Assembly: GCA_964454175.1 (NCBI GenBank)
Contig: CAYVSA010000011.1
Span: forward strand, 1 to 42,295
Direction of reading: 5' to 3'
Length of the DNA: 42,295 nt
Source: an uncultured Pseudomonadota bacterium
GTDB taxonomy: Bacteria; BMS3Abin14
Positions 1 through 42,295 of this stretch are shown here, piece by piece. The notes under the pieces are model-generated. The model was given only the letters and a program-made list of their open reading frames with translations, was not told where the DNA came from and made no database searches. A program made the translations under genes and the position numbers. Numbering within the stretch: position 1 is the first letter of the stretch; the number at the start of each line of letters is the position of its first letter.

Positions 1-39
1 CAGGCTTTTATCTCTCCAGATAATCTCAAGATGAAGATA

Positions 40-98
40 ATTTGCTCTGACACCATATCTAATTTGCTCTGACACCAGTTTGATTTGCTCTGACACCA
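40..98. repeat. Three copies of ATTTGCTCTGACACCA (40-55, 62-77, 83-98)
   Basis: Exact 16-mer seen three times with a 21-22 nt period. Confidence 0.9.
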
Positions 99-104
99 GT
101 TTGG

Positions 105-137
105 GTATGGGAGTGTGGGAGTATGGGGGTGTGGGGG
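105..137. repeat. Octamer tandem repeat GT(A/G)TGGG(A/G) x4
   Basis: gtatggga-gtgtggga-gtatgggg-gtgtgggg read directly. Confidence 0.8.
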
Positions 138-245
138 TAAAGTGTATGGTTCATCAAAAACCCGTCAAGACACAGCCTGTTATGAATCTTTTATAATCCA
201 TGATCTGAACAAATGCTCGTAACATTCTGTAATGAAATAAAAAAC

Positions 246-289
246 TTGAAAAAGTACTGGCATGTTATATAATTATGTTATATAACATG
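246..289 (+). promoter_or_regulatory. Sigma70-like promoter overlapped by a perfect inverted repeat (candidate operator)
   Basis: TTGAAA (246-251)-16 nt-TATAAT (268-273). CATGTTATATAA-N5-TTATATAACATG (261-289) ends 4 nt before ATG 294. Confidence 0.65.
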
Positions 290-293
290 GCCC

Positions 294-503
294 ATGGCAC
301 GCGGGAATTCAGGTCGCATAGTTATCGAGATCGATCCCTCACTGAAGAGTGAGCTCTACGAGGCCCTTACAGAAGAGGGGATCACGCTCAAGGATTGGTT
401 CCTCAGGCACACTGGATCATATCTGGCTCAGAAAGCTCAGCCGTCCTTATTTAATTCTCTTCAAGTGGCTGATGTTAAAGGTAAAGCCGGGAAGAAGAAA
501 TAA
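294..503 (+). CDS. Small putative ribbon-helix-helix-like DNA-binding protein (69 aa)
   Basis: N-terminal strand RIVIEID followed by two amphipathic helices (PSLKSELYEAL..., TLKDWF...). Promoter and palindrome lie directly upstream. Confidence 0.6.
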   Translation: MARGNSGRIVIEIDPSLKSELYEALTEEGITLKDWFLRHTGSYLAQKAQPSLFNSLQVADVKGKAGKKK

Positions 504-534
504 CCGGGACTAACACGAGCTGGAGCTTGGAAAG

Positions 535-1335
535 ATGACGAAGAGACAGAAAAAAGGTATCAGTACCGCCGTTATAACGCTGCCCCTCCTTATTCTATTC
601 GTCGGATCATTCGAAATACGGCAGGAAAATCACATTGCGCAGGATGAACCGATCCAGGTCGCCTCACTGGGGAGTATGGATCTGCGCCGGGCCGAAGCTG
701 CTGTTCTGCCTGCAATGACTCCCCCAGTCCAGACTTCTGTGAGGGCCGGGACCATTAAAGGAGCATTCAAGGCCGGGGATATTATCGAGTTGGCTGAGAA
801 CCACGAGCCGCCTGTGAAGGAGAAACCGAGCCCGCCGGCAAAAGAGAAGCCACCCGCGTTTAAGGAAAACCCGCCCCCCGAAATGAAAACCGACGAAGTT
901 AAAGAAAAGGAATCTGAAAAGGGGACTCAACCGGAACCTGATGATGAAATTGAATCCGATTCCGGGGATGAGCGAGGTCCGGAACTGAACGGCGACGAAA
1001 ACAAGGGCCCTGACAGCGATGAGGATTTTAACGACGAGGATGAGCCCGATACGGATATTGAAGAAGAAAATAACGAAGGCCACGGTAATGATTCAGATGG
1101 AGACGAAGACGGGTCAGGCTCTGATGCGGAGGGAGACGATGACAAGGGTCATGGCAACGATGATGATGGATACGATGAAGATAACCCCGGCCATGGCGGT
1201 TTTGAAGGAGTGGAGTCCTCCCATGAACATGGCGGACACGGCAGCGATGAAAGCGGCGGAGATGACGACGGGGATAAGCACGAAGGCGGTGACGACGATG
1301 ATGACGGACACCACGGCGGTGAGAAGGACGATTAG
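535..1335 (+). CDS. N-terminally anchored or secreted low-complexity Asp/Glu/Gly/His-rich protein (266 aa)
   Basis: Basic N-terminus plus hydrophobic stretch, Pro/Lys linker, then an acidic tail with GHGND repeats. GGAG upstream and a terminator downstream. Confidence 0.75.
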   Translation: MTKRQKKGISTAVITLPLLILFVGSFEIRQENHIAQDEPIQVASLGSMDLRRAEAAVLPAMTPPVQTSVRAGTIKGAFKAGDIIELAENHEPPVKEKPSPPAKEKPPAFKENPPPEMKTDEVKEKESEKGTQPEPDDEIESDSGDERGPELNGDENKGPDSDEDFNDEDEPDTDIEEENNEGHGNDSDGDEDGSGSDAEGDDDKGHGNDDDGYDEDNPGHGGFEGVESSHEHGGHGSDESGGDDDGDKHEGGDDDDDGHHGGEKDD

Positions 1336-1376
1336 ACGGTAAAACCCTGGTCTGGGAGGGGAGCGTGGGGCCCTTC

Positions 1377-1408
1377 AAAAAAACAGGCGGCCAACTGGCC
1401 GCTTTTTT
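1377..1408. terminator. Probable bidirectional intrinsic terminator
   Basis: A-run, GCGGCC-AACT-GGCCGC hairpin, T-run, located between convergent genes. Confidence 0.75.
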
Positions 1409-1504
1409 ATTCCGGAATCCTGCTGCCCGGCTGACCCGGTTAGTGGTGTGGCAGTATAGGCGAAAGAGTGTAAGGGGTGTTGATCAGTACCTTGGGTGTG
1501 AGGA

Positions 1505-3331
1505 TCAGAAATTCGAGCTTTTCTTGTGGATCCGGTCGTACTTTTTTCTCTCGTTGCCGTCGAGTACTTTTTTCCTAAGCCTGATGGAGGTCGGAGTCAG
1601 TTCCAGCAGTTCGTCGTCATCGATGTATTCCATGGCCTGCTCGAGGCTCAGGTTTTGAGCCGGCGTAAGGCGGATGGCATCATCGCTTCCAGACGCCCTC
1701 ATGTTGGTCAGTTTTTTGCCCTTGCCGGGGTTGACCACAAGGTCGCGTTCCTTGCTGTTCTGCCCTATGATCATTCCCTCGTAGACCTGTACTCTCGGAC
1801 CCACGAAGAGGACTCCCCGTTCCTGTAGATTGAAAAGAGCGTAGGCGGCCGTCTCCCCCTTCTCCATGGCAATGAGGGATCCATTCTTCCGACCGGGGAT
1901 GGGGCCCTTGTGGGGCGCGTACTCGTGGAAGGTGTGGGTCATTATCCCGGTACCCCTGGTGTCGGACAGGAACTCTGACCGGAACCCGATAAGACCCCTT
2001 GCGGGAATTACGTATTCCAGGCGGTTTACTCCGTCCGTCTGTTGAATGGAGACCATCTCGGCCTTTCGAGCTCCAAGTTTCTCGATGACCGTTCCCTTGT
2101 ATTCCTCGGGAACTTCCACCAGCAGGTACTCCATGGGCTCACAGAGCCTTCCGTCGATCTCGCGGAGTATGACTTCCGGTTTGGAAACAGCAAGTTCATA
2201 GCCTTCCCGGCGCATATTTTCGATGAGGATAGAAAGATGCAGTTCACCGCGACCCGAAACCTTGAATGTGTCGGGGCTGTCCGTTTGCTCGACCCGCAGT
2301 GAGACGTTGGTTCTCAGTTCACGGGACAGCCTCTCGGCGATCTGGCGGGAGGTAACGTACCTGCCCTCTGTTCCGGCCATGGGTGAGGAGTTGACCATAA
2401 AGTTCATGGCCATGGTAGGCTCGTCGATGGACACGTAGGGGAGGGCCTCGGGAAACTCGGTGGATGTGAAAGTCTCTCCGATGCCAACATCTTCAAAGCC
2501 GGCCAGCGTCACGATGTCCCCCGCGCCGGAGCTGGTCAGTTCTACCTGCTTCACCCCCTCAAATCCGAGAAGCTTGGACACCCGGCCGGTCACAACGCGA
2601 CCGTCCTGCTTGACAAGGGCAATGTTATCGCCGGTCTTAACCCTGCCGCTGAACACCTTTCCTGTGGCGGTCCTGCCGATATAGTCGTCGTAGTCAATAT
2701 TGGCCACGAGCATCCTGAAGGGCGCGTCCAGATCACCATCAAATGGCGGAACGTGTTCACGGATCACAGCAAAAAGCGGCTCCAGATCCGACGATTGATC
2801 CTCCAATTCACATTTAGCGTAGCCGTCCCGGGCACTGGAATAAACAACCGGAAAATCCAGCTGTTCATCGCTGGCATTGAGCTCGCAGAAAAGGTCAAAA
2901 ACCATGTCAACGACCTGGTTGGGGCGCGCACCTGGCCGATCGATCTTGTTGATCACAACGATCGGTCTCATACCCAGGTCTAGCGACTTTTTCAGTACAA
3001 ACCGTGTCTGGGGCATAGGTCCTTCAAAAGAGTCCACAAGCAGCAGGACAGAGTCGACCATCTTCAGGATGCGCTCTACTTCGCCCCCGAAATCGGCGTG
3101 TCCCGGAGTGTCGACAATGTTGATCTTCATGCCCTGGTGCCTGATGGAAAGGTTCTTCGACAGGATGGTTATTCCACGCTCACGTTCCAGATCATAGGAA
3201 TCCATGATCCGCTCGTTGAGGACTTCATGTTCCTGAAAGACACCGGACTGCTTCAGCATGGCATCCACAAGGGTCGTCTTCCCGTGGTCTACGTGGGCGA
3301 TAATGGCTATGTTTCTGATCGTTTCCTTCAT
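1505..3331 (-). CDS. typA: Translational GTPase TypA/BipA
   Basis: [53 protein letters not shown] and typical C-terminus. Confidence 0.98.
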
Positions 3332-3385
3332 GTTTTCAGTTGTCCTCTTCCACCCGTATTCGGGCTGGTATTTATAAGCTGGCGA

Positions 3386-3414
3386 ACTATGCGGTCAGCA
3401 AGGTGATCTGTCAA
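3386..3414 (-). promoter_or_regulatory. Sigma70-like promoter of typA
   Basis: Minus strand TTGACA-17 nt-CATAGT. Confidence 0.6.
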
Positions 3415-3530
3415 CCCCGAAACTTTCCCGACACTAAAAGGGGGGGGTGGAAACAGCTTTCCGATGCAACTGGGCGGCTTCTGGAAGATCCGGCACCGAC
3501 AGATGCCTGATAAGATGCCAGGTGCAGCAC

Positions 3531-3704
3531 CTAATTGTCTTCGCTGGAGCCTTCCCCATCTTCAGTTGTTTCAGTCGCTTCGGCATTTTCTGCCGCCTGC
3601 TGCTCTTTTTTCTCCAGTTTTCGCTGTCTTTTTTCTTCCTGCTTCTTTTTCTTTGCCAGTTCCTTCTGTCGTTTTTCAAATCCGTAATTAGTTCGCCTCG
3701 CCAT
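3531..3704 (-). CDS. Small charged hypothetical protein (57 aa, MARRTNYGFEKRQKELAKKKKQEEKRQRK...)
   Basis: AGGAGG SD just before ATG 3704. Basic helical N-half and acidic tail. The start is shortened relative to the ORF track. Confidence 0.75.
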   Translation of the reverse strand: MARRTNYGFEKRQKELAKKKKQEEKRQRKLEKKEQQAAENAEATETTEDGEGSSEDN

Positions 3705-3791
3705 TGGACCCTCCTGTGCGGATGTTGGATTTGCCTTCCGTGCTGTTATCCTGATCAAAATTTGTTCATAAGTAAATTCTTAATTCTTTAC

Positions 3792-5099
3792 TCAGGCACC
3801 CTGCCTGGAGGGTGCTGGAGACCCCATCCCTGCTGTGCTGCTGCCGAGTGAGGGGCGTCTGCTCCTCCGGCTGCGGGGCTGCTTGCTTCTTCTGTGATTT
3901 CCATTTCCGCCGCTCGGTTTCCTGCGTTCCTGCGCCTGGTGCCGAGTCGAAGTCATGATCTGGGTCGGGACGTGCCAGGGGTGGTCGTCGGATACTGGGA
4001 CCTGGATCCCGATCAGGCGCTGTATGTTTTTCAGAAAGGGTGCTTCATCCGAATCACAAAATGATATGGCGATCCCATCTGCACCTGCCCTTGCAGTTCT
4101 GCCTATACGGTGCACGTAGCTTTCCGGGATGTTTGGCAGGTCGAAGTTGATGACGTGTGAAATACCTTCGACATCGATTCCCCTTGCTGCAATGTCGGTG
4201 GCTATCAGCACCCTGGTCTTACCCCTGCGGAAATTATCAAGTGACCTGGTTCGGTTGGTCTGGGACTTGTTGCCGTGGATCGCCTGAGCCCTGATCCGGG
4301 CTTTATCGAGCTTCCTGACCACCTTGTCAGCTCCGTGTTTGGTCCTGGTAAAAACCAATGCCCTCGACACACACGGATCGTTAAGGACGTGGGCCAGGAG
4401 GTCTTGCTTGTCCTTTCGGTTTACGAACATTACTTTCTGGTCGATACGAGCTACCGTGGTGGCGGAAGGGGTAACTTCGACTTTTACCGGGTTGATGAGC
4501 ATACTGGCGGCCAGCCGAATGATCTCCCGCGGCATGGTGGCGGAGAAGAATAGCGACTGTCTCTTCTGCGGCAGGGCCGCGATAATCCTGCGAACATCGT
4601 GGATGAATCCCATGTCCAGCATCCTGTCCGCCTCGTCGAGTACAAATACTTCGAGGCTGTCCAGGTGTATGAGTTTCTGGCCCATGAGGTCAAGGAGGCG
4701 GCCCGGAGTGGCTACGAGGACGTCCACACCCCTGGCAATGGCGCTCACCTGGGGGCTTTGGCCCACACCGCCGAAGACAACTGCCCGGCTAAGGCGTACG
4801 TGGCGCCCGTAGACCTTGAAGCTTGTGTCTATCTGTGCGGCCAATTCGCGGGTTGGCGTCAGGATGAGGGCTCGGGCAGAACGGGGTGCCGCGGCCCTTT
4901 GTCTCCTGTAAAAACGCTGAATGATCGGCAGGGCGAAGGCGGCTGTTTTTCCCGTCCCGGTCTGGGCGCATCCCATAAGATCGCGTCCCTCAAGAAGGCT
5001 TGGAATCGAGGCCTCCTGAATGGGTGTGGGATTAACATATCCCTCTTCCCGAACGGCGCGCTGCAGCTGCTCAATAAGATTTAACTCGTTGAATGTCAT
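3792..5099 (-). CDS. rhlE: DEAD-box RNA helicase, RhlE-like
   Basis: Q-motif (F..L.L...GY..PTPIQ), [31 protein letters not shown] and a basic C-tail. Start set at MTFNEL. Confidence 0.92.
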
Positions 5100-5426
5100 T
5101 TTACTGTTATGTCTCTTTTCTGGACCACACCAGTGCGACCCGCAATACATTGCAGTGAATTTAGGGTGATCCTGTTAGGGCTCGTCGAACGAGATCGTCG
5201 GAAGGACTACATCAGGGAACCTGGAAAAAAGAGGAACTTCTTCGGGTACCTTGAGGAACTCTTGATCCGCTGGATGATCCATTCGAGCGGCCTGACCCGG
5301 GAAGCTGATTCATCCCGAAGCGGGCCTGCGGGCCATGCTTTGTACCACAGCTGGAAAGGAAAGCAAAGGGAAATTGTCGATCACTGTCAGCGGGAAACTG
5401 ATAAAGTTCTTTACTCCCGTCTTTTA

Positions 5427-5475
5427 CCTGATGAGTCAGGACCCCCTTGACTGATACCGCCCCGTCTCGTAATCT
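5427..5475 (+). promoter_or_regulatory. Sigma70-like promoter with an upstream short palindrome
   Basis: TTGACT (5447-5452)-17 nt-TAATCT (5470-5475). CCTGA-N4-TCAGG at 5427-5440. Confidence 0.55.
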
Positions 5476-5521
5476 CAATCAGGCTTTAATACAACCATTC
5501 CAGCAGGGAGAGTGAGAGGCA

Positions 5522-5683
5522 ATGAACTTTATCGTATTGTATCTTGTCGGTCTGGGCTCAGGTTTTGCTGCTTTCTTTCTTACGCGCAAACTGAGTTTAA
5601 ATATCCGCCTGGGAATTAGCATTGTAACCTTCAGTGCTGTTTCTGCCATTCTAACCTTTGTGGTGCAGCACATGGCGCAGTAA
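5522..5683 (+). CDS. Small two-TM membrane protein (53 aa), not in the ORF track
   Basis: Hand translation MNFIVLYLVGLGSGFAAFFLTRKLSLNIRLGISIVTFSAVSAILTFVVQHMAQ*. GAGG SD and a promoter upstream. Confidence 0.6.
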   Translation: MNFIVLYLVGLGSGFAAFFLTRKLSLNIRLGISIVTFSAVSAILTFVVQHMAQ

Positions 5684-5741
5684 TGAACTGCTCAGCGGCT
5701 CCAGATAATGATTAATACCTTTACCGGAAAGGGAGACCGAA

Positions 5742-5924
5742 ATGTGTGGAGAATCGGCTTTTGTCCTATATCACAGTGAGGGTCACCGGCACCTCGAAGA
5801 TATTGATCACCTGAAAGTCAGGGAAGGCAGTGTGATCCTGGTAGATATGAAGGGCCTTGAGGAGTCATTCGAAGGAAAGATCGCTTCCATTGATCTGGTT
5901 AATCACAGGATCGAGTTAAAGTAA
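5742..5924 (+). CDS. CooT-family nickel-binding protein
   Basis: 60 aa with Met-Cys N-terminus, all-beta pattern ending G.I..IDL.NHRI.L, and GGAG SD. Confidence 0.75.
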   Translation: MCGESAFVLYHSEGHRHLEDIDHLKVREGSVILVDMKGLEESFEGKIASIDLVNHRIELK

Positions 5925-5952
5925 TTTCCGAACAGGCAATGGGGTGGGTGTT

Positions 5953-6060
5953 ACTAGAAACCAGAAACTCCAGCCTACGGCTGGCCGAGGTTAGGAGAGG
6001 GTGAGTCACTGTAACCTGGAACTTGAAACTTGGAACGTTGACTTTAACCTGGGTCCTGGG
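5953..6060. repeat. Degenerate heptamer tracts (A/CCAGAAA at 5953-5969; AACTTGG-type at 6013-6040)
   Basis: 7-nt periodicity read directly. Confidence 0.6.
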
Positions 6061-6077
6061 ACACGTTCATTTCACTG

Positions 6078-7517
6078 TCACTTCTTTTTCCTGCTCCTCT
6101 TGTTCTCCTTGATCAACTCGTACTTTCTCAGACGTTCCCGCAGCGTATTCCTGTTTATCCCAAGTATTCTTGATGCCTTTAGCTGGTTGCCGCGGCACTG
6201 GCGCATGACCTGTTCGAACAGGGGTTTTTCCAGCTGGGCCAGGAGCTGTTCGTAAAGATCCCCTTCTTCAAGCCTGCACCAGGATGAAACGATGTCCGGC
6301 AGCCTCCGCGCTATGACGTCTTCGAATGAGAGCTCGCCATCTTCAACAGCCAGGGTAGGTGAATCGATCTTTATATCAGTTGAACGTATGAGAGTGCCGG
6401 ATGCAAGGATAGTTGCCCGCCTCAGGGTGTTCATCAGCTCCCTGACATTGCCCGGCCACCGATGATTCATGAGCACTTCCATGGCGCCCTTAGTGAGGCG
6501 CTTTGGTTTCTGGTCGGACCCCTCGGCGAACATCCTGAGGAAATGCTCAGCAAGGAGAGGTACGTCTTCCTTTCGCTTCCTGAGGGGTGGAACCTGCAGG
6601 GAGACGACATTCAAACGGTAATAGAGGTCCTCGCGGAACTCACCAAGGTTAACGGCCTGCCTCAAGTCTCTGTGAGTCGCGGAAATTATCCTCACATCAG
6701 CCCTGATCGTCCTGTCACCCCCAACACGCTCAAATTCCTGGTTTTCCAGAGCCCTTAGTATCTTGGCCTGCAGGGTCAGGGGCATGTCTCCAATTTCGTC
6801 GAGGAACAGGGTGCCTCCTTTTGCCAGTTCAAACTTGCCCATCCTGGTATCGGTAGCTCCGGTGAATGCACCCTTTTCGTGGCCAAACAGGACACTTTCC
6901 AGCAGTTCGCCAGGTATTGCAGATGCGTTGACTGCAACGAAGGGCTGCCTGACCCTGGCTGAAAACCTGTGGATCGCCCTTGCGACAAGTTCCTTGCCGC
7001 TTCCGCTTTCGCCAAAGATAAGGACAGTGGCGTCCGTTGCCGCCACCCGGCCCATAGCTTTAAAAAGATCCTCCATGATGGCGGAATTCCCCACCATGTC
7101 CTCTGACTCATCAAGTAGGGTTGGCTCATCTGATATGGGGATACCTTCGGACTGAGCCAGCCCCCTGGCGACATATTCCAGCAGAACAGTGATGTCAAAG
7201 GGTTTTGGCAGGTAGTCAAAAGCGCCCTGTCTCATGGCTTCTACAGCGTGTTTCATAATATTCTGAGCCGTAATGATCAGTACCGGCAGATGCGGCCTGC
7301 TGGCCTTCAGTTCCTTCAGGAGCCTGAGCCCGTCCATATCTGGCAGCAGGACGTCCAGGATAACAAGGTCGGGGCTGTTGTTAAGTGCCTGGTCCAGACC
7401 GGTTCGCCCGTCGTGGGCCACAAGTATCCTGTAGCCCTGCTTCGTGAGAGCCTTTTCCAGGACCCACCGCATGCTCTTGTCGTCTTCAATAATAAGTATC
7501 AGTTTGTCGGTCTTCAT
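6078..7517 (-). CDS. ntrC: NtrC-family sigma54-dependent response regulator
   Basis: Receiver domain (EDD, ILDVLLP, KPFD), GESGSGKE, GAFTGA, LFLDEIG, WPGNVREL and Fis-type HTH. Sits in dusB-ntrB-ntrC order. Confidence 0.9.
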   Translation of the reverse strand: MKTDKLILIIEDDKSMRWVLEKALTKQGYRILVAHDGRTGLDQALNNSPDLVILDVLLPDMDGLRLLKELKASRPHLPVLIITAQNIMKHAVEAMRQGAFDYLPKPFDITVLLEYVARGLAQSEGIPISDEPTLLDESEDMVGNSAIMEDLFKAMGRVAATDATVLIFGESGSGKELVARAIHRFSARVRQPFVAVNASAIPGELLESVLFGHEKGAFTGATDTRMGKFELAKGGTLFLDEIGDMPLTLQAKILRALENQEFERVGGDRTIRADVRIISATHRDLRQAVNLGEFREDLYYRLNVVSLQVPPLRKRKEDVPLLAEHFLRMFAEGSDQKPKRLTKGAMEVLMNHRWPGNVRELMNTLRRATILASGTLIRSTDIKIDSPTLAVEDGELSFEDVIARRLPDIVSSWCRLEEGDLYEQLLAQLEKPLFEQVMRQCRGNQLKASRILGINRNTLRERLRKYELIKENKRSRKKK

Positions 7518-7532
7518 CGGCTCCCAGGGTCG

Positions 7533-7563
7533 TAGTTTCTAGTTTCTGGTTCCTGGTTTCTGG
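7533..7563. repeat. Heptamer tract (GTTTCTR)n between ntrB and ntrC
   Basis: tagtttc-tagtttc-tggttcc-tggtttc-tgg. Confidence 0.7.
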
Positions 7564-7647
7564 CAAAACAGGGGCAAAATGCTTTTCTCCTCGGCCTCCA
7601 GCGGTAAGGGCTGAACAGCCCCCCTGCGGTCCTCTGCGTTAAGGCTC

Positions 7648-8721
7648 TTACGCAGTAGATCTGATTGGCAGAAAAACACTCACTTTCGCCCCGCCACTGT
7701 CACGATTACCGAGAACCAGACGCCCCCCGTGATTCTGGATTATCTGGTCACTGATGGCAAGTCCCAAACCCATTCCCTTTGGCTTGGTAGTAAAGAACGG
7801 AGCTGAAAAATCGTGGGAATCGAGATCGAAACCAGGGCCCGAATCCTCGATGTCCACCTGAACATTACCGATCTGCCCGTTCTGCAGTGAATGAGGGGTC
7901 CCCAGGGACGGGACCGAGGTCCTTATCCTGATGACAGTGCCAGGCGGCGATGCTTCCATGGAATTCTTGAGGAGGTTCAAAAAAATCTGGGTAATGCCAG
8001 CGCGGTCAGCCATTATGGTTGGCAAGCTGGGATCAAAGATTTTCTCGTAGGTTAGATCCGGGGCTTCTTCCCAGTGCCCGAGGAGATCCACTACCTCGTC
8101 CATCACTTCATGTATGTTGATCTCGGAAAAGGGGATCTCTTTTCTGGGCACCGCCGTGAGCAGGCTTTCGAGGAGCGAGTCAACCCTGTCCACTTCTCTT
8201 AAGATAATGTCGCAGTTCTCTGCAAGGGGGCTATCGTTTCCCAGTTCGGCGCGCAGAAGCTGTGTGGCTCCTTTTATCCCGCCAAGGGGGTTCTTAATTT
8301 CGTGGGCAATGCCGAGATTGAGGGTCCCAAGGGTAGCCAGGATGTCCGCCCTGCGAAAGGAGCGATCCAGTTCCTCGAGAACCGTGTTGTCCCTTGCCAG
8401 GAGCACCTGTCCCTGAAGGGAACCTTCGTTGTCCTCGAGTACGGATACACTCACTGAAAGGAAATAGACTTCCCCCTGAAAATTTTTCAGACTCATAGTG
8501 TGATGGGCTACAGACCGGCCCTCTTCCAGGGAGTTTGCCAGCAGTTTGTTCATCACTGGATTCAGGGGAAATATTTCCGCGGGGGTCTTTCCGAGGAGTG
8601 CATTTTCGGAGCGCCCGATCAGGCGCTCCCCCGCAGGGTTGAGCATTGAAAGCCGTCCCTCCCTGTCAAACAGGAAAAGTCCTTCAGTGAGGCTGGGTAT
8701 GAGGTTGTGGAGTGACGTCAA
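7648..8721 (-). CDS. ntrB: NtrB-like PAS sensor histidine kinase
   Basis: N-terminal PAS, H-box AHEIKNPL, N-box NLLKNS, DSGPG, PFFTTK and GMGLGL. Start overlaps the dusB stop. Confidence 0.88.
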   Translation of the reverse strand: MTSLHNLIPSLTEGLFLFDREGRLSMLNPAGERLIGRSENALLGKTPAEIFPLNPVMNKLLANSLEEGRSVAHHTMSLKNFQGEVYFLSVSVSVLEDNEGSLQGQVLLARDNTVLEELDRSFRRADILATLGTLNLGIAHEIKNPLGGIKGATQLLRAELGNDSPLAENCDIILREVDRVDSLLESLLTAVPRKEIPFSEINIHEVMDEVVDLLGHWEEAPDLTYEKIFDPSLPTIMADRAGITQIFLNLLKNSMEASPPGTVIRIRTSVPSLGTPHSLQNGQIGNVQVDIEDSGPGFDLDSHDFSAPFFTTKPKGMGLGLAISDQIIQNHGGRLVLGNRDSGGAKVSVFLPIRSTA

Positions 8722-9716
8722 ATCAGGTTCCCTTTTGTCATGTCTTCATCCCCGAGGCCGAAAAAGTCAACAGCCCGCTCGACTATCTCCCCGGGACTGT
8801 CTGATCTGTTGATAAGCGCCCTGAAGCCAGAGCCATCCGGAAGGCCTTTGCTATACCAGGCGAGGTGCTTTCGCAAGTGGCCCACAGCACGCCGGTCCGG
8901 CATGGACTCCAGTATGAGCCTGATGTGCAGGGCCGTAAAATACGGCCTGAGCTGGTCATCTCCGGGCACTGGTTCTCCGGCGATCTCCTTTAGTATCGAC
9001 GTAAACACCCACGGACGACCGAGAGAGCCGCGTCCGATAAGTAACCCGGCACAGTTTGTAATGTCAAATATCCGTCGAACGTCATCAGAGGTCCTTACAT
9101 CTCCGCTTCCCAGAACAGGGATGTCAAGCTCCTTTACCAGGCTGGCTATGGCTTCCCATTGGGCCTTTCCCGAAAAGCCCTGCACACGCGTCCGCGGATG
9201 AAGTATGATGGCGTCAGCGCCGTTGTCGGCCAGAAGCTTTCCGAAAGAAATGTAGTTCGATTCGCTGTCTGACCACCCCAGCCGGATCTTGACAGTGACG
9301 GGGACCCTCACGCTTTCCCTCACGGCCCTCACTATGGCCGATGCCTTCTCTGGCTCTCTCATCAGCTGTATGCCGCTCCCGCTCTTGAGGACTTTTTTAA
9401 CCGGGCACCCCATATTTATGTCGATAATGTCCGCCCCGGACCCGGCGAGTAAAACTGCGGCCTCGGCCATCTCCCCGGGTTCTCTTCCGAATATCTGGGC
9501 TGCCACAGGATGTTCCTCAGCGCTGAATGTCCCCATATCCTGTGTCTGCCGGTTCCTGAAACGCATTGCGCGAGCGCTTATCATCTCGGAAAAAACAAGC
9601 CCCGCCCCGCCAAGGCGGCACACTGTTCTGAAGGGGGTATTAGTTATCCCCGCCATGGGGGCAAGAGCGATCGGGGGGGAGATCTCCAGGTATCTCAGGT
9701 TCAGGATTCTTCGCAC
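8718..9716 (-). CDS. dusB: tRNA-dihydrouridine synthase DusB (NifR3)
   Basis: LAPMAGIT, IDINMGCP, PVTVKIRLGW, HPRT and IGRG..GRPW. Confidence 0.95.
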   Translation of the reverse strand: MRRILNLRYLEISPPIALAPMAGITNTPFRTVCRLGGAGLVFSEMISARAMRFRNRQTQDMGTFSAEEHPVAAQIFGREPGEMAEAAVLLAGSGADIIDINMGCPVKKVLKSGSGIQLMREPEKASAIVRAVRESVRVPVTVKIRLGWSDSESNYISFGKLLADNGADAIILHPRTRVQGFSGKAQWEAIASLVKELDIPVLGSGDVRTSDDVRRIFDITNCAGLLIGRGSLGRPWVFTSILKEIAGEPVPGDDQLRPYFTALHIRLILESMPDRRAVGHLRKHLAWYSKGLPDGSGFRALINRSDSPGEIVERAVDFFGLGDEDMTKGNLI

Positions 9717-11260
9717 ACCAGACTCCGGTCACGAAAATAATCAAAATCATCGTCATGGTCGGGAATGTGGCACCCGCGACAGACACTGGCAGCCGGCACC
9801 CTTATCAGGCGATACTGTTCAGGTGATGATATATGAAGGCCGCCCCTGCCGTGGCATGCCTCACACTGCACATTTACAAGATCCCCCCGCGGCGAATCCT
9901 GGGAATACCCGGTGGATCTCAGGTACCCTGTGACATGGCAGGGCAGGCAGTCGGGGTCGGCATCAGCATCCCTTGGCTTGAGCGTCGACAGGGCAAAAGC
10001 GTGCGCTGTGCCGGACCAGAACTCAAAGCGCCCCAGGTGGCAGTCCTTGCAGGGGGCCGCTCCTGTGTAACGGTCCCTTACATCTCCGGCGTCTTCCAGC
10101 AGTTGGGCATCCTTGCCGGTATTTTTCAGTTCTTTGCGGTATTTCCTGACCATGGAGGCGATCCTGCGATCGTCTCCGAACCTCGAAGTAAGGGATATCA
10201 TCGTGCCGTCATATCTGGTCAGGGAGGCGGCCTTTTGCAGGCTCTTGTCGAGGGCCTCCTGGTCTGAGGGAACCCCGGGCTGGGTCTTGCCTCCCTTGGC
10301 GCTGACCTGTATCTGCTCTCGGAGAAAATCGAGCTTTGCGCCATCGCTCCACCCGCGGTGTTCGCCGGAAAAGCCGAGCATCAGTCGACCCATGGCCCGG
10401 CCCTGGAAATAGCCAGCTACTATCAGTGTGTTGCCCACTTTCACGGGATTTTTCATCCAGGTCCTGCTCTTCCCTCCCACAATAATGTCTATCCCGTCGA
10501 CTTTTTTCGCGAGTTCCCGGTCATTGCCGAAACCGATGTGGGTGAGTGCGACTATCAGGTCGCTCTTCTTCCTGAGCTTATTAACGATGGCGGACGAAAC
10601 CGTGATGGGGTCGTCAACCCATGCGTTCGGAAATCGCTCCTCCATAAGGTTAACATCCACACTCCGGGATGTAAGTCCAAAGACACCGATCCTCATCTTC
10701 CCGAGCTTGACAATGATATAGGGGGTGTAGACAGGCTTGCCGTTTGTTGATTTGAGATTTGCCGAGAGAAGTCGAACTGAAGTATATTCCTCCAGATGGT
10801 CCAGATTCTCCCTGCCGATGTACAGGTCCATCTCGCCCACTGCCGCGGCCTGGTATCCCATAGCTTCCATCGATCTCAGGATCATCTCTCCCTTCTTCAC
10901 CGCTGTATTCAGGGCAGTGCCGGAAAGGACTTTCTGGGTAAACAGGTTGCCTGAATCAACGATCAGGGCTCTGGACCCGTCGTGGGTCTCCTGTTTGATA
11001 AAAGTAGCTCGACGGGGAAGACCCCCCATCTGGGCAGTCTTTCAGCCGCACGGGTCGATATATCCATCGATGTCCCCGGTGTAAAGTATCTTGATGGGTT
11101 TAAGGTCAGAAGGCACAGGGGCAGAGCAGCCGGCCAGTATAAATAAGAGGAGAACGAGCCAGAAGAGAGTTTGTGATATTATGGTCTCTGGTTTCTGGCT
11201 TGCCGCGTCGTATTTTCTCCTCTGCCGTAACGAAGACGGGTTTCTGGTTCCTGGTAACAT
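9701..11260 (-). CDS. Predicted selenocysteine-containing lipoprotein: UshA-like (degenerate metallophosphoesterase) domain plus tetraheme c-type cytochrome (519 aa, Sec at TGA 11044-11042)
   Basis: GGAGG-ATG 11260, lipobox LAGC, then ILYTGDIDGYIDPCG-TGA-KTAQ-MGGLPRRA in one frame. SECIS-like hairpin downstream of the TGA. Heme motifs CKDCH, CLPCH, CEACH, CRGCH. Confidence 0.85.
11011..11030 (-). promoter_or_regulatory. Bacterial SECIS element candidate
   Basis: mRNA reads UGA-AAGACUGCCCA (11 nt)-GAUGGGG-GGUCUU-CCCCGUC. The 11-nt spacing and GGUCU apex match the E. coli fdhF SECIS. Confidence 0.75.
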
Positions 11261-11345
11261 CGATCCTCCGTTTCATTCAGGATAACAGTCCAATGACCCG
11301 GGGTTGTTTATCCAAGCCCCGCCTTGATTTATAACCAGTATATAC

Positions 11346-11368
11346 ACGTTGGACGTTGGACCCTGGAC
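11346..11368. repeat. Heptamer tract ACGTTGG-ACGTTGG-ACCCTGG
   Basis: Read directly. Confidence 0.6.
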
Positions 11369-11373
11369 TGAAC

Positions 11374-12594
11374 CTACAACTCCCCCAACATAGCAGCAAC
11401 ACCACTTAGCTGCTCCTTGTCCGGCGGCGGGACCAGTACTATCGACCACCCGCCTCCCCATACTGTGAGCAGGGCACTCTGGAGATCTTCTGTCGGTACT
11501 GTCGCCCCGGTTTTCCAGTCTCTGGTCTGGAATTTCAGGATAACACGGGACCTTTGTTCCAGTCTTCTTTCCAGCCCCGAAAGTGAATCGTCTACCATTT
11601 CCAGCACCTCCGTAAATCCCATCTGGAGTTCGTCCTGGATCTGCCGATGGTAGAGCATGAGTGCAGAGTATGACGGTCCAACTTCCAGTGCCTGGCGAAG
11701 ATCCTGTGATAACCAGAGTCTGCCGTTGTCCGGATCGGTCACGGCTTCGTATGTCAGGTTCTGCGCCAGCTGGATTCCCGGGTTGACCGATCGTGCTGAC
11801 TGTTCCAGGCTTCGGGCGAGGGAGACCAGCCTGGACGTTTTCCATCGGACCCACCTGGAAAAGCGGCGCTTGGCTACCGTATAGGTCCTGCCATCATCGC
11901 CCGTCTTCGTCTGAAGGTGTCTGTAGGGCGGTACAAGGTCGCCTGTATCTTTCATGTATCTTGTTATGTTGGCCCTTGTAAAACCATCTCCCATGCGGGA
12001 AACCATATCGTCCTGCAGCAGGATACCATCCACGCCGGTCGCGGCAAGGTCTTTGAAGAGACCTGTGAGGTATGGCATTACATCGGAGCTGAGTATATCG
12101 AGGTCACCGCTTTGGTAGAACCTGCCTTCCGTTGTTGAGAATTTGACATCTGTAGACAGGTTCCCGGCAGAAAAAGCTGCCTTGCGAGTCACCATCCATG
12201 CGAATGCTTTCATGTTCAGCTCGTGGCTGATACGCACGAAGGGACCTATTATATCCATCAGCAGCGGCGCGCGGTCTGTTGGAAAATATACCCCCTCTGA
12301 GGGCATTGCGGGGCCGTCAGAACCGGCGGCCGGACCGTGAAGCCTGTCTCCTGTAAGGTGGAAGGCGCGGAGAATGATAGTGTCGAAACCAGCATTCTTG
12401 TAAGTCTCGATCTCACTTCGCAATCCCTCGATATCCCTGGATTCGAGAACGAGGATCTGGACGCCCTTCATCCTGGGGAAGTGTGCATCGATACTGGCTA
12501 TTCTGGCGGTGGCGGCACACCCGGAAACAAACAGGGCTGTTACCGTCAGGAAGAGAGCTGTTTTAACCGAATGCCGCTTCGAGGGCCTCATCAA
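11374..12594 (-). CDS. Lipoprotein with a PgaB C-terminal-like (GHL13/GH153-type) glycoside hydrolase domain
   Basis: Lipobox VSGC, GVYFPT, AFAWM and DLA..GVDGILLQDD motifs resembling the PgaB C-terminal barrel. No deacetylase domain. Confidence 0.65.
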   Translation of the reverse strand: MMRPSKRHSVKTALFLTVTALFVSGCAATARIASIDAHFPRMKGVQILVLESRDIEGLRSEIETYKNAGFDTIILRAFHLTGDRLHGPAAGSDGPAMPSEGVYFPTDRAPLLMDIIGPFVRISHELNMKAFAWMVTRKAAFSAGNLSTDVKFSTTEGRFYQSGDLDILSSDVMPYLTGLFKDLAATGVDGILLQDDMVSRMGDGFTRANITRYMKDTGDLVPPYRHLQTKTGDDGRTYTVAKRRFSRWVRWKTSRLVSLARSLEQSARSVNPGIQLAQNLTYEAVTDPDNGRLWLSQDLRQALEVGPSYSALMLYHRQIQDELQMGFTEVLEMVDDSLSGLERRLEQRSRVILKFQTRDWKTGATVPTEDLQSALLTVWGGGWSIVLVPPPDKEQLSGVAAMLGEL

Positions 12595-13918
12595 CAGTCT
12601 CCACTGGAACAGGGGTGATCCCTTTTACATCAGGCACCCTGGTCTTTCCGAGGGGAGGGACGACAGCCTTGTCGAATCCCAGTCTTGCCGCCTCTCTGAG
12701 GCGGTTCTCCAGACGGGCTATCGGTCGAACTTCTCCTGACAGGCCCAACTCACCGGCGAATACGGTGCCGTTGGCTATGGGCAGTTCCCGAATGCTGGAC
12801 ACGATGGCGGCGGCGATACCGAGGTCAGCTGCAGGTTCTGTCAGCCTGAGGCCGCCGGCCACGTTCACGAACACGTCAAGGCCGCCAGTCTGTACACCCG
12901 CGCGTTTATCCAGTACGGCCAGGATGAGCAGGACTTTCGACATTTCCAGTCCTGATGCCGTCCTGCGGGGATTTGGAAAGGGCGTATCCGATACCAGTGC
13001 CTGCACTTCGATGAGCAGCGGCCTTGTGCCCTCCAGCCCCATCACGACGCAGGAACCTGTAGTACGCCTTCCGGGGGAGGGGAGAAACAGGGAGGAAGGG
13101 TCAGTGATCTCCACCAGGCCCCGTCCTGTCATTTCGAAGATGGCGATCTCGTTTGTGGAGCCGTACCTGTTTTTTACTGCCCGGATTATCCTGTGATTGA
13201 GGGCAGTCTCACCCTCAAAGTACAGTACGGTGTCAACAAGGTGCTCCAGTGCTCTCGGGCCTGCCAGGGCGCCGTCCTTTGTAACGTGTCCTATAAGCCA
13301 TGTGGTTATATCGCCTGATTTGGCAAGTGTTACCGCTTCGGCTGCAACCTGGCGGACCTGGCTGATGCTTCCCGGTGCCGAGGCGATATCAGGGTGATGG
13401 AGTGTCTGAACTGAATCCAGGACCAGGATATCGGGGGAAGTGCTGTTCACCGCTTCCGTGACATCGTTAATGTCTGTGGCGGCAAGCACCAGGAGGTTAT
13501 CACTTTCGTCTCCGGTCCTGCTGGCCCTCATACTTATCTGCCGGACGGACTCCTCGGCGGTTACGTATAGTACCCTGCGGCCGCTCCGGGCGACGTTCAT
13601 CAGTATCTGGAGAAGGAGTGTGGATTTCCCCACTCCCGGGTCGCCCCCCAGAAGAACCACAGAACCGGGAACCATGCCGCCGCCCAGTACCAGGTCAAGT
13701 TCGCCAAAGCCGGTCCCGAGCCTGGCAAAAGATTCTTCCTGGATGGCGGTCAGAGGCATCGGCGGCTGCAGGACAGAAGATTTTTTTTGGCCGGATCCCC
13801 GTTCTCTGAGCTCTTCGACAAGGGTGCCCCATGAGCTGCAGTCGGGACAGCGGCCCATCCATTTGGGATTGGTGGCACCGCAGTTCTGACAGATGAAGAT
13901 GGTATGCTGCTTTGCCAT
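12563..13918 (-). CDS. radA: DNA repair protein RadA/Sms
   Basis: C4 zinc finger, GGDPGVGKSTL, KNRYG and Lon-like C-terminal domain. Confidence 0.97.
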   Translation of the reverse strand: MAKQHTIFICQNCGATNPKWMGRCPDCSSWGTLVEELRERGSGQKKSSVLQPPMPLTAIQEESFARLGTGFGELDLVLGGGMVPGSVVLLGGDPGVGKSTLLLQILMNVARSGRRVLYVTAEESVRQISMRASRTGDESDNLLVLAATDINDVTEAVNSTSPDILVLDSVQTLHHPDIASAPGSISQVRQVAAEAVTLAKSGDITTWLIGHVTKDGALAGPRALEHLVDTVLYFEGETALNHRIIRAVKNRYGSTNEIAIFEMTGRGLVEITDPSSLFLPSPGRRTTGSCVVMGLEGTRPLLIEVQALVSDTPFPNPRRTASGLEMSKVLLILAVLDKRAGVQTGGLDVFVNVAGGLRLTEPAADLGIAAAIVSSIRELPIANGTVFAGELGLSGEVRPIARLENRLREAARLGFDKAVVPPLGKTRVPDVKGITPVPVETVDEALEAAFG

Positions 13919-13924
13919 CCGGGA

Positions 13925-15367
13925 TCAGGGAATGCCTATGCTGGAGATGACGTATTTGAGGTCGTCGTCCACGAAACGGAGCCCCATCCCCAGTAGGAGG
14001 TTGGGGTTTCTGTCGCTGTGGACGATGTCATCCAGTCCGAAATCCAGGTGGAAGAATTTGAGGAACTTGTAGGATAGGGCAAGGCGCAGCCTTGGATTCT
14101 GCGTTCTGTCGAGATCCCAGATATCGAAAGACATCTTCAGGTTTTCGTTCATCTGGTACCTGTCCACGCCCGCTCCGAAGGAGGATTCTATATATCCGAT
14201 CCTGAAAATGGTGTCGTAGTAGCGTTTTCCCAGTTCCACCGAGAATTTGAACTTATCTCTGAATACCTCTTCCTGGGTGGTTGTGGTCGTCGTGGTCCCC
14301 CCGGTCGTGACAGTAGTAGTCCTGGTCTCGAACTCTCTTAAGCCTTCCGGGTCGTCTACCAGTTCGAATCGATAGAACTTGTCTGGGGTGGGGTTAATGT
14401 CCAGGGTCAGGTAGCCTTTTGTCCCGTCCGTTTCTGTCAGGTAGTGACCGTGGAGATCTACCTCCAGCTTTATGGAATCAGCTCTTGTAAGGGCTTTATT
14501 CAGACCGCCAAGCGTGTCGTTGAGATTGTTATAGGTCTCATCTTCATTTATGAGCTTTCCAACGGTGCCCTCGCCTTCTTCGATCTTCCTGGAAATTGCC
14601 TTTATTGACTCCAGGGTTTCTTCAAGGACCTCGGTGTTGCGCCGGAGGCGGTCGACGGTCACCCTGACGCTCTCCCTGTTGTCGTCTATCAGTCCGGTAA
14701 CCTGTTCGGATGCCCGTTCCATTTTCGCGGCAAGCCTCGGGATGTCGTCCTTCAGTCTCTCGGACGCCTCCTTAATATTTTTAATAACACCCCTGACGTC
14801 CTCCCGGTTCTCCGACACGAGCAAATCGAGGTTCTCTGACAGCTTTCGGGTGTTTGTCAGGATGTCGGCTAAAGAACGCTCACCCTCCCCGGATGCAACA
14901 ACCTTCTCAAGGCTCCCGAGGATCTTGGTGAGACTGTCCCCTGCCGCGCTCAGGGATTCGAGGAGGCTCTCCATGTCCACAGGGACCTTGGTGGCGCGTG
15001 ACGTCTCTCCGGGGTTGTAGTCCCTGTCTGAAGAGCCAGGCTGGATCTCGATGTACTTGTCTCCCAGGATCCCCTGGGATCTGATGGCAAAGGTTGCGTC
15101 CTTGTCCACACGCACCTCGTCGTTGATCGACAGGGTCACGAGAGCTTTCCTGTCCCTGATGAAGATGGCTTTGACCCTTCCAACGCTGACACCCACCATC
15201 CTTACAGGGGCGTTTGTCTCCAGTCCGCTTGCATTGTCGAAAACGGCATTAATCTCATAACCCCTGCCTTCTCCAACATGGGTGACTTTCATCGTCCCCC
15301 AGATGAAGATCATGAAGGCTGTCACAATGACCAGGCCGAGGCGGGCTTCCGTGCTGAATTTCGACAT
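13925..15367 (-). CDS. mlaD: MlaD/MCE-family protein with a long helical region and C-terminal beta-rich domain
   Basis: N-terminal TM, MCE motifs (FDNASGL..APVRMVGV.VG.V; GILGDKYIEI.PG), EGEGTVGKLINED, then alternating beta strands. Confidence 0.85.
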   Translation of the reverse strand: MSKFSTEARLGLVIVTAFMIFIWGTMKVTHVGEGRGYEINAVFDNASGLETNAPVRMVGVSVGRVKAIFIRDRKALVTLSINDEVRVDKDATFAIRSQGILGDKYIEIQPGSSDRDYNPGETSRATKVPVDMESLLESLSAAGDSLTKILGSLEKVVASGEGERSLADILTNTRKLSENLDLLVSENREDVRGVIKNIKEASERLKDDIPRLAAKMERASEQVTGLIDDNRESVRVTVDRLRRNTEVLEETLESIKAISRKIEEGEGTVGKLINEDETYNNLNDTLGGLNKALTRADSIKLEVDLHGHYLTETDGTKGYLTLDINPTPDKFYRFELVDDPEGLREFETRTTTVTTGGTTTTTTTQEEVFRDKFKFSVELGKRYYDTIFRIGYIESSFGAGVDRYQMNENLKMSFDIWDLDRTQNPRLRLALSYKFLKFFHLDFGLDDIVHSDRNPNLLLGMGLRFVDDDLKYVISSIGIP

Positions 15368-15380
15368 TAATTATTCCTTT

Positions 15381-16151
15381 TCAGTACACCAGTTCTTCTG
15401 TGATCGGTCCCTGGGCCCTTCCGTGTATGAACTGCTGGACGAAGGGGCTGTCAGAACCTCTGATCTCATCGGGTGACCCCTGTGCGATTATCCTCCCTTT
15501 GTACAACATGGCGATGCTGTCCGCAATCTTGTATGCGCTCGTCATGTCGTGGGTAATGGTTATTGAAGTGATGCCCAGATCCTCTCTGAGCTGAATTATG
15601 AGGTCGTTAATAGCATCGGCCATTATGGGGTCCAGTCCTGTTGTGGGCTCGTCGTAAAGGAGTATTTCTGGCTCGGTTGCGATGGCCCTGGCAAGACCGA
15701 CCCTCTTCTTCATCCCGCCGGAAAGCTCTGAGGGGAAAAGATCCAGTATGCCAACCAGACCGACCTGCTTTAATTTTTCGGCCGCTATTTCCCTTATCTG
15801 CTTCTCCGGGAGTTTCCTTTCCCGGATCAGGGCAAACCCGACGTTCTCCCAGACTTTCAGGGAGTCGAACAGGGCCGCGCCCTGGAAGAGCATTCCGAAT
15901 TTTTTTCTTATCCTGTCCGTCTCCCCTGGTTCAATACCAACCATGGGATCATTATCAATGAAAATTTCCCCGGCATCAGGTTCTATGATCCCAATAACGC
16001 ACTTTATGAGAACGCTCTTTCCCACACCGCTGCCGCCAATGACGACGACGCTCTCCCCTGCATTGACCCTGAGGTTCACACCATCGAGGACCACCTTCGT
16101 GCCGAAGGCTTTTTCCACTTCCCTGACTCGTATCTTTATTGCGCCGTCCAT
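15381..16151 (-). CDS. mlaF: MlaF-family ABC ATPase
   Basis: GGSGVGKS, FQGAALFDSL, ELSGGMKKRVGLARA and DEPTTGLDP. Confidence 0.92.
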   Translation of the reverse strand: MDGAIKIRVREVEKAFGTKVVLDGVNLRVNAGESVVVIGGSGVGKSVLIKCVIGIIEPDAGEIFIDNDPMVGIEPGETDRIRKKFGMLFQGAALFDSLKVWENVGFALIRERKLPEKQIREIAAEKLKQVGLVGILDLFPSELSGGMKKRVGLARAIATEPEILLYDEPTTGLDPIMADAINDLIIQLREDLGITSITITHDMTSAYKIADSIAMLYKGRIIAQGSPDEIRGSDSPFVQQFIHGRAQGPITEELVY

Positions 16152-16927
16152 CAGAAGAAAAATGCGGTCAGGAAATAGTTTGAGATGAGAATAAGGATAG
16201 ATGCTACTACCACCGCCCTGGTAGTGGCTTTTCCCACGCCCTCAGCGCCGCCGCTCGTAAAAAAGCCCATGTAACAGCCCACGAGAGCGATTATCATCCC
16301 GAAAACAGCGGACTTGAAAAGCCCGACGGTAATATCAGCAAACTCAAGGTACTGCAGAGTCCGGTTTACATAGATCGAACTGCTTGTTCCAAGGGCTGTC
16401 ACCGCAACGGTGTATCCTCCGAATATCCCGATGAGGTCAGCGAAGACCACCAGGAATGGCAGCATTATCAAAGAAGCCACGAACCTGGGAACGACCAGGT
16501 AGTTCACCGGATCAGTGGCAAGGGTCACCAGGGCGTCTATTTGTTCGGTAACCCGCATTGTGCCGAGTTCGGCGGCCATGGCAGAGCCTACCCGCCCAGC
16601 CACCATGATGCTGGCCAGGACCGGGCCCAGCTCTCTGGTCATGGAGAGGGCGACCACCGTTCCAACGAGGCCTTCAGCCCCGAATCGTTTGAACCCTGAA
16701 AAGGTCTGAAGAGCCAGGACAGCTCCGGTAAATATGGCTGTGATCATGACAACGGGCATGGACCTGACGCCCACTTCTTCCATCTGCTGGATGGTCAGTC
16801 TCAACGGGAACGGTCTCTTGAAGATACCTCTTAGCGTTTTGCCCAGAAGGATGAGCATGCGTCCGCTCTCCTCCAGAAAGGAGAGGCTTCTCGAGCCCAG
16901 CCATTCGAGAATCGTGACAGGGGTCAC
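16151..16927 (-). CDS. mlaE: MlaE-family ABC permease
   Basis: RELGPVL, AELGTMRVTEQIDAL and GAEGVGKATTRAVV. Confidence 0.93.
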   Translation of the reverse strand: MTPVTILEWLGSRSLSFLEESGRMLILLGKTLRGIFKRPFPLRLTIQQMEEVGVRSMPVVMITAIFTGAVLALQTFSGFKRFGAEGLVGTVVALSMTRELGPVLASIMVAGRVGSAMAAELGTMRVTEQIDALVTLATDPVNYLVVPRFVASLIMLPFLVVFADLIGIFGGYTVAVTALGTSSSIYVNRTLQYLEFADITVGLFKSAVFGMIIALVGCYMGFFTSGGAEGVGKATTRAVVVASILILISNYFLTAFFF

Positions 16928-18069
16928 GGGCGATTCCTGTGTATCCGGGATATCCTTCCCGAAATCCCGCAGAAGATCTCGTAGGAGATGGTGCCGGCAA
17001 TGTCCGCCATTTCCTCGGCAGGCATACTCGCGCTGCCCTGCACTCCAAGAAGGACAACCTCATCTCCAAACTCCACTTCGGGAGCGTCAGTTACATCTAC
17101 CATGGAAAGGTCCATGCAGACCCTCCCTACGATGGGAAGCTTGCGGCCCCGGATGAGGACCCTGCCCCTGTTGGTGAGGCTGCGGCTGTAGCCGTCGGCG
17201 TAGCCTGCCGAAATGGTAGCGATGCGGCTCGGGCGCTTCGTCACAAACGCGTGGCCGTAACTGACACCGGTTCCCGCGGGGACTTCACGCACCTGCAGCA
17301 CACGGCATTTCCAGGTCAGGATGGGGATGATGCCCGACCCAGGTATCTTCGTAGAGGGACTGGCACCGTAGAGCATGATGCCTGGTCGAACGCCGGTTCC
17401 TTCAGGGAAGCTGGAGGTGAGTATGGCCGCGGAGTTGGCCAGGTGAAATAGATCAAGGGGCAGAATAGCGGCTTCGGGTGAGTTGCGAACGGTTTCAAAA
17501 CGGGCGATCTGCTCAGTCGTGAACTCCTTATCAGAAAGATCAGCGTTCGCGAAATGGGAAAAAACCCCAACGAGATCGATCCCTTTCATGCCGGCGACCC
17601 GTGAGATCGCCGCGGGGGCGTCGGGCCAGGGTACACCCAACCGGGACATTCCAGTGTCAACCTTCAGGTGTACGCGGGCCTTTTTCCCGGCAGCAGAGGC
17701 CAAATGATCCAGTTCCTGTGCAATTGCCATGTGGGGCAGGGAGATCTCCAGATCCCACCGCAGCCCGGCCTCAAGTTCTGAAGGTACGATCCTCCCGAGA
17801 ACGAGTATTCTCTGAGTGATGCCAGCCGCTCGAAGCTCTCGTCCCTCTTCGATCGTGGCCACACCGAGGATATCAGCGCCAGCGCGGGTCAGAGTTCTGC
17901 TCACCTCTACGGCGCCGTGCCCGTAGGCGTTGGCCTTCACAATTGGCAGTACCCTGGTGCCGTCCGGTACAAGGTCCGATACGATGGCGAAGTTTCCAGC
18001 CAGAGCATCGTGGTCGATCTCTGCCCAGCAGGTTTGGGATACAGTGTTAAGCTTGAAATGATCGTCCAT
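16924..18069 (-). CDS. alr: Alanine racemase
   Basis: IVKANAYGHG (PLP lysine), HLKVDTGMSRLG, GYADG, GRVCMD and TISYE. Confidence 0.97.
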   Translation of the reverse strand: MDDHFKLNTVSQTCWAEIDHDALAGNFAIVSDLVPDGTRVLPIVKANAYGHGAVEVSRTLTRAGADILGVATIEEGRELRAAGITQRILVLGRIVPSELEAGLRWDLEISLPHMAIAQELDHLASAAGKKARVHLKVDTGMSRLGVPWPDAPAAISRVAGMKGIDLVGVFSHFANADLSDKEFTTEQIARFETVRNSPEAAILPLDLFHLANSAAILTSSFPEGTGVRPGIMLYGASPSTKIPGSGIIPILTWKCRVLQVREVPAGTGVSYGHAFVTKRPSRIATISAGYADGYSRSLTNRGRVLIRGRKLPIVGRVCMDLSMVDVTDAPEVEFGDEVVLLGVQGSASMPAEEMADIAGTISYEIFCGISGRISRIHRNRP

Positions 18070-18080
18070 GAATTTATCTA

Positions 18081-19424
18081 TCAGAAAGCCTCACGCTCCG
18101 ACATGTCTTCAAAGCGTGTGTACTTGTCAAGCCACGCAAGTTTACGGATGCCGACTGGCCCGTTCCTCTGCTTTCCGATAATAATCTCCGCAATACCTTT
18201 TTCGGCCGTTGCCTTGTTGTAGAATTCATCACGGTAAATGAAGATGATGACGTCCGCATCCTGCTCGATAGCACCGGACTCCCTCAGATCTGCCAGGATG
18301 GGCCTCTTGTCCTGCCTGGCTTCAACTCCCCTGTTGAGCTGGGAGAGGGCGATGACGGGAAGGGCGAGTTCCTTGGCCAGAGCCTTGAGAGACCGGCTGA
18401 TGTCCGAGATCTCCTGCTCCCGGTTATCGGAGGAGCTTCGGCCCTGCATGAGCTGCATGTAGTCGATGATGACCATCGCAAGGCCCTTTTCCGCTTTAAG
18501 GCGTCTGGCCTTGGCCCTCATCTCCATAACTGTGATCGCGGGGGTGTCGTCAATGTAAATCGGAGCTTCGGAAAGCAGGCCTGCCGCCTGGGTGAGTTTC
18601 GGCCAATCGGTTTTTCCAAGGTAGCCGCTTCTCAGCCGGTGGGCGTCGATACGGGCCTGGGAGCAGAGCATTCTCGTGACAAGCTGCTCCTTTGCCATTT
18701 CAAGGCTGAAAATGGCCACGGGGTATTTGTTGTCCACCGCAAGGTTCTGGGCGATGTTGAGGCAGAAGGCAGTTTTTCCCATAGAAGGTCTCCCGGCCAC
18801 AATAATAAGGTCCGAAGACTGCATGCCCGAGGTGATCTCGTCTATGTCCGAAAACCCCGTGGGAACACCTGTGAGGTGCTCCTTGCGTTCGTAGAGGCTC
18901 TCGATGGTCTTGAAACTGCTCTTGACTATCTCCCTGAGTGAAAAGAACCCTGACCTTACCCTCTTTTCGGAGATCTGGAAGATACGCCTCTCGGCGTTGT
19001 CCAGCAGGTCCTCAACTTCTCCCGGGGAATGATAACAGTCTTCCAGAATGTCACCAGTTGTGGAGATCATATCCCGGAGGATGGATTTATCCTTTACGAT
19101 CCTGGCGTAGTGGCCAACACCCGCGGAAGTGGGTATGTCTTCTACCATGGAGGGAAGGTAGGATGCCCCACCGATCTTGTCGAGGATCCCCTCTGACCGA
19201 AGCCGGTCGGAAAGGGTGATGAGGTCGATAGGCTTTCCCTTCTCAGAGAGGGAGAGCATGTTGTCGAAGATAATGCGATGCGCCTCCTGGTAAAAGGAAG
19301 CGGGCGTCAGGATCTCCATGACTGTGTATATGGCTTCGTTTTCCAGAAGAATGGCGCCCAGCACAGCCCTTTCGGCTTCCAGGTTCTGGGGTGGCACCTT
19401 CCTGGCGGCGAGGCCCTCAGTCAT
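18081..19424 (-). CDS. dnaB: Replicative DNA helicase
   Basis: PPQNLEAE, AGRPSMGKT, DYMQLM and DLRESGAIEQDAD. No intein. Confidence 0.98.
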   Translation of the reverse strand: MTEGLAARKVPPQNLEAERAVLGAILLENEAIYTVMEILTPASFYQEAHRIIFDNMLSLSEKGKPIDLITLSDRLRSEGILDKIGGASYLPSMVEDIPTSAGVGHYARIVKDKSILRDMISTTGDILEDCYHSPGEVEDLLDNAERRIFQISEKRVRSGFFSLREIVKSSFKTIESLYERKEHLTGVPTGFSDIDEITSGMQSSDLIIVAGRPSMGKTAFCLNIAQNLAVDNKYPVAIFSLEMAKEQLVTRMLCSQARIDAHRLRSGYLGKTDWPKLTQAAGLLSEAPIYIDDTPAITVMEMRAKARRLKAEKGLAMVIIDYMQLMQGRSSSDNREQEISDISRSLKALAKELALPVIALSQLNRGVEARQDKRPILADLRESGAIEQDADVIIFIYRDEFYNKATAEKGIAEIIIGKQRNGPVGIRKLAWLDKYTRFEDMSEREAF

Positions 19425-19427
19425 GGA

Positions 19428-19892
19428 TCAGTCTTTCTCTTCTTCCTCTGCCTCTTTTTCTACTACGACTTTCAGTGATGCAGAGACGTCATGGGGCAGC
19501 TTGACGGGTATTTCAAACTCACCCAGGTCCTTCAGGGGTTCATCCATCTGGATGAGCTTGCGATCCAGTTCGATCCCCTGAACAGCCACGGCTTCAGCCA
19601 GATCCATATTCGTTACGGAACCGAAGAGCCTCCCGGTGTCCCCGGCCTTCCTGGTGAAATTCAGGGTGAGGCCGGAAAGCTTATCTGAAAGGGAGCGCGT
19701 CCTGTCGGCCTCGAGTTCAATCTTTTTCTCGAGAGTCCTGAGGTGATGCTCCTGCGACTTCAGGTTCTTGCTCGTAGCAGCAACGGCCAGGTTCTTCGGC
19801 AGGAGGAAATTGCGCGCAAAACCTTTTTTAACTTCAATGGTATCACCCATTTTCCCGAGGCTTGCTACATCCTCCAGAAGAATTACTTTCAT
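19428..19892 (-). CDS. rplI: 50S ribosomal protein L9
   Basis: MKVILLEDV..LG..G..V.VK.GFARNFLLP and RLFGSVT. Confidence 0.97.
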   Translation of the reverse strand: MKVILLEDVASLGKMGDTIEVKKGFARNFLLPKNLAVAATSKNLKSQEHHLRTLEKKIELEADRTRSLSDKLSGLTLNFTRKAGDTGRLFGSVTNMDLAEAVAVQGIELDRKLIQMDEPLKDLGEFEIPVKLPHDVSASLKVVVEKEAEEEEKD

Positions 19893-19965
19893 TGTTAAAC
19901 TCCTTTTCTTCGCTGCCTGACATTGGGATCAGGTATTATAACATCAATTAATCCGGTGTCTGGTT

Positions 19966-20949
19966 TTAATCCTCCTCGGGAGCGATCGGAAAGCGCCTGC
20001 GGAAGTCCAACCACGTATCAAAAAGCCCCACCAGGGCGATCGCAAGTATCAGCGCCATTGGAAATGACATTGCCATAAACATCAGTAGCAGGATCCTGAA
20101 CATATTGGGTATAGACCATTTGGCAAAGAAGTGCCCCATGATGACCATCCCCTGAATTCCATAGAATGTGCCAAGTACTATGAGCCCGTTCAGTGCGATA
20201 TTCTGCACCGGCCCTTTGAACCCGATGATCATCGTCGCGAGAACAGCGAAGATCCCAACAAATGGAAAGGGCATGTTCCATCTGGCGAAGAACGATGGGC
20301 TCTGCTCCTCCTCAAACCCCTTCTGAACAAGTATGCCCCTGGTCAGCACGGTGTAGAAGGCCAGGAGCAGGGTAACTGTTGAAAGCCATATCCCCACGAA
20401 GAGGTTCTTCCAGATGCCGACGACCCACTGGACCTGTTGAAGGTTCTCGGGGGGTACGTCGCTTGAGGAGATGCTCTCCATCAGAAACCCCATCTTGAGA
20501 AGGGTCTGGTGATAGGCCTCCGAAATAGTGATATCTGCAAAAGCGCTGTAGGCGAACATGGCGATGAGCCCTGCTGCTGCGACCATGCCAACTCCCGCGA
20601 GAACCGTGAGGTGCGGGGATCCCTTGGCTCCAATTGCCCAGAAGATGGCCAGGCACAGTGGAAATGTCTCCACAGCAAAAAGAAGGCCGGGCCCCACTCC
20701 CTGCACGAGAGACGTGGCCACCGCCACTGCGGAAATAGCCAGTAACCCCTCGAACACGTTCCTCCTCCTCATACCGTAGGCCAACGGTATGGGAGTTATA
20801 ATACCCAGGGCAGCTCCCAGGGATGGGTGCACCAGGAAGGCACCCAGCGGAATGACAGATATGGCCATGATCGCCAACCAGAAGCGTAGAGCTTCATTCA
20901 CAGGCAAATTCCTGGAAACCATCTGTTTTTGTGTACCATTAAAAATCAT
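19966..20949 (-). CDS. YybS/DUF2232-family membrane protein
   Basis: Multi-TM protein with C-terminal GLFDTWLDFR, in the usual position between rpsR and rplI. Start uncertain. Confidence 0.85.
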   Translation of the reverse strand: MIFNGTQKQMVSRNLPVNEALRFWLAIMAISVIPLGAFLVHPSLGAALGIITPIPLAYGMRRRNVFEGLLAISAVAVATSLVQGVGPGLLFAVETFPLCLAIFWAIGAKGSPHLTVLAGVGMVAAAGLIAMFAYSAFADITISEAYHQTLLKMGFLMESISSSDVPPENLQQVQWVVGIWKNLFVGIWLSTVTLLLAFYTVLTRGILVQKGFEEEQSPSFFARWNMPFPFVGIFAVLATMIIGFKGPVQNIALNGLIVLGTFYGIQGMVIMGHFFAKWSIPNMFRILLLMFMAMSFPMALILAIALVGLFDTWLDFRRRFPIAPEED

Positions 20950-21025
20950 TTAGTAAACCAATAGAGCCGGAGACCTGTACACTTGAGTTCGGAACTACCA
21001 TCACTGTGTCTTTTTTCTATCCCTC

Positions 21026-21055
21026 ACCTGGAACTTGAAACCTGGAACTTGGAAC
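21026..21055. repeat. Heptamer tract (ACYTGRA)x4
   Basis: acctgga-acttgaa-acctgga-acttgga. Confidence 0.7.
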
Positions 21056-21065
21056 AAGTTTTACG

Positions 21066-21296
21066 TCAACGCTCAACTGTGAACGGCAGGATAGCTATGT
21101 TCCGAGCCTTTTTGATGGCGGCTGTCAGTTTTCGCTGATGTTTTTCGCAAGTCCCCGATATCCTGCTGGGCAGGATCTTGCCCCTGTCAGTGATGAACCT
21201 CTTGAGGGCTCTTGCGTTCTTGTAGTCGATCTTGACAATTTTATCGACGCAGAAATGACAAACTTTCCTGCGTCTGCTAAATCTTCTCTTCATCAT
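21066..21296 (-). CDS. rpsR: 30S ribosomal protein S18 (Cys-containing type)
   Basis: [26 protein letters not shown] and AIKKAR. Confidence 0.97.
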
Positions 21297-21318
21297 TTAT
21301 ATGATCTCCTGTCTGGAA

Positions 21319-21717
21319 CTAGAACGGGATGTCGGAGTCGTCAAAGTCCTCGGTTTCGGCCGCCCGGCCGCCCTTCGACCCGTCAGAGCTTTTGGAGCCA
21401 AGGAACTGGACAGAGTTAGCTACCACTTCAACTTTGCTCCTCTTCTGACCCTCACTGGTTTCCCAACGGTTCTGCTGCAGTCTTCCCTCGACCAGCACGG
21501 GCCTCCCCTTACTCAGGTACTCGCTACAGTTCTCCGCCTGCTTGCCCCAGACAATAATGTCAAAGAAATCCACTTCCTCCCTGACCTCATCGTCCGTTTT
21601 GAATCGACGGTTAACAGCCAGGCTGAAATTTGCCACCGCAGTGCCGCCCGGTGTGTACCTGAGTTCTGGATCTCGTGTCAGGTTCCCCATTAGTATTACA
21701 CGATTGTAGCTTGCCAT
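21319..21717 (-). CDS. ssb: Single-stranded DNA-binding protein
   Basis: NRVILMGNLTRDPELRYT and DDSDIPF tail. Confidence 0.98.
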   Translation of the reverse strand: MASYNRVILMGNLTRDPELRYTPGGTAVANFSLAVNRRFKTDDEVREEVDFFDIIVWGKQAENCSEYLSKGRPVLVEGRLQQNRWETSEGQKRSKVEVVANSVQFLGSKSSDGSKGGRAAETEDFDDSDIPF

Positions 21718-21718
21718 A

Positions 21719-22072
21719 TCAGCCTTCCTGTATGGTTAGGGTTGGATCTTCCAGCAGCTGGGGTCTGGCCTTTGCCTCCTCTTCCACAGAATCCACTTTA
21801 ATAGTCATGTAGCGGATATTCTTGTCAGAGATGCGCAGGATCCTCTCCAGCTCGATCACCGACTCGGGAGGGGATACGTAGAGCAGGTACACAAAGTGTC
21901 CCTTGACATGGCCCTTGACCTTGTAAGCCAGTTTTCGCAGCCCCCAGGTCTCGGATTTGTGGATCTCTCCATTCTCATCTGTGATGATCCCGGAGTACTC
22001 GGCGATAGTTTCCTGTACCTGTTCCTCGGTGAGGTCAGGGTCCAGGATGCAGATGGTTTCGTAGCCTTTCAC
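21719..22072 (-). CDS. rpsF: 30S ribosomal protein S6
   Basis: YET..ILDPDL and WGLRKLAY. GTG start at 22072 after AAAGGAG. Confidence 0.95.
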   Translation of the reverse strand: MKGYETICILDPDLTEEQVQETIAEYSGIITDENGEIHKSETWGLRKLAYKVKGHVKGHFVYLLYVSPPESVIELERILRISDKNIRYMTIKVDSVEEEAKARPQLLEDPTLTIQEG

Positions 22073-22077
22073 ATTGG

Positions 22078-22137
22078 TTCTCCTTTCGGGCCACAGCCCC
22101 CGCCCTCCGGTAGGATACGGTGCGGGAGCAAGGAGTT
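22078..22137 (-). ncRNA. S6:S18 ribosomal protein leader (cis-regulatory RNA)
   Basis: CUCCUU-GCUCCCGC...GCGGGGGC-UGUGGCCCG-AAAGGAG. The basal stem sequesters the rpsF SD, as in known rpsF leaders. Confidence 0.75.
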
Positions 22138-22186
22138 GATGTTCTCTTCCCACTATGTTCCGGGAAGGTTCGGATTTGAGTAGACC

Positions 22187-22215
22187 TGTCTAACACAATT
22201 GCATGCTCTTGACAA
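22187..22215 (-). promoter_or_regulatory. Sigma70-like promoter of the rpsF operon
   Basis: TTGTCA-17 nt-TAGACA with an extended TG. Confidence 0.5.
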
Positions 22216-22253
22216 GCGTGGAACCGGTTGATTGTGGGCCATGGGGTATAGTA

Positions 22254-22288
22254 CAACGCCCAACGTCTAACGTTCAAAGTCCAGGGTC
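22254..22288. repeat. Heptamer tract (AACGTYC-like)x4-5
   Basis: caacgcc-caacgtc-taacgtt-caaagtc-cagggtc. Confidence 0.6.
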
Positions 22289-22316
22289 AGTGCCATTATT
22301 AAATATCAGACAGACG

Positions 22317-22499
22317 CTATTTTTTAGAGCGTTCAAATTTATCTTTAGCCATACGGACGAAGGAACCGCACTTCATGCACTTCAGGACGACCTCCATTCC
22401 CCCGTGGACAATGCCGAACTCATTAGAGCCGCAGGGGTGCTTCTTTTTCAGTATCACTCTGTTTTTCGCAAGGTCTGGGTCGGTTTCGGCAGCTGGCAT
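22317..22499 (-). CDS. DUF951-family small protein
   Basis: LKKKHPCGSNEF....GM...LKC..CG......KFE motif. Start uncertain (22499 or 22553). Confidence 0.75.
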   Translation of the reverse strand: MPAAETDPDLAKNRVILKKKHPCGSNEFGIVHGGMEVVLKCMKCGSFVRMAKDKFERSKK

Positions 22500-22506
22500 T
22501 AGGCAA

Positions 22507-22581
22507 GTTTCTGGTTTCTGGTTTCTAATTATTGGTTTCTGGTTTCTAGTCATGGTAAACGTTCAGCGTCCAAGGTTCAAG
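22507..22581. repeat. Heptamer tracts (GTTTCTG)n and GTYCAAG-like
   Basis: gtttctg-gtttctg-gtttcta-attattg-gtttctg-gtttcta. Confidence 0.7.
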
Positions 22582-22633
22582 TAGAACAACATTCACCAAT
22601 CACTAATCTCGCACCACCGTCAAGATTCCAGGA

Positions 22634-22667
22634 CAAACAAGAGGCCGATCCTGCCGGACCGGCCTCT
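22634..22667 (-). terminator. Probable terminator after hppA
   Basis: AGAGGCCG...CGGCCTCT stem (22640-22667) followed by TGTTTG on the minus strand. Confidence 0.55.
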
Positions 22668-22692
22668 CTTTGCTCATTTCATGCGTACAGAA

Positions 22693-24702
22693 CTACTTGA
22701 TAAGCGGTTCCACCACCTTGAACAGTGGCGCCAGCACCAGGGAAACAACGGACATGAGCTTGATGAGGATGTTCATGGCCGGGCCCGATGTGTCCTTGAA
22801 TGGGTCGCCTACCGTGTCGCCCACGACTGCGGCTGTGTGTGGTTCGGAACCTTTGCCGCCGAAGTGCCCTTCCTCGATATATTTTTTAGCGTTGTCCCAG
22901 GCGCCGCCGGCGTTGGCCATGAACAGGGCCAGGAATACTCCAGTTACAGTTGCGCCCGCCAGCATACCGCCCAGAGCCTCCTTGCCGAGTAGAAATCCCA
23001 CGATGACCGGTGCCAGAACAGCGGTGACGCCCGGTATGATCATCTCCCTGAGAGCGGCCTTTGTGGAGATATCAATGCACCGTGCGGAATCAGGCTTGCC
23101 GGTTCCCTCCATGATGCCGGGTATCTCCCTGAACTGCCTGCGTATTTCCTCAACCATGGCCATAGCGGCCTTGCCCACAGAGGTCATAGTCATGGCTGCC
23201 ACCAGGAACGGAACAATACCGCCCAGGAAGAGACCAACGACGACCTTGGGCTGGGCGAGGTTTATGGTGTGGAGGCCCACTGCCTGGGAGTAGGCCGCGA
23301 ACATCGCAAGGGCGGTCAGTGCCGCAGAGCCGATAGCAAAGCCTTTTCCAATAGCCGCGGTGGTGTTGCCCAGGGCGTCCAGGCTGTCTGTAACCTTCCT
23401 GGTCTCCGGGCCGAGCCCGGCCATCTCCGAGATCCCGCCGGCGTTATCTGCGATCGGTCCATAGGCATCAACAGACATTGTTATACCAACCGTGGCGAGC
23501 ATGCCGACGGCTGCTACGGCAATGCCGTAAAGGCTCGCAGGAGCTGCGGCCATGGAGGAGATAATGATGGCAATGCTGATTATGAGTATGGGAATGGCTG
23601 TAGACTCGTAACCCACCGCAAGTCCCGTTATGATGTTTGTGGCTGCGCCGGTCTGGCTGGCCTCGGCTATGTTACGAATCGGCTTTGCAGCAGTGTAGTA
23701 TTCAGTGATCAGCCCGATGAGTATTCCTGCCATGGTCCCGGAGAAGATAGCAGAGAATATACCGACAGGCATACCCGTTCCCTTCACCATGAGAAATGCT
23801 ACAAATAAAAGGAGACCAGCAGCTATGAAGGTCGAATACCTGAGGGCCGCAGCAGGAGACAGTCTCTCGAGGAGTTTGATGGAGAAGATGCCGATGGCAG
23901 AACACACGATGCCGGCCATGGCCAGAAGCAGGGGCAGGGCCATGTAGGCTGCCCGTGCCGAGTCGGGGATGGTGACTGCGGTGGCCGCTATTGCGATGGA
24001 TGCCACCATCGAACCCACGTAGGACTCAAAGATGTCAGCGCCCATGCCGGCAACATCGCCAACGTTGTCGCCAACATTGTCTGCGATAACGCCGGGGTTT
24101 CGGGGGTCGTCTTCAGGGATGCCCGCTTCAACTTTACCCACCAGGTCGGCGCCCACATCAGCAGTCTTGGTAAAAATGCCGCCGCCAACACGCGCAAAAA
24201 GGGCAATTGAGGAAGCGCCCATGGCAAAACCATTGATGTAGCGGGCCTTCTCAGGGTCTCCGTAAAGGTAAAACAGAACCCCAATACCGATCAGGCCAAG
24301 GGATGCGACGGAAACTCCCATCACTGCCCCGCCGGAAAAAGCGACAGTAAGGGCCTTTGCCTGACCGCTTTCGGTTGCCGCCTGGGAGGTCCTTGAGTTG
24401 GCCCTGGTGGCGGCCTCCATGCCGAAGTATCCAGCCAGCATTGAACAGAAAGCTCCCCCCAGGAACGCTGTGGCTGTCTGCCAGCCGAGCTTCCAGAACA
24501 GGAGTACGAATACTATCGCAATAAAGATGATCAGGATACTGTACTGCCGCTTCAGGTAAACCATGGCGCCGTCATGAATTTGATCAGACAGATCCTTCAT
24601 GGTGTCGTTCCCCACCGGCTGCTTCATGATGAAAAAGAAGATGCCGAGGGCGAATATCAACCCGCCTATACCGAAAAGCGGTGCCAGGTGTGTCCAGGTC
24701 AT
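22693..24702 (-). CDS. hppA: Membrane-bound pyrophosphatase, K+-dependent, probably Na+-translocating
   Basis: [33 protein letters not shown] and [14 protein letters not shown] 24702 has a GGAGGAG SD and overlaps the pth stop (ATGA). Confidence 0.95.
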
Positions 24703-25277
24703 AGCTCCTCCTCCGTGCTGCAAAGGTTTAATGTAATGGGATCTGTAATCCCCCCGCTCACTATATCCAGAACAAGGTCCGCGACAGCATCCAGAGTGAT
24801 GTCGAGGACCTCACCGTCCCGTCCGGGGAACCTGGACAATACGAACTTCGAAGTGTCCTGTCCCCTGCCAGGCCGTCCTATTCCCACGCGTATTCTTGGA
24901 AAGTCGCCGTAGCCGAGGTTGTCTTTTATGGACTGCATGCCCCGGTGGCCTGCACTCCCCCCCTTCATCCGGTACCTGATCGTTCCAAAGGGCAGGTCCA
25001 GGTCATCAGTTATGACCAGGACATTTGAGCCTTCCACCCCTTTTCTCCTGGCGTAGGGAGCAACCACCTCTCCGCTGCGGTTCATGTAGCCAAGAGGTTT
25101 CATGAGGGTGATACTCTCACTGCCGTAGGTGCCTCTGCCGGTGGCTGCCTTCAGCGATCTTCGCCTCACCGCAATTCCCGTTCGCTCGGAGATCCTGTCG
25201 AGGGCCAGGAATCCTATGTTGTGTCTGGTGCCCTTATAACGCTGGCCTGGATTTCCCAGACCGATAATAAGCCACAT
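24699..25277 (-). CDS. pth: Peptidyl-tRNA hydrolase
   Basis: [35 protein letters not shown] and RIRVGIGRP. Confidence 0.96.
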
Positions 25278-25295
25278 CGCAATTCAGAGGAGCGC

Positions 25296-25976
25296 CTATT
25301 CTTCCTGCTCGCCGGAGTCCTTTTCCTCATCTGCGCCAGTCTCGCCCTCGGCTTCAGCGGCTTCAGCAGCTTCTTCATCAAGCTCCTCTTCAACCTCTTC
25401 AACCTCTTCTGCTGCAGCGCCGACAACTGTGAGGACGGTGAAATTCACTTCCTGGAGAATTGTCACACCCTCGGGAGCCTGAATGCTCCCAACATGGACC
25501 GTGTCACCGACGTCCATATCCGAAATATCTATCACGATGGAATCAGGTATGTTGGCCGGAAGGCAAAGTACTTCCAGCTCCCTGCGCTTGAACTCGAGGA
25601 TGCCGCCCATGGTTATTCCGATGGATTCGCCAACGACCTGGATGGGAACCTTTACAGATATTTCCTCGTCCAGGGCTATCTCAAGCAGGTCCAGATGGTA
25701 AATGCTGTCCCTGTAGGGATGCCGCTGTATCTCTTTGATGAGAACATTCCTTGGTGAGTTGTCATCGCCGCCGGTCACTTCCAGTTGCAGTACGCCGGTC
25801 GTGGCCTGCCCGGTCGCGATAAGCTTGTCGACATCATCTGTCTTAATTGTCAGGCTCAGGGTCTTTGCTCCTTTGCTGTAAAGAACTGCGGGTACAAAGC
25901 CATCCCGCCGCAGAGATCTGGCACTGCCCTTGCCGGCTGTCTCACGGGTCTGGGCCGCTAATTTCAAAGCTCCCAT
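25296..25976 (-). CDS. rplY: 50S ribosomal protein L25/Ctc
   Basis: R...GKGSARSLRR.G.VPAVLY, KEIQRHP, CTC beta domain and acidic tail. AAAGGAGG SD before ATG 25976. Confidence 0.95.
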   Translation of the reverse strand: MGALKLAAQTRETAGKGSARSLRRDGFVPAVLYSKGAKTLSLTIKTDDVDKLIATGQATTGVLQLEVTGGDDNSPRNVLIKEIQRHPYRDSIYHLDLLEIALDEEISVKVPIQVVGESIGITMGGILEFKRRELEVLCLPANIPDSIVIDISDMDVGDTVHVGSIQAPEGVTILQEVNFTVLTVVGAAAEEVEEVEEELDEEAAEAAEAEGETGADEEKDSGEQEE

Positions 25977-26097
25977 TTGATTATTTCCTCCTTTGATCAT
26001 TAAAAAAATCTTCAGGGTCCTTGACCGGAGCCCCGGTCCTGAAGTCGATTTGCCGAAGTCCGGCACAAACGAACCGGCTGTGCCGGTCAACCGGAGG

Positions 26098-26126
26098 ATA
26101 CTACTTCAAGTCCGCCAGTTTTTCAA
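26098..26126 (-). promoter_or_regulatory. Sigma70-like promoter of rplY
   Basis: TTGAAA-17 nt-TAGTAT on the minus strand. Confidence 0.65.
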
Positions 26127-26184
26127 TACTGTTTTAACCTGTCATGTATAAAAAAATACAGGCTCGGGAATTGTATCGGGGAGT

Positions 26185-27141
26185 TCATACAAAAAGAGAA
26201 CTGACCGACTCATCCCGGTTTATCCTCTTAATGGCTTCGCCAAGCAGGCCTGCAACACTTAACTGGACGACCTTATCGCTCCTGGCGAAATTCTCCTGGA
26301 GGGGGATCGAGTCAGTAATAATAATGCGTTCACACGGTGCGTTCGAGAGCCTTTCCATGGCCGGTCCTGAGAAGACCGCGTGGGTTGCGGTCGCGAAGAT
26401 CGGTCCCGCACCTGCATCCTTCAGGGCTTCGAGCCCCTGAACCAGTGTGCCGCCGGTATCTATCATATCGTCCACCACAATGGCGGGTCTGCCTTCCACT
26501 TCACCCACAATATGCATTACCCTGGATACGTTGGGTGCTGTCCTGCGTTTGTCGATAATAGCTAATCCGGCACCCAGCCGTTTGGCAAAAGCCCTTGCCC
26601 GCTCAACTCCGCCTGCATCCGGGGATACAACGACGAGGTCCTCCAGCCCCAGACCCTTAATATATTCCAGCAGTACAGGAGCGGCGTACAGGTGATCGAC
26701 TGGAATGTCAAAAAATCCCTGGATCTGGCTGGCATGCAGGTCCAGGGCCAGGATCCGGTCAGCGCCGGCGACAGTCAGGAGGTCTGCAACAAGCTTTGCG
26801 CTGATGGGCGCCCTTGGCGCGACCTTCCGGTCCTGGCGGGCGTACCCATAATAGGGGATGACAGCGGTTACCCTCCAGGCTGATGCTCTTTTCAGGGCAT
26901 CGATGAGGATCAGCATTTCCATGAGGTTTTTATTCACGGGCCTGCACGTCGGTTGAATGACGAAGACATCCAGGCCACGAATGTTCTCGGAGATCTCAAC
27001 CATGATCTCTCCGTCGGAGAAATCACGCACCAACGCATCACCAAGGGGTTTGTCAAGGTGTTCACATATGGATTTGGCCAGTTTCGGATTTGCATTACCG
27101 GTAAAGATCTTCATGTTGGTCGCGTTGGCAGCCTTGCGCAT
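26185..27141 (-). CDS. prs: Ribose-phosphate pyrophosphokinase
   Basis: FSDGEI, PYYGYARQDRK, VSPDAGGVERAR and VDDMIDTGGT. Alternative start at 27114. Confidence 0.97.
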   Translation of the reverse strand: MRKAANATNMKIFTGNANPKLAKSICEHLDKPLGDALVRDFSDGEIMVEISENIRGLDVFVIQPTCRPVNKNLMEMLILIDALKRASAWRVTAVIPYYGYARQDRKVAPRAPISAKLVADLLTVAGADRILALDLHASQIQGFFDIPVDHLYAAPVLLEYIKGLGLEDLVVVSPDAGGVERARAFAKRLGAGLAIIDKRRTAPNVSRVMHIVGEVEGRPAIVVDDMIDTGGTLVQGLEALKDAGAGPIFATATHAVFSGPAMERLSNAPCERIIITDSIPLQENFARSDKVVQLSVAGLLGEAIKRINRDESVSSLFV

Positions 27142-27160
27142 GTTGTCTTTCTCTTCCCTC

Positions 27161-27235
27161 TGGCTGGGGCGGTAGGATTCGAACCTACAAATGCGGGATC
27201 CAAAGTCCCGTGACTTACCATTTGTCGACGCCCCA
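27161..27235 (-). tRNA. tRNA-Gln (anticodon TTG), CCA encoded
   Basis: TGGGGCG/CGCCCCA acceptor stem, CGGGA-CTTTGGA-TCCCG anticodon arm, GGTTCGAATCC T-arm, 75 nt. Confidence 0.97.
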
Positions 27236-27280
27236 GCGAATAGATTCTTCGCTGTGTGGGATGGCCCAGAGGCCCGTCAA

Positions 27281-27952
27281 CTACTCTTCGTAGCCAAATG
27301 CTTTTTCCGGATCCTCAGGTGGTGTGATGTCAGTTGCACCATCTTTAGTCGAGTCCTTCTCAGGTTCCGTCTCCGGGGTGCCGGAAATTTCACTTGTATC
27401 TTCCTGGGCAGCTTCTACCTGTTCAACAGGGGCCTCGACAGGTTCATCTGCTCCCTGTTCCCCCCGGGAGCCGGGTTCGTCGTCGGAAGAGGACTCCTTG
27501 TCCGGCTCAGAGGCTTCCTGCTCCTCACTGCCGTCAGGGGAGGCCGCTTCCGGCTCAGAGGCTTCCTGCTCCTCACTGCCGTCAGGGGAGGCCGCTTCCG
27601 GCTCAGAGGCTTCCTGCTCCTCACTGCCGTCAGGGGGAGCCTCCTCCGGACCCGGGGTCTCCGGTTCCGTTTCGCTGGTAAAGGGAGCTGCCTCCGAGGC
27701 CGGCACTTCTTTTTCGTAAACCTCCAGGACAGCTTCCTCGATCATCTTCCTGGTCTCACTGTTTAGTGGGTGAGCTACATCCCTGAAGGTTCCATCTTTT
27801 CGTTTTTTGCTCGGCATGGCGATGAAGTAACCCTTGTTCCCGCTGATTACCTTGAGATCCCGGACAATAAAGCAGTTTTCAAAGGTTATCGTGGCGTACG
27901 CCTTCAGTTTCTCTTCATCCACCGGGAAAACCTTAACGTCTGTTATCTTCAT
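27281..27952 (-). CDS. spoVG: SpoVG-family protein with a long acidic C-terminal extension
   Basis: MKITDVKV...LKAYATITF..CFIVRDLKVI.G..G.FIAMPS....G.FRDVAHPLN..TR, then about 140 aa of low-complexity tail. Confidence 0.92.
   Translation of the reverse strand: MKITDVKVFPVDEEKLKAYATITFENCFIVRDLKVISGNKGYFIAMPSKKRKDGTFRDVAHPLNSETRKMIEEAVLEVYEKEVPASEAAPFTSETEPETPGPEEAPPDGSEEQEASEPEAASPDGSEEQEASEPEAASPDGSEEQEASEPDKESSSDDEPGSRGEQGADEPVEAPVEQVEAAQEDTSEISGTPETEPEKDSTKDGATDITPPEDPEKAFGYEE
27501..27636. repeat. 48-bp in-frame tandem repeat (about 2.8 copies) in spoVG
   Basis: Units start at 27501, 27549 and 27597. Encodes EAASPDGSEEQEASEP. Confidence 0.95.
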
Positions 27953-27998
27953 CGTGACACCATCCTTTCCTGATGAGCCTTGTTGTCAGACCCGGTAG

Positions 27999-28859
27999 TT
28001 ATGAAAAGAGGGGGCTTGTTTTAAAGACACTCCAACCCTCTGAAACGGCTATTTCCCCGGCAGCCCTGTGAGCCGTCTCACGCTCATCGAAAAGACCGAA
28101 TACAGCAGATCCGCTCCCGGACATCAGAGCAGCCCTGGCTCCTTCCCTCATCAGTGCCTCTTTAGCCAGGGCAATCTCCGGGTATTTCCTGACCACGGCA
28201 GGCTCCAGGTCGTTGACCAGGAGGCCGCTCCAGGCGTCCGGTTTAAGTTCCCCCCCCTCGGCCTTGGAAAGTGCAGAAAGCCTATATTTGTCGGAACTTT
28301 TTGTCAAACGGAATTTAGAATAGGCCCATCCTGCTGAAACGGGAAAACCGGGAAAAACGATTACGAAATAACCATTAATGCGGACTGTTACAGGCATGAC
28401 TTTTTCACCCCTGCCCATGATCATTGCTGGTGAGGGGTAAAGGAAAAGAGGTACATCAGACCCTAACTGCGATCCCAGTTCAGTCAGAAAACCAGTATCT
28501 ACAGGAAGGTCCCACAAGCTGCACAGGCCGGATAACACAGCCGCGGCGTCACTGCTCCCGCCTCCGAGTCCGGCGCCAGCTGGAATGTTCTTTTCAAGTT
28601 TGATGGCAACACCCCTGTTTTTGACACCCGCTGCTTCTGCCAGAAGGACTGCGGCCCGGTAGGCCAGGTTGCCGCTCCCCTCCGGGATGTCGGGGTCGCT
28701 GCAGGAAAGGGTGATGTTTCCACCCCTGCTTGCTTCCAGCGTGATTCGATCACAGAGATCAACTTTCTGGACCAGGCTCTCGATCTCGTGAAATCCATCG
28801 GGACGTTTGTCCAGGATCCTCAAGGTCAGGTTAATCTTGGCCGGTGCAAGTATCTCCAT
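27999..28859 (-). CDS. ispE: 4-diphosphocytidyl-2-C-methyl-D-erythritol kinase
   Basis: APAKINL.L, IPAGAGLGGGSSDAA, GSDVP and MSGSGSAVF. Confidence 0.97.
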   Translation of the reverse strand: MEILAPAKINLTLRILDKRPDGFHEIESLVQKVDLCDRITLEASRGGNITLSCSDPDIPEGSGNLAYRAAVLLAEAAGVKNRGVAIKLEKNIPAGAGLGGGSSDAAAVLSGLCSLWDLPVDTGFLTELGSQLGSDVPLFLYPSPAMIMGRGEKVMPVTVRINGYFVIVFPGFPVSAGWAYSKFRLTKSSDKYRLSALSKAEGGELKPDAWSGLLVNDLEPAVVRKYPEIALAKEALMREGARAALMSGSGSAVFGLFDERETAHRAAGEIAVSEGWSVFKTSPLFS

Positions 28860-29638
28860 TACCGTGGGGTCTCCATGTCAGTTACCGGAACTCCGGCGGG
28901 AACAGGGGATCTGAAAGCGTCAGCGTGAATGTCTGCTGAGCGTCTTACCTGCAGGAACTCAGCTGTGAGACGGCCGCCGGAGAATCTGTAGTCGAATCTC
29001 ACGGGATCGTTTGTTTTATCCCCATTGAAGTAGACGGTGAATTCCTGGCCCAGCGTACTCGCGGTGGCTCTTATCACTCTGGCAGGTTCCGTGGATGACA
29101 GGATGTATTCCAGATATGAACCCTCGAGGAGATCCACAACCAGGATCTGCCCTCCCCGGCTAGAATAAGCGCTGACTTTCATATTCTGCCACCCCGGTGG
29201 AAGTTTTCCCATTATGAGGTTGGGAACCCAGGCTGGGTCGGCTGGCAGGGGGAAGGGCAGGATCGGGTCAAGAGCCCTGCTGCCATGGGAAGCCTTGTAG
29301 GCAGTGTTCTCCTCCGGATAATATACCCACGCATTCAGCCCATCAACAACAAGCACAAACAAGGTGCTTCCCATGGAACCGGGGATCTCAAGGCGAAAGC
29401 GGGAGGGTGGAGCCAGGAGAAGGTAAGTCTCGCCCGAGAAGCGCCCCCTGTCACCCCTCATTCTGACTTCGAGAGTTGAGGAGATAATTTCCTGACCGGT
29501 TTCCCGGCTGCTGAGGGATGCAAGGAATGGCCCCGGGTCCACAGAGTTTTTTCGAGTGTACCTGCCTGGTCCTGCGCAGGAACTGATAAGGATAGCGAGG
29601 GACAAAAGAAAACTGAGTAAAGTGGCAGAAAGTCTCAT
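28859..29638 (-). CDS. Lipoprotein with a probable LolA/LolB-like fold (DUF4292-like)
   Basis: Lipobox ISSC, beta-rich P.RFRLE...G motif, and the lolB position (TPR-x-ispE). Confidence 0.6.
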   Translation of the reverse strand: MRLSATLLSFLLSLAILISSCAGPGRYTRKNSVDPGPFLASLSSRETGQEIISSTLEVRMRGDRGRFSGETYLLLAPPSRFRLEIPGSMGSTLFVLVVDGLNAWVYYPEENTAYKASHGSRALDPILPFPLPADPAWVPNLIMGKLPPGWQNMKVSAYSSRGGQILVVDLLEGSYLEYILSSTEPARVIRATASTLGQEFTVYFNGDKTNDPVRFDYRFSGGRLTAEFLQVRRSADIHADAFRSPVPAGVPVTDMETPR

Positions 29639-31341
29639 TTCTTCGGTGTTGGGTCTCCAAGCTTTCTGAGTTTCTCACTGATCGCACTGTTGTCCGGCTC
29701 TAATCCGATAGCAATTTCCCAATACTTTCTCGCTTTGCCAGGTTCTCCGAGTTTGAGGTACACATCGCCCAGGTGTTCCAGTACTGTTGGGTCGTGCTGC
29801 ATGGTCTGGTAGGCTTTCAGTATCTGTTCCAGGGCATCGGGATAACGCTTAAGCTTGTACAGCACCCAACCCAGGCTGTCGATTATGTACGGGGTTTCAG
29901 GTTTCAGGCTTTGGGCCTTCTGGATCAGGGAGAGGGCTTTTTCGAGGTTTATATCCCTGTCGGCCCATGAGTATCCGAGATAGTTCATAGCGTCGAAGTG
30001 TTTCGGGTCCAGTTTGATGATCTTCTGCATGGTTTGAACCATCTCGCTGAAGCGCCCTTCCTTATCCATGACTATCGCCAGCTGGTACAGGAGGCGAGTG
30101 TTGTCAGGAGCTTTTTCAAGACCCTCGCGTACCACCGATCCTGCCTCCTGATATTTTTTTTGCTGGATCAGGACCTGGCTCATGAAGGTCCTGACCGGGA
30201 CGTGTTCCGGCTCGATCTCAAGTGCTTTTTCAAGGTAAAAAAGGGTCTTTTCCCGGTCACCCATGAGGTCGTTGGTAACTGCCAGGTTAAGTAGGGGTTC
30301 GTATCTGTCGGGGGCAAGATCGGAGGCCTCCTGGTATGTTGACAGGGCGTTTTCAAACTGTTTGAGTTCCCGCTGGAGGTTGCCGGTCTGTAAAACTACC
30401 TCCAGGTTGCCGGGCAGGATCTCCTTGACCTTCACGAAGATCTCAAGGGCGTGTTCCTTGTTCCCGCTCTGGGCTTCAACCAAACCGAGCATGAGCAGCG
30501 CGTTGCTGTTGCCTGGGTTCCGGGCAAGTACCGTTTCCAGTTCAGTCCTGGCTTCATTGTACATACCCTGGCTCATGAGCAGGTGGGCGAGAAGTTCCCG
30601 TACTGTCATTTCCCTGGGGTTTTTCTCCAGGAATGACCTGAAGAGATCGATGGCTTCCTTTTGCTTCCCCTGTTTTTCGTATATCTTGCCAAGGTCATTC
30701 ACAGCGGACAGGAAGGAACTGTTGATCTTGATAGCCTTCTCGAGGGAGCTGACAGCATCTGCCGTTTTCCCGAGTCTGGCATAAATTCGGGCAATATAAA
30801 AATGGGCCAGGGCAGCGTGATCTTCATGGGCTGCAAGTTTGTTAAGAATATCAATGGCTTTATCCGGGCTGTCCAGCCTGCCGTAGATCTCGGCCAGGTA
30901 CACGTACGGGCCTGCTTTGCCGGGAACGAGCTCAATGGCCTTTTTGAAATGTTTTACGGCCTCTGTATACTCCTTCCTGTCAGCCAGGATCTGTCCCAGA
31001 AAAGCATGAGCATCCGGGTTGTCGGGGTTGATGCTTATTATTTCGCCAGCGATCTTTTCCGCCTCGGATTTACGGCCCATTTCCAGGTACAGACCCAGGA
31101 GTTCTGTTCGTATGGATTCAGATGCCGTATCGAGCAGAGAAGCCTCTTCCAGGTTTTTTATCGCCTCTGTTTTCTGGCCCTCCCTGCGGAGAAGCAGGCC
31201 ATACATGTACTTGGCGTAGGCAGAATCGGAGGTCTTCCGGGAAGCATGGACTTCGGAAGCTGTGGTGTCTCTGGTTTCCGGTGCCGCCGCGCAGGCGGCC
31301 AGGAGAGGAATGACAAGGAGCAGTTTAAAAAGAGATCTCAT
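29635..31341 (-). CDS. Tetratricopeptide-repeat lipoprotein
   Basis: Lipobox LAAC, many TPR units, NYLGYSWAD and DSLGWVLYK. ATG 31341 overlaps the tsaD stop. Confidence 0.9.
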   Translation of the reverse strand: MRSLFKLLLVIPLLAACAAAPETRDTTASEVHASRKTSDSAYAKYMYGLLLRREGQKTEAIKNLEEASLLDTASESIRTELLGLYLEMGRKSEAEKIAGEIISINPDNPDAHAFLGQILADRKEYTEAVKHFKKAIELVPGKAGPYVYLAEIYGRLDSPDKAIDILNKLAAHEDHAALAHFYIARIYARLGKTADAVSSLEKAIKINSSFLSAVNDLGKIYEKQGKQKEAIDLFRSFLEKNPREMTVRELLAHLLMSQGMYNEARTELETVLARNPGNSNALLMLGLVEAQSGNKEHALEIFVKVKEILPGNLEVVLQTGNLQRELKQFENALSTYQEASDLAPDRYEPLLNLAVTNDLMGDREKTLFYLEKALEIEPEHVPVRTFMSQVLIQQKKYQEAGSVVREGLEKAPDNTRLLYQLAIVMDKEGRFSEMVQTMQKIIKLDPKHFDAMNYLGYSWADRDINLEKALSLIQKAQSLKPETPYIIDSLGWVLYKLKRYPDALEQILKAYQTMQHDPTVLEHLGDVYLKLGEPGKARKYWEIAIGLEPDNSAISEKLRKLGDPTPKK

Positions 31342-32396
31342 GATATAAAACCTCGTCCGGTAGACCCTTTTATGTCCAGGGCCTTGGTTGAATATGCATT
31401 CATGGCCAGAATGTCCGTGGAAGCTTCCTCCCGCCTGTGATAACCCAGGGCGGCTATCATGGCAGCGTTGTCGGTGCACAGGTCCGGCGGGGGGATGTGG
31501 ACTTTAAAGCCATCGGCGTCAGCAGCCTGTCTGAGACGTTCTCTGAGAAGTTCGTTGCGAGCTACTCCTCCAGCCGCCAGAAGGTGGCCAACTCCTGTTA
31601 ACCTCATGGCGGATCGGCTTTTGTGCACGAGCACATCCACAACCGCCTCCTGGAAAGACGCTGCAATGTCGGAGATGCTCAGGGGGAGATAATCCCTCCC
31701 TTCCGGGGTTCTGTCAAGGTAGCCATGCTGCCGCAGGTAGGTGAAGAGGGCAGTTTTCAGCCCACTGAAGGAAAAATCGAGATTGTCGCCTTTGATCAGG
31801 GGCCGGGGAAAATCAAGAGCTGAGGGGTTGCCGGACCTTGCTGCTGCCTGAATGGCCGGGCCTCCCGGATACCCTAGACTAAGCAGTTTTGCAGCCTTGT
31901 CCATAGCCTCACCTGCCGAATCATCGAGGGTTGTACCTATGATATCAATGTCCGTTCCGGATCCCATCTTGAAAAGTACGGTGTGACCACCCGATGCTAT
32001 GAGTGCTGCACAGGGTGTCGGGGTCCCGCCCGCGGGCTCCAGCGAGAAGAGGTGACCCTGGATGTGGTCAACAGCAACGAGTGGGATGCCGGAGGCAAAG
32101 GATACTCCCTTTGCGTAGGACAGTCCCACCAGGAGGGAGCCCACCAGACCAGGTCCGGCAGTTACCGCAATGAGGTCTATGTCAGTTATGCCGATACCAG
32201 CATCGGCAAGAGCCCTCGCCACAGTCGATTCTATCTTTTCAAGGTGACGGCGGGATGCCATCTCCGGTACGATACCGCCGTATGGCGCGTGTATCTCGTC
32301 CTGGGAGGAAACAATAGACGACATGATTTCCGAGCCGTTACTGACCACTGATGCAGCAGTATCATCACAGGAGGACTCAATTCCCAGAACCAGCAT
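31338..32396 (-). CDS. tsaD: tRNA N6-threonylcarbamoyltransferase TsaD
   Basis: LGIESSCDDT, YGGIVPE.ASR.H, H..GH, SGGHT, FSFSGLKT and CTDNAAMI. Confidence 0.97.
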   Translation of the reverse strand: MLVLGIESSCDDTAASVVSNGSEIMSSIVSSQDEIHAPYGGIVPEMASRRHLEKIESTVARALADAGIGITDIDLIAVTAGPGLVGSLLVGLSYAKGVSFASGIPLVAVDHIQGHLFSLEPAGGTPTPCAALIASGGHTVLFKMGSGTDIDIIGTTLDDSAGEAMDKAAKLLSLGYPGGPAIQAAARSGNPSALDFPRPLIKGDNLDFSFSGLKTALFTYLRQHGYLDRTPEGRDYLPLSISDIAASFQEAVVDVLVHKSRSAMRLTGVGHLLAAGGVARNELLRERLRQAADADGFKVHIPPPDLCTDNAAMIAALGYHRREEASTDILAMNAYSTKALDIKGSTGRGFIS

Positions 32397-33276
32397 ATTT
32401 CACGATCTCCTCTATGGGTACGATCAGAACTCCCCTGGTTTCGGCTTCAAGAGAGGCTCTTTTGATGGCTCTGGCAGTTTCGGGGTAGGGGTGGCCGATG
32501 CCGATGGCCCAACCCCTTGCCTGGGCAAGGTCCAGCACCTCGGTAGCTCGGGAGAATATGGCCTCTTCGTTACGGTCGTTGTCCAGAAATATATCCCTCT
32601 CAACTGAGGGAATGTTCATCTCTCTGGCTGTGCTCAGGGCGACGCTGCCGGCTGTGGTGCGGCTGTCGATGAACATCAGGCCTTTTTCGCCTGCGAACTC
32701 CATTACCTGCCTCATCACCTCGCGGTCTTCGGTGGCCATGGAACCCATGTGGTTGTTCATGCCGATAGCGTGGGGCACCGATCCAAGGTCCTGCTCCAGG
32801 ATCCGTCTGATGACCGAGTGACTCTGAGATGTGAGGATCACACCACCCCCCGGATCAATTCCGGGATATCCCCTGGGCTCCATCGGCAGGTGAAGAAAGA
32901 TCGTTTTCCCCCTGGCAAACCCCTCTTCGGCAAGGGATCTGGAATGGGGTCTTTCGGGCAGGAAGGAAAGGGTCAGAGGGAGGTCCATCTCAAGAAACGG
33001 ACGGGCGGCCGGGATGCTGTGGCCCATGTCGTCAATTATCAGTGCCACAACACCACCCTTTGCAGGAAGATAGGGGACCGATACTGGCTCCTGTCTGACC
33101 GGAGCAGGTACTGGAGCGGTCTTCCTGAGTGCGATTATAACTGCAAGGGAGACCAGGATGACGGCGAGAGCCAGTATAACGGCGGAAACAACCCACGGGA
33201 AGTAGGTACCTTTCCGGTTTTTGGAGGTGCCCCCACCCTTTTTTTTCTTCCTGGTGCTGGGTGGTTTGGAGGCCAG
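32377..33276 (-). CDS. Divergent polysaccharide deacetylase (YibQ-like), membrane-anchored, probable CTG start
   Basis: ALIIDDMG, LHLPMEP, NNHMGS, FIDSRT, RDIFLD and IGIGHP. The frame is open upstream of 33048 through a TM segment to CTG 33276, 7 nt after AAGGAG. Confidence 0.85.
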   Translation of the reverse strand: MASKPPSTRKKKKGGGTSKNRKGTYFPWVVSAVILALAVILVSLAVIIALRKTAPVPAPVRQEPVSVPYLPAKGGVVALIIDDMGHSIPAARPFLEMDLPLTLSFLPERPHSRSLAEEGFARGKTIFLHLPMEPRGYPGIDPGGGVILTSQSHSVIRRILEQDLGSVPHAIGMNNHMGSMATEDREVMRQVMEFAGEKGLMFIDSRTTAGSVALSTAREMNIPSVERDIFLDNDRNEEAIFSRATEVLDLAQARGWAIGIGHPYPETARAIKRASLEAETRGVLIVPIEEIVKYAGSGN

Positions 33277-33280
33277 GTGT

Positions 33281-34627
33281 CTACTCCTTCTCAGCAGTCT
33301 GCTCGACGGCCTTGAGATTTTTAAACAGGTCGAGTCCCTTGAGGAGGTCTACGGCCCGCATGAGTTGTTTGTCTTCCTTCGGATCTTCCGGAATGCGGTC
33401 GACCACAGGTTCGTTGTCCTTTTCCGAGTCCTTGCTGTCTGCCGGTTTTTCCTTTATCTGGTCGTTGTCAAGATGGCCGGAAAGATCCTTCTCCCTGAGA
33501 TGGCCTATGGCTTTCCCTCCCGCGTTCTTGACAATTATATCCGGTTCGATCCCCGTTGCCTGGATGGACCTTCCGCTCGGCGTGTAATACTTTGCCGTGG
33601 TCACTCTCATCCCCGAACCGTCCCCCAGGCGATAGATAGTCTGAACCGATCCCTTGCCGAAGGTGGTAGTGCCGATGGTGATGGCCCGTTTGTGATCCTG
33701 GAGCGCCCCTGCAACGATCTCCGAGGCGCTGGCAGATCCGCCATTAACGAGGATTACCATGGGATAATCAGGCTCGGTGCCCTTCATTTGTGCGTTGTAG
33801 GAGTAGTTCTGGTTTGAAAGACGCCCCTTGGTGGATACTATGGAACCCTTTTCGACGAACATGTTCGCCACCTCGATGGCTGATATCAAAAGACCGCCAG
33901 GGTTGTTTCTCAGATCCAGGATCAGCCCCTTGAAGTGATCGCCCTTTTCTTTGTGGACCTTTTTCAGGGCATCTGCAAATTCCTTCGATGTCTTTTTCTG
34001 GAACTGGGTGAGCCTGATGTAACCTACATCATCATCGATGTCCTTTACCTTTACGCTCACCAGTGGGATCACATCCCTGGTAATGTTGAACACCAGTGGT
34101 TCCGGTTCACCCTCCCTGACAACCGTGATCTTGACCTTTGTCCCTTTCGGGCCTCTCATAAGTTTAACGGCCTCCATGAGAGTCATATCCTTTGTGGTCT
34201 TGTCGTCGACCTTCACTATCTTGTCGCCGGCCAGGATACCTGCACGGTGAGCCGGTGTGTCGTCAATGGGTGCTATGACCGTCAGGATGCTGTCACGTAT
34301 GCCGATGGTGATGCCTATTCCCTGAAATTCGCCCTGGGTGTCGATCTGCATTTCCTTGTACATGTCCTGGGACATATAGGAGCTGTGGGGATCCAGGGTC
34401 TTGAGCATGCCCTCTATGGCACCTTCCACCAGTTCCTTGCTGTCTGGTTCCTCCACGTAGTTTTTCTGAACTATGGAAAGAGCTTCTGAAAAAGTCTTAA
34501 TGTATCCGTAGGTGGACTCATTATAAGCCTGCGCATCCAGAACAGGGTTAGTCCGCTGGTAGGCAGCTCCAAGAATAAGCAGTAGAATTACGAGGGTGCT
34601 GAGCTTGAGGATTTTTGCTGGTTTCAT
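33281..34627 (-). CDS. ctpA: S41-family carboxy-terminal processing protease
   Basis: LDPHSSY, PDZ domain, LDLRNNPGG, SASASEIVAGALQD and TFGKGSVQ. Confidence 0.93.
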   Translation of the reverse strand: MKPAKILKLSTLVILLLILGAAYQRTNPVLDAQAYNESTYGYIKTFSEALSIVQKNYVEEPDSKELVEGAIEGMLKTLDPHSSYMSQDMYKEMQIDTQGEFQGIGITIGIRDSILTVIAPIDDTPAHRAGILAGDKIVKVDDKTTKDMTLMEAVKLMRGPKGTKVKITVVREGEPEPLVFNITRDVIPLVSVKVKDIDDDVGYIRLTQFQKKTSKEFADALKKVHKEKGDHFKGLILDLRNNPGGLLISAIEVANMFVEKGSIVSTKGRLSNQNYSYNAQMKGTEPDYPMVILVNGGSASASEIVAGALQDHKRAITIGTTTFGKGSVQTIYRLGDGSGMRVTTAKYYTPSGRSIQATGIEPDIIVKNAGGKAIGHLREKDLSGHLDNDQIKEKPADSKDSEKDNEPVVDRIPEDPKEDKQLMRAVDLLKGLDLFKNLKAVEQTAEKE

Positions 34628-35793
34628 CGTCTAACCTCTCGATCTGAACTTGCCAGCCATGGTTTCGGGTCAACGGGTTTGCCGTGGTGCCTGATCTCGA
34701 AGTAAAGTGCCGGCCCCTCAAGAGACCCGCTGTCTCCGGCAAGGCCGATTATGTCATTTGATTCCATCTCCTGTCCAACCTTGACAAGGAGGTCAGAAAG
34801 GTGCCCGTATAGAGTGTAGTAGCCGCCGCTGTGGTCAATGATGATTATCCTTCCGTAACCCCGGAACCAGTCTGCGAAAAGGACCTTGCCGCGGTAGACG
34901 GTTCTGACAGGTGTCCCTTCAGCTGATTTGATCGTAATGCCCCTGGACAGTGTGAAAGTATTAAAACGGGCATTGCGGTTCCTTCCGAAGTCAACGATTA
35001 TTTTTCCTGAGACGGGAGGTGTTAGCCCTCCCTTGAGAAGAGGAAAGGCGGAATCACCGGTTTGAGCCTGGCGCTTAAGGGCTTCGACGAGCTGGACCAG
35101 CCTGTTGGAGGATTCCTCGAGCTCGCCAAGAAGACGGGTGTAGCGATCCTTCGTGTTTCTCGCCTGAGCCAGCAGGATGTCCCTTTTTCGCTTTCGGCGG
35201 GACAGGCCTGCCAGATCTCCCTCAAGTTTGCGGCGTGTAGCGACTAACTGCTCTTTGTCAGCCCGCAGTCCGGCCACCTCTTTTTTTTCATCCTCGTAGA
35301 GTTGGGCGGTGCGGGCAAACAGGTCTGCGTCGTACTCCATTACCCTGGTCAGGTAGTGATGCCTCCGCTGAATATCCTCTATCCCGTCAGAATCCAAAAT
35401 CACCTTTAGATATCGCACATTACCGGCTTTGTAAAGCGCTACGGCCCTCTCTGCCAGCCGGCGCCGAGTTATTTCTCTCTCCTCACGTATACTGTCGAGA
35501 CGTTCTTCACTTCGTACGATCGCTTTTTTAAGGGTAGTTTCCTTTTTCCCAAGCTCCCTCACACTGCGTTTCTTGCCGCTGATGTCCCTGTCAAGAGCTT
35601 CGAGACTGCCGAGTATCGTAACCTCTTTCTCCCTGGACGTTTCGATCTTCTGCTCGGCCTGCTTTTTCTTTTTCTCGATGAATTCCAGTTTTTTCCGCTG
35701 GGTATCGAGTGAGGTTTCGACATCTTTTGCGGGGATGGCCTGGGGGGCGGCCAGTATTATCAGGAGCGCTGCTGTTATCGACCGCTTTATCAC
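34624..35793 (-). CDS. envC: Murein hydrolase activator EnvC family (coiled coil plus degenerate M23)
   Basis: Signal peptide, long coiled coil, GYGRIIIIDH...TLYGHL and LYFEIR. Follows ftsEX. Confidence 0.88.
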   Translation of the reverse strand: MIKRSITAALLIILAAPQAIPAKDVETSLDTQRKKLEFIEKKKKQAEQKIETSREKEVTILGSLEALDRDISGKKRSVRELGKKETTLKKAIVRSEERLDSIREEREITRRRLAERAVALYKAGNVRYLKVILDSDGIEDIQRRHHYLTRVMEYDADLFARTAQLYEDEKKEVAGLRADKEQLVATRRKLEGDLAGLSRRKRKRDILLAQARNTKDRYTRLLGELEESSNRLVQLVEALKRQAQTGDSAFPLLKGGLTPPVSGKIIVDFGRNRNARFNTFTLSRGITIKSAEGTPVRTVYRGKVLFADWFRGYGRIIIIDHSGGYYTLYGHLSDLLVKVGQEMESNDIIGLAGDSGSLEGPALYFEIRHHGKPVDPKPWLASSDREVRR

Positions 35794-36680
35794 TTCGAGA
35801 ACCTTCCCACGGAGGCCAGACTGCCAATGCCACCCAGGACCATCCCGGTCAGTATTATGGCCAGCATCATGTTGCCCGACAGAAATTTCAGGGAACTTAT
35901 GCCGACCAGCTCCATTATTGAAGATGTGAAGTTTGTTACTGCGAAGCGGTGCAGCAGGACGAGAAGGCCGAGGGAGAGCAGGGCACCTGATAGCCCCTGG
36001 ATCAGTCCCTCGATGAAAAATGGGGTTCGAATAAAAGTCTCTGTTGCCCCCACCAGCCGCATGATCTCCAGCTCGTCCCGGCGGGCAAGGACAGTCAGCT
36101 TTATAGTGTTGGAAATAATAAAGATAGCTGCCAGGGAGAGAATAGCTCCCAGCAGGAGGGCGCCCGAGTTGAGGACAACGAGGACTTTTTCCAGCTTACT
36201 CAGCCAGTCTTCACCGTACTGGATATCTTCAACCAGGGGGCCGTCCTCGATCTGTGCGAGGATGGAGTAAATCCCCTCGCTGCTGCGGAACTCGAGTTTC
36301 GGGGTGATCCTGAGGCTGGCGGGTAGGGGAGTTTCCTTCATTCCCTCAAGAAACCTCTCGTCATCTCCCAGCATTGTCCTGAACTCTTCAAGCGCATCAG
36401 ATTTGCTGGTGTAGGTAACCGACTTCACCTGAGTGAGCCCGGTGAGATAATCCTGGAGTGTGTTGATGTCCGACTGGGGAAAGCCGTCACGCAGGTAGAC
36501 CGTGATCTGCATGTCACCCTTCAGGTCGTCGAGGACCCTGTCCATGTTGTAAATGAGAAGGGTATATCCTCCGACGAGGAAAAGACAGATGGCGATGATG
36601 GTCGTGGTGATGCCGGATACAACCCAGCTCTGGCGGATGTTGCTCAGTGCGCGGGCGATGGAGGACATCAGCCTTGTCAA
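35790..36680 (-). CDS. ftsX: Cell division permease FtsX
   Basis: PLPASL, IISNTIKL...RRDELEIMRLVGAT..FIRTPF..EG. Confidence 0.95.
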   Translation of the reverse strand: MTRLMSSIARALSNIRQSWVVSGITTTIIAICLFLVGGYTLLIYNMDRVLDDLKGDMQITVYLRDGFPQSDINTLQDYLTGLTQVKSVTYTSKSDALEEFRTMLGDDERFLEGMKETPLPASLRITPKLEFRSSEGIYSILAQIEDGPLVEDIQYGEDWLSKLEKVLVVLNSGALLLGAILSLAAIFIISNTIKLTVLARRDELEIMRLVGATETFIRTPFFIEGLIQGLSGALLSLGLLVLLHRFAVTNFTSSIMELVGISSLKFLSGNMMLAIILTGMVLGGIGSLASVGRFSK

Positions 36681-37342
36681 GGCGAACCCCCCTGGAGGAC
36701 ACGCCCCTTCTCGAGGTGAATGACCCTCTTGCCCATGGACTTGACCATTTCCATGTTGTGAGTTGCGATGACGACCGTTGTTCCGCGTGCGTTAACATCC
36801 GCGAATATGTCCATGATCCGCTCCGAAACATCCTGGTCAAGACTCCCGGTAGGTTCGTCTGCAAGGAGTATGAGCGGTTCGTTAACCAGGGCCCGGGCGA
36901 TGGCGACCCGCTGCTGTTCTCCCCCTGAGAGGGTCAGGGGGTTAGCCCGCATCTTGTGATGGATGCCCAGCCGTTTGAGTGTGGCGAAGACACGCCTGCC
37001 AATTTCCCTCCTGGATGTGCCAATGACCTCCAGGGAAAGGGCTACATTTTCGAATACATTTCGTGAGGGAAGGAGTTTGAAGTCCTGAAACACAACACCT
37101 GTTTCCCGCCGCAGGACGGGTATCCTGGATTTGGGAAGCCGTGCGATATTCCTGCCGTGAACCAGGATCTGTCCGTTCGTCGGGCGCTCGTCAGCGAAAA
37201 GAAGCTTAAGAAGAGTGCTTTTACCCGCGCCGCTGGCACCGGTGATAAAAACAAAATCACCTTTGGGGATGTGGAGGTTGGTGTCCTGGAGTGCAGGGAC
37301 ATCTTTTTGATACCATTTGCTGACATGGAAGAGCTGTATCAT
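36677..37342 (-). CDS. ftsE: Cell division ATPase FtsE
   Basis: [32 protein letters not shown] and ADEPTG. Start set at MIQLFHV. Confidence 0.95.
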
Positions 37343-37394
37343 CTGCTGATGCGGTATTTTCCTGTTGCCCCGGGTGGGGTGGCCTCGGGCGCCC

Positions 37395-37754
37395 TCATTC
37401 GCCTTCCATTTCCGATGCCAGGTACTCGAGGATAACCTGATCAAGGTTTTTCTCTTCGATGGAATCCGGAAGGGGGTCAGCTGTTCCTTTGCCCTTGACG
37501 GCTTTGTGTGAGAACTTTCCAGAGGTAACAGATGCGATCATGCTCCGATGCTGGTCTTCAAGTATCTTGCGAAGCTGGGAGATGAAGCCCTCGGTACCCA
37601 CTATCTGCGCGTAACTCGTTTTTTTGGAAGCGAGAATTCTGCCGCCCTGGTAGATGAGACTTACGATGACGGGGTTTTCCGTCCCTCCGTCTTCGGTCTG
37701 AATGTGATAGACGGAGTCTTCATGCTTAATGTCGGTGTTATATCCGGTTAGCAT
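37395..37754 (-). CDS. Hypothetical protein (119 aa)
   Basis: GGAG SD and a globular-looking sequence (G.NTDI......YHIQTED...NP......GG.I). First gene of the ftsEX run. Confidence 0.8.
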   Translation of the reverse strand: MLTGYNTDIKHEDSVYHIQTEDGGTENPVIVSLIYQGGRILASKKTSYAQIVGTEGFISQLRKILEDQHRSMIASVTSGKFSHKAVKGKGTADPLPDSIEEKNLDQVILEYLASEMEGE

Positions 37755-37854
37755 TTGACTGGTTACACTCCATGGCTCATGAAATATGTTGTGACCATAA
37801 CCCTCGAATTATAGCTCTATCATTATGAATTCATCAAGAGATTTAGGATCAGGA

Positions 37855-38757
37855 TCAGCCCTGGGCGATATGCTGAAGGTGTTCCATCAACCGTTGTGCA
37901 GTTGGGGATATACTTCGGCCCGAATGGATAATGATGTAGAAATTGCGGTCGATTTTCAGGCCCTCGATGTCAAGTCGCACTATTTCTCCCGATTTGATGT
38001 CTCTCCGGACGGTGATCTCCGAGAGAAAGCCAGCTCCCAGGCCAGCGGCAACACCTTCTATAACAGCCTGGGTACTACCGAGGGTGGCCTTCCAGTTCAG
38101 AGCGTCCGGGTCGACCCCGATCGCCCTGAGGGCTGCTTCAACCGTTTCCTGCGTGCCCGAACCCTTCTCTCTCCTGATAAGGGGAAGTGCTGCGAGGTCA
38201 GACAATGCAATGTTATGTTCAGCCAGGTCCTTTGCCAGTTCAGCTGGCGCCGTCAGGATGATCTCATCATTACAGAGCAGGTGTGAGTCGAGAGATTCAC
38301 CCATTGTGCTTCCGACCACCCCGATGGATATCTCATCCGATCTGACCTTCTCCCTCACAGATGACGAGTCGCTGACGTTAAGCGTGATATCCACATCCGG
38401 GTAGGCTGCTGTAAAAGATCCGAGCCATCTCGGCAACAGGTAAACTCCGGGCACCGTGCTCGCCTCAAGGACGATCTCTCCGCTGACCTCCCCCATGAAA
38501 TCCCGCACGGCCTCGACGGACTGGTCGCACATGTCGATTATCCTCTGGGCATAATCAACAAAAACCCTGCCCGCGGGAGTCAGGGTTACGTGCCTGCCGG
38601 ACCGGTCAAAGAGGCGTACACCCAGGTGTTTTTCCAGATTCCTGATGTGAGTGCTCAGGGTGGGCTGGGTTACGTTAATCTCCCTTGCGGCGCTGGAAAA
38701 ACCCCCGTATTTTTTTATCGCGCTCATCGCGCGGAGCTGGCGAAGATCGATGGTCAT
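37855..38757 (-). CDS. LysR-family regulator resembling the selenium-metabolism-associated/CysL-like group
   Basis: HTH FSSAA..I.VTQPTLS.HI..LE..LG..LFDR, ASTVPG.YLLP, RE.GSGT and LGSTQAV. ATGA overlap with metH. Confidence 0.85.
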   Translation of the reverse strand: MTIDLRQLRAMSAIKKYGGFSSAAREINVTQPTLSTHIRNLEKHLGVRLFDRSGRHVTLTPAGRVFVDYAQRIIDMCDQSVEAVRDFMGEVSGEIVLEASTVPGVYLLPRWLGSFTAAYPDVDITLNVSDSSSVREKVRSDEISIGVVGSTMGESLDSHLLCNDEIILTAPAELAKDLAEHNIALSDLAALPLIRREKGSGTQETVEAALRAIGVDPDALNWKATLGSTQAVIEGVAAGLGAGFLSEITVRRDIKSGEIVRLDIEGLKIDRNFYIIIHSGRSISPTAQRLMEHLQHIAQG

Positions 38758-41177
38758 GCGCTGCCCCCATCCACGATGAACCTGTTAAACAGCTCCACTG
38801 CCTCCGTAGCGTCACCGGCGTATCCGTCTGCCCCGATATCCTCGGCGAACTGCGGCGTGACCGCCGCGCCTCCCACTACAACGGGTGCGTCCAGGCCGGA
38901 TTCCTTTATCGCTGCAACCGCTTCTTTCATCTTGATCATTGTTGTCGTCATGAGGGCGGAAAGACCTATCGCGCTGCACTTTTCAGAAGCTGCTGTTTCA
39001 ACTATCTTTTCGGAAGGCACGTTCTTTCCCAGGTCCAGGACTTCGTAGCCGTGGTTCTCCAGCAGGGTGATCACTATATTCTTGCCGATATCGTGGATGT
39101 CTCCCTCCACGGTTGCTATCAGTATCTTTCCCTTTGAAGGAAGATCCATTCCCAGGAGGTTCTCCCTGATAGGCGCAAAAGCCGCCTTCATGGACCTTGC
39201 CGACAGTATTACCTGGGGCAGGAAGTACTCGTTCTTTGCAAACCGGCTGCCCACCTCCGACATTGCCGGAATGAGGATCTTTTCGCTGATGTCCAGCGGC
39301 TCCATCCCGGATCCCAGCAGCCTGGCAGACAAGTCCCCTGCTGCGTTATCGTCGCCCCTGACAACAGCTGAATAGAGCTGTTCCTCGTCTGAACTGTCAC
39401 TTTTATCTTTGGCCGAAGGGGCAGATGAAGCATCAGAGTATTTCCCGATGTAATCCAGTGCGTTAGAGTCCTGGTTCAGGATCACCCTGGACGCCGAGTA
39501 GACCTTCATTATTGTTTCGTTCAGGGGGTTTGCTATAGCTGCGCTCAGGCCTGACTGGGCGGCCATGGCCAGGAAAGCCGCGTTCAGGTTGTCCCTTGCG
39601 GGGAGCCCGAAGGACACGTTGCTGATGCCCAGCAGCGTGTTCAGGCCCAGCTTTTCCCTGACCATTCTGACAGCCTTTAGTGTCTCCTCCACGATCTCCT
39701 GTTCTGCTCCTGCCGAGAGTACGAGGCAGTCGATGAGGAGGTTGCGCGGCTCCAGGCCTTCCTGGACAGCTCTTTTCAGTATATTCTCGGCGATGGCCAG
39801 TCTTTTCTCGGCCGTGTCAGGGATGCCGCTTTCATCCAGGCACAGGCCCAGAACGGCTGCTCCATATCGCCGGGCCAGGGGAAGCACTGCTTTCAGGCTG
39901 CTCTTTTCGCCCGTCACCGAGTTGATGATGGGTTTGCCGTCAGATGCGGCAAGGCCGGCCTCAACGACCTCTGGCCTGGGGGAGTCGATGCTCAGGGGAA
40001 CCGGACAGGATTGCTGTATGAGATTGATCGCGCGGCCCATTACCGCAGGTTCATCGATCCCGGGAACGCCCACATTTACGTCGAGGAGCTCGGCCCCTGC
40101 CTCGATCTGCCTTCGGGCTTCTTCTGTGTAGACGCCAAGGTCGCCGGTTCTCAGGGCCTCGGCCATCATCTTCCTGCCGGTGGGGTTGAGCCGCTCGCCG
40201 ATGATCTTCAGGCCGCTGTTGCCGCCAACGAAGCACACGGACCCTCTGGAAGAAAGGCTGGTGGCTCCCGGGTCCGGAAGTATTCTCGCAACCGGTCTCG
40301 CACCGTGCTGGTCGATCTCCCCTCGCAGCCGGGTAATGTGGTCGGGTGTATTTCCGCAGCAGCCGCCGATGACTCCGGTTCCAATGGAGACCAGGTCCTC
40401 CACGATAGATGCGACATCTTCGGGGGAAGCCGGGAATACGGTCTTTCCGTCCACCAGTTCGGGAATTCCCGCGTTGGGCATGGAGACTAATGGCAACTCA
40501 GTGACGGCGGCCATACGGCGAAGTACATCCAGGACACCATCCGGTCCCAGTCCGCAATTTGTGCCAAGAGCGTCCACGCCCAGGGCGTCCAGTGTTACCG
40601 CGGCGGCCTCGGGTGACGTGCCCAGAAGTGTGCTCCCCGAGGGCTCGAAGGACATGAGGGCGGCAACCGGGATGTCTGAAACTGTTCTGGCAGCTATTAC
40701 TGCCGCTCTGAGTTCCTTGATGTCTGTAAATGTCTCAAAGAGTATGAGGTCAGCCCCTTCCAGGGCAGTGATCTGTTCGGCGTAGATCTCGTATGCTTCC
40801 TCGAAGGTGAGATCTCCCACGGGTTCGACAAACCTGCCGGTGGGGCCCACGCTGGCGGCAACCAGGACTTTGCTGCCCACGGCCTTTTTGGCAAGCTTGA
40901 CCGCAGCGGAGTTGATCGGGCCTACCTGGTCCTGCAGGCTGTAGGCGGCAAGCTTGACACGGTTCCCGCCGAAGGTGTTTGTCTCGACGATGTCCGAGCC
41001 TGCCTTCGCGTAGGCAAGGTGTACTGCGCCGACAGCATCAGGGTTCTCGAGGTTCAGCTGCTCCAGGCACTGCCCGTCCTTCAGGGCGGACACCTGCAGC
41101 ATGGTCCCCATGGCACCATCGCAGAGGAGTACCTTTTCCTGTATCAGCTCGCGGAATCTGCTCATTGTGCGCTCCAC
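38754..41177 (-). CDS. metH: Cobalamin-dependent methionine synthase lacking the AdoMet reactivation domain
   Basis: DGAMGTML, Zn ligands GTNC and GGCCG, pterin domain IIGERLNPTG, B12 motif GDIHDIGKN. Ends after the B12 domain. Alternative start ATG 41165. Confidence 0.92.
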   Translation of the reverse strand: MERTMSRFRELIQEKVLLCDGAMGTMLQVSALKDGQCLEQLNLENPDAVGAVHLAYAKAGSDIVETNTFGGNRVKLAAYSLQDQVGPINSAAVKLAKKAVGSKVLVAASVGPTGRFVEPVGDLTFEEAYEIYAEQITALEGADLILFETFTDIKELRAAVIAARTVSDIPVAALMSFEPSGSTLLGTSPEAAAVTLDALGVDALGTNCGLGPDGVLDVLRRMAAVTELPLVSMPNAGIPELVDGKTVFPASPEDVASIVEDLVSIGTGVIGGCCGNTPDHITRLRGEIDQHGARPVARILPDPGATSLSSRGSVCFVGGNSGLKIIGERLNPTGRKMMAEALRTGDLGVYTEEARRQIEAGAELLDVNVGVPGIDEPAVMGRAINLIQQSCPVPLSIDSPRPEVVEAGLAASDGKPIINSVTGEKSSLKAVLPLARRYGAAVLGLCLDESGIPDTAEKRLAIAENILKRAVQEGLEPRNLLIDCLVLSAGAEQEIVEETLKAVRMVREKLGLNTLLGISNVSFGLPARDNLNAAFLAMAAQSGLSAAIANPLNETIMKVYSASRVILNQDSNALDYIGKYSDASSAPSAKDKSDSSDEEQLYSAVVRGDDNAAGDLSARLLGSGMEPLDISEKILIPAMSEVGSRFAKNEYFLPQVILSARSMKAAFAPIRENLLGMDLPSKGKILIATVEGDIHDIGKNIVITLLENHGYEVLDLGKNVPSEKIVETAASEKCSAIGLSALMTTTMIKMKEAVAAIKESGLDAPVVVGGAAVTPQFAEDIGADGYAGDATEAVELFNRFIVDGGSA

Positions 41178-41202
41178 TCGATCAAATTGATCTCGATCCG
41201 TC

Positions 41203-41222
41203 CCATAGACAGATTCGATAGG
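41203..41222. promoter_or_regulatory. Candidate LysR-type operator upstream of metH-lysR
   Basis: ATAG-N7-CGAT (41205-41219) fits T-N11-A with partial dyad symmetry, next to TGCTATACC on the minus strand. Confidence 0.45.
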
Positions 41223-41268
41223 TATAGCATGTTTTTATTGAAAGTAGAGCATTAGAAAATGGAAAATC

Positions 41269-41391
41269 TGGCGATGGGCAGGCTATGGGCGATTGGCTAT
41301 AGGCTATAGGCTGTAAGCTGTATGCTTGAGGCTATGGGCTATGGGCTATGGGCTATGGGCAATGGGCAATAGGCAATAGGCAAAAGGCAGG
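41269..41391. repeat. Long heptamer tandem tract (GGCTATG/GGCAATA variants)
   Basis: ggctatg x4, ggcaatg, ggcaata x2, plus degenerate copies upstream. Confidence 0.9.
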
Positions 41392-41428
41392 AGCCATTGG
41401 ATAAGTAACGAGGTGTTGAGGTATCGAA

Positions 41429-41713
41429 GTGTCGATGTGTCGAAGTTTACTTGTCCCTGGTATGTTGGCAGGGATTGGGATTCAAATTAAAGCTGAATTA
41501 ATAGATAAGAATAAAAAAGAGGATATTCAAAGCGGACAAGCCATTAGCGTACCAATTAACTGGGATATTGGTTTTACAAAGTACCTAGGATTTGGTTTTG
41601 CTGATGATGGTTCAAGTATAAACATTAATATCGGAATCGGCGCGGGATCACCTATTATTCTTCTCTTCCTCTTGAAGGGGAAATTGGAATTAATTACAAT
41701 TGGGACGGAATAA
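41429..41713 (+). pseudogene. AT-rich ORF fragment, possibly the C-terminal tip of a polymorphic toxin
   Basis: Gly/Ile-rich beta-like peptide with low GC, upstream of a small membrane gene and an RHS core remnant. Identity inferred from context only. Confidence 0.3.
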
Positions 41714-41751
41714 TGCCTTAGTAATATCATTCAATGGGATGAGGTGCAAAA

Positions 41752-42096
41752 ATGAATATTGTCTGTAGTGAAAAGTCGGACAATACAATTAGCCATGATT
41801 TAAAGATATATTGGGTAAAATTGTTTTTTGTTTTCTTAGTTTCGTGTCTGTTATTGTTTGGATCGATGTTTTTAATAAATACATTCGATAAGCCAGCTAA
41901 ATTAATCTATGTAGTATTCATTCCGTGTTTAATTATTTTCACCATACAAATGTCACAGATAAGCAATATAAAATGTCCTGCATGTGGACAGCCAGTGTTT
42001 GTTAAACATAGCATCGGTAAGTTCCCATTATTTGTATATCCCTTTGGTCTTTTTGGCACAAGGTGCCCTCATTGCAATTGTGAAAATAAATCTTGA
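41752..42096 (+). CDS. Small AT-rich membrane protein, two TM plus CPAC...CPHC zinc ribbon (possible immunity protein)
   Basis: GAGGTG SD, two hydrophobic helices and two CxxC motifs. Confidence 0.65.
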   Translation: MNIVCSEKSDNTISHDLKIYWVKLFFVFLVSCLLLFGSMFLINTFDKPAKLIYVVFIPCLIIFTIQMSQISNIKCPACGQPVFVKHSIGKFPLFVYPFGLFGTRCPHCNCENKS

Positions 42097-42103
42097 GCAG
42101 ACT

Positions 42104-42184
42104 CACTTCTTCCACGCTGATTATCTTGGATCAGTCAGGCTTGTCACTGACGTTACAGGTGCAGTAGTATGGTCTGAGCGTTAC
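42104..42184 (+). pseudogene. RHS repeat-associated core remnant
   Basis: Hand translation HFFHADYLGSVRLVTDVTGAVVWSERY matches the RHS core pattern H.D.LGS....TD..G.VVW...Y. It breaks off where (D)PFG is expected. Confidence 0.8.
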
Positions 42185-42185
42185 A

Positions 42186-42269
42186 GAAAAATCTGTGGGG
42201 TCAAACCTCACTTTCTTACCTTTTATGGAAAAATCTGTGGGGTCAAACCTCACTTTCTTACCTTTTATG
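42186..42269. repeat. Exact 42-bp tandem duplication
   Basis: GAAAAATCTGTGGGGTCAAACCTCACTTTCTTACCTTTTATG at 42186-42227 and 42228-42269. Confidence 0.95.
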
Positions 42270-42295
42270 TGTTTATACCGACTGCTATATTAATC

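Follow-up and report, generated by a model that had tools for sequence, protein, structure and literature searches.

Described heme selenoproteins and the UshA-like family

In a 2026 report (PMC13510729), MccSep (ExtKL, GSU2937-2936) of Geobacter sulfurreducens is described as a periplasmic c-type pentaheme selenoprotein, the polysulfide reductase of sulfur respiration, in which a His/Cys-ligated heme lies beside an essential selenocysteine (Sec). Gene callers divide its gene at an in-frame UGA, with a SECIS-like hairpin no more than ~30 nt away from this codon, and a Cys acts jointly with the Sec. His/Cys heme enzymes of sulfur metabolism are cited there as a precedent (PMC13510729).

Another point of reference is a family of UshA-like selenoproteins, which was catalogued as “COG0737, UshA-like, CxU” in the 2008 GOS selenoproteome study (PMC2398784) and has also been entered in two reviews (PMC9312934, PMC13188914). 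The searchable literature on the UshA-like selenoprotein yielded catalogue entries only, with neither a function nor a heme fusion described. The family and its whole architecture, heme domain included, are already described by the NCBIfam model NF041198, “UshA_like_PCGU, UshA-like (seleno)protein”.

Gene structure and export signal

In the present study, a stretch of DNA of 42,295 nt (the window) was analysed, which carries a member of this family on the minus strand. The features of the gene and of its 5' region are listed below.

9701..11260, minus strand: complete CDS of a 519-residue UshA-like (seleno)protein precursor, with UGA codon 73 read as Sec; match to NF041198
11265..11269, minus strand: Shine-Dalgarno-like GGAGG, 4 nt 5' of ATG 11260, read directly
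11126..11260, minus strand: predicted signal peptide, residues 1-45, with a basic n-region, the hydrophobic stretch LFWLVLLLFI and the lipobox LAGC
11042..11050, minus strand: P-C-G-U motif, TGC GGC TGA = C71-G72-U73, read from the sequence; invariant in 68/68 full-length family members among those listed (32 Sec-type and 36 Cys-type)
11011..11030, minus strand: candidate SECIS-like hairpin of 8 bp, -11.5 kcal/mol, beginning 11 nt 3' of the UGA

With TGA taken as U, a single frame of 519 residues on the minus strand opens at ATG 11260 and closes with the stop codon TGA (9703-9701), and the TGA at 11044-11042 links ORFs of 72 and 442 aa in frame. Across the junction the minus strand reads GAC CCG TGC GGC TGA AAG ACT GCC CAG ATG GGG GGT CTT; TGC (C71) occupies 11050-11048, GGC 11047-11045 and TGA 11044-11042, and the ATG of the 442-aa ORF (11029) lies in frame, four codons 3' of the TGA. 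The protein matches NF041198 with 351.5 bits against a cut-off of 275, residues 36-508 covering positions 4-518 of the 519 in the profile, with the heme domain included, and the family motif P-C-G-U/C is present after the first β-strand as D69-P70-C71-G72-U73. All 20 members of an alignment made with database homologues (A1) match the same model. The continuous frame and the match over nearly the whole profile uphold the proposal of the first-pass annotation that the two ORFs are one gene.

That annotation also assigned the Shine-Dalgarno sequence, the lipobox and the first strand of the fold to the upstream part and saw no export signal in the downstream part, and this agrees with what was found. 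GGAGG lies at 11269-11265, the first strand of the fold is predicted at residues 56-61, and the 442-aa ORF alone begins with MGGLPRRATF and has no signal peptide. The bacterial lipobox follows the pattern [LVI][ASTVI][GAS]C; L42-A43-G44-C45 (11137-11126), preceded by a hydrophobic stretch, would provide C45 as the lipidated Cys. A lipobox is likewise present in 5/5 N-terminal fragments of relatives, as LAGC in three and otherwise as PAGC or MVSC. An export signal and a lipobox are strongly supported, as expected of an exported, membrane-anchored lipoprotein.

Recoding of the UGA codon

The recoding of UGA73 to Sec is strongly supported by comparison with related loci. Among the matches listed, 80 related loci were considered; the C-G-[C/U] site was found in 67 of them and the motif scan gave none in 13. 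The same alignment column holds TGA in 31/67 loci (Sec-type) and a Cys codon, TGC or TGT, in the other 36 (Cys-type), so that the residue is Cys in 36/36 Cys-type loci listed; it is also Cys in 19/19 full-length database homologues of alignment A1. The question raised in the first-pass annotation, whether Cys occupies the TGA position in homologues, is therefore answered in the affirmative. The listed contig matches are distant relatives (23-43% identity), while the TGA of the window's own close clade (42-67% identity) is known through the ends of ORFs in the protein database alone. Within this clade, the small ORFs of 5/5 relatives stop exactly after ...YIDPCG, and 42/44 close database homologues begin at [M/V]GGLPRRA, which means that they are cut off at the same point as the 442-aa ORF. 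On a FastTree tree the Sec/Cys label switches at least 6 times, and at least 3 switches are forced by the well-supported branches alone. TGA is the normal stop of 23/35 ORFs in the window, including the UshA-like gene itself; thus the genetic code is not globally reassigned.

The hairpin comprises a 5' arm GAUGGGGG (11030-11023), a loop GUCU (11022-11019) and a 3' arm UCCCCGUC (11018-11011) on the minus strand, and hairpins of a like class, with the loop above the GG-L codons, occur in Sec-type loci L030, L042, L059, L065, L066 and L077. With the GG codons of the protein motif taken as reference point, 25/29 Sec-type and 1/34 Cys-type genes had a stem of 6 bp or more at either of two fixed places. 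In the region 13-40 nt 3' of the site codon, the best perfect hairpin had a mean energy of -9.9 kcal/mol at 33 Sec-type sites versus -6.3 kcal/mol at 39 Cys-type sites (Mann-Whitney p 3.6e-5), despite the lower GC content of the Sec-type stretches, and the apical loop began with G in 33/33 Sec-type and 9/39 Cys-type cases. A search of the whole window with Rfam at gathering thresholds found no SECIS family, the sole real match being tRNA-Gln, and at E <= 10 no family matched the hairpin within positions 10800-11300. When a 76-nt segment with the UGA inside it was folded, z was only -1.38 and the minimum-energy pairing was a different one; the informative comparison was the one between Sec-type and Cys-type genes. 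This comparison strongly supports a candidate SECIS-like hairpin 11 nt 3' of the UGA, of a class specific to UGA-bearing genes.

The same data bear on the reading that the TGA is a true stop, owing to a pseudogene, a sequencing error or two separate genes, one for a lipopeptide of 72 aa and one for a cytoplasmic protein of 442 aa. Gene callers do split the gene: 44/44 close homologues are deposited as truncated ORFs and five N-terminal fragments separately. Sec machinery is also absent from the window, since no selA, selB, selD or tRNA-Sec gene was found within its 42 kb, where the only tRNA is tRNA-Gln and the sole match to the selB model is the GTPase domain of TypA, below the cut-off. However, the codon is TGA in at least 31 distant loci from many phyla as well as in the close clade, and the hairpin follows the TGA-bearing genes. 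Moreover, the 442-aa part carries four c-type heme motifs yet lacks an export signal, and it is the 72-aa part that brings the signal peptide and the first β-strand of the fold. No terminator-like site was found between the two ORFs on the minus strand. A true stop is close to refuted.

Genomic context

No conserved gene neighbours were found across 24 Sec-type loci, for which 89 ORFs were compared with Pfam, and no pathway can therefore be read from the context. Large multiheme cytochromes adjoin 3/24 of these loci. The neighbours are mostly housekeeping genes, including those of DciA, LptD, HU and ABC ATPases. A search of the window for other selenoprotein genes, with TGA read through, gave only run-ons into adjoining genes. 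A LysR regulator encoded in the window matches an NCBIfam model named “selenium metabolism-associated” (274.7 bits, cut-off 250), an indirect hint at Sec machinery in the genome.

The 5'-nucleotidase-type domain

The N-terminal part of the mature protein has the following fold.

10091..11098, minus strand: calcineurin-like / 5'-nucleotidase-type fold with a linker helix, residues 55-390, as predicted by AlphaFold2 and Foldseek

The AlphaFold2 model has a pLDDT of 90.1 and a pTM of 0.86, the block of residues 71-80 having a mean pLDDT of only 72. Foldseek relates it to CD73 (6xuq, E 3.9e-24) and UshA (1ush, E 4e-22), and a profile search against known structures returned 5'-nucleotidases and SoxB with E from 1e-37 to 1e-23. 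The ligand motifs are degenerate, as the first-pass annotation had noticed (DxH to D-I-D, GD to G-N, GNHE to G-E-M-D, GGH to G-G-K), with H241 retained. A direct alignment to human CD73 places D63 at D36, D65 at H38, N105 at D85, E143/M144 at N117/H118, H241 at H220 and K264 at H243. In the window clade (n = 43), N105 is present in 41 members, H241 in only 10 and His at position 264 in none. It is strongly supported by these alignments that the phosphoesterase metal ligands have been lost.

UshA, CD73 and SoxB share the N-terminal fold and the linker helix with the protein of the window, and the question arises of whether it is still a hydrolase, namely a heme-bearing nucleotidase or a heme-bearing thiosulfohydrolase akin to SoxB. 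Among the NCBIfam matches, the model for SoxB (TIGR04486) ranks second (92.2 bits, residues 76-296), and SoxB structures match the family profile with E 6e-23. This score is, however, far below the SoxB cut-off of 550; UshA reaches 52.3 bits against 600, all hydrolase models fall well short of their cut-offs, and Pfam Metallophos was undetected in the protein at E <= 0.1. Other residues stand in for the catalytic His and for most metal ligands, and the cytochrome domain takes the place of the C-terminal substrate-binding domain known from 5'-nucleotidases and SoxB. Retained hydrolase activity is accordingly regarded as highly improbable.

The remains of the metal site are better kept in other clades. 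Among the relatives listed, Sec-type members have D105 in 19/32, H241 in 22/32 and H264 in 19/32 cases versus 8/36, 5/36 and 3/36 in Cys-type members. The partial retention makes a metal-centred site possible in those relatives. Sec is found at a metal in [NiFeSe] hydrogenase and formate dehydrogenase. In the window protein, C71 and U73 might by the same token bind a catalytic metal (Fe, Ni, Cu or Mo/W-S) together with the leftover D63, D65, E143, D145 and H241, the hemes serving as a wire. The CGU loop comes directly after motif I of the dimetal fold, Asp or Glu stands at position 145 in 68/68 listed family members, and N168 is shared by each of the 118 homologues in an alignment with the protein of the window (A3). 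Against this, the clade of the window has given up the ligands at 105 and 264 and mostly at 241, D63 is present in only 35/68 members and His at position 65 in only 3/32 Sec-type members listed, and the surroundings of the 24 Sec-type loci showed no genes for metal insertion or maturation. We consider such a metal centre unlikely.

Position 73 itself suggests a further reading, since its counterpart in CD73 is the first Cys of the loop “KC...RCMGG”. In CD73 this first Cys forms the disulfide C51-C57. By comparison, C71-x-U73 could be a structural, non-catalytic selenenyl-sulfide in a lipid-anchored tetraheme electron shuttle, and the want of conserved partner genes indicating a pathway at the 24 Sec-type loci would suit a shuttle. 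Yet Sec is costly and, to our knowledge, essentially always catalytic in proteins. In addition, C71, G72 and C/U73 stay invariant while the former active site nearby drifts, and the position has switched between Sec and Cys at least 3-6 times, a pattern typical of redox-active residues. A purely structural pair is very unlikely.

The tetraheme domain and candidate heme ligands

In the place of the substrate-binding domain of UshA, CD73 and SoxB, the protein carries a cytochrome domain.

9704..10075, minus strand: cytochrome c554-like tetraheme domain, residues 396-519 (PF13435, PDB 1bvb)
10001..10003 and 9833..9835, minus strand: H420 (10003-10001) and H476 (9835-9833), invariant His, candidate distal ligands
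9713..9715, minus strand: C516 in the tail motif V-C-x-E, clade-specific Cys, candidate distal ligand of one heme

The c554-like C-terminal domain with four CxxCH motifs, which had been proposed from the sequence, was recovered by PF13435 (57.2 bits against a gathering threshold of 20.8, residues 404-471) and by the match to PDB 1bvb (E 1.6e-12). The motifs lie at residues 404-408, 438-442, 466-470 and 494-498, that is at 10051-10037, 9949-9935, 9865-9851 and 9781-9767 of the minus strand. Together with H420 and H476 they are invariant in 68/68 listed members; four CxxCH are present in 32/32 Sec-type and 32/36 Cys-type members listed, the remaining four showing three by regex.

Cytochrome c554 of Nitrosomonas europaea (1bvb, 1ft5) also has four CxxCH motifs, and the domain of the window matches its first ~95 residues, including the TAHA distal-His motif. 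In c554, three hemes are six-coordinate and one is five-coordinate, heme 2 having no distal ligand. Unlike c554, the domain of the window is fused to an enzyme-like scaffold and has its last candidate distal ligand in the C-terminal tail, where the window clade has Cys.

The tail residue is Cys in 43/43 close homologues, whereas of 75 distant homologues, classified by motif, 67 have His, four have Cys and four have neither. At 62/68 loci a His occupies the column neighbouring C516, which lies within one or two columns of that His. C516 thus stands where other clades have a conserved His, and one heme would be His/Cys-ligated; the His-to-Cys swap in the alignments suggests that C516 may serve as a heme ligand. 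The conserved candidate distal ligands are only H420, H476 and the tail His/Cys, their assignment to particular hemes being putative.

With the other members of NF041198, the window clade shares the full-length match, the P-C-G-U motif, the Sec/Cys interchange, the UshA-like N-terminal domain and the four-heme C-terminal domain. It forms, however, a divergent branch, which shares ~24-33% identity with the members compared, both Cys-type and Sec-type. It has GGLPRRA versus GGLARRA in the others, its hairpin sits over the GG-L-P codons, it lacks D105 and H264, and it has the C-terminal Cys where other clades have His.

Proposed function and mechanism

As a whole explanation, it is proposed with a probability of roughly 0.6 that the gene product is a lipoprotein precursor of 519 residues, a member of the NF041198 family, which combines a CGU redox centre with hemes for sulfur or selenium chemistry. 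The best inference as to function is a periplasmic chalcogen (S/Se) oxidoreductase, the substrates being suggested by analogy. The data are compatible with the idea of the first-pass annotation that a Cys-Sec pair is wired to hemes and acts on S, Se or N compounds.

After export by the Sec pathway and lipidation at C45, the protein would face the periplasm. The invariant C71-G-U73 loop, the putative catalytic redox centre, may be supported by the dead phosphoesterase domain as its scaffold. Three hemes would be six-coordinate, with H420, H476 and, in the window clade, C516 as distal ligands; the fourth, which has no conserved distal ligand, would resemble heme 2 of c554 and is the likely partner of the CGU loop. 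The Sec would attack a substrate of the S-S, S-Se or oxyanion kind, for example polysulfide, thiosulfate, tetrathionate or selenite; C71 would resolve the selenenyl-sulfide, and the hemes would trade electrons with the periplasmic cytochrome pool.

MccSep is a plausible mechanistic template for this scheme (PMC13510729). The two families differ, as the protein of the window gave no match to NF040886 (MccSep) at E <= 0.1. MccSep is a soluble tetramer with five hemes, and its Sec is part of a C-terminal Ig-like domain with the motif D-G-U-P (PMC13510729). The protein of the window is a predicted lipoprotein with four heme motifs, and its Sec sits in the CGU loop on a 5'-nucleotidase fold. TsdA and SoxAX, which also have His/Cys-ligated hemes, may resemble the window protein through C516 or C71 and through the chemistry of sulfur compounds, although no sequence relation to them was found.

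A more specific arrangement is put forward tentatively and is rather doubtful: the CGU loop of the dead 5'-nucleotidase scaffold may cover a five-coordinate heme of the c554 type on its open distal side, and in the window clade a second heme would have passed from His/His to His/Cys ligation via C516. The result would be a heme-Cys-Sec catalytic centre with an origin independent of MccSep.

Significance for the family

The close relatives stand in the protein database as truncated ORFs of 436-446 aa with no export signal or as orphans of 53-59 aa, and the gene read as a truncated ORF makes the protein look like a cytoplasmic “nucleotidase” or “multiheme cytochrome”. The family is widespread, always with C-G-U/C and four hemes, and after MccSep it is an obvious family to consider for chemistry of heme and selenium in the cycling of sulfur or selenium; the His-to-Cys swap in the tail points to a concrete residue of interest. 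If the arrangement with a heme-Cys-Sec centre is true, these proteins would make up a second class, widespread and periplasmic, of selenium-dependent oxidoreductases that act on polysulfide, thiosulfate or selenite, spanning Acidobacteriota, Eisenbacteria, Krumholzibacteria, Fibrobacterota, Desulfobacterota and Myxococcota.

Gene structure and the in-frame TGA

The gene lies between an ATG at position 11260 and a stop codon at 9703-9701 of the minus strand, and an ORF scan, together with direct reading of the sequence, revealed the following arrangement:
11260-11042, minus strand, 72-aa ORF
11050-11042, minus strand, codons TGC GGC TGA (C71-G72-U73)
11029-9701, minus strand, 442-aa ORF

The codons AAG ACT GCC CAG ATG follow the TGA directly with the frame unchanged, so the two ORFs are parted by one TGA only, and the joining of the ORFs proposed in the first-pass annotation is borne out. 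Translation of this TGA as selenocysteine (Sec, U) yields a protein of 519 residues, designated P0001. TGA terminates 23 of the 35 ORFs of the window, including the gene for P0001 itself, and is thus generally a stop codon in this organism. The upstream part does carry the predicted Shine-Dalgarno sequence (GGAGG, 4 nt upstream of the ATG) and the lipobox LAGC (residues 42-45), which closes the hydrophobic stretch of residues 32-45. The 442-aa ORF alone begins with MGGLPRRATF and has no signal peptide, in agreement with the earlier claim that the downstream part lacks an export signal.

Four lines of comparative evidence indicate that the TGA at codon 73 is read as Sec. The question raised in the first-pass annotation, whether Cys occupies the TGA position in homologues, is answered by an alignment of P0001 with 19 full-length database homologues (24-30% identity), all of which have Cys in the columns of both C71 and U73. 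Among the matches listed, 80 genomic loci of relatives, spread over many phyla, were considered; the C-G-[C/U] site was located by a motif scan in 67 of them, the remaining 13 being left out of the codon counts, and the codon at this site was an in-frame TGA in 31 loci (Sec-type) and TGC or TGT in 36 (Cys-type). In most of the listed Sec-type loci, a signal peptide is encoded in frame 5′ of the TGA. Forty-two of the 44 database homologues of the window's clade (42-67% identity) begin with [M/V]GGLPRRA, matching M78, and when the 72-aa fragment served as query, relatives yielded five small ORFs (53-59 aa), each with a lipobox and each terminating at ...ILYTGDIDGYIDPCG followed by a stop codon. 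A FastTree phylogeny built from 68 full-length members requires at least six changes between Sec and Cys, and at least three changes are forced by well-supported branches alone, as in the case of the Sec-type locus L007, sister to the Cys-type L079.

Tandem paralogues were also observed at two loci: in L013:2789-5191, a Sec-type copy comes after a Cys-type one, and L037:4835-7254 has two Sec-type copies.

A SECIS-like hairpin downstream of the UGA

In bacterial SECIS elements, the stem generally lies about 11 nt past the UGA and a G occurs early in the apical loop. In the window, the mRNA can form a comparable hairpin:
11030-11011, minus strand, 8-bp hairpin GAUGGGGG-GUCU-UCCCCGUC, −11.5 kcal/mol, 11 nt 3′ of the UGA

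In an unanchored comparison, where the Cys-type set contained three spurious motif sites and three hairpin-less sites were scored 0, the best perfect hairpin 13-40 nt past the codon averaged −9.9 kcal/mol in Sec-type and −6.3 kcal/mol in Cys-type sequences (Mann-Whitney p = 3.6e-5), and the apical loop started with G in 33/33 and 9/39, respectively. The GC content of the Sec-type stretches is below that of the Cys-type ones, yet their hairpins are stronger. In a stricter test, all sequences except three Sec-type and two Cys-type ones, whose loops are longer, were anchored on the GG codons of the common GGLxRR motif; 25/29 Sec-type sequences versus 1/34 Cys-type ones had a stem of 6 bp or more at either of two fixed positions. 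The hairpin of the window belongs to a class with the loop over the GG-L codons, shared with loci L030, L042, L059, L065, L066 and L077. Its CCCC arm is supplied by the Pro of GGLPRRA, a residue specific to the window's clade (41/43). No Rfam family matched the hairpin, and the fold of the whole region around the UGA is unremarkable.

Family assignment and the degenerate hydrolase site

P0001 matched the NCBIfam family NF041198 (UshA_like_PCGU, UshA-like (seleno)protein) with 351.5 bits at a cut-off of 275; all 20 sequences of the alignment also matched this family. Residues 36-508 correspond to profile positions 4-518 of 519, so the heme domain is already inside the existing model. The Pfam search found Cytochrome_C554 (PF13435, 57.2 bits) alone and no Metallophos domain. 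The AlphaFold2 model (119 sequences) is a confident one, with a pLDDT of 90.1 and a pTM of 0.86. According to Foldseek, its N-terminal part resembles the 5′-nucleotidases CD73 and UshA (E 4e-24 to 4e-22). Cytochrome c554 (1bvb) is matched by the final 130 residues at E 1.6e-12. These matches and the four CxxCH motifs uphold the proposed fusion of a UshA-like domain to a tetraheme c554-like cytochrome.

The family is catalogued. "COG0737, UshA-like, CxU" is among the major marine families of the GOS selenoproteome, where UshA-like proteins, SelD and FdhA are named as having no recognised Cys-based redox motif (PMC2398784). The family lists of two reviews include it, the later one citing NF041198; other entries there are another UshA-like family (NF049981), ExtKL and a selenoprotein of the octaheme tetrathionate-reductase type (PMC9312934, PMC13188914). 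Literature searches for studies of what UshA-like selenoproteins do, or for accounts of their heme fusion, gave only these catalogue entries.

Direct alignment with CD73 pairs D63 with D36, D65 with H38, N105 with D85, E143/M144 with N117/H118, H241 with H220 and K264 with H243, which corroborates the suggestion that the metallophosphoesterase ligands are degenerate. Among 43 members of the window's clade, N105 is present in 41, His at 241 in only 10 and His at 264 in none; across the family, D63 is kept in 35/68 members. The hydrolase site is thus degenerate and, judging by the aligned sequences, the degeneration is most complete in the window's clade. The main rival to the mechanism outlined below would be a metal site rebuilt with Cys/Sec as ligands. 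In its favour, other Sec-type clades keep D105, H241 and H264 in part; against it, the window's clade has lost these residues.

C71, G72, C/U73, G79, G80 and G104 are invariant. Block 71-80 is a weaker spot of the AlphaFold2 model (mean pLDDT 72). In a pairwise HMMER alignment, U73 fell on the first Cys of the human CD73 loop "KC...RCMGG", a residue that is part of a loop disulfide in CD73. The Cys/Sec loop may thus descend from a structural one.

Heme ligands

All 68 members compared keep the four CxxCH motifs of the heme domain as well as H420 and H476. A third conserved ligand candidate is located in the C-terminal tail, where His was found in 62/68 loci; in 75 distant database homologues, the position, assigned by motif, holds His in 67, Cys in four and neither in four. 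The window's clade differs here:
9713-9715, minus strand, C516 (motif V-C-x-E)

This residue is Cys in 43/43 clade members, and in most other clades a conserved His stands at about the same position. A distal heme ligand may have changed from His to Cys here, a point absent from the first-pass annotation. With H420, H476 and the tail His/Cys, the four hemes would have three candidate distal ligands. Such a count would fit cytochrome c554, in which three hemes are six-coordinate and one is five-coordinate.

Genomic context

Housekeeping genes surround the P0001 gene and its direct neighbours, which are as follows:
11374-12594, minus strand, predicted 406-aa lipoprotein (signal ...FVSGCAAT), PgaB C-terminal-like
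9599-9618, minus strand, terminator-like GC-rich hairpin with T-run
8718-9716, dusB

The similarity of the lipoprotein to the PgaB C-terminal domain is weak (63 bits, cut-off 321.9). With its earliest possible start, dusB overlaps the P0001 stop by 16 nt. The terminator-like hairpin lies about 85-100 nt past this stop, within the first part of the longest dusB ORF; translation of dusB may in fact begin farther downstream, or the hairpin may dampen read-through into this gene.

No Sec machinery genes were found within the window. Another part of it contains:
37855-38757, minus strand, LysR-type regulator
38754-41177, MetH-like cobalamin methyltransferase gene, its end overlapped by the LysR gene (4 nt)

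The regulator matched NF040786 ("selenium metabolism-associated", 274.7 bits, cut-off 250), an indirect hint of selenium use in this genome. No family matches were found in 41200-42100. At about 42150-42295 of the plus strand, KNLWGQTSLSYLL occurs twice in one frame and GKICGVKPHFLTFY twice in another. Such exact peptide repeats point to a stretch of about 42 nt that is directly repeated in the DNA where the window ends.

No conserved neighbours were detected around the 24 Sec-type loci examined. Three of these loci, in Myxococcota or Thermodesulfobacteriota MAGs, adjoin very large multiheme cytochromes with NapC/NirT N-terminal, c7/c3 and MtrC-like domains:
L048:2414-5776
L059:2577-4823
L065:2889-5072 and 7573-9540

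Possible function

On the comparative evidence, the P0001 gene is a genuine selenoprotein gene split by routine gene calling. Its product, a further member of a family already catalogued, combines a recoded codon, an export signal, a dead hydrolase fold and a four-heme domain, and would be a lipid-anchored periplasmic oxidoreductase. U73 would attack a chalcogen substrate, C71 would resolve the adduct formed, and the hemes would carry electrons, the CGU loop possibly being placed at the open heme.

In 2026, MccSep/ExtKL of Geobacter was shown to be a polysulfide reductase, a periplasmic selenoprotein with five hemes in which a His/Cys heme adjoins the essential Sec (PMC13510729). It belongs to a different family from P0001 but nonetheless provides a precedent for the chemistry, and C516 suggests a His/Cys-ligated heme in the window's clade too. 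The gene itself would be no surprise to a specialist; what recommends the family for experimental work is the C-terminal Cys specific to this clade, together with the comparison with MccSep.
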